Source of the DNA: Candidatus Sericytochromatia bacterium
GTDB taxonomy: Bacteria; Cyanobacteriota; Sericytochromatia; UBA7694
DNA: 32,146 nucleotides
Direction of reading: 5' to 3'
Assembly (NCBI GenBank): GCA_913773825.1
Contig: CAJYHH010000218.1
Span: 1 to 32,146 of the forward strand
Shown here: in pieces, positions 1-32,146 of the stretch
How the letters are laid out: every line of letters starts with the position of its first letter
Position numbering within the stretch: position 1 is the first letter of the stretch
Program-made: the position numbers and the translations under genes
The notes under the pieces: model-generated
Database searches by the model: none
The model's input: only the letters and a program-made list of their open reading frames with translations
What the model was told of the DNA's origin: nothing

Positions 1-589
1 CCCAAAAATGCGGCGGCTGCCAGAGGTACATAATCCCAAACAAGGCACCCGCAACAGGCGTCAGGGCATTGGCGACAGCGGTGACGCCGAGCACAGCCGG
101 CAAGGCGCCAGATACACCGCCCAAAGAAGTATTCAGCGGGCTATGGCGTTTGAGCCAGAGCGTATAAATTACAACGTAATAAAAGTTAGTGAAAAGAGTC
201 AGTCCAGCAGTTAAGGGATTAACCTGCCAGAGCAAAATGCCGATCGAGAGCACGCCTAAAACAGCACCAAGGCCTAAAGCCGCACTAGGTGCTAATCTGC
301 CGGTAGGCAGGGGGCGGTTTTGGGTGCGCTCCATAATTTTGTCAATGTCGCGGTCGATGTAATTATTAATCGCACAGCTTGAACCCGACGCCAGAGCGAC
401 GCCGAGTAAAGTCCAAAAAGCCAGGGTCAAATCAGGGGGACCGCCGGCAGCTAACCACATGCCTGTAAAAGTCGTTACCAGGATCATGCGCGTAATTTTG
501 GGCTTAGTCAGCTCGAAGAGGTCGCGCAGGACGGTTTTAAAGGATGTAGTGGATGTGGGAGTATCGAGAATCAAGGGGTCAGCTCTCAT
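1..589 (-). CDS. ctaB: Protoheme IX farnesyltransferase (heme O synthase, UbiA family). N-terminal part only; the C-terminal end runs off the left edge of the window.
   Basis: Not in the ORF track because no stop lies inside the window. My reverse-strand translation from the ATG at 589..587 reads MRADPLILDTPTSTTSFKTVLRDLFELTKPKITRMILVTTFTGMW...NNYIDRDIDKIMERTQNRPLPTGR...LWQPPHFW. The ELTKPKI start, the NxxxDRDID prenyl-diphosphate motif, MERTxNRPLxxG and PPHFW are typical of CtaB/CyoE. Confidence 0.8.
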   Translation of the reverse strand, partial: MRADPLILDTPTSTTSFKTVLRDLFELTKPKITRMILVTTFTGMWLAAGGPPDLTLAFWTLLGVALASGSSCAINNYIDRDIDKIMERTQNRPLPTGRLAPSAALGLGAVLGVLSIGILLWQVNPLTAGLTLFTNFYYVVIYTLWLKRHSPLNTSLGGVSGALPAVLGVTAVANALTPVAGALFGIMYLWQPPHFW

Positions 590-835
590 GCTTTCTCCTG
601 GTCGGGGGCCTGAGCGGGCCCGGGACGTATTACAAGGTGAACCAGAGAAGATTACAGGTTAAGAATAGATTAAGTTCAGTGGCTCTTCACTACATTCTAG
701 TATGAAAACATGGTACGTGGCTACACTTCGGGGGCTGACAATGCAAGGCTTTTAATAAAGGCTGAGTGGTAAGCAGCAGAGGGGCTTGAGGCCAATAAAG
801 ACCATGAGTTTATTTGGCTCTCAGGTATTAAAATT

Positions 836-874
836 GAAAGCCTGGATGCAACAAATTGCTGCATCCAGGCTTTC
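836..874 (-). terminator. Rho-independent terminator-like hairpin downstream of the 928..1554 lipoprotein gene.
   Basis: Perfect 15-bp inverted repeat: gaaagcctggatgca (836-850) pairs with tgcatccaggctttc (860-874), with a 9-nt loop. It lies about 50 nt past the stop of the minus-strand gene and is followed on the minus strand by an A/T-rich run (aatttta). Confidence 0.6.
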
Positions 875-927
875 AGAATCAGAGCTAAGTCTCAGAACTG
901 AGCGGTGGGACATATGCTGACGATGGC

Positions 928-1554
928 CTACTCCATCGTGACCAAAGAGCCATAGACCTGAGCAAAGACATCGTCGCCTTTTTCCCCTTCAGGGTAAATC
1001 ACAAACAGGCCGACGCTGGACTTGGCTTTGTCAGGCGCTTTGCCACCACCCGCTGTAATGGTATGGGGTTTGCCCTGGAAAGTCGCTGTGCCGTCGATAT
1101 CGGTCCAGCTGGCAAAGCCGCCGGTATCTTTTTGGTCAACGGGTGCTTCTTTTTTGACGTCGGTCAGCTTGAGCTCGCTTGTCATGGTGTTAAAGACCAT
1201 ATCAGAGATCGCCTGTGAGGTCAGGGCCTTATCGTTTGGCATGGCGATTATCGCCATGGTCATATGCTCGTCACCAGCAATATACATAGGCTCTTTTGAG
1301 CCTGGCTTGAGGCCATCTTGGATCACTTTAAAGCTGGGAGGATGGGCAAACTGAATGCCGTGCTCTTTGGATTCAATTTTTTTCCAGTCAGCGGGGACGG
1401 CCGCAGCTTCAGATTCAGCTGTCGGGCTGGCTGCAGGACTGCTTGCGGTTTCGGTTGTGGTTTCAGTGGTAGTGGTCTCGGTGGTGGTTTCTTCAGAAGG
1501 GCAGCCAGCTAATAGTGAAATAGTGGCGAGTAAAATAAGAGTACGACGAATCAT
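928..1554 (-). CDS. Lipoprotein of unknown function, with a Thr/Glu-rich low-complexity linker.
   Basis: ORF 928..1572. I prefer the internal ATG at 1554, giving MIRRTLILLATISLLAGC with a lipobox LLAG|C. The mature protein starts with (TTTE)n repeats. The longer version uses a TTG start at 1572. Confidence 0.7.
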   Translation of the reverse strand: MIRRTLILLATISLLAGCPSEETTTETTTTETTTETASSPAASPTAESEAAAVPADWKKIESKEHGIQFAHPPSFKVIQDGLKPGSKEPMYIAGDEHMTMAIIAMPNDKALTSQAISDMVFNTMTSELKLTDVKKEAPVDQKDTGGFASWTDIDGTATFQGKPHTITAGGGKAPDKAKSSVGLFVIYPEGEKGDDVFAQVYGSLVTME

Positions 1555-1795
1555 AATGCTTGAATTCTCCAACTTAGATTTTTTAATGGCTGATTTTTTA
1601 ACTTATTTTCTAAAAATTAAAAAATTGTGAATGATTTATAGCACATATGCCGCATAAATAAAATAGCGGCGGGCAGTGAGCTATAATACCCTGCGCATCC
1701 GCGCAACAGCGCCTCTTTAATTAGAGCAGCCTGCCTTTAAAAGTGTTCAGCTGAGCAGGCTGTTTAAAAGCGAAACAGCCCTTTAGGAGCAGATC

Positions 1796-3241
1796 ATGAG
1801 TCAATCCGTTTTTAGTGAACAAGATGTTCAGGCCGTCAGCCAAGAACTCAGCGGTTTCTGGACCGCTTTTTCTCAGCGTTACAGTGGTGAAATCATCGGT
1901 CGTCAGCCCGTCCAGACTCTTTATGGCGGCGCTCAACTATTTAAAGCTGAAACCGCTAAACGTATGGGTGAACTGGGTTTAAATGCACTTGATACCTATG
2001 CTCCTAACTTTGTTTATCTTGCCAAAGCCGCAGGCTTAAGTCCTGCTGCCAAGCTGCCCGACAGCTGGACCGAAACGGATAATCTGCGCAAAGCCCTGAG
2101 TGATCATCCTGATGCGGCCAAGGCAATTTATCCGGCAGCTCATCAGGCTGCGGTCATTTATTCACGTGTCCGCCATAAACTGGAATCTGAGCCGGTTGAA
2201 GACTTCCGCATTGACTTTGAAGACGGTTACGGTAATCGCCCTGACGCTGAAGAAGACGGCGATGCGGTGCGAACAGCCAAAGAAGTGGCGCGTGGCATGA
2301 AAGAAAATCTGCTGCCGCCCTTTATTGGCATCCGGATTAAACCCTGGACCGAACAGCTGTTTCAGCGCAGCGCCCGCACTTTAGATGTCTTTGTCTCTTC
2401 GCTGCTAGAAGCAACAGGCAATCAGCTGCCTGAAAACTTTATTATTACTTTGCCTAAAGTCACGGCTCCTGAACAAGTCAGTGGCTTGGTTAAACTGCTT
2501 GAAACCCTTGAAGAACGTCATCAATTAGCCAAAGGCACGCTGCTGCTTGAGATCATGATTGAGACCACTCAGTCGATCTTTGATGCTGAAGGCCGTGTGA
2601 TGCTGCCTAGCTTACTGGATGCCGCCCAGGGTCGCTGTCGCGGTGCTCATTTTGGCACTTATGACTATACCGCCAGCTGCGGCATTGTTGCTCAGTACCA
2701 GGCCATGGATCATCCCGCCTGTGATTTTGCCCGCCATACCATGCAGGTCAGCTTTGCCAGCACGGGCGTCATGCTTAGCGACGGCGCCACCAATATTATG
2801 CCTGTACCGGTTCATCGCGGTGAAAACCTTAATCTGGTCCAGCAGCAAGAGAACCTGACCGTGGTGCATGCGGCTTGGCGCTTACATGCAGATCATATTC
2901 GTCATTCGCTTAAACATGCTTATTATCAGGGATGGGATTTACATCCGGCCCAGCTGATCACCCGTTATGCCACCTTGTTTGACTTCTTTTTAAAAGAACT
3001 TGATGGCGCAACGGTTCGCCTAAAAAACTTTATGGCCAAAGCTGCCCAGGCGACTTTAAGCGGTGATGTTTTTGATGATGCTGCAACGGGCCGTGGTCTG
3101 CTTAACTATTTCCGCCTGGCCTATAACTGTGGCGCCATTACTGAAGCTGAAATTGAAGCTGCCGGTCTAAAAATAGCTGATCTGAAGGGCGGATCCAGCT
3201 CTGATGCTTCACCCTGGCTACAGCTGATTCAGCAGGCCTAA
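1796..3241 (+). CDS. Conserved hypothetical enzyme, HpcH/HpaI aldolase / citrate-lyase-beta (CitE)-like fold.
   Basis: 481-aa ORF with AGGAG 8 nt upstream of the ATG. The DFEDGYG acidic motif and the overall pattern resemble the CitE/malate-synthase-like TIM-barrel superfamily. The family call comes from motif memory only. Confidence 0.5.
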   Translation: MSQSVFSEQDVQAVSQELSGFWTAFSQRYSGEIIGRQPVQTLYGGAQLFKAETAKRMGELGLNALDTYAPNFVYLAKAAGLSPAAKLPDSWTETDNLRKALSDHPDAAKAIYPAAHQAAVIYSRVRHKLESEPVEDFRIDFEDGYGNRPDAEEDGDAVRTAKEVARGMKENLLPPFIGIRIKPWTEQLFQRSARTLDVFVSSLLEATGNQLPENFIITLPKVTAPEQVSGLVKLLETLEERHQLAKGTLLLEIMIETTQSIFDAEGRVMLPSLLDAAQGRCRGAHFGTYDYTASCGIVAQYQAMDHPACDFARHTMQVSFASTGVMLSDGATNIMPVPVHRGENLNLVQQQENLTVVHAAWRLHADHIRHSLKHAYYQGWDLHPAQLITRYATLFDFFLKELDGATVRLKNFMAKAAQATLSGDVFDDAATGRGLLNYFRLAYNCGAITEAEIEAAGLKIADLKGGSSSDASPWLQLIQQA

Positions 3242-3250
3242 ACCAACTGA

Positions 3251-3300
3251 AAGCGCTTCTTTGATTTATTTAGCTGAATCAAAGAAGCGCTTAATCTTTT
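3251..3300 (+). terminator. Rho-independent terminator after the 1796..3241 gene.
   Basis: 16-bp perfect stem: aagcgcttctttgatt (3251-3266) pairs with aatcaaagaagcgctt (3277-3292), followed by aatctttt. It overlaps the TTG start at 3261 given in the ORF track, which argues for the shorter sfsA start. Confidence 0.75.
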
Positions 3301-3314
3301 TAAAGGGATCTGTT

Positions 3315-4025
3315 ATGAAATTCAGTCCGCCCCTGATTGGCGGGGAGTTAATTCGCCGCTATAAACGCTTTTTGGCTGATGTGCGTTTGCCTGATGGCCA
3401 GGAAATCACTGCCCATTGCCCTAATCCAGGTGCCATGACGGGATGTGCTGAGCCTGGCTGGTCAGTGGGTTTAAGTCATTCAGCAGACCCTAAGCGCAAA
3501 TTGCCCTACACGCTTGAAATGGTCCATAACGGTCAAACCTGGATTGGCGTTAATACCCATCGCGCCAATCAGATTGTGGCTGAAGCTTTAGCACAAGGCC
3601 AGATTTCTGAGTTAGCGGATTATCAGCGGATTCAGGCTGAAGTGCGCTATGGCGAAAAAAGTCGAATTGATTTTTTGCTCAGTGAGCTTCAGGGCAATAC
3701 CCGTGCTCAGCCTGCTTATGTCGAAGTCAAAAGTGTGACGCTCAGATTAGGCAATCGCTGCGCTTTTCCTGATTCGGTTACAACACGTGGGCGTAAACAT
3801 CTTGAAGAACTCACCGCGATGAAAGCAGCCGGCGCACGGGCCGTGATGTTATTTGTTGTGCAGCGCGGTGACGGCGAGATTTTTTGCCCTGCTGCTGAAA
3901 TTGATCCGGCTTATGCTCAGGCACTTAAACAAGCTTCTGAGCAGGGTGTCGAAGTGCTGGTTTACCGCGCCAATCTTGACTTAGAGTACTGGCAACTGGC
4001 AGAGTCCATGCCTTGGAAATTGTAA
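3315..4025 (+). CDS. sfsA: Sugar fermentation stimulation protein SfsA.
   Basis: MKFSPPLIGGELIRRYKRFLADVRLPDGQEITAHCPNPGAMTGC matches the characteristic SfsA N-terminus (RYKRFLADV, HCPNTG-like). The ATG at 3315 is preferred over the TTG at 3261, which lies inside the upstream terminator. Confidence 0.85.
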   Translation: MKFSPPLIGGELIRRYKRFLADVRLPDGQEITAHCPNPGAMTGCAEPGWSVGLSHSADPKRKLPYTLEMVHNGQTWIGVNTHRANQIVAEALAQGQISELADYQRIQAEVRYGEKSRIDFLLSELQGNTRAQPAYVEVKSVTLRLGNRCAFPDSVTTRGRKHLEELTAMKAAGARAVMLFVVQRGDGEIFCPAAEIDPAYAQALKQASEQGVEVLVYRANLDLEYWQLAESMPWKL

Positions 4026-4155
4026 GGATTAACTAAATTTTAAATTTATTCTAACTTTTATTTAATTTGACTTAGGCAGTATTTCTCTGTTTCAATCCGA
4101 TAAATAGATTAATTCGCCATCAATCTGAAATTTTGCGTAGAAAGAGACCTTAAAC

Positions 4156-4668
4156 ATGCAAATTCAATCTCTTCCCCAGACTGCTCCTGTCAGCCCCCCC
4201 GCGCCTAAAGCAGCCCCTCAGGCAGCTTCGCCGACTCTTGCTGAAACCCCTAAAACTTCCAGCACACTTGATGGTTTTACCAAAGCTGCGCTTGGCGGAC
4301 ATCGTGGTCTTCAAGCCGGTTTACTGGTTGGGGGCGTGGGTGGTGCCGTAATGACGGCCGCCAGCATGGGCAGCAATGTTCCTGCTTTTCATAAAGGTCT
4401 GGCAACGATCGGTGCCGGCATGGGCGGCGCGCTGGCGGGTGCGGTTGCTGGCGGTCTTGGTGGTGTTGTTGCCGGTGGTTTTGCCAGCAGCAAATCCGGT
4501 GGGGCTGCTGTCGGCGGTGCAACCGGTGCCGTTGCGGGTGCTCTGGCTGCCGGTGCCATTATGGTTAAAACCGGCAAAGTTGAGCTGGGCGCACTTGGTG
4601 CTGCTGCAGCTGTGGGCGCTGTTCTGGGCGCTGCAGGTGGTTTCTCCGCCAAAGCTTTTGAACGCTAA
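4156..4668 (+). CDS. Gly/Ala-rich (glycine-zipper-like) membrane protein with a Pro/Ala-rich N-terminal region; paralog of 10590..11093.
   Basis: 170-aa ORF. The first ~45 aa are Pro/Ala/Ser-rich. They are followed by ~120 aa of GxxxG/AxxxG repeats (GAGMGGALAGAVAGGLGGVVAGG...). The antisense and off-frame ORFs in the track here are compositional artefacts. Confidence 0.65.
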   Translation: MQIQSLPQTAPVSPPAPKAAPQAASPTLAETPKTSSTLDGFTKAALGGHRGLQAGLLVGGVGGAVMTAASMGSNVPAFHKGLATIGAGMGGALAGAVAGGLGGVVAGGFASSKSGGAAVGGATGAVAGALAAGAIMVKTGKVELGALGAAAAVGAVLGAAGGFSAKAFER

Positions 4669-4728
4669 AAGCGTTACATCACGCTGACTAGCGCTCATAC
4701 CAGCGACTCACTTTAAAGCGATATTGAA

Positions 4729-4752
4729 AAAGGCGCCCATTTGGGCGCCTTT
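4729..4752. terminator. Bidirectional terminator hairpin between convergent genes.
   Basis: aaaggcgccc (4729-4738) pairs with gggcgccttt (4743-4752) around a 4-nt loop. It is flanked by an A-run on the left and Ts on the right, so either strand reads a GC stem plus a U-run. It sits between the stops at 4668 (+) and 4783 (-). Confidence 0.75.
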
Positions 4753-4782
4753 AGCCTGTGAGGAAGTTTTTGTGACTGTGCG

Positions 4783-5595
4783 CTAGACTTTACGACGGCC
4801 TAGTTTATTAAGCTTGCGCTGGCCTTTAAGTTGTTCACCCAGTTCTTTGAGTTTGGCTTCTGGTAGAGCTAATAAAGCGTCTTCAAGGCGCTGAATGGGA
4901 ATAAAATCAGGCAGGGCGCTGCGCATCAGGGCTAAAGCCCAAAGGGCACGCAGAGGCCGATCCAGATGTAAATTGACCATGCCCGCAATTGAATAAAAGC
5001 CGGCTACTTCGGTGTGATGAAACATCCGATCACCTTCATAATCCTGCAGCTCACAGCGGGATTCAAATAAAGCCGCCACGTCTTTAATCCGGCCTCTAAA
5101 CTGCAGCACTTCAGCCAACGATAAACGGGCAAATAAATAGTCTGGATGAGCATCAAACAGCTCCTGGGCCAGAGTAAACAAGCCTTCGGTATCCTGAAGC
5201 AGGCGCAGGCACTGCAGACGTTGCTGAGTCGGAACGGGATTATCCGGATAGACTTTGGCTAAAGCCTGAGCCGCGCGATCCACTAATTCAATTTGTTCAG
5301 TACGCTCGTCAGATGCTTCTTGTTTGCCGAGTTCTTCAAGCACAATCCAGCGCATCTCGTGAGCGCGAAGATCATCTGGAGCCAATAAGCTGAGATAGTG
5401 ATCCTGCGGACGCAGAGTGGGCTGTTCGCTCCAGCGCATTAAGCGCGGCTGTGGTAAGCCGTCAGGATGGCGCTGTAAAGCTTTAAGCGCCTGTTCAGGT
5501 GAGGTGTTCAAGCCATAGGCTCCCAGCTGATCCTGGCGCAGCAGATTGCGGGCCAGCAGAATATTTTCGTAAGCATCACCCATAGGCTCGGACAT
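4783..5595 (-). CDS. Hypothetical protein, all-helical and possibly TPR-like.
   Basis: 270-aa ORF with normal amino-acid composition. A purine-rich GGAGAA sequence lies upstream of the ATG. I recognise no family. Confidence 0.6.
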   Translation of the reverse strand: MSEPMGDAYENILLARNLLRQDQLGAYGLNTSPEQALKALQRHPDGLPQPRLMRWSEQPTLRPQDHYLSLLAPDDLRAHEMRWIVLEELGKQEASDERTEQIELVDRAAQALAKVYPDNPVPTQQRLQCLRLLQDTEGLFTLAQELFDAHPDYLFARLSLAEVLQFRGRIKDVAALFESRCELQDYEGDRMFHHTEVAGFYSIAGMVNLHLDRPLRALWALALMRSALPDFIPIQRLEDALLALPEAKLKELGEQLKGQRKLNKLGRRKV

Positions 5596-5746
5596 ATATC
5601 TTTATTCTCCTCGTCGTCATCACGGCTTTAGCATGGTAGCATCGGCGATTAGCCGAATGGGAGGTCTGGGTCAGATATCAGGGTTCAAATCTGGTGGCGG
5701 AGCCTGCAGATTGCGCTGCTAAAATAAGCTTGTGAGGTAAAAGATC

Positions 5747-6076
5747 ATGAAAGCTTTGATTATTTTGCTGGCGCTGGTTGTATTAGCAGGCTGTGAAGAA
5801 GTGCCTGCTGCTGCAACAGCGGTCAGTGCCCAGACAAGCCAAACGGCTCAGACCAATCAGACGACTCAAACGAACAGCGAGGGTTGGGTTGAGACGCCTT
5901 GGCAAGACAATGGCTGGCAGGACTCAGGCTCGATCACGCCGATGACAGACTCCCAGACGACTATTAGCCCGAATACAGGCTGGAACGAAGGCTCAAGTTC
6001 TAACGCTTTTCCCAGCTCAGGCTTTAGTGATTCGGTGAGCGGGTCAGAGAGTTCAGATGAAGACTGGCCAAACTAA
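5747..6076 (+). CDS. Small lipoprotein with a Gln/Thr-rich repeat linker.
   Basis: MKALIILLALVVLAGC carries a lipobox LAG|C. A QTSQTAQTNQTTQTN low-complexity tract follows. GAGG lies upstream of the ATG. Confidence 0.7.
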   Translation: MKALIILLALVVLAGCEEVPAAATAVSAQTSQTAQTNQTTQTNSEGWVETPWQDNGWQDSGSITPMTDSQTTISPNTGWNEGSSSNAFPSSGFSDSVSGSESSDEDWPN

Positions 6077-6104
6077 GGCCTTCTTTGCGCGGTAAGGCTT
6101 TTAA
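6075..6104 (+). terminator. Weak terminator-like hairpin after the 5747..6076 gene.
   Basis: aaggcctt (6075-6082) can pair with aaggcttt (6094-6101), including one G-U. A T-run partly overlaps the 3' arm. The signal is marginal. Confidence 0.3.
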
Positions 6105-6110
6105 CTCAAC

Positions 6111-6866
6111 AAAAAATGCCAAAAAATGGCACGAACTTCGGTGTCGTAGCTAAATTACCGCGTCCTGGGCCTCTTGAGGTCTTCGTTCGAGAACGGCTGG
6201 GTACTCCCCTTGCAGGGAACCCGGTGCATCTGTCGTGTTCAGCACGTTTGACGCAGCTTCCGATTCGGACTATTTGCTCCAGGTTGCTCCTTTGCAAATC
6301 CCTCTTCAGGCTTTCTGTCTGGACTTCAGGGGGTTCCCCTCCCGACACCGGTGTAAAAACGGACCTTGCGACCCCTTTTAAACTTTTTCCCTCTTGCCGA
6401 TTCTCACGGCTACAGGGCTTTGCCAGTATCTGGAGTCCGTTGCCGCCGGTCTTGCGACCAGGGCTCGTTCCCCTCTTGTCCTTGACCCCTTCAGGGTTTT
6501 TCACGTTCGCAGCATCGGTTTCTGTTACCAGTCCCTGCCACTCCTGCCTTTTACTTCGTTCCGTTGCCGGTTCGACCGAGGCTTCAGCGGGTTTTGCCAC
6601 TGCGTGCGTGTGTTCGTCCCCGTCTTGCGACGCTTCTGAACCTTTACCCTCCTGGGCGTTCCGCCCTCCAGGGAATTCTCCCGATTCTGAGCCTTCTACC
6701 GCTTCCGGCAGGTTCCCCACTCTCCGTTTTGACGGCTTGTGGGTTTTGCTCTCAGAGTCGGTCGGCATCTGTAAATCTTGCGATCTACCGCCGCCCCTCC
6801 TGGGCTTTTGGCCGGGATTTTCACCCGGTCCGTTTGTGACGCTTCTTCGCTACAACCGAAGTTCGT
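6111..6866 (-). ncRNA. Large structured non-coding RNA candidate of unidentified class (about 736 nt core plus terminator).
   Basis: - Transcription signals: a promoter lies immediately upstream on the minus strand.
- Closing helix: 6866..6856 is perfectly complementary to 6131..6141 (11 bp), 6853..6849 pairs with 6146..6150 (5 bp), and 6842..6838 (GCGUC) pairs with 6164..6160 (GACGC).
- GCAA-capped hairpins at 6771-6788, 6621-6632, 6442-6464, 6361-6375 and 6199-6222.
- Further hairpins at 6812-6828, 6696-6711 and 6585-6602.
- Strand: several helices contain G-U pairs on the minus strand that would be C-A mismatches on the plus strand.
- Terminator: the 3' end carries the hairpin GUGCCA-UUUUU-UGGCAU followed by Us (6132..6111).
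- Coding: the only ORFs here are two mutually antisense frames with Arg/Ser/Pro/Gly/Cys-rich nonsense-like translations. Confidence 0.7.
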
Positions 6867-6873
6867 ATTAACC

Positions 6874-6902
6874 ATAGTATAAGATGCGATTAAGAATGTC
6901 AA
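6874..6902 (-). promoter_or_regulatory. Sigma-70-type promoter for the large ncRNA candidate.
   Basis: The minus strand reads TTGACA (6902..6897), a 17-nt spacer, then TACTAT (6879..6874). An overlapping TATACT has a 15-nt spacer. The predicted start falls a few nt before 6866, exactly where the closing-helix 5' arm begins. Confidence 0.6.
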
Positions 6903-7067
6903 GCCTGAGCTTAAACTTTTGTTTTTTAAGCGTTTCTCTTTGGTCTTTGGCCAGGCTGGGTCGATCGTGATTACGGCTTTACCCAGCTTTAATCACCTTT
7001 TGTTATTCACTTGGTATTCACTAACACGGATTATTTGTTATGACTAAACAAGTCCCCAGGAGGCCGT

Positions 7068-7277
7068 ATGTTACCAAGTTCTGAAGACTTGTTTTTGATT
7101 ACCTATCAACGTGAGGGGCTGATCCGGCGTGATAGCTGGTTTCATCAGCCTGACGAAGCGCAGCGTCATGTGGCTTATCTTCAGAATCTGTTTCCGGAAG
7201 CCCAGGTTCAGCTCCATGTGATTCCTGTTGGCGTAATGGCATCAGCTACGGATTCTTCGCGCTATCTTTCATTCTGA
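7068..7277 (+). CDS. Small hypothetical protein (69 aa).
   Basis: A strong AGGAGG lies 6 nt upstream of the ATG. The stop TGA (7275-7277) is 1 nt before the next ATG, so translation is probably coupled to the downstream lipoprotein gene. Confidence 0.6.
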   Translation: MLPSSEDLFLITYQREGLIRRDSWFHQPDEAQRHVAYLQNLFPEAQVQLHVIPVGVMASATDSSRYLSF

Positions 7278-7278
7278 T

Positions 7279-8469
7279 ATGAAAATGCTAAGTCTGCTGT
7301 CACTGGGTTTATGTTTAGCTCTGACTTTAAATGCCTGTGATCCGCCAGTCTCACCTGCTGTAACGGGTAATCAAACGACTCATCCTAATCAAGCGGTGAC
7401 TCAAACAGGACCTGGCTCTTACCGCTGGACGGTGATGGTGGATAACGCAATGGCTGTTAGCCAGACAAGTACTCAAACAACTGAACGACCAATTTCTAAG
7501 CCGACCGCCAACTGGCGTAAACCCTTAACGCTTCAGCAGCTTCACTCTGTTGAAGTCGCTGGTTTTACCATTTTGGCCGCCCAAATTCAGACGCGTACTC
7601 AACAAAGTTCACAAGTCGCAGCTTATCAACAGGAGCTTCAGGCCCGCTCTGCTGCCTTAAAACAAGCCCGTGAAGCTGCCATTCGCCAAAATGCTGAAGC
7701 TGCTGAAGCCCGCCGTAAACAGGCTGAAGCCCGTTACAATGAGCAAAAAGCCGCACAACAGCAGCGTTATCAAGAGAATCTGGCAAAACAATCGCCCCAA
7801 CCTTCTTCAGCACTTGTCAGTCCGCGTCCGGCGCCTTCTGCAAGCTCTGGATTTAGCACCCAGGCTAAAACGCCAGAGCCCGCCTGGCGTTTGGTTTATC
7901 TGAATAACGGTCAGTTTCAGCTTGAATCTGCGACTGCGCCAACGGGGCCTTTGATTGTAAAAATGCGTTTAGAAGGTTTTACGGAGCCTGTCACCGTCCC
8001 TCTGAGCCGTGAGAGTGCGCCTGTCATTACAGCGGCTCGCAACTTTCAAGGGCAAACCGTTGTGACGGGCAGCTTTAGCCAGATTCCGACACCTAGTCAG
8101 TCTGGCGGCCCGCAAACAGGCGTGTTTACGATTCAACCAGATGCTGAAGGTGGCCAGAACCTTGACTGGACCAGTCCTGACGGGAGTCAGCATCGTTTTG
8201 ATCTGGATACCCTGCCAGCCAGTGGTTTTGCTGACCCAACTCAAGCAGAAGCTTTGCCGGGTGTTGACCAGGATGTGGCCGCTCAGCAATTTGCTGACAT
8301 TGATCAGATGTTTGCTGATCTTGAACGCAGCTTTAGCTCTATGCCAAACGCGTCTGATGGCTGGGCAAACACTGATTGGCCAAGTGACAGCTCTGCATCC
8401 AGTCAGCAAAGTCAAGAAAGCCAGCCGAGTCAAAGTAGCCAAAGCGATGACGGGTTCTTTTCAGACTGA
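7279..8469 (+). CDS. Lipoprotein with a central Ala/Gln/Arg-rich coiled-coil segment and an acidic Ser/Gln-rich tail.
   Basis: MKMLSLLSLGLCLALTLNAC carries a lipobox LNA|C. The segment QQELQARSAALKQAREAAIRQNAEAAEARRKQAEARYNEQKAAQQQ is coiled-coil-like. The C-terminus has SQQSQESQPSQSSQS repeats. Confidence 0.7.
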   Translation: MKMLSLLSLGLCLALTLNACDPPVSPAVTGNQTTHPNQAVTQTGPGSYRWTVMVDNAMAVSQTSTQTTERPISKPTANWRKPLTLQQLHSVEVAGFTILAAQIQTRTQQSSQVAAYQQELQARSAALKQAREAAIRQNAEAAEARRKQAEARYNEQKAAQQQRYQENLAKQSPQPSSALVSPRPAPSASSGFSTQAKTPEPAWRLVYLNNGQFQLESATAPTGPLIVKMRLEGFTEPVTVPLSRESAPVITAARNFQGQTVVTGSFSQIPTPSQSGGPQTGVFTIQPDAEGGQNLDWTSPDGSQHRFDLDTLPASGFADPTQAEALPGVDQDVAAQQFADIDQMFADLERSFSSMPNASDGWANTDWPSDSSASSQQSQESQPSQSSQSDDGFFSD

Positions 8470-8517
8470 GACCATTCGCTAAAACCTTTTAATCAAGCTG
8501 TTTTTTTTTCTGACTTA

Positions 8518-8545
8518 TTGAGTCATTTCACAAATCCCCTATAAT
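8518..8545 (+). promoter_or_regulatory. Sigma-70-type promoter upstream of the first LysR gene.
   Basis: TTGAGT (8518-8523), a 16-nt spacer, then TATAAT (8540-8545), about 40 nt upstream of the ATG at 8585. Confidence 0.5.
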
Positions 8546-8584
8546 GAGACATTCATTTGGGATTTTCTTACGTGAGGCCTGCTC

Positions 8585-9541
8585 ATGGATTTGCCAGGGT
8601 ACCCTGTTTTGAAAGAAAAATGGGTCAACAGCTTTCTTGCTGTCAGCAAGACGCTGGATCTTGCTCTGGCTTCTGAACAGCTTAAACTCACGCCGCGTAC
8701 GCTAAACCGGAATCTGCAGGCGCTTGAAAAAGCACTGGGTACGTCTTTATTACTGCGTCAGCCAGGCAATAAAGTTTTGCTCGTTTCTGATGGACTTGTC
8801 TTATTAGAAGAGCTCCAGACGCTGGAAAGCCAACTCAACACGCTGTTCTTTAACGCTGGTCTGAAGACTCACCAGCAGGTTCCTGAACCCAAGACTTATG
8901 CTGAGCCCCAGCAGCTTTTATTGGCTTGCTGTAGTCCTTGGCCGATGATGATTTTGCCGCCTTTACTCGATCAGCTTGAAGCTGCGGGTCAGCGCTTTTA
9001 TCCGCGTGTACGCCAGTTGGCCTGGGCTGAACAGGTTGAATCTGCTGTCTTAGCGGGCCAGGCTGAACTCGGTTTAAGTTGTCGTCAACCCGTTTCTGAT
9101 GCACTCTGCTGGCAACAAGCTGCTGAGATTCCCTATTTAATTGTCAGCGCACTTCAGCCCAAGCGCGGCTGGCAGGACTGGGCATATATTACGGGTTTTG
9201 GACATCAGCCCGGCAGTTTGCATGGGCCATGGAATGAAGAGCAATTTCCTCGTCAAGTTGTCATGCGCAGCGAAAGCCTCAGTGCTGTGCTGGATTTGCT
9301 CACCAGTGGGTTGTGCGCGGCCTGGCTGCCTGAGTGTCTGGTTGATGAGATGATTCAGGAGCGTGAATTTGCCGAAGTAGCCGATCCTCCTGAGCCCCGT
9401 TTCCTAACACCTTATCTGATCTGGCGTCGGGATACGGATTTAAGTGATTTAACCCAAGAGCTGATGAATGGGCTGATGCTGAAATTAAAAGCTGCTGAGC
9501 CTGCCCAGGCTAAAGATCAGCTAGATCAGGTGCAGTCATGA
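8585..9541 (+). CDS. LysR-family transcriptional regulator, divergent.
   Basis: N-terminal winged-HTH pattern FLAVSKTLDLALASEQLKLTPRTLNRNLQALEKALGTSLLLRQ, followed by a ~200-aa substrate-binding-like domain. It overlaps the next LysR gene by 4 nt (ATGA). Confidence 0.7.
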   Translation: MDLPGYPVLKEKWVNSFLAVSKTLDLALASEQLKLTPRTLNRNLQALEKALGTSLLLRQPGNKVLLVSDGLVLLEELQTLESQLNTLFFNAGLKTHQQVPEPKTYAEPQQLLLACCSPWPMMILPPLLDQLEAAGQRFYPRVRQLAWAEQVESAVLAGQAELGLSCRQPVSDALCWQQAAEIPYLIVSALQPKRGWQDWAYITGFGHQPGSLHGPWNEEQFPRQVVMRSESLSAVLDLLTSGLCAAWLPECLVDEMIQEREFAEVADPPEPRFLTPYLIWRRDTDLSDLTQELMNGLMLKLKAAEPAQAKDQLDQVQS

Positions 9542-10419
9542 GCGAGATTTCGCTGGAAGCCCTTTATTATTTTCTGGTGTTGTCTGAATCTGGGCATTAT
9601 GGTCAGGCAGCAGAACAGCTGTTTATTACTCAGCAGGCTTTAAGCAAAAGTATCAGCCAGCTGGAAGAGCGTTTTGGGGCTGAGTTATTTAGTCGCCAGG
9701 GGCGGCGGAAGGTTTTAACACCGGCCGGTGAAGCGCTTCAGCAGCGAGCTCGTCAGCTTTTAAACCAAGTCCAGCAAATCGAAAATCGCTTTGAGCAGCG
9801 TGAGCTACCGTCTGCAGGAACTTGTTTAAAACTGGCTGCACCTTTGTTTCCGCGCTTACCTATGATGCCCTTAATTAAAAAACTCCTGCGCGCTGACCCC
9901 AAGCTGTGTTTTGAGTGTCAGCGCGATCTGCTGCCTGAAGACATGGAGCAGGCTCTGTTGCAAGGGCAGCTGGATCTGGCTTTTTATCAGGCCCCGGCAG
10001 TTTCTCAAGACTTAAAATCTCGTTTACTTTCAACCCGTCGTTTTGTATTAGTTGCTCAACCTGCTGATGCTCATCGCAACTGGAATGAAGTGTCTTATAT
10101 TCGTTATCTGCCGACTTTTGACGCTTATGATGCATTCTTTTGGCCTTTAGAATTACACGCTCAGCGGATTGTGGCTGAAGCTGATCTTGAAACCGCTTTA
10201 CGCTGGTGTGAACGCGGTAAAGGGGCAATGTATCTGCCTGAATCGTTTGTTCGTCACCGTCTGGCAACCGGGCGCCTGGTTAAGCTGAGTCCTCCACCTT
10301 TTGAATATTTGCTTGAGACCTATCTGATCTGGAATCCAGAAACTTTAGCCGCAGATAGCCTGGCCTCATTGGTTATTCAACAATTGCTAAAACAGCTTGA
10401 CGACGCTGTTCTCGTCTGA
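9538..10419 (+). CDS. LysR-family transcriptional regulator.
   Basis: LEALYYFLVLSESGHYGQAAEQLFITQQALSKSISQLEERFGAELFSRQGRRKVLTPAGEAL is a canonical LysR HTH region. The length of 293 aa is typical. Confidence 0.85.
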   Translation: MSEISLEALYYFLVLSESGHYGQAAEQLFITQQALSKSISQLEERFGAELFSRQGRRKVLTPAGEALQQRARQLLNQVQQIENRFEQRELPSAGTCLKLAAPLFPRLPMMPLIKKLLRADPKLCFECQRDLLPEDMEQALLQGQLDLAFYQAPAVSQDLKSRLLSTRRFVLVAQPADAHRNWNEVSYIRYLPTFDAYDAFFWPLELHAQRIVAEADLETALRWCERGKGAMYLPESFVRHRLATGRLVKLSPPPFEYLLETYLIWNPETLAADSLASLVIQQLLKQLDDAVLV

Positions 10420-10447
10420 ACAGCTTAAGATTCACAACTTTTTAAAC

Positions 10448-10477
10448 AACATTCATGACAAAAAAGTCGTGAATGTT
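10448..10477 (+). promoter_or_regulatory. 12-bp inverted repeat: candidate LysR operator, or a terminator lacking a U-tract.
   Basis: aacattcatgac (10448-10459) pairs with gtcgtgaatgtt (10466-10477) at 11 of 12 positions (the mismatch is a G-U in RNA), with an aaaaaa loop. It lies 29 nt after the LysR stop and about 110 nt before the 10590 gene. The ATTCA...TGAAT half-sites resemble LysR-type dyads. Confidence 0.4.
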
Positions 10478-10589
10478 AAGCGGTGTCTGCTTCGATAGTA
10501 GACATGATGTCTTTTGCTTGAGAGAAACTCAGTATGATCCACAAGCATCTTTAATCGGCATCAAGCTACGAGAGAAATGAGGCAAAATT

Positions 10590-11093
10590 ATGTCAAATCT
10601 TCACTTTAACCCAATGCCAACTCTGACGCCGCTCACTTTAGGGGCATCATTGCCAGCCCCTGTGCAAACAACGTCTCCTGCACCTTCGCCCTCATCAAGT
10701 TCGCAACTTCAGCAGGATATTGTCGGGCTTAAAGCCCCTCAAAAGGGTTTTGTACCGACTCTTAAAGCCAGTGGTGCGGGTCTGGCTGCTGGCGCTCTCG
10801 TTGGCGGGATGCTTTCCATGGTTCCGACTTTGGCCTCAAGTTCAAATATGGCTGGGCTCTATGTCATGACGGGCGTGATGGGCGGTGCTGTAGGGGGAGC
10901 CTTGGCGGGTGGTCTTAACGCCAGTGCAGGCGACAAAGCCTCTGCTGCGCTTTCAAGCGCGGTTGTTGGGGGTGTTTTAGGCGGCACAATTGGATTATTC
11001 TCGGGCGGGATTAAAGGCGCTTTGATGACCGGTGTAACGGCTGCTGCAGTCAGCGCTAGCGGAGCTTATTCAGGGGCTTTTGTAAACCAATAA
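10590..11093 (+). CDS. Gly/Ala-rich (glycine-zipper-like) membrane protein; paralog of 4156..4668.
   Basis: 167 aa with the same architecture as 4156..4668: a Pro/Ser-rich N-terminus followed by TGVMGGAVGGALAGGL... GxxxG repeats. Aligned blocks include GAGMGGALAGAVAGGL vs TGVMGGAVGGALAGGL and GGFSAKAF vs GAYSGAFV. Confidence 0.65.
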   Translation: MSNLHFNPMPTLTPLTLGASLPAPVQTTSPAPSPSSSSQLQQDIVGLKAPQKGFVPTLKASGAGLAAGALVGGMLSMVPTLASSSNMAGLYVMTGVMGGAVGGALAGGLNASAGDKASAALSSAVVGGVLGGTIGLFSGGIKGALMTGVTAAAVSASGAYSGAFVNQ

Positions 11094-11207
11094 GTATGAA
11101 GCCTGTTGAGTGAAGCTTAGGTCTAAAAATTATCTCTCGATCTTCAGAAATCACCAAACAGGCTCTATACTATCAAAATAGTCAAAAAATCCCCGGAGAA
11201 TTTTGTG

Positions 11208-11816
11208 ATGTTCCAGCCTCAACTTCGTTCTGTTTCTATGCTGCTGGCGGGTTTTGCTCTGCTGAGTGCCTGTAGTTCCCAAACGCCTGCTGCCATTCAG
11301 AACTTAAATGCCCAGCGTACACAACAGAACCAGTCAGCTCAGTCAGCTCAGTCAGCACAAAGTGCTGCCCAGCCGCGCATTTTAGAGACGTTTAAAGCTT
11401 TTGTGGGCCAAAGAACCGAAACCAATCGCCCTGATTTTGAACTGTTGTTTGAAGCGCGTTCTCTGTTAGGCAAAACTTACCGTACCGGTGGTAACAGCAC
11501 CATTCGCTATTATCTGCGCTTTAACAGCGATAACAGTGAAGGCCTGTCACGGGCTTATGGCACCATTCGCTTTGGGCGTGACGGTGTGTTTTATATCGAA
11601 AATTATTTAAACTCAGGTTCTTATCAGTATTATCGTCTGGGAACCTATCGCCAGCCTCAGCAATGGCAAGTCGGCAGCGAAGTTGAGTTTAAGCTTGATC
11701 CGGGCGTCAAGCTGGATATGCATTGGCAGGGTATTAACCCGATGGCTAAAAACTATATTCAGGTTTTCACCCCGACAATTCAGCCCGTTAACAAAGCCAA
11801 TCCTGAATTTTTCTGA
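11208..11816 (+). CDS. Lipoprotein of unknown function.
   Basis: MFQPQLRSVSMLLAGFALLSAC carries a lipobox LSA|C, followed by an (SAQ)n repeat. The ATG at 11208 sits 8 nt after GGAGA. The track begins one codon earlier at a GTG. Confidence 0.7.
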   Translation: MFQPQLRSVSMLLAGFALLSACSSQTPAAIQNLNAQRTQQNQSAQSAQSAQSAAQPRILETFKAFVGQRTETNRPDFELLFEARSLLGKTYRTGGNSTIRYYLRFNSDNSEGLSRAYGTIRFGRDGVFYIENYLNSGSYQYYRLGTYRQPQQWQVGSEVEFKLDPGVKLDMHWQGINPMAKNYIQVFTPTIQPVNKANPEFF

Positions 11817-11868
11817 TTTTTAAACTTTCGGCCCAAGAGGCATTTCTGGGCTTAATAACCGTTTTTTG

Positions 11869-11908
11869 CTGCGCTAAGCTGAAAATAAGGGCTTAGCGCA
11901 GTTTGTTT
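11869..11908 (+). terminator. Rho-independent terminator after the 11208..11816 gene.
   Basis: 11-bp perfect stem: ctgcgctaagc (11869-11879) pairs with gcttagcgcag (11891-11901), followed by tttgttt. Confidence 0.8.
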
Positions 11909-12017
11909 ATAAAGCCTGAAATTTGCCTCAGCGTGGCTGACTACGCACGTTCAGCCCCTGTCTTGCCTATATAATGCATATAACACCAGACTCAAGACAG
12001 AGGAACTTCTCTCAGTT

Positions 12018-13535
12018 ATGTCGAACGTCGGCCCCGGTTTTCAGCGGCCTGATTCCCAGTCGCTTAAACCCCTGCATCAGGTACTGGCTCAGCAAAATAG
12101 CGCCAGTGCTGCGTCTGCCCTGATTCCAGCTCAGAGCCTGAGTTTAGCTGCGCCGCGCAGCACACTTGATGCATTTAAAGCTTCTACCCCGCTTAAACTG
12201 GATGCCCGTGCGGCCAACTCACTGGTGCTGCAGCCAACCCTCAAGGCTGCTCCTCCCCCTTCGCCGATTTCTTCAGAAAAATTCTTTCAGGTCACTCAGG
12301 CCTATCAGGATGAAGTGCGTAAGATGCTTGAGCAGGCGCCGTCTGGCAGTAAGCTCGCCACTTATAAAAACAGCCTGAGCGCGCTGCATATGTCGACCCT
12401 GCCTGACTGGGCGGCTAAAATCGATAAACCCAAGCTCGACGCCAAAATTCAGGCTCTGGCTAAAGATCCAGAAGTCTTAAATGCTTTTGAAGTCAGCCGT
12501 CGACGCGTGATTGCGCGCAGTTTTGGCGCCCAGGGTGCCCCTGTACATCAGATTAAAGCCCATCTGCTCAGCGATCGCTTTAGTCAGCGTCTGCAACAGT
12601 ACCCGACCGCTCAGCGTCAGCAAATTGTTGCTCATGAACTGCAAAAGATCGCTTTATTAGGCCCTAATCAGCTTGAGGACATTACCCAGCGCCTGGCCGG
12701 TAAAATGATGCTGGAAGGTGGCTTAGAGGCTTATCGCTCTCTGCCAGCTGAAAAAACGCAAGCGGCTTTAAGCGATCTGATTACTGAAACCGGTGATGTC
12801 TTAGCTGCTGAAGATCATACGGGCGAAGGCCGCGGTATTAAAGCTGAAAAAGGCGGTAAAAAGAGTTCAAAAGCTCTGCGTGAAACCGCCAAGCAAGTCA
12901 GTATGGCCCTTGATCGCGCTCTGCGTGAACTGCCCGAAGCGATTCAGGACAATCCCCAGGAGCTGATAAAGAGCCTGGCCCAAAAATATGGCGCAAATGG
13001 TGCTAAAGCCGCTCATTGGCTGTCTAGTCTTGAAAAAACCGGCAAACTTGGCGCTTTAGATGCTGTGCTGGCCACCGTTAATCTGGTAACAACGGGTGTG
13101 CCCACTGATCTTAAATCAGCGGGCTCTTCTGTTTCATCCCTGTTTAGTGCTCTGAGCAAAGCTGAAGATTTAGCCAAAGTGCTGGGGACTTCTAAAGACA
13201 GCTTAAAGCTTTATAGCACCACTTTTAAAACCATGAAGTGGCTGGGTCCGATTGGCGACACGCTGTCAGCCGGAATCGACGGCTATGGTTCGTATAAAGA
13301 CTTTAAAGACGGTGATTTAATCGGCGGCACAGCCAAAGGTGTAGCGGCCGCTGCCAGCACAACCGGAGCCGCTTTAGGCGCTTTGATGCTGGCCGGTAAA
13401 GCCGGTAATAAAGCACCTTATGTGATTGCGGGCTCTGCGGTTGTTGGTCTGGTCGCCTGGGGTGTAGACGCGACCTTTGGTGAAAAACCCGAAGAAACCC
13501 TCCTCAGAAAGCTCGGCGTCCTTAAAAACGACTAG
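12018..13535 (+). CDS. Large helical hypothetical protein with a C-terminal Gly/Ala-rich hydrophobic helical hairpin.
   Basis: 505-aa ORF with no signal peptide and a mostly hydrophilic, helical-looking sequence. The last ~70 aa read GGTAKGVAAAASTTGAALGALMLAGKAGNKAPYVIAGSAVVGLVAWGV, which looks like two hydrophobic segments separated by a short polar turn. Confidence 0.6.
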   Translation: MSNVGPGFQRPDSQSLKPLHQVLAQQNSASAASALIPAQSLSLAAPRSTLDAFKASTPLKLDARAANSLVLQPTLKAAPPPSPISSEKFFQVTQAYQDEVRKMLEQAPSGSKLATYKNSLSALHMSTLPDWAAKIDKPKLDAKIQALAKDPEVLNAFEVSRRRVIARSFGAQGAPVHQIKAHLLSDRFSQRLQQYPTAQRQQIVAHELQKIALLGPNQLEDITQRLAGKMMLEGGLEAYRSLPAEKTQAALSDLITETGDVLAAEDHTGEGRGIKAEKGGKKSSKALRETAKQVSMALDRALRELPEAIQDNPQELIKSLAQKYGANGAKAAHWLSSLEKTGKLGALDAVLATVNLVTTGVPTDLKSAGSSVSSLFSALSKAEDLAKVLGTSKDSLKLYSTTFKTMKWLGPIGDTLSAGIDGYGSYKDFKDGDLIGGTAKGVAAAASTTGAALGALMLAGKAGNKAPYVIAGSAVVGLVAWGVDATFGEKPEETLLRKLGVLKND

Positions 13536-13558
13536 TCTTCTCCTGCTAAACTACCCTC

Positions 13559-14509
13559 ATGTTTCAATTGCCCGCACCGATTACGCCTGCTGAATTTGAT
13601 GCCCTTTGTGAAGCTCCCGCTACCCTGTTAAAAGCCGCTGCGACCATTGCACGCCAGCTGAGATTAGTGGGTGAGCTGACGCCGATGCCTGGCGGGGCTA
13701 ATTTTGTTGTGGCTGTGGGCCCCTGGAACGTGATTAAGCTGTTTCCGCCTTTTCAGCATTACCAGTGGGAGGCGGAATCGCGCGTTTTAAAAGCGCTTGA
13801 TGGCGTTAATCTGCCCGTTGCGATCCCGCAGTTTCGGGCAGCAGGTGAGCTGGATGGCTGGGGCTATGTGGCGATGTCACGTTTAAACGGCAATTCTTTG
13901 CAGAGCTGTTGGTTTGGGCTGGATGAACACGCCCGCTGTGAAGTTTTAGAGCAAATTGGCGTAGTTATGGCCGCTGTACACAGTTTGCCGACACCGTTTT
14001 TACCCGTCCTGGATCCGCCCTGGGAGCTGTTCTGGGAGCACCAGCGCGAACGGTGTTTGAGTTATCACCAGCGTCTGCGAGCTTTACCTGAGCCTCTTTT
14101 GGCTGAGTTGCCGGCCTGGTTTAAAACCCATGTGCCTGAACTTGCAGAATGGGGACCGCGTGTGTTGCTAACGGGTGAATATAGCCCTGAAAATCTCTTG
14201 CTGAATCAGCAGGCGCAGGGTTGGGCATTAACAGGCATGTATGATTTTGCAGATGCCATGCTGGGGCCTGCCCGCTATGACTGGCTAGGACCAATTTGCT
14301 TTTTGGTTCAGGGTCAGCGCGCCAGACTAGAAGCCTGGATACGCGGCTATCGTCTGGGTGAAATTGATGAACCTAAAGTAGCGCGTAAACTCTTAGCTGA
14401 TTTATTGATGCATCGCTATAGCCATCCGGAGATTCAGCTGCAGCTGCCTGATTGGCAGAAGTCTGCGAGTTTAGATGCTTTGGCTTTTCAACTCTGGCCG
14501 CTAGCCTGA
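13559..14509 (+). CDS. Phosphotransferase (APH/choline-kinase-like) family protein with a variant catalytic loop.
   Basis: Kinase-fold layout: LTGEYSPENLLL occupies the position of the HGDxxxxN catalytic loop, and MYDFADAMLGPARYDW matches the metal-binding iDFxxa...yD motif of the aminoglycoside phosphotransferase family. Confidence 0.6.
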   Translation: MFQLPAPITPAEFDALCEAPATLLKAAATIARQLRLVGELTPMPGGANFVVAVGPWNVIKLFPPFQHYQWEAESRVLKALDGVNLPVAIPQFRAAGELDGWGYVAMSRLNGNSLQSCWFGLDEHARCEVLEQIGVVMAAVHSLPTPFLPVLDPPWELFWEHQRERCLSYHQRLRALPEPLLAELPAWFKTHVPELAEWGPRVLLTGEYSPENLLLNQQAQGWALTGMYDFADAMLGPARYDWLGPICFLVQGQRARLEAWIRGYRLGEIDEPKVARKLLADLLMHRYSHPEIQLQLPDWQKSASLDALAFQLWPLA

Positions 14510-14557
14510 GTCATCTGTTAGGCTCTGCTGATTGAAGCCTTAAATGAGACAATCAAG

Positions 14558-16018
14558 ATGAGCACAATCAGTAAAACCAGCAAAACCAGTAAGCCAACCA
14601 GCCTGCTTTGGTTGCGTCGCGATCTGCGCTTAAGTGATCAAGCCGCGCTTAGCGCGGCTTTAGAGCACTCTGATCAGGTGATTCCAGTTTATATTTATTC
14701 TGATGCCAAAATGGACCAGCGTGGCGCTGCCAGTAACTGGTGGCTGCATTATTCTTTAGAGGCCTTCGACAAAAGCCTGAATCAAAAAGGCTCACGTTTG
14801 ATTTTGCGCAGTGGCAAGCCGCTAGAGGTTTTAAAAAGTCTATTGTCTGAAACAGGCGCCACAGCTATCTATGCCAATCGGCTTTACGAGCCTGAGCTGG
14901 CGGCCCGTGATCAAAAATTGGCGAGTCAGTTGCCATTAGAGCTGTTTAAAGGCAATCTACTCAGCGAACCCTGGGAAGCTAAAACCGGTGCTGGTGGCCC
15001 TTATCGGGTCTTTACGCCTTATTGGAAATCCCGCCTGCTGCACTTAAGCCCTGAAGAGCCTTTACCTGCACCCCCAAAATTACCGCCTGTGCCTAAGTCT
15101 CTTAAGTCTGAAAAACTGGCTGATTTAGGTCTGCTGCCGCAAATCCCTTGGGATTTGCAGATGCGCAAACACTGGAAAATTGGTGAGCAGGCTGCTCTGG
15201 CCCAACTCAAAAGCTGGCTGGATCAAGGTATTGAGACCTATGCCACTACCCGTAATCTACCTGGTATGTCAGGGACATCCTCGCTGTCGCCGCATCTGCA
15301 CTTTGGCGAAATCAGCCCCACTCAGATTTTCTGGGAACTGAGCCAACGTAACCCTGATCAGGCAGATCAGCGAGTGTTTTTTAGTGAGATTGGCTGGCGT
15401 GAGTTTTCCCATCACATACTGCATCACTTTCCTGATACCGTCACTGAACCGATGGATAAACGCTTTAAACATTTTCCCTGGCAGACTCACTCAAAAGCGC
15501 TAAAAGCCTGGCAGAAGGGCCAGACCGGTTACCCGATTGTTGATGCTGGCATGCGTGAGCTCTGGGCCTTGGGCTGGATGCATAATCGCGTCAGAATGAT
15601 TGTGGCGTCTTTTTTGACCAAAGATTTATTGATTCCTTGGCAAAAGGGCGCTGAATGGTTTTGGGATACCCTGGTTGACGCTGATTTAGCCGCCAATACT
15701 TTTAACTGGCAGTGGACCGCAGGCAGCGGTGCTGATGCCGCGCCTTTTTTCAGAATTTTTAATCCAATCAGTCAGGGCGAAAAATTTGATCCAGAGGGAC
15801 TTTATGTTCGGCAGTGGGTGCCAGAATTAGCTGCCCTGCCCGATAAATGGCTACATCGTCCCTGGGAAGCGCCAGAAGCTGTTTTGGCTGCAGCAAAGAT
15901 CAAGCTGGGTCAGGATTATCCTTTGCCGATTGTCGATCATGCTGACGCTCGTCATGCAGCATTGATGGCTTTTCAGGGCATTAAAGGGCGTAAAAAAGAA
16001 ACGGGACTTTTAGATTAG
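14558..16018 (+). CDS. phrB: Deoxyribodipyrimidine photolyase (class I CPD photolyase / cryptochrome family).
   Basis: LLWLRRDLRLSDQAAL, TSSLSPHLHFGEISP, GWMHNRVRMIVASFLTKDL and WQWTAGSGADAAPFFRIFNP are hallmark photolyase motifs. Confidence 0.9.
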   Translation: MSTISKTSKTSKPTSLLWLRRDLRLSDQAALSAALEHSDQVIPVYIYSDAKMDQRGAASNWWLHYSLEAFDKSLNQKGSRLILRSGKPLEVLKSLLSETGATAIYANRLYEPELAARDQKLASQLPLELFKGNLLSEPWEAKTGAGGPYRVFTPYWKSRLLHLSPEEPLPAPPKLPPVPKSLKSEKLADLGLLPQIPWDLQMRKHWKIGEQAALAQLKSWLDQGIETYATTRNLPGMSGTSSLSPHLHFGEISPTQIFWELSQRNPDQADQRVFFSEIGWREFSHHILHHFPDTVTEPMDKRFKHFPWQTHSKALKAWQKGQTGYPIVDAGMRELWALGWMHNRVRMIVASFLTKDLLIPWQKGAEWFWDTLVDADLAANTFNWQWTAGSGADAAPFFRIFNPISQGEKFDPEGLYVRQWVPELAALPDKWLHRPWEAPEAVLAAAKIKLGQDYPLPIVDHADARHAALMAFQGIKGRKKETGLLD

Positions 16019-16311
16019 GCGTTATAGCTGAAGGGCTTTTAGGCAAATTGATCAAAATCACAGTAGCTGCGTGAGGGCCTGCATAAAGCGCAAGCGCTTA
16101 CCAATGTTAGAGTTTGACAATGAGAGCTGAATCTTTAAATTGTCAGACAAAATTAAGCAGACTTTTAGACCTTTATTCAAGTTTTTGAAAAATTGCCCAA
16201 GTCCCTTTGGCTATGATCGAGATTGAACAGTCCCCCAGTCAGCGGCGTCTTAACAGCGCCTCACACAGATTCTTCATACAGATTCCTGACACAGAGTAAG
16301 GAGTAGCCCAG

Positions 16312-16698
16312 ATGTATCGTATTCTGCCTGACCTTCAAGCTTTTTTTCATGCCTTTATGCCTCGTTTTGCACTGGCTGGCCCGCATATGTCACCTGCTAC
16401 GGGCTTTCCGCCTCAGGCACTTAGAGCAAGTCGGCCGCCTGAACGTCCAAAGTCTGCGCCCTTTGAGATCCAGCCTGCTGAGCCTGAATCTCCTGTTTTA
16501 AGTGAAAATGAGCTGATTGAAATGAAGCGGATCTGCGCTTTAAATGGTGAAGCCTGGCGTTTGCGCATGATCGAAGCTTATGAGCAGGCCATCACTAGCA
16601 TCCAGTTTATGTACTCTAATTCTGCTGCCCGTACTCGAATGGAAGCTCAATTACTCGAAGATCTGCTGCGTGAGTTAGGGGATTACGAAGCCGACTAG
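16312..16698 (+). CDS. Hypothetical protein (128 aa).
   Basis: AAGGAG lies 8 nt upstream of the ATG and the composition is normal. I recognise no family. Confidence 0.5.
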   Translation: MYRILPDLQAFFHAFMPRFALAGPHMSPATGFPPQALRASRPPERPKSAPFEIQPAEPESPVLSENELIEMKRICALNGEAWRLRMIEAYEQAITSIQFMYSNSAARTRMEAQLLEDLLRELGDYEAD

Positions 16699-16719
16699 AC
16701 AGACTAGACAGACTAAGCG
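16693..16719. repeat. Tandem 9-mer repeat (gactagaca x2 plus a partial gactaagcg copy) spanning the gap between convergent genes.
   Basis: Read directly: 16693-16701 and 16702-16710 are identical, and 16711-16719 is degenerate. Copy 1 supplies the TAG stop of the plus-strand gene (16696-16698). Copy 3 supplies the TAG stop of the minus-strand gene (16715..16713). Confidence 0.8.
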
Positions 16720-17573
16720 AGATGTTCCAGCTTGTCGGGATTAAGGACCGCAAATAGATTTTGAATTCCGTCTGGCAGCCAGTCAAAGCTTAAGACCATT
16801 TGCAGCTGTTCTTGCCAGTAGACGAGTAAGCCCAGCGTGCCGTTGATCCAGGTGATCTGCATATCTGCGTTTGGCGGGATCTTGGCCAGTAAACTCAAAA
16901 TCAGACGCGCTACTTTATGATTGCCATAAATCGGGTTCAGCGCGGCGGTGACTTTACCGCCACCATCAGAATAAAAGACAGCGTCTTCCGCCAGTAAGGA
17001 TTTTAAACGTTCAAGTTCTCCGCGCTGACACGCTTCAAGAAAGGCCTTCAGCAGGTTTTGCTGACGCTCAGGGTCAACGGGTTGAGGCCGCTTATTGCTT
17101 TGTAAATGGGCTTTAGCGCGATGAACCAGTTGGCGACAATAATCCTGACTTTCACCCACCAGCTCTGCAATTTCAGCGTACTCATAGTCAAAGACAACTC
17201 TGAGCAAAAATACCGCTCGCTCAAGTGGGTTTAAACGTTCTAACAGCAATAAAAAAGCGGTAGAAAGACTCTCTGCTAACTCAAACGCCTGTTCTGGACT
17301 CGTCTCAGTCATGACCCAGGGCTCTGGCAGCCAGGGACCTGTATAGCTTTCGCGCTGACGTTTGGCGCTGCGCAGCTGATCAATGGCGCCATGGGTGACC
17401 ATACGGGTCAGGTAATGATCGGGTTTTTGCAGTTGGCTGAGTTCCTGGCGCTGCCAGCGTAAATAAGTTTCTTGCAGCAAATCTTCAGCGTCTGTAACGG
17501 AACCCAGCAGGCGATAAGCGAGCGCCTGGAGTTTAGGCCGCTCGCGCTCAAAAATAATCAGATGAGCACTCAT
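16713..17573 (-). CDS. ECF sigma factor, group ECF41 (SigJ-like), with a fused C-terminal SnoaL-like regulatory extension.
   Basis: Sigma-70 regions 2 and 4 are present (DAEDLLQETYLRW; VFDYEYAEIAELVGESQDYCRQLVHRA). The ~100-aa C-terminal extension carries all three ECF41 signature motifs: WLPEP, DGGGK and NPDKL. The gene overlaps the upstream oxidoreductase gene by 4 nt. Confidence 0.85.
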   Translation of the reverse strand: MSAHLIIFERERPKLQALAYRLLGSVTDAEDLLQETYLRWQRQELSQLQKPDHYLTRMVTHGAIDQLRSAKRQRESYTGPWLPEPWVMTETSPEQAFELAESLSTAFLLLLERLNPLERAVFLLRVVFDYEYAEIAELVGESQDYCRQLVHRAKAHLQSNKRPQPVDPERQQNLLKAFLEACQRGELERLKSLLAEDAVFYSDGGGKVTAALNPIYGNHKVARLILSLLAKIPPNADMQITWINGTLGLLVYWQEQLQMVLSFDWLPDGIQNLFAVLNPDKLEHLA

Positions 17574-18895
17574 ATCTTTACCGCCTTTGGCTTTTGTACA
17601 GGCATCATACCAAGTTGTAAGTCTAAAGCCTGGGCCGCTGCGTGGCCACTGGCCAAAGCGGCATCTGCCAGCCAGCCGGTTTGGCCGACCCAGTCACCAG
17701 CCAGATAAACACCGTTTAACTCTTTTACCTGAATCGCCGGCCGTCCGGCTAAACCGCCTTTTTGAGCGGTTGCCATGCCTTGCACAACATGAAGATGGGG
17801 ATAATAAAACTGATGACTCACTTGTTGGCGCCAGCCAGGCTGTAAAGCATCCAATCTGGCCTCAAGCAGCGGGTGGGGATTGTGTGGTTGATCTGGGCCT
17901 CCCAGATACCAGGCTGCATGTATGAGTGCACCTTGATCAGGTGCCAGACGTGCGCTGGCAGAATGCACAGATAAATAGCTGGCTTCGTCGAGTCCAAAAG
18001 CAGAGAGTTGTTTGGGTGCTGGCAAGGTTTTGAGGCCGAGATCCAAACAGGCTGCGCGAACCGGCTGGAGCTGCTGAATTTCTTGATGCAGCAAAAGTTC
18101 TGGCCATTCAGCGAGTAATTTCTGGACTGCTTGTGGCGGCAGCGCTAAAATCAGTCCTGACACTTCAAAGTCAGGGCCATGCTGGGGTGTAATGAGCCAG
18201 CTGTCAGCGCTTTGTTTAAGCTGTTTGAGTGGATTGTTTAAGCGCACCTCGACGCCTGATTTTTGGGCCTGCTGCAATAATTGATCAACTAAAGACTGCC
18301 AGCCGCCGTCCAGATAAAGCACATTGCCTTTTAGTGCGAGTTGAAGCTGTTGAATGGCCACTTCAGCGCTCAGTTGGCTAAAGTCTGCACAATAGGTACT
18401 AACACGAATCAGCAAGCCGATTAAGGTTTTTAGAGCCTGGCCTTTGACGGGTTTAAGCCATTGCTCAGTAGACATCCAGGCATAGTCAGCTGGGTTTAAA
18501 CGCATTAACTTCAGTATCCAGCTGATTAACCCGAGTTTTTCAGCCAGACTCAGCTTGGCAATCGCGCTCAATACAGGTCTGAGCTGTCCTTTGCTAAAGG
18601 CATGGGTACCAACAGCAGCAGGCGTTTTGCCTTTGAGCTGGATGCCAAGTTGTTGAAGCAGGCTGATACCCTGGCCTGCACGATAAAGGGCATGAGGGCC
18701 GAGATTAAACGTCCAGTTTTCCTGCTGGCGACTTTTGCCTCGGCCACCCGCCTGAGCACTTTGTTCTAACAAAATCACTTTATGGCCTGCCCGAGCTAAA
18801 AATAGAGCCGCAGTCAGGCCCGCCAAGCCAGCGCCTGCGACAAAAACAGGTAAGGTTTGGGTGTTTGTTGAGTGTTGTTCTAGATGGCTGGTCAT
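17570..18895 (-). CDS. FAD/NAD(P)-dependent oxidoreductase (amine-oxidase / phytoene-desaturase-like); the COE partner of the ECF41 sigma factor.
   Basis: N-terminal Rossmann motif VFVAGAGLAGLTAALFLARAGHKVILLEQSAQAGGR. The C-terminal YLAGDW motif is typical of the flavin amine oxidase superfamily. AGGAGA lies 8 nt upstream of the ATG. Confidence 0.75.
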   Translation of the reverse strand: MTSHLEQHSTNTQTLPVFVAGAGLAGLTAALFLARAGHKVILLEQSAQAGGRGKSRQQENWTFNLGPHALYRAGQGISLLQQLGIQLKGKTPAAVGTHAFSKGQLRPVLSAIAKLSLAEKLGLISWILKLMRLNPADYAWMSTEQWLKPVKGQALKTLIGLLIRVSTYCADFSQLSAEVAIQQLQLALKGNVLYLDGGWQSLVDQLLQQAQKSGVEVRLNNPLKQLKQSADSWLITPQHGPDFEVSGLILALPPQAVQKLLAEWPELLLHQEIQQLQPVRAACLDLGLKTLPAPKQLSAFGLDEASYLSVHSASARLAPDQGALIHAAWYLGGPDQPHNPHPLLEARLDALQPGWRQQVSHQFYYPHLHVVQGMATAQKGGLAGRPAIQVKELNGVYLAGDWVGQTGWLADAALASGHAAAQALDLQLGMMPVQKPKAVKI

Positions 18896-18925
18896 AGAGG
18901 ATGTCTCCTGATGCTTTACCCTTTA

Positions 18926-18952
18926 GACGAGATAGGGTTATGACCTGTGACA
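18926..18952 (-). promoter_or_regulatory. ECF41-type promoter (TGTCACA-N16-CGTC).
   Basis: The minus strand reads TGTCACA (18952..18946), ggtcataaccctatct (exactly 16 nt), then CGTC (18929..18926). This lies about 30 nt upstream of the oxidoreductase ATG and matches the promoter signature described for ECF41 target (COE) genes. Confidence 0.75.
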
Positions 18953-19103
18953 GATTGAGAAAAAATTAAAAAAGACTGAACAGTTTCTGTTTGCTTTAAG
19001 AGGTAAAGATTTGGTTAGATTTCCTTAATCTTTAAGTCTTTGACGCAATTTTTACGCCAAAATACCCGATAGATCCAGGATAGAAACAGCAGGAGATTCA
19101 AAA

Positions 19104-19646
19104 ATGACCAATATCTCAAATAAAGTTCCCGGCGGTGACTGGAAGCTACCCAGTATTCCGTCGGCTCCCTCACCCGCCAAACCGGTTCCCAATCCAGCTG
19201 GTGGTGGCGTTGAGCCTGCTCCTGCTGAACCTGCTATTGATCTTAAATCCATCTTGCCCAATTTTCCTGGTAAGCCTATCCGTCCAGTTGAGCCTAAAAT
19301 TGGGCTGTTAAAGTCAGATATTAAACAGGACATTCAGGAAATTCGAACATCTAAAGGCACTAGCAATGTTCAGGCTTTGCTGGAGTTTAAAGGCAATCTT
19401 GAAGAATCCAGCACCAAAGAACTTGAATCAGCTCAGAGCTATCTGGTTGATGAAATGGCCAGTCCCGACAATAAAGACGACCAATTGCTGGGTGTGCTGT
19501 TAAAAACAGTTAACGAAGAACTCAACGATCGTCGTGGCACCAATATTAAGCCCCGGCCTTTCCCTATGCCGCATCTGCTTGAAAAAGAAGACCCCAAATT
19601 AGACAAGCCGATTATCAAAGGCGGCGGTGGCCGCATCGTTGACTAG
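19104..19646 (+). CDS. Hypothetical protein with a Pro-rich N-terminal half.
   Basis: 180-aa ORF with AGGAG upstream of the ATG. I recognise no family. Confidence 0.55.
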   Translation: MTNISNKVPGGDWKLPSIPSAPSPAKPVPNPAGGGVEPAPAEPAIDLKSILPNFPGKPIRPVEPKIGLLKSDIKQDIQEIRTSKGTSNVQALLEFKGNLEESSTKELESAQSYLVDEMASPDNKDDQLLGVLLKTVNEELNDRRGTNIKPRPFPMPHLLEKEDPKLDKPIIKGGGGRIVD

Positions 19647-19685
19647 TTAATTTAGCGCATTCTGGATTTAAAAAAAATTCAAACA

Positions 19686-19720
19686 GGGCTCTGGCTAAAA
19701 CCAGGGCCTTGTTGCATTTG
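19686..19720 (+). terminator. Terminator-like hairpin after 19104..19646.
   Basis: gggctctgg (19686-19694) pairs with ccagggcct (19701-19709), about 9 bp including wobbles, with a 6-nt loop. It is followed by tgttgcatttg. Confidence 0.5.
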
Positions 19721-19789
19721 TCGGCGCTTGGCTTTGTAAGGCCGTGTTAGAATGCATTCACACCCTGATTTCAGTCCCGGAGGCCTGTT

Positions 19790-20161
19790 TTGTCTCAGTT
19801 GTCCCCTGTGTCCTCAACAGCTGACACCCTTGCAGACACAAGTGAGGCCTGCGTTGTTTATATGACCGCCAGCTCCGAAGCCGAGGCCCAGACGCTTGCC
19901 CAGGCCCTGGTCAGTGAGCGCCTGGCTGCCTGCGTCAATCGTGTCGGGCCGATTGTATCAACTTATGTCTGGGAAGGTGAGCTCCAGCAGGATACTGAAT
20001 ATCTGCTGATCGCCAAAACCCGACGCAGTCTGGTGCCGATGCTGAGCAAGCGGGTCAAAGCCCTGCATTCTTATGATTTGCCCGAGGTCATTGCTTTACC
20101 TGTGGTCGCGGGTTTGCCCGCTTATCTGGACTGGATCAGCCAATCTACTCAGGAGTCCTGA
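19790..20161 (+). CDS. cutA: Divalent-cation tolerance protein CutA.
   Basis: VVYMTASSEAEAQTLAQALVSERLAACVN...YVWEGELQQDTEYLLIAKT...HSYDLPEVIALPV matches the CutA1 pattern. The TTG start sits 6 nt after GGAGG. Confidence 0.8.
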   Translation: MSQLSPVSSTADTLADTSEACVVYMTASSEAEAQTLAQALVSERLAACVNRVGPIVSTYVWEGELQQDTEYLLIAKTRRSLVPMLSKRVKALHSYDLPEVIALPVVAGLPAYLDWISQSTQES

Positions 20162-20162
20162 C

Positions 20163-21473
20163 ATGTCTCATTTTGCTTTTCATGAAGAAAATCGCCGCCG
20201 CTTAATGGAGCAGCTTGGTCCCGACGGCGTTGCCGTGATCTTTAGCGCCCCCGAATCTACTTATAGCCATGATGTTCATTACGTTTATCGCCAGAACAGC
20301 TATTTTCAGTATCTGACCGGCTTCCTTGAGCCCAGTTCAGCGCTGGTGATTGCCCCAGGCCATGAACAGCCCTATGCGCTGTTTGTGCTGCCGCGTGATC
20401 TCGAAAAAGAAATCTGGAACGGCTTCCGCGCCGGTGTAGATGGTGCAAAACGCAGCTTTGGCGCCCATGCCGCTTATACGATTGATCAGCTCAGCCAGAT
20501 TTTGCCTGACTATCTCGCCAATCGCCAGACCCTTCATTATAATTTTGGCCAGTCTGACGCCAATGACCGGATTGTGTTTGGCGCGCTTAACAGCGTTCGC
20601 GGCAGAATCCGTCACGGCGTGCGGGCACCTAAACTGCTTCAGGATCCGGGTCTGATTCTGAACGAAATGCGCTTGTTTAAACAGCCTTTAGAAGTTGAAC
20701 TGATGCAGAAAGCCGCCGATATTTCTGCTGAAGCCCACTGCGAGGCGATGCGTAAAATTAAGCCTGGCATGTATGAATATGAAGCTGAAGCAATTATTGA
20801 GCATCACTTCCGTCGCCATAATTCTCGCATGGGCTACCCTGCAATTGTGGGCGGGGGTCTTAACGCCACGATTTTGCACTATATTGAAAACAATAAAGAA
20901 TTAGTTGATGGCGATTTGCTGTTGATTGATGCTGGCGCTGAATACGCTCATTATAATGCCGATATTACCCGTACTTTCCCGATTAACGGCCGCTTTACCC
21001 CTGCTCAAAAAGCAGTTTACGAAGTCGTGCTGGCGTCTCAGAAAGCCGCTGTGGAAATGGTCAAACCGGGCATTCGCTTTTTAGATCTGCACACCAAAAC
21101 CGTTGAGATCATTACCGAGGGGCTGATTGATCTAGGCTTGCTTAGCGGCAGCCGCGACAGCTTAATTGAACAAGGCGCTTACCAGAAGTTCTTTATGCAC
21201 AAAACCGGTCACTGGCTCGGTGGTGATGTGCATGATGTGGGTGAGTATCTTGATGCTGAAGGCAAGTCTCGCAAACTTGAAGCGGGTATGGTCACGACCA
21301 TTGAGCCGGGTATTTATGTCGGCCCCCACCTTTCAGCTGAAGTCTCGCGTGAGTTCCACCACATCGGGATCCGTATTGAAGACGATATTTTAGTCACAGA
21401 GCAGGGTTATCACAATCTGACTGCGGGTGTGCCTAAAGAAATCAGCGAGATTGAGACCTTAATGGCAGGTTAG
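20163..21473 (+). CDS. pepP: Xaa-Pro aminopeptidase (M24B family).
   Basis: HKTGHWLGGDVHDVG, EPGIY and GIRIEDDILVT are M24 metal-ligand motifs, and an N-terminal creatinase-like domain is present. The ATG at 20163 lies 1 nt after the cutA stop. The track's 20073 start would overlap cutA and is rejected. Confidence 0.85.
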   Translation: MSHFAFHEENRRRLMEQLGPDGVAVIFSAPESTYSHDVHYVYRQNSYFQYLTGFLEPSSALVIAPGHEQPYALFVLPRDLEKEIWNGFRAGVDGAKRSFGAHAAYTIDQLSQILPDYLANRQTLHYNFGQSDANDRIVFGALNSVRGRIRHGVRAPKLLQDPGLILNEMRLFKQPLEVELMQKAADISAEAHCEAMRKIKPGMYEYEAEAIIEHHFRRHNSRMGYPAIVGGGLNATILHYIENNKELVDGDLLLIDAGAEYAHYNADITRTFPINGRFTPAQKAVYEVVLASQKAAVEMVKPGIRFLDLHTKTVEIITEGLIDLGLLSGSRDSLIEQGAYQKFFMHKTGHWLGGDVHDVGEYLDAEGKSRKLEAGMVTTIEPGIYVGPHLSAEVSREFHHIGIRIEDDILVTEQGYHNLTAGVPKEISEIETLMAG

Positions 21474-21482
21474 TCAGCAGAG

Positions 21483-22823
21483 ATGTCGGACCCCAAATCC
21501 TTTATTGAGCCCTTCAAAAATCGCCTGTTAGAAGTGTTTAACTCTTCTTCGCAGAGTGAAGATGGTGGTTATCGCCATAGTATTTTTACGCGCGAAGAGC
21601 GCAAACGTAAAAAAGAGGGCGCTAAAGACAGTTGGGAAGAAGAGTCCCTGCATCTCTTTGAAGACTTTTTGTCGCTGGACGAAGAGAAAATTACTCATGG
21701 TCTGGCCAAAGCCAAAGTCCGCAAAGCGCTTGATAAAAAATACGCCCAGTCCCGCCAGGGCGAGCTGATTGAGCATGAGACGCGCGCATTAGAAGACACG
21801 CTTGATGCAACGACGATTGCGCCAGAAATCACTGCTCGTAAGCTCGCCTTGCTGGAGATCTGGATGGATGATCTCGCGCGCTTGCTGCGCACACGTTATC
21901 CGGCCTTATCAGGCTGGGTTAATTTACTTTCGCGCCCCGCTTGGGTTCATCTGGCCCAACAGGGCATGCAGCCGCGCTTTTTGCTCAATCTGATGATCCT
22001 GGCCTGGTATCGCCGCACGGGCCGCGAAGCCAGCGATAGCCGCGAAGCGCTGCTGTATCTGCAATTACATATTCAGTATCTCAACCTGGGTTTTAAATCT
22101 GAAGAGATTGTTCTGCATCTAGAAAAGTACACGCTGGATGTTGATAGCTTTGAGTCTTTGTTAAATCAGACCCTTCATGCTTTAGAGCGCAATGGTGAGC
22201 TGCTTGAAAGTTTTGAAACCCTGCTCAAAGTGCGCTGTAGTCAGGCCCGTCGTTACTTTTTACGTTTATTGGGCCAGCCCTGGCTAGATCCGGATAAGCG
22301 CCTGGCGCGTTTTCATCTCAATCAGCGCTTTGGACGTCTGCGCAGTCAATTGCGTGAACTGCGCGAACGCCTGCAGACCGGTCGGGCTGTAAGCCCCGAA
22401 GAACTCGTCGCTTTTCAAACCCACTGGCGTGGCCAAAGTCTGGCGCTGGTGGCTTTAAATCTGCTCAACGCCGCTCAGGAAAATCTGCCTCTGCGTGAGC
22501 ACACGCTCAATCCCCAGCTGCAATCAATCGGACTGAGTGTTCAATCACCTGATGTTCAAAAGCTGCTGGGCATGATTAATTTAGAGCGTCTGGAGCGCTG
22601 GATTCGTCTGAGTCAGCAGGAAGCTGAAGCTCCAATGGATCCTGGTTTTATTTCGGATGCTGTGATTGATCAGGCCCTGTTACCTGCAATTGAGCAGGAT
22701 GACTGGACTACCCTTGAAAAATGGGCTTTGCTTAAGTCCTGGTACGGCAGTGGTTTTCGCCAGATGGGCTTAGAACCTTTGGGCAAACAGCTGGATGCGT
22801 TTTTACCCCCACAAGTTGAGTAA
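21483..22823 (+). CDS. Hypothetical protein (446 aa, helical).
   Basis: Long ORF with normal composition, starting 9 nt after the pepP stop. I recognise no family. Confidence 0.55.
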   Translation: MSDPKSFIEPFKNRLLEVFNSSSQSEDGGYRHSIFTREERKRKKEGAKDSWEEESLHLFEDFLSLDEEKITHGLAKAKVRKALDKKYAQSRQGELIEHETRALEDTLDATTIAPEITARKLALLEIWMDDLARLLRTRYPALSGWVNLLSRPAWVHLAQQGMQPRFLLNLMILAWYRRTGREASDSREALLYLQLHIQYLNLGFKSEEIVLHLEKYTLDVDSFESLLNQTLHALERNGELLESFETLLKVRCSQARRYFLRLLGQPWLDPDKRLARFHLNQRFGRLRSQLRELRERLQTGRAVSPEELVAFQTHWRGQSLALVALNLLNAAQENLPLREHTLNPQLQSIGLSVQSPDVQKLLGMINLERLERWIRLSQQEAEAPMDPGFISDAVIDQALLPAIEQDDWTTLEKWALLKSWYGSGFRQMGLEPLGKQLDAFLPPQVE

Positions 22824-22855
22824 GCGCATTTAGCTCATTTTAAAACTATAAGGGT

Positions 22856-24382
22856 TTAGAGAGGGCGGTCCAGATCCGGAGGCAAAGGATCCGGGTGTTG
22901 ATGATAAAACTTTTCGCGATCTTCAACCCGTTCAATCATCAGCTGATCGGCTTTGGCGCGCCAGATTTTAGAAGTTGTCGAGATTTCTTTGAGCTCTTCA
23001 AGAATCTTGAGATTAATATCCTGAATCAGATGCTGAATGCGATCATCCAGCGCCAGCTCTAGCACCTGATCTAAGACATCATCCACTAACTCACTTAAAA
23101 TCGACTGCATCTCAGGGCTGCGTAATTGTTTTTGCCAGGCATCTAAAAAAGCGTCCATGGCCTGTTCACTCATGCGTGAAATCCGCTCTTCGCTGAGCAG
23201 GTTAGCAACAAGGCCACTGACTAAAGGCAGAGAGCTTAGGCGTTTATATTCATCTGTGGCCTGGACGCTTTGAATCACCAGATTGGCAATGGTGTCAGTC
23301 AGCTCAGGTTGGCGCAGCTGAAGAGTGGGTAAATCAATTCGCTGCAGGCTTGAAACAATCACGTTGCGGATTTCAGCGCGATTGGCGCGCAGGGTGTCTT
23401 CAATCAGCTCACGGCTGCCGCCGAGACGGGTTTTGTCTTGAATATTGGTGAGAATATTAATCGCGACCCGGTCAGAGATTTCTTCCATCACAATCGCCTG
23501 ATATTTCAGGATCGATTGATAAAGCTTAGAGTTGCGCATATTAATCACATCACTGCGCACCAGGCGATAGTACACTGCCAAAATTCTCAGCAAACGTAAA
23601 AAACGCAGCTGTGGCAGCGGAATACAGCTCACGATGTCATACCAGTGATAAATCGGGTAAAGCACTTTTTGCTCGCGTCCTAAGCGCACAACGGCCTGGC
23701 GCCAGGAATATAAAAACTCAATTAGAAAGATACAGATAAAAAACAAGTCAATATATAAAAAATAATCAATAAATCGGCCATTTTTTCCGATATGACGCCA
23801 ATAGTTTAATTCTAAATTAGGTTTGATCTCCTGCTCAAAAAAATGCTGGCGTCTGTCTAGATCCGTACAGCCCATTTTCCAAAATGTGCGAAAGGCTTGT
23901 TTTGAGCTGTTTTGGACCCCAGTAAAATTCCGCACATCTTCTTTGATCATTTCTAAACGGCCAGAAAGCTGAGCCCGCGCAAAGGGATCTTCTTCGATCA
24001 TTTGATCCGTTAGGCGAATCAGATCCTGTTGTTGGCTAAGAGACTGATTAGAGTCAGCCTGGCCCGTGCGACAAGCTGCAAAATAAGTCTCTGCTTCTTG
24101 CTGAAGCAACACTGTATCGCGATGGGGCTCGACCCCTTTGAGTTGATCATAATTCTGGGTCAGAGCAGGAAAAATTTTATAGTAATAGGGCCTGAGCTGA
24201 AAATAAGTCGTGTCAAAGCCCAGTAAAAGCAGATGCAGCAGGGCCAGCCCCAGCATACACAGATCGATCATCAGGCGATGGGGACGCTTGGTGCGCAGCG
24301 CTTCCCAGTTAATTAGATGGAGCATGGCTGGTAGCTTGAGAACAAGACTTGATTGAGGGTCTGAGAATGATTCATGCTGCAA
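22856..24382 (-). CDS. Membrane protein with a voltage-sensor-like S1-S4 module and a long cytoplasmic helical C-terminal region; no recognisable pore domain.
   Basis: Hydrophobic segments lie at about aa 36-57, 204-226 and 241-256. An S4-like LRFLRLLRILAVYYRLVR segment has Arg at every third position. An acidic residue sits in the S2-like segment (FLIEF) and an Asp in the S3-like segment (WYDIVSCIP). The ~230 aa after S4 are hydrophilic. Confidence 0.55.
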   Translation of the reverse strand: MQHESFSDPQSSLVLKLPAMLHLINWEALRTKRPHRLMIDLCMLGLALLHLLLLGFDTTYFQLRPYYYKIFPALTQNYDQLKGVEPHRDTVLLQQEAETYFAACRTGQADSNQSLSQQQDLIRLTDQMIEEDPFARAQLSGRLEMIKEDVRNFTGVQNSSKQAFRTFWKMGCTDLDRRQHFFEQEIKPNLELNYWRHIGKNGRFIDYFLYIDLFFICIFLIEFLYSWRQAVVRLGREQKVLYPIYHWYDIVSCIPLPQLRFLRLLRILAVYYRLVRSDVINMRNSKLYQSILKYQAIVMEEISDRVAINILTNIQDKTRLGGSRELIEDTLRANRAEIRNVIVSSLQRIDLPTLQLRQPELTDTIANLVIQSVQATDEYKRLSSLPLVSGLVANLLSEERISRMSEQAMDAFLDAWQKQLRSPEMQSILSELVDDVLDQVLELALDDRIQHLIQDINLKILEELKEISTTSKIWRAKADQLMIERVEDREKFYHQHPDPLPPDLDRPL

Positions 24383-24437
24383 TTCTCCATCTTCTTAATT
24401 CTTAAGCTACCAGTAACCCGCCACGAGCTACTAGCCC

Positions 24438-25535
24438 TTAGCGGCTGGTCCGGAGCCCTTGCTGGCGTTGTTCACGCTCTAAAGCCAGGCTAATCAGCTT
24501 ATCTAACAGTTCTGTATAGCCAATTCCACTGGCTTCCCAGAGTTTGGGATACATCGAGATGCGAGTAAAGCCAGGCAGGGTATTAATTTCATTCACATAT
24601 ACATCCCCTTCGGGGGTCAAGAAGCAGTCCACGCGGGCTAAACCTTCAGCGTTCAGCACACGAAAAGACTCAATTGCCAGTTGCTGCACGCGCTGAATCG
24701 TTTCATCTGGCAGCTGGGCTGGAATCTCAAGTATCGCGCCACTTTCGTCAATATATTTGGCTTCGTAGCTATAAAACTCAGCCTGGACTTTGATTTCGCC
24801 TGGTACTGAAGCAATGGGCTGTTCATTGCCCAGCACTGAACATTCAATTTCGCGTACGGTTAAACCCTGCTCAACCAATACTTTTGTATCGTAACTAAAG
24901 GCGTCTGCTAATGCTGGCGCCAGATCTTCGGCTTTTTTGACTTTATGAATGCCAACTGAAGAACCCAGATTGGCAGGTTTAACAAAAATCGGAAATCCAC
25001 CCAGCGATTCAATGATCGCCGCATGATCCAGATTCTGTTCCCAGGCATAAACCGTCACCCATTTGGGGGTTGGAATACCCGCTTGCAGCAGCAGGCGCTT
25101 CATGATGTCTTTGTCCATGCCAACAGCAGAGCCTAAGACGCCACTGCCCACAAAGGGCACACCCGCCATGCGTAACAAGCCCTGAACAGCACCATCTTCG
25201 CCGTAAGTGCCGTGCAGCACGGGGAAGACGACATCCAGAGCAGGTAAGGGGCTCATATCGCTGGATTTGACTAATTGCTGGCCGCCAGAACCCGGCTTGA
25301 GCACCAAGGCGTTACTGGCTTGATTGAGTTTCAGCAGTTCAGGCTGCTGGGCGCCCAATAAAAAATGGCTGGTGTCGTTAAGATACCACTGACCATCACG
25401 ATCAATGCCAATCAGAGTGAGGTCATATTTATCGCGATCCAGAGCCTCGATAATATTACGAGCCGACTGGATTGAGACTTCATGTTCAGCGGAGCGGCCG
25501 CCAAAAATAATGCCAAGGTTGAGTTTGCGGGACAT
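24438..25535 (-). CDS. ddl: D-alanine--D-alanine ligase.
   Basis: LNLGIIFGGRSAEHEVSIQSARNI, LHGTYGEDGAVQGLL, FVKPANLGSSVGI and EINTLPGFT are canonical Ddl / ATP-grasp motifs. Confidence 0.9.
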   Translation of the reverse strand: MSRKLNLGIIFGGRSAEHEVSIQSARNIIEALDRDKYDLTLIGIDRDGQWYLNDTSHFLLGAQQPELLKLNQASNALVLKPGSGGQQLVKSSDMSPLPALDVVFPVLHGTYGEDGAVQGLLRMAGVPFVGSGVLGSAVGMDKDIMKRLLLQAGIPTPKWVTVYAWEQNLDHAAIIESLGGFPIFVKPANLGSSVGIHKVKKAEDLAPALADAFSYDTKVLVEQGLTVREIECSVLGNEQPIASVPGEIKVQAEFYSYEAKYIDESGAILEIPAQLPDETIQRVQQLAIESFRVLNAEGLARVDCFLTPEGDVYVNEINTLPGFTRISMYPKLWEASGIGYTELLDKLISLALEREQRQQGLRTSR

Positions 25536-25580
25536 ATAGCTGCCTCAGGTAGTCAGGTTTGAAGGCATTATAGCGAGTGC

Positions 25581-25655
25581 TGGGTTATCAGTGGTGGGTG
25601 GTGGGTCACGAAATAGCAAGCTTCTTTACACAGGGCTCATAACCCAAAACCCACT
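25581..25655. repeat. Intergenic element with short heptamer tandem repeats on opposing G-rich and C-rich arms.
   Basis: gtggtgg appears twice in tandem (25591-25604) and aacccaa/aacccac in tandem (25641-25654). tgggttat (25581-25588) is complementary to ataaccca (25639-25646). The element lies between the TPM-domain gene stop and the ddl start. Confidence 0.5.
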
Positions 25656-25673
25656 ATCGCGCGCAGGACGCGG

Positions 25674-27224
25674 CTAGACTTCTGCTTCGAGGCTCTGCAG
25701 TTTGCGGGTGAATAAATCATTAAAGCGATTCAGGGTGTTGAGATCACCTTGCTCAATCGCCTGGAGCAGGGTTTTGTGTAAGCGTTCAATTTCGGCCAGA
25801 CTCTGAACCTGATTAGAGCCGGATGGGCCTTTAATCCGGTCACGCAGACCCTTAATCCGATTATTAAGGTCGGTACTAAACTGCTGGTGTAAATGCGGTA
25901 GGGTGCGGGCTTCGGTTTCCATGCGGTTAAGTTGTTTACGCCAGTCGCGCAGCTTTTTTTCAACCCCTAAAGGGTCGCGCTCATTTTGTTTTTCGAGCCG
26001 CTGAAGTTCACTTAGCGCTTGCTGATACCCCTGCTGAATTTTGACAAGCTTTAATTCGGGGTGCTGTTTGCGCAGTTCGCTGATTTCCTGACTAAAGGCC
26101 TGGCGGCGGTTGTCAGCTTGTTCAAATAATTGTTGATTAGCAGAACGCACGTCTTTTAGATTGCGTAAAACGAGCAAACCCTGATTATGCAGCTGTTTGC
26201 CCTCTTCGAGTTTGCGTTCAAGTTCGCGAAAAAACTCAATTGCTTCTACGCGGGTCTCGCGCAGGCCCAATTGGCGAACTTCTTCGTCATAGGCATCAAA
26301 GATCGCTTCATATTCTTCTTGCAGATGATGAATGCTTTTGAGAAAGAGCTTAAGTGTGGTTTCTGTTTCGCCCAGATAACCATGAAAGTCCGGCATCACG
26401 GATTCCAGGCTTTCGTAAACCTGCTCAAGTTGTTCATGTACAAGCTGGCCTTGTTGTGAAAAACGATTGACTAAATTCTGCGTGGAGCTCCAGCGCTTCC
26501 AGAACTTAAAGCCAAACCAGCCAGCTGTTGCCAGAGCTGCAGCTGCTAAAGCTGCAATCACCCAGGTCAGATCATCGGGCAAAAGTGCGATAGCGCGATT
26601 TGGGCGAGAAGAATTTTTTTCGACTGTTACGTCATCTTGAGCTTCAGGGATTTCAGATGCCTGAGGCTGACGGCTGGGGGCGGTAGGCTGACTCAGTGCG
26701 TCGCTGACGTTTTCAATGGCTTGGGGAACCATATCCAGATGGCTGATCCCGGCACTTAGATCTAAGGGTGTTTCGGGGTTGCTTGATGGCTGTGCAGAAG
26801 CAGCTGAACCTGACGGACTGGGTTCTGGCAGGGATATTTCTTGAGCCTGAGCATTTTTTTTCAGCTGGGCCTGTAAGTCTGGACCTGCATGAACTCCGAT
26901 TCGACGTCGGTCTAAAGCGACAACGACTAACATGCTGTCTTCAGGTAATTGCCAGTGTTTAAACAGTCCTGAAGCATAATTGCCAAGATTCAGGTTTTTT
27001 GTTGAAGGTAGATACACAACCCGAACTGGAAAAGGGTACTGGCTGATTTGGCTCTGGATTTTGTTCAGATAATCAGCCTGTAATTCTCCTGATGCATCTG
27101 TGACGGTTTCACCTTCCACTAGGGCAGGAAAACTTTGAGCCTGAATTTCTGCGCTAAAAGAGGCAAGCACAGACAGGCCGATGGCGATATACAGGATCAG
27201 ATGTTGCCAGCGCATACTCTCCAT
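25674..27224 (-). CDS. TPM-domain (TLP18.3/Psb32/MOLO-1-like) membrane protein with a long cytoplasmic coiled-coil region.
   Basis: Signal peptide MRWQHLILYIAIGLSVLASFSAEIQAQ. A TPM-like block follows (YPFPVRVVYLPS...MLVVVALDRRRIGVHAGPDL), then one TM segment (WVIAALAAAALATAGWFGF) and ~270 aa of heptad-rich sequence. The start is ambiguous: TTG 27251, ATG 27224 or ATG 27215. Confidence 0.65.
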   Translation of the reverse strand: MESMRWQHLILYIAIGLSVLASFSAEIQAQSFPALVEGETVTDASGELQADYLNKIQSQISQYPFPVRVVYLPSTKNLNLGNYASGLFKHWQLPEDSMLVVVALDRRRIGVHAGPDLQAQLKKNAQAQEISLPEPSPSGSAASAQPSSNPETPLDLSAGISHLDMVPQAIENVSDALSQPTAPSRQPQASEIPEAQDDVTVEKNSSRPNRAIALLPDDLTWVIAALAAAALATAGWFGFKFWKRWSSTQNLVNRFSQQGQLVHEQLEQVYESLESVMPDFHGYLGETETTLKLFLKSIHHLQEEYEAIFDAYDEEVRQLGLRETRVEAIEFFRELERKLEEGKQLHNQGLLVLRNLKDVRSANQQLFEQADNRRQAFSQEISELRKQHPELKLVKIQQGYQQALSELQRLEKQNERDPLGVEKKLRDWRKQLNRMETEARTLPHLHQQFSTDLNNRIKGLRDRIKGPSGSNQVQSLAEIERLHKTLLQAIEQGDLNTLNRFNDLFTRKLQSLEAEV

Positions 27225-27538
27225 TGTAGCCCGAAGTTTTAGGAAGCCCAACTATGCCGTTTTTGCCGATATAGACTGCGCTTTCACTTTGACTTCTTTT
27301 TTACGCGTGTGATAACATAAATGGTTGCATAAACTGGTCGTATATTCTTCTTTAACTTTGCTAGTCTAAACTTAGACTTGTCTTAAATTAGTTCCAGTTA
27401 AGTTAATGATTGCCCCAAAACCAGTTACGAGATTGGGATAGCTGTTAGGGATGGCTCTTTGATTCGGGTGATAGTCAGAGCAAGCCTGGGCTCGGCCCTC
27501 GAGCCCAAAAATGTAAGGAGTTCAACTTAATATCAAGC

Positions 27539-28558
27539 ATGAGAAGCAAATCCACTAGCCTTACCGTTGATGACGAGCTGATGGACGACGATCTTTCTGA
27601 TAGTCCCGAGATAGCCGGTTCCGATGATGATGATGATGCGTTTAGCGACGACCTAAAAGACGAGCAGGCCTCAAAAGCCTCTCCCGACATTGATCTGTCT
27701 ACCAAGCACCTCCATCGGGAAGATGACATCTCTTCAATCCAGGTCTACCTGAATTCAATCGGGAAAACCCCGCTATTGACCGCAAAAGAAGAGATTGAGC
27801 TGGCCAAACGTATTGAACAGGGTGATATTCAGGCGAAAAACCACCTGATTATTGCCAACCTGCGTCTGGTTGTCAGCATCGCTAAGCGTTACTGTGATCT
27901 GGGCCTGCCTCTGCTGGACCTGATCCAGGAAGGCAATACCGGTCTGATCCGCGCTGTCGAAAAGTATGACTATAAAAAAGGTTATCGCTTCAGCACTTAC
28001 GCCACTTGGTGGATCCGCCAGGCGATTACGCGTGCAATTGCTGACAAAGGCCGTAATATCCGCCTGCCAGTACACGCTACCGAAGCGATTCAGCGTCTGA
28101 AAAAAATCCGCCGCCAGCTGACGTTTGAACTGGGTCATTACCCTTCAGACGAAGAACTGGCTGAAGCAGCGGGTCTGCCCCTGAGCAAGATCCGCCAGCT
28201 TAAGCGTGTGGTTAAGCGCACTGTGTCGCTTGCCACTCCGATTGGGCCCGATGACGATCGCAGTCTGGTTGATCTGATCGAAGATGAATATAGCGTTCAT
28301 CCGACCAAGACCGTTATCGACAAAATGCTGTCTGAAGACATTCAGGAGCTGCTTGGCACACTTTCGCCGAGAGAGCGTGAAATACTGACGATGCGTTACG
28401 GTATCAATGATGACCGTCCTTGTTCGCTGGCTGAAATCGGCGCCAAAATGGGTGTCACCCGTGAGCGTATTCGCCAGATTGAAGCTAAGGCTCTGCGCAA
28501 GCTGCACTATTACGGTCAGCGCAAACGCCTGGACGAATATCTGCACGACGAGGCCTAA
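27539..28558 (+). CDS. RNA polymerase sigma factor, RpoD/SigA family (group 1 or 2).
   Basis: Acidic N-terminus followed by regions 1.2-4: [71 protein letters not shown], and [12 protein letters not shown]...[27 protein letters not shown]. Confidence 0.9.
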
Positions 28559-28560
28559 AG

Positions 28561-28640
28561 GTAGAGAGTAGGTGGTAGGGAGTAGATAGGGAAAATATAT
28601 CCCCCAAGCCCCCAGCTACCACCTACTGACTACCCCTACT
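28561..28640. repeat. Inverted heptanucleotide-repeat element filling the sigma-factor / tlyA spacer.
   Basis: Four tandem heptads gtagaga|gtaggtg|gtaggga|gtagata occupy 28561-28588. Three or four complementary-type heptads taccacc|tactgac|tacccct occupy 28617-28637. A perfect 12-bp pairing joins agtaggtggtag (28567-28578) to ctaccacctact (28616-28627). An alternative pairing joins gtagggagtag to ctacccctac, followed by tttt. Confidence 0.7.
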
Positions 28641-28643
28641 TTT

Positions 28644-29441
28644 ATGCCATCTGAACGTCTCGATATATTGCTCGTCAACGCGGGCTTTTTCCCTACCCGG
28701 GAGAAAGCCCGCGGTGCCATTATGGCCGGATTAGTGCGCCAGGGTCCTAAATTATTAGATAAACCTGGACATAAATTTGCGGCTTTACCTGATGATTTAA
28801 TCGTCAAAGGGGACAATTGCCCCTATGTAAGTCGGGGTGGGCTTAAGCTCGCCAAAGCGCTGGAAGTCTTTCAGGTTTCAGCTGATCAACGGGTCTGTTT
28901 AGATGTGGGGGCCTCAACCGGAGGCTTTACAGACTGCCTCTTGCAGTCTGGTGCTCAAAAGGTCTATGCCGTTGACGTGGGCTACGGTCAGATTGACTGG
29001 AAGCTGCGTACAGATCAGCGGGTTGTGGTAATTGAAAAAGTCAACGCCCGTTATTTAACCCCTGACGAGCTCTACCCAGACGGTGTAAAAGCCAGTCTGG
29101 CAGTGATGGATGTCTCGTTTATTTCTATTCTCAAAATTCTGCCAGCTTTATCAGAACTGTTAAGCCCCGAGGGCATGCTGGTCAGCCTGCTTAAACCTCA
29201 GTTTGAGGCTCCGCCAGAAGACAATCGCAAAGGGATTGTGTCAGATCCCAAAGCCCATCTGCGCGTCTTAAAACGCCTGCGTGATGAGAGTCCTCAATTG
29301 GGCTGGCATCTGCATGCTGCCATTCGTTCACCGATTCGCGGCAAATCTGGTAACCGAGAATTTTTGGGTGTATTCTACAGATTCCCGCCTGAGCGAGAAC
29401 CTGAATTTGAAGCTTTGATCGCAGAAACGGATGAGCCATGA
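28644..29441 (+). CDS. tlyA: TlyA-family rRNA (cytidine-2'-O)-methyltransferase.
   Basis: An S4-like N-terminus (RLDILLVNAGFFPTREKARGAIMAGLV) plus the FtsJ-type SAM motif LDVGASTGGFTDCLLQSGAQKVYAVDVGYGQ. Confidence 0.9.
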   Translation: MPSERLDILLVNAGFFPTREKARGAIMAGLVRQGPKLLDKPGHKFAALPDDLIVKGDNCPYVSRGGLKLAKALEVFQVSADQRVCLDVGASTGGFTDCLLQSGAQKVYAVDVGYGQIDWKLRTDQRVVVIEKVNARYLTPDELYPDGVKASLAVMDVSFISILKILPALSELLSPEGMLVSLLKPQFEAPPEDNRKGIVSDPKAHLRVLKRLRDESPQLGWHLHAAIRSPIRGKSGNREFLGVFYRFPPEREPEFEALIAETDEP

Positions 29442-30955
29442 ACGACGCCAAAGAAGCCAGTCAGCAAGCCGAGCTGCTGCATAAGCTCGGATTAGCGCCC
29501 AAAGCAGTAGATCCTGATCTGCTGCGCCAGGCTCTGACCCATAAATCAGTGGTGGTCGACAAAGCCACCCAACATCTGCCCCATAACGAACGCCTGGAAT
29601 ATCTGGGAGATGCTTTTCTAAAGTCCAGCATTAGCGAATGGCTGTTTTTGCATTTAACGGATGCTGATGAAGGCCGGATGAGCCAGATTCGTAGTTATGT
29701 GGTCAGTGATGCTGCTCTGTCTAAAGCCGCTGCACGCTTAGACTTAGCGCGTTATATTCTGCTGGGTGATTCTGAGCGTGCAGCAGGTGAGCTGCGTGAA
29801 TCGATTCTGGCCAATGTTTTAGAATCGCTGTGCGGGGCTTTATTTTTATCAACGGATTTTCGCACCACTGCCCGGATTATTTTGGAGTTGCTTAAGCCTG
29901 AGCTTAAGCTGGCGGTTCAGGGGCAGGCCGAAGAAGTTTTAAATTATAAAGCGATGCTGCAAGAACACACTCAGGCCCAGCTTAAAGTGCTGCCAGAGTA
30001 TGAAGTCTTGTCATCTGAAGGCCCGGATCATGATCGGCAATTTAATATTCAGGTCTCGCTTAACGAGAAGGTTTTAGGCAGAGGCAGCGGTCGTTCTAAA
30101 AAAAAGGCTGAGCAAGATGCTGCGCGCAACGCAATGATTCAGATGAAATTGCTTGACCGCAACAGCCATGACGAGCCTAACCCAATGCCCAAAAAAGCGG
30201 CAAACTTTTTTGATGCCGTCAGCGTTAAACGCTTAGATCGCAAAAAAGCGCTGATGCTGGCTCCCTCGATTTTATCAGCGGATTTTTCATGCTTAGGTGA
30301 TGCGCTGAAACAAATTGATGAAGGTGGCGCTGAATGGGTACATTTAGACGTCATGGACGGTCACTTTGTCCCCAATCTGACCCTTGGCCCGCCTGTGATT
30401 AAAGCATTACGCCCGCATAGCGCTAAAGTCTTTGATGCTCATCTGATGATGACCAATCCTCAGGACTATATCGAAGCCTTTGCTCAAGCGGGCTGTAACC
30501 GCATCACGGTGCATTATGAAACCTGCCAGCATCTGGATCGAGTTGTGAGCCAGATTTTAGATGCCGGAGCTTTACCGGGTGTCTCACTCAATCCCCATAC
30601 CCCAGTCAGCGTGCTTGAAGATATTCTGCATAAACTGCATCTGGTGCTGATTATGTCCGTCAATCCGGGCTTCGGCGGCCAGAAGTTTATTCCGCGTGCG
30701 CTGACCCGGATTCATCAAGTCGCAGACATGCGCAAAGCCCAAGGGCTTGAAAAACAACTGCTGATTGAAGTAGATGGCGGAATCAACGATCAGACTTTAG
30801 AAGCCGTGATCGAAGCCGGTGCTGATGCCGTTGTGATCGGCTCAGCGATTTTTGAACAGCCGGATCCAGTTGCAACCATGCGCCATTACCAGCACAAGCT
30901 CTATGAGCTTGAACAGCGCTATCGCAAGAATGGAAAACAGGGATTAAAAGCTTAA
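29438..30955 (+). CDS. rnc/rpe: Fusion protein: ribonuclease III (aa ~1-238) joined in frame to ribulose-phosphate 3-epimerase (aa ~273-505).
   Basis: The N-terminal part has the RNase III signature ERLEYLGDAFL, NVLESLCGAL and a dsRBD (YKAMLQEHTQ...KKKAEQDAARNAM). After a ~35-aa linker comes a full Rpe: LAPSILSADFSCLGDAL, HLDVMDGHFVPN, MSVNPGFGGQKF and EVDGGIN. There is no stop codon between them, and I see no SD before the internal ATG at 30254. Confidence 0.85.
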   Translation: MNDAKEASQQAELLHKLGLAPKAVDPDLLRQALTHKSVVVDKATQHLPHNERLEYLGDAFLKSSISEWLFLHLTDADEGRMSQIRSYVVSDAALSKAAARLDLARYILLGDSERAAGELRESILANVLESLCGALFLSTDFRTTARIILELLKPELKLAVQGQAEEVLNYKAMLQEHTQAQLKVLPEYEVLSSEGPDHDRQFNIQVSLNEKVLGRGSGRSKKKAEQDAARNAMIQMKLLDRNSHDEPNPMPKKAANFFDAVSVKRLDRKKALMLAPSILSADFSCLGDALKQIDEGGAEWVHLDVMDGHFVPNLTLGPPVIKALRPHSAKVFDAHLMMTNPQDYIEAFAQAGCNRITVHYETCQHLDRVVSQILDAGALPGVSLNPHTPVSVLEDILHKLHLVLIMSVNPGFGGQKFIPRALTRIHQVADMRKAQGLEKQLLIEVDGGINDQTLEAVIEAGADAVVIGSAIFEQPDPVATMRHYQHKLYELEQRYRKNGKQGLKA

Positions 30956-30971
30956 AGAGCAAATGAACGTA

Positions 30972-31010
30972 AGGACAAAAAGACATCTTTGCATTTAGTC
31001 TTTTTGTCCT
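30972..31010 (+). terminator. Terminator-like hairpin after rnc/rpe.
   Basis: 13-bp perfect stem: aggacaaaaagac (30972-30984) pairs with gtctttttgtcct (30998-31010). The 3' arm is itself U-rich, but no separate trailing T-run follows. Confidence 0.55.
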
Positions 31011-31082
31011 GCGTCCATTCATTCGTCTTCTTCTGCCTATGCTAGACTTGACTGCAAACCAGTCGAACGGAGACCTAAAGCC

Positions 31083-31937
31083 ATGTCGATCGAACGTGTC
31101 TTTGTTGCCGGCGGCGGCCTGATGGGCGGTGGTATCGCCTATGCTGTCAGCGTGGTAGCTGAGAAAAACGTCACTGTTTATGATATTAACGAAGAAGTCC
31201 TGGCCCGGAGCCAGGCTGCTCACAGCAAATTGCTGAATAAACTTGTTGAAAAAGGTAAGCTCAGCGCTGAACAAGTCGAAGCCGCCAATCAGCGCCTGAA
31301 CTGGACCACGGATCTTGAGCAAGCGAGCAAAGCCCAGCTGGTGATTGAAGCGATCCCAGAAAAGCTGGCCTTAAAACAAGAATTTTTTAGCCGTCTGGAT
31401 CAGATCTGTCCACCAGAGACGATTTTTGCCAGCAATACTTCTTCTTTACCGATTACCAGCCTGGCGAGCGTGACTAAACGCGGTGATCGCTTTATCGGGA
31501 TGCATTTTTTCTCACCGGTACACCTGATGAAGTTACTCGAGTTGATTCGCGGGCTTGAGACCTCTGAAGCAACTTATGAAACAGTTAAAGCTTTTGGTGT
31601 TGCCCTCGGCAAAGAGGTGATTACCGCCAACGACTTCCCTGGCTTTATTACCACCCGTTTGGGTATGGTGCTCTTAAACGAAGCGATGTTTGCGCTGATG
31701 GAAGGCGTTGGCACAGCTGAAGATATTGATTTAGGCATGAAGCTGGGCTTTAATCATCCGATGGGCCCACTGGCTCTGGCTGATGCGGTTGGCTTAGATG
31801 TCTGTTTGTCAGCAATGACAACCATGCAAGAAGGCTTTGGCGATCAGCGCTATCGCCCCTGTCCCCTGCTCAAGCGCCTGGTTCAGGCCGGACACCTCGG
31901 CAAAAAGACCGGTCGCGGTTTTTACACATATGCCTAG
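31083..31937 (+). CDS. hbd: 3-hydroxybutyryl-CoA (3-hydroxyacyl-CoA) dehydrogenase.
   Basis: VFVAGGGLMGGGIAYA Rossmann motif, plus SNTSSLPIT, GMHFFSPVHLMKLLELIRG and NDFPGFITTR, all typical of the Hbd/FadB C-terminal family. Confidence 0.9.
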   Translation: MSIERVFVAGGGLMGGGIAYAVSVVAEKNVTVYDINEEVLARSQAAHSKLLNKLVEKGKLSAEQVEAANQRLNWTTDLEQASKAQLVIEAIPEKLALKQEFFSRLDQICPPETIFASNTSSLPITSLASVTKRGDRFIGMHFFSPVHLMKLLELIRGLETSEATYETVKAFGVALGKEVITANDFPGFITTRLGMVLLNEAMFALMEGVGTAEDIDLGMKLGFNHPMGPLALADAVGLDVCLSAMTTMQEGFGDQRYRPCPLLKRLVQAGHLGKKTGRGFYTYA

Positions 31938-31950
31938 CTGCTAGCGATGA

Positions 31951-31998
31951 GCTGTGAGCTTCTGGCATGATGGCTTATAAGCTCACAGCCTTTGTTTG
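31951..31998 (+). terminator. Rho-independent terminator after hbd.
   Basis: gctgtgagctt (31951-31961) pairs with aagctcacagc (31979-31989), an 11-bp perfect stem, followed by ctttgtttg. Confidence 0.75.
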
Positions 31999-32026
31999 CA
32001 CCTGACACCCTACCATGGAGGAAAGC

Positions 32027-32146
32027 ATGAGTTCCGAGAGCAAAGAGACACACGAAAAATGGATGAAGCGTGCCCTGGAGCTGGCGCGTAACGGATTTAT
32101 CAAGATCTCACCTGATCCCTTTCGCGGCGCGTTGCTGGTTAAAGAT
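32027..32146 (+). CDS. ribD: Riboflavin biosynthesis deaminase domain (RibD-like CMP/dCMP deaminase); N-terminal 40 codons only, running off the right edge.
   Basis: Not in the ORF track because the window holds no stop. It translates as MSSESKETHEKWMKRALELARNGFIKISPDPFRGALLVKD. The M+RAL-LA..G...sPNP.VGa.iV pattern is the RibD deaminase N-terminus. GGAGGA lies upstream, and an in-frame ATG at 32015 is an alternative start. Confidence 0.6.
   Translation, partial: MSSESKETHEKWMKRALELARNGFIKISPDPFRGALLVKD

Follow-up and report, generated by a model that had tools for sequence, protein, structure and literature searches.

The window analyzed here, that is, the whole 32,146-nt stretch of Candidatus Sericytochromatia DNA, raises the question of why one heptamer, UCGCAAG (CTTGCGA on the plus strand), recurs four times within about 420 nt, and of what kind of molecule the hairpins around it belong to. 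The first-pass annotation, made from the letters alone, had assigned the four copies to GCAA hairpins with arms of 4-9 bp on the minus strand, and had regarded their number as far above chance. The copies proved to be exact (at 6365, 6451, 6624, and 6777), with one further CTTGCGA in the 32-kb window, and all four do form GCAA loops. When the 736-nt RNA described below was shuffled 5000 times with its dinucleotide composition preserved, TCGCAAG never exceeded two copies, and only nine shuffles brought some 7-mer with all four letters to four copies.

Our analyses demonstrate that these words are C-GCAA-G caps in one independently transcribed minus-strand noncoding RNA of ~740 nt (6866 to 6131). 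This RNA represents an undescribed multicopy family which, among the genomes searched, is confined to one family of Candidatus Sericytochromatia, and it constitutes an expressed, selected, and modular RNA structure, the expression being documented by contigs of a ~95% identical relative. Taken as a whole, the identity of the RNA together with a docking mechanism that we infer for its loops is very probably the best explanation of the locus.

The Heptamers Lie in a Self-Contained Noncoding RNA Gene

The coordinates of the gene, its domains, and its hairpins are collected in table 1. Transcription is predicted to start at ACGAAC, ~7 nt downstream of the promoter and near 6866, and the first 11 nt of the RNA (6856-6866) pair with its last 11 nt (6131-6141) in a terminal stem. 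The promoter stands at an identical distance ahead of all 22 aligned copies, an AT-rich stretch lies upstream of it in the copies, and most of them have a U run behind the closing helix. A consensus scan also scored hairpin 4 followed by GUUUUUAC (6361-6374) as terminator-like, though the site lies inside the RNA; transcription could terminate prematurely or pause there.

Table 1. Features of the RNA gene, with positions in the window
Feature	Position	Strand	Description
Promoter	6874-6902	minus	sigma-70-type, TTGACA-17-TACTAT, 10 of 12 matches; AT-rich upstream
Structured RNA body	6131-6866	minus	736 nt; supported by fold, alignment, and RNA-library contigs
Terminator-like element	6106-6132	minus	weak hairpin GUGCCAUUUUUUGGCAU, then U run
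Domain 1	6664-6804	minus	closure CCC-AGG-AGGGG (6794-6804) : UCCCU-GGA-GGG (6664-6674); helices 5, 6
Domain 2	6487-6656	minus	closure CCC-AGG-AGGGU (6646-6656) : ACCCU-GAA-GGG (6487-6497)
Domain 3	6322-6480	minus	closure GAC-AAG-AGGGG (6470-6480) : CCCCU-GAA-GUC (6322-6332)
Domain 4	6170-6311	minus	closure GCCU-GAA-GAGG (6301-6311) : CCUC-AAG-AGGC (6170-6180); helices 30, 31
Hairpin 1	6771-6788	minus	first in domain 1; 7 bp, GCAA loop, one G-U; heptamer 6777-6783
Hairpin 2	6612-6641	minus	first in domain 2; GCAA loop; heptamer 6624-6630
Hairpin 3	6442-6464	minus	first in domain 3; 9 bp, GCAA loop; heptamer 6451-6457
Hairpin 4	6361-6375	minus	within domain 3; 5 bp, two G-U, GCAA loop; heptamer 6365-6371
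Hairpin 5	6199-6222	minus	9 bp; GCAA loop in the window copy
Sixth GCAA cap	6561-6570	minus	CCG-GCAA-CGG; overlooked in the first-pass annotation
GUAA-capped hairpin	6522-6531	minus	CUG-GUAA-CAG; helix 20 of the alignment; overlooked in the first-pass annotation

No match was obtained when the window was searched at gathering thresholds against the models of Rfam 15 (4227 models, among them OLE, GOLLD, ROOL, HEARO, raiA, CsrB/Rsm, RNase P, and group I/II introns). Extending the search of 5800-7200 to E values of up to 10 returned four chance-level matches, with 11-16 bits against cut-offs of 40-70. Among the papers searched, on noncoding RNAs of Sericytochromatia/Blackallbacteria and on large RNAs in recent surveys, none describes the RNA.

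That the region encodes a protein, or that it acts in cis as the leader of the downstream gene, is barely conceivable. Long stop-free frames do run on both strands (6106-6768 on the minus strand, 220 aa; 6116-6871 on the plus strand, 251 aa), but no Pfam family matches either ORF. In every copy the longest open frame runs antisense, with a length that varies between 76 and 245 aa, and 1-2 nt gaps are scattered through the alignment together with paired compensatory changes. The RNA contains only 13-19% U, so its complement has few stop codons, which explains the long frames. The unit also possesses its own terminator and is followed by different genes in different paralogues. Beyond the terminator, a small lipoprotein-like ORF (5747-6076) gave sub-threshold Pfam matches to HCMV_UL116 and DUF7537, which look like products of a low-complexity Thr/Gln-rich sequence and not like homology.

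Covariation and Fold Energies Identify the Minus Strand as the Transcript

A consensus structure of 161 pairs was built from 22 full-length copies. In this structure, 94.9% of the alignment cells form pairs, compared with 35-49% when the partners are slid by one to three columns, and 97 of the 161 pairs exhibit compensatory changes on both sides; none of 500 column shuffles reached any of the five measures used. The earlier proposal that RNA structure is under selection here is thus borne out by homologous sequences. These all come from metagenome-assembled genomes (MAGs) of a single lineage, and the cell counts therefore overstate the number of independent changes. When further helices and pseudoknots were sought by covariation, domains 2 and 3 gained support for their long-range closures. 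Pairing between the loop at RNA positions 460-464 and the 3' tail (713-718) was considered and discarded, as the tail is already engaged in the terminal stem and the support consisted mostly of G-U pairs.

The strand had been inferred previously from six helices (6771-6788, 6442-6464, 6361-6375, 6199-6222, 6585-6602, and 6696-6711), each said to contain G-U pairs that would turn into mismatches on the opposite strand. All six indeed contain one or two G-U pairs when read on the minus strand, and all six are less stable on the plus strand (e.g., -5.6 vs. -0.9 and -7.9 vs. -1.9 kcal/mol). The comparison of both strands proposed for the whole unit came out in the same direction, with -291.0 kcal/mol (z -5.4) for the minus strand and -266.8 kcal/mol (z -4.5) for the plus strand. 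At the level of the family, the consensus fold energy amounts to -150.4 kcal/mol in the minus-strand sense and -101.0 kcal/mol for the complement, and each of the 22 copies, folded singly, reaches a lower energy on the RNA strand, the mean difference being 55 kcal/mol. Among the paired cells, G-U accounts for 10.4% and A-C for 1.1%, a count that is biased toward the strand used for structure prediction. Together, the direction of the promoter and terminator and the fold and strand statistics fix the minus strand as the transcript, as first surmised.

The RNA Consists of Four Repeats of One Domain

The terminal stem encloses four repeats of a domain of ~140-170 nt. The domains are closed by near-identical strands, CCC-ARG-AGGG and CCCU-GRA-GGG, which form two short G:C helices interrupted in each closure by an all-purine 3x3 internal loop (5'-ARG/5'-GRA). 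Similar purine loops are also found inside domains 1, 2, and 3, making a total of seven per RNA. The helices flanking these loops (6, 7, 13, 21, and 29) are invariant and most other helices covary. At the middle position of the purine loop, A and G alternate across the copies. Judged by its sequence, the 3x3 loop is neither a k-turn nor a sarcin-ricin motif.

Compensatory changes were observed in the outer or inner pairs of the closures of domains 1, 2, and 3 (in helix 5 for domain 1), and in the closure of domain 2 all five inner positions are paired in 24 of 24 copies, with two of them covarying. The close similarity of the closing strands also permits other registers; 6487-6497, for instance, could pair with 6470-6480 instead of 6646-6656. 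Covariation favors the long-range closure of 6487-6497 with 6646-6656, but this support is thin. The eight near-identical closing strands would likewise allow alternative or intermolecular pairing.

The equivalence of the domains is supported by a covariance model (R1) built from domain 1 alone. In addition to domain 1 itself (166 bits, 6641-6811), R1 detected domain 3 of the same RNA (28.7 bits, E 1e-8, 6289-6487) and, in a divergent paralogue, matched every one of the four domains. The heptamer sits on the hairpin that comes first behind the 5' closing strand of domain 1 (6777), domain 2 (6624), and domain 3 (6451), and the opening hairpin of domain 4 is likewise capped by GCAA or GUAA in the majority of homologues. 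As three of the four heptamers cap the equivalent first hairpin of domains 1-3, the repeated word is mainly a trace of domain repetition, combined with selection for GNRA caps.

Conservation of the Tetraloops and Their Putative Docking

The conservation of the loops was counted in 24 copies, nonredundant at 97%. Hairpin 1 has C[GCAA]G in 16 of the 24 copies and another GNRA in several, above a covarying stem (helix 8). Hairpin 2, whose core at 6618-6636 places 4 bp under the GCAA loop on the minus strand, carries C[GCAA]G in 15 of 24, and its helix 14 covaries at five of six pairs. Hairpin 4 ends in GNRA in 21 of 24 copies, 14 of which have GAAA. In hairpin 3 the loop varies, with GCAA in six copies, UUCG in four, and UUUA in three, besides GAAA and others. 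The expectation that homologues maintain these hairpins was therefore met only in part: a GNRA loop with a standard closing pair and a maintained stem is mostly kept at hairpins 1, 2, and 4 (the last being the heptamer at 6365), and is not kept at hairpin 3 (6451). Since hairpin 3 exchanges GNRA, UUCG, and other loops, it is merely a stable cap without a sequence-specific role. A fifth GCAA hairpin, also noted before, is present with its 9 bp, and mostly has UGAAA(A)U loops in homologues; the loop at 6561-6570 is GCAA or GUAA in most homologues. The conserved feature is C-GNRA-G and not the heptamer itself, and GNRA is selected at three of the four heptamer sites.

Whether such loops do anything beyond capping helices is a separate matter. 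The first-pass annotation had read the multiple GNRA loops as usually implying tetraloop-receptor contacts and a compact fold or multimer; this part of it stays an inference, and its two claims on selected structure and on the strand hold. They might lack any tertiary role and recur only as stable C-GNRA-G caps multiplied by domain duplication, which would suit the variable loop of hairpin 3 (GCAA, UUCG, GAAA, UUUA, and others), the few copies with UUCG in place of GCAA at hairpins 1 and 2, and the three of four heptamers that duplication explains. We consider this improbable, because hairpins 1, 2, and 4 preserve a GNRA loop in 16-21 of 24 copies despite freely changing stems, and seven of the 12 terminal loops of the window RNA are GNRA.

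We propose that the invariant tandem C:G pairs adjoining the purine loops would receive the GYAA loops through A-minor contacts. Such docking would draw the four domains together into one compact particle, which may also self-associate. The candidate helical receptors are the invariant CCC:GGG helices beside each purine loop; Jaeger, Michel, and Westhof in 1994 and Costa and Michel in 1995 are said to have found that GYAA loops prefer tandem C:G pairs as receptors. The 11-nt receptor, suggested earlier as something to look for, did not materialize, as CCUAAG occurs in none of the 24 copies and UAUGG once, in one copy. Mutual information assigned no pairing between loops and receptors, the loops being misaligned by MAFFT and the sequences few and related. 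Both the docking and the compact particle, like any multimer, are inferences without any tertiary contact shown, and we hold them tentatively, at slightly less than an even chance.

As the main rival, the repeated modules could serve proteins, making the RNA mainly a multivalent protein-binding scaffold or sponge, in which one protein binds at the seven purine-loop modules and the GNRA loops serve just as stable caps. We regard this as unlikely, though well short of negligible, and it is compatible with a compact fold. The sevenfold presence of the module within each RNA and the invariance of its flanking helices speak for such sites, strong promoters, many copies, and high RNA-library depth fit a titrating RNA, and hairpin 3 illustrates that a cap may be purely thermodynamic. 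On the other hand, no protein gene is common to the neighborhoods of different paralogues, and CsrA, the obvious candidate, fits poorly.

A CsrA sponge was considered in its own right and rejected. Of 47 genomes of the class, 42 encode CsrA, and the RNA occurs in one family only, so the two do not track each other; GGA was observed 25 times against 23.4 +/- 3.9 in shuffles and is not enriched; and the A/G alternation of the purine loop leaves GGA unconserved there. The new RNA does share with the CsrB/RsmZ sponges repeated short modules, a purine-rich composition, several copies, and strong expression. It differs from them in that its modules are internal loops closing domains and not GGA hairpin loops, that GGA is neither enriched nor conserved in these modules, and that CsrA is class-wide and paired with FliW. 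In one contig (G000:C571), a fliW-csrA gene pair occupies 3-236 and 236-508, with csrA thus adjoining the gene of its protein antagonist FliW. The new RNA is also two to five times longer than CsrB/RsmZ-type RNAs.

Going beyond the docking that we propose, the family could represent a new class of self-assembling RNA particle, in which the four near-identical domain closures and the seven GNRA caps would allow the domains to pack, or to swap strands between molecules, into a defined homo-oligomer or an RNA-protein body. This is speculative and, in our judgment, unlikely. If true, cells of one Sericytochromatia family would hold such assemblies in abundance, with a function new for any RNA.

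Expression in Environmental RNA Libraries

Four RNA-labelled sequencing runs were compared with 5500-7500, and the contigs recovered come from a relative ~95% identical to the window. Run X20 yielded a contig of 724 nt that covers 6129-6852, run X15 one of 686 nt covering 6163-6848, and run X16 two contigs of 327 and 410 nt, which cover 6130-6456 and 6442-6851. These contigs originate from three studies. Their ends agree to within a few bases, none of them is loose, and the stops near 6129/6130 and 6848-6852 are a weak hint of the transcript ends.

In X15, the contig has a word depth of 531 in a run of 43 million letters and makes up about 0.8% of it. As a genome of at least 4 Mb at that depth would need approximately fifty times the size of the run, the signal derives from RNA and not from carried-over DNA. 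The RNA-library contigs provide no strand, exact ends, or level for the window locus itself. Numerous other runs, a part of them under the labels of unrelated organisms, contain ~27% of the sampled words; they were left out of the comparison and count as evidence of neither habitat nor expression. The gene flanks (5500-6100 and 6907-7500) had no cover in the four runs, which is uninformative since the contigs come from a relative.

Resemblance to Known Structured RNAs

To our knowledge, bacteria have few RNAs that are large and highly structured and whose function is unknown. The new RNA resembles OLE, ROOL, and GOLLD in its length of 600-800 nt, its dense covariation-supported structure, and its many conserved loops, as well as in having no coding capacity and no known biochemical function. 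Recent cryo-EM of OLE, ROOL, and GOLLD revealed unexpected RNA-only assemblies, in which A-minor and loop contacts build compact homo-oligomers (PMC12286853). Unlike these three, the new RNA matches none of their Rfam models, occurs in up to about 12 copies per genome, is built as a fourfold domain repeat, and belongs to one Sericytochromatia family. It can thus be placed in the group of ornate large noncoding RNAs only loosely, since by sequence and structure it matches no member.

A second resemblance concerns group I/II introns and RNase P RNA, which are known for contacts between GNRA tetraloops and helical receptors. The new RNA shares with them several C-GNRA-G caps, mostly GCAA, and invariant tandem C:G pairs that could act as minor-groove receptors, a likeness that remains an untested resemblance. 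It differs in that it matches no intron or RNase P model, lacks an 11-nt receptor, and offers no loop-receptor pairing assignable by covariation.

Several traits make the candidate unusual, namely the clean fourfold repeat, the recurring purine loop with invariant flanks, the many GNRA caps, the up to a dozen strongly promoted copies per genome, and the evidence of high abundance in environmental RNA libraries. Its source is an almost unstudied, uncultured sister lineage of cyanobacteria. The modular build renders the RNA tractable for probing and cryo-EM, and for studying how large RNAs grow by domain duplication.

Distribution, Copy Number, and Genomic Neighborhood

Sericytochromatia are non-photosynthetic relatives of cyanobacteria. 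A search with R1 recovered the RNA in all 13 genomes of one GTDB family of this class and in none of 138 genomes of the phylum outside that family (34 of the same class and 104 further ones). A pattern scan with one genome per species matched only records of Candidatus Sericytochromatia or Blackallbacteria, together with a single contig filed under Bacteroidales. On this 3.7-kb contig (JBPXJX010000140.1), the 5' part of the RNA lies at the end (3533-3752); the study that yielded the contig also produced a Blackallbacteria MAG, and the contig is probably mis-binned. Scanning metagenomes contributed eight further stretches and little added diversity.

Genomes of the family contain roughly 1-12 genes for the RNA, with about one strong domain-1 match in some genera and 10-12 in others. 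The genome of the window itself, a 74%-complete MAG, has at least seven loci that are 67-79% identical to the window copy. Copies were also seen at contig ends in several assemblies (G002:C21:12-524, G008:C18:85-327, G012:C81:26-189, and the ends of G005:C14 and C24). As many copies are located at contig ends and the family breaks short-read assemblies, the copy numbers are lower bounds. Identity reaches 94-98% within paralogue groups across species and 75-85% between groups, which indicates that the multicopy state is old and maintained, without recent bursts. One paralogue lineage is common to two genera.

A multicopy element with complementary ends could also be a MITE-like non-autonomous mobile DNA, whose terminal inverted repeats would account for the end complementarity (11-20 nt) and whose hairpins would be incidental; the many copies at contig ends would agree with this as well. 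It is nevertheless very improbable. The conserved block does not stop at the complementary ends, which are flanked within it by a conserved promoter and a terminator. Their helix shows G-U pairing and compensatory exchange, with pair 3-945 of this terminal helix being GU in 17 copies and GC in five and pair 11-937 being GC in 17 and AU in three. Internal helices covary throughout, the paralogue groups occupy conserved syntenic places across species while being only 75-85% identical to each other, and no transposase is found nearby. What would mark a MITE is thus unmet in the position of the ends, in the RNA-pairing constraint, and in the orthologous loci (target-site duplications were not systematically examined).

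ROOL typically resides in prophages near tRNA islands (PMC12286853). Unlike ROOL and GOLLD, the new RNA is chromosomal; viral contigs, phage records, and plasmids contained no match to it, and tRNA genes lie near only one copy among 50 loci. The one tRNA cluster observed (Ser-Asn-Met-Tyr; L096 3428-3755 / L097 3737-4064) is situated ~2.3 kb from a metagenomic copy. Neighbors are ordinary chromosomal genes that differ by paralogue, such as those for a transpeptidase, GNAT, ankyrin, a methyltransferase, and lipoproteins. When the ORFs around 65 loci were clustered in search of a partner gene, the clusters reflected orthologous synteny only, and the downstream ORFs of three paralogue groups were unrelated.

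Same-strand tandem pairs of the RNA gene are frequent, with the members 0.8-2.7 kb apart (L010/L022 on G006:C73, L037, L043, and L005), and a truncated 5' fragment of 100 nt adjoins full copies in L030 and L040. These tandem pairs and 5' fragments suggest that the family grows by local duplication.
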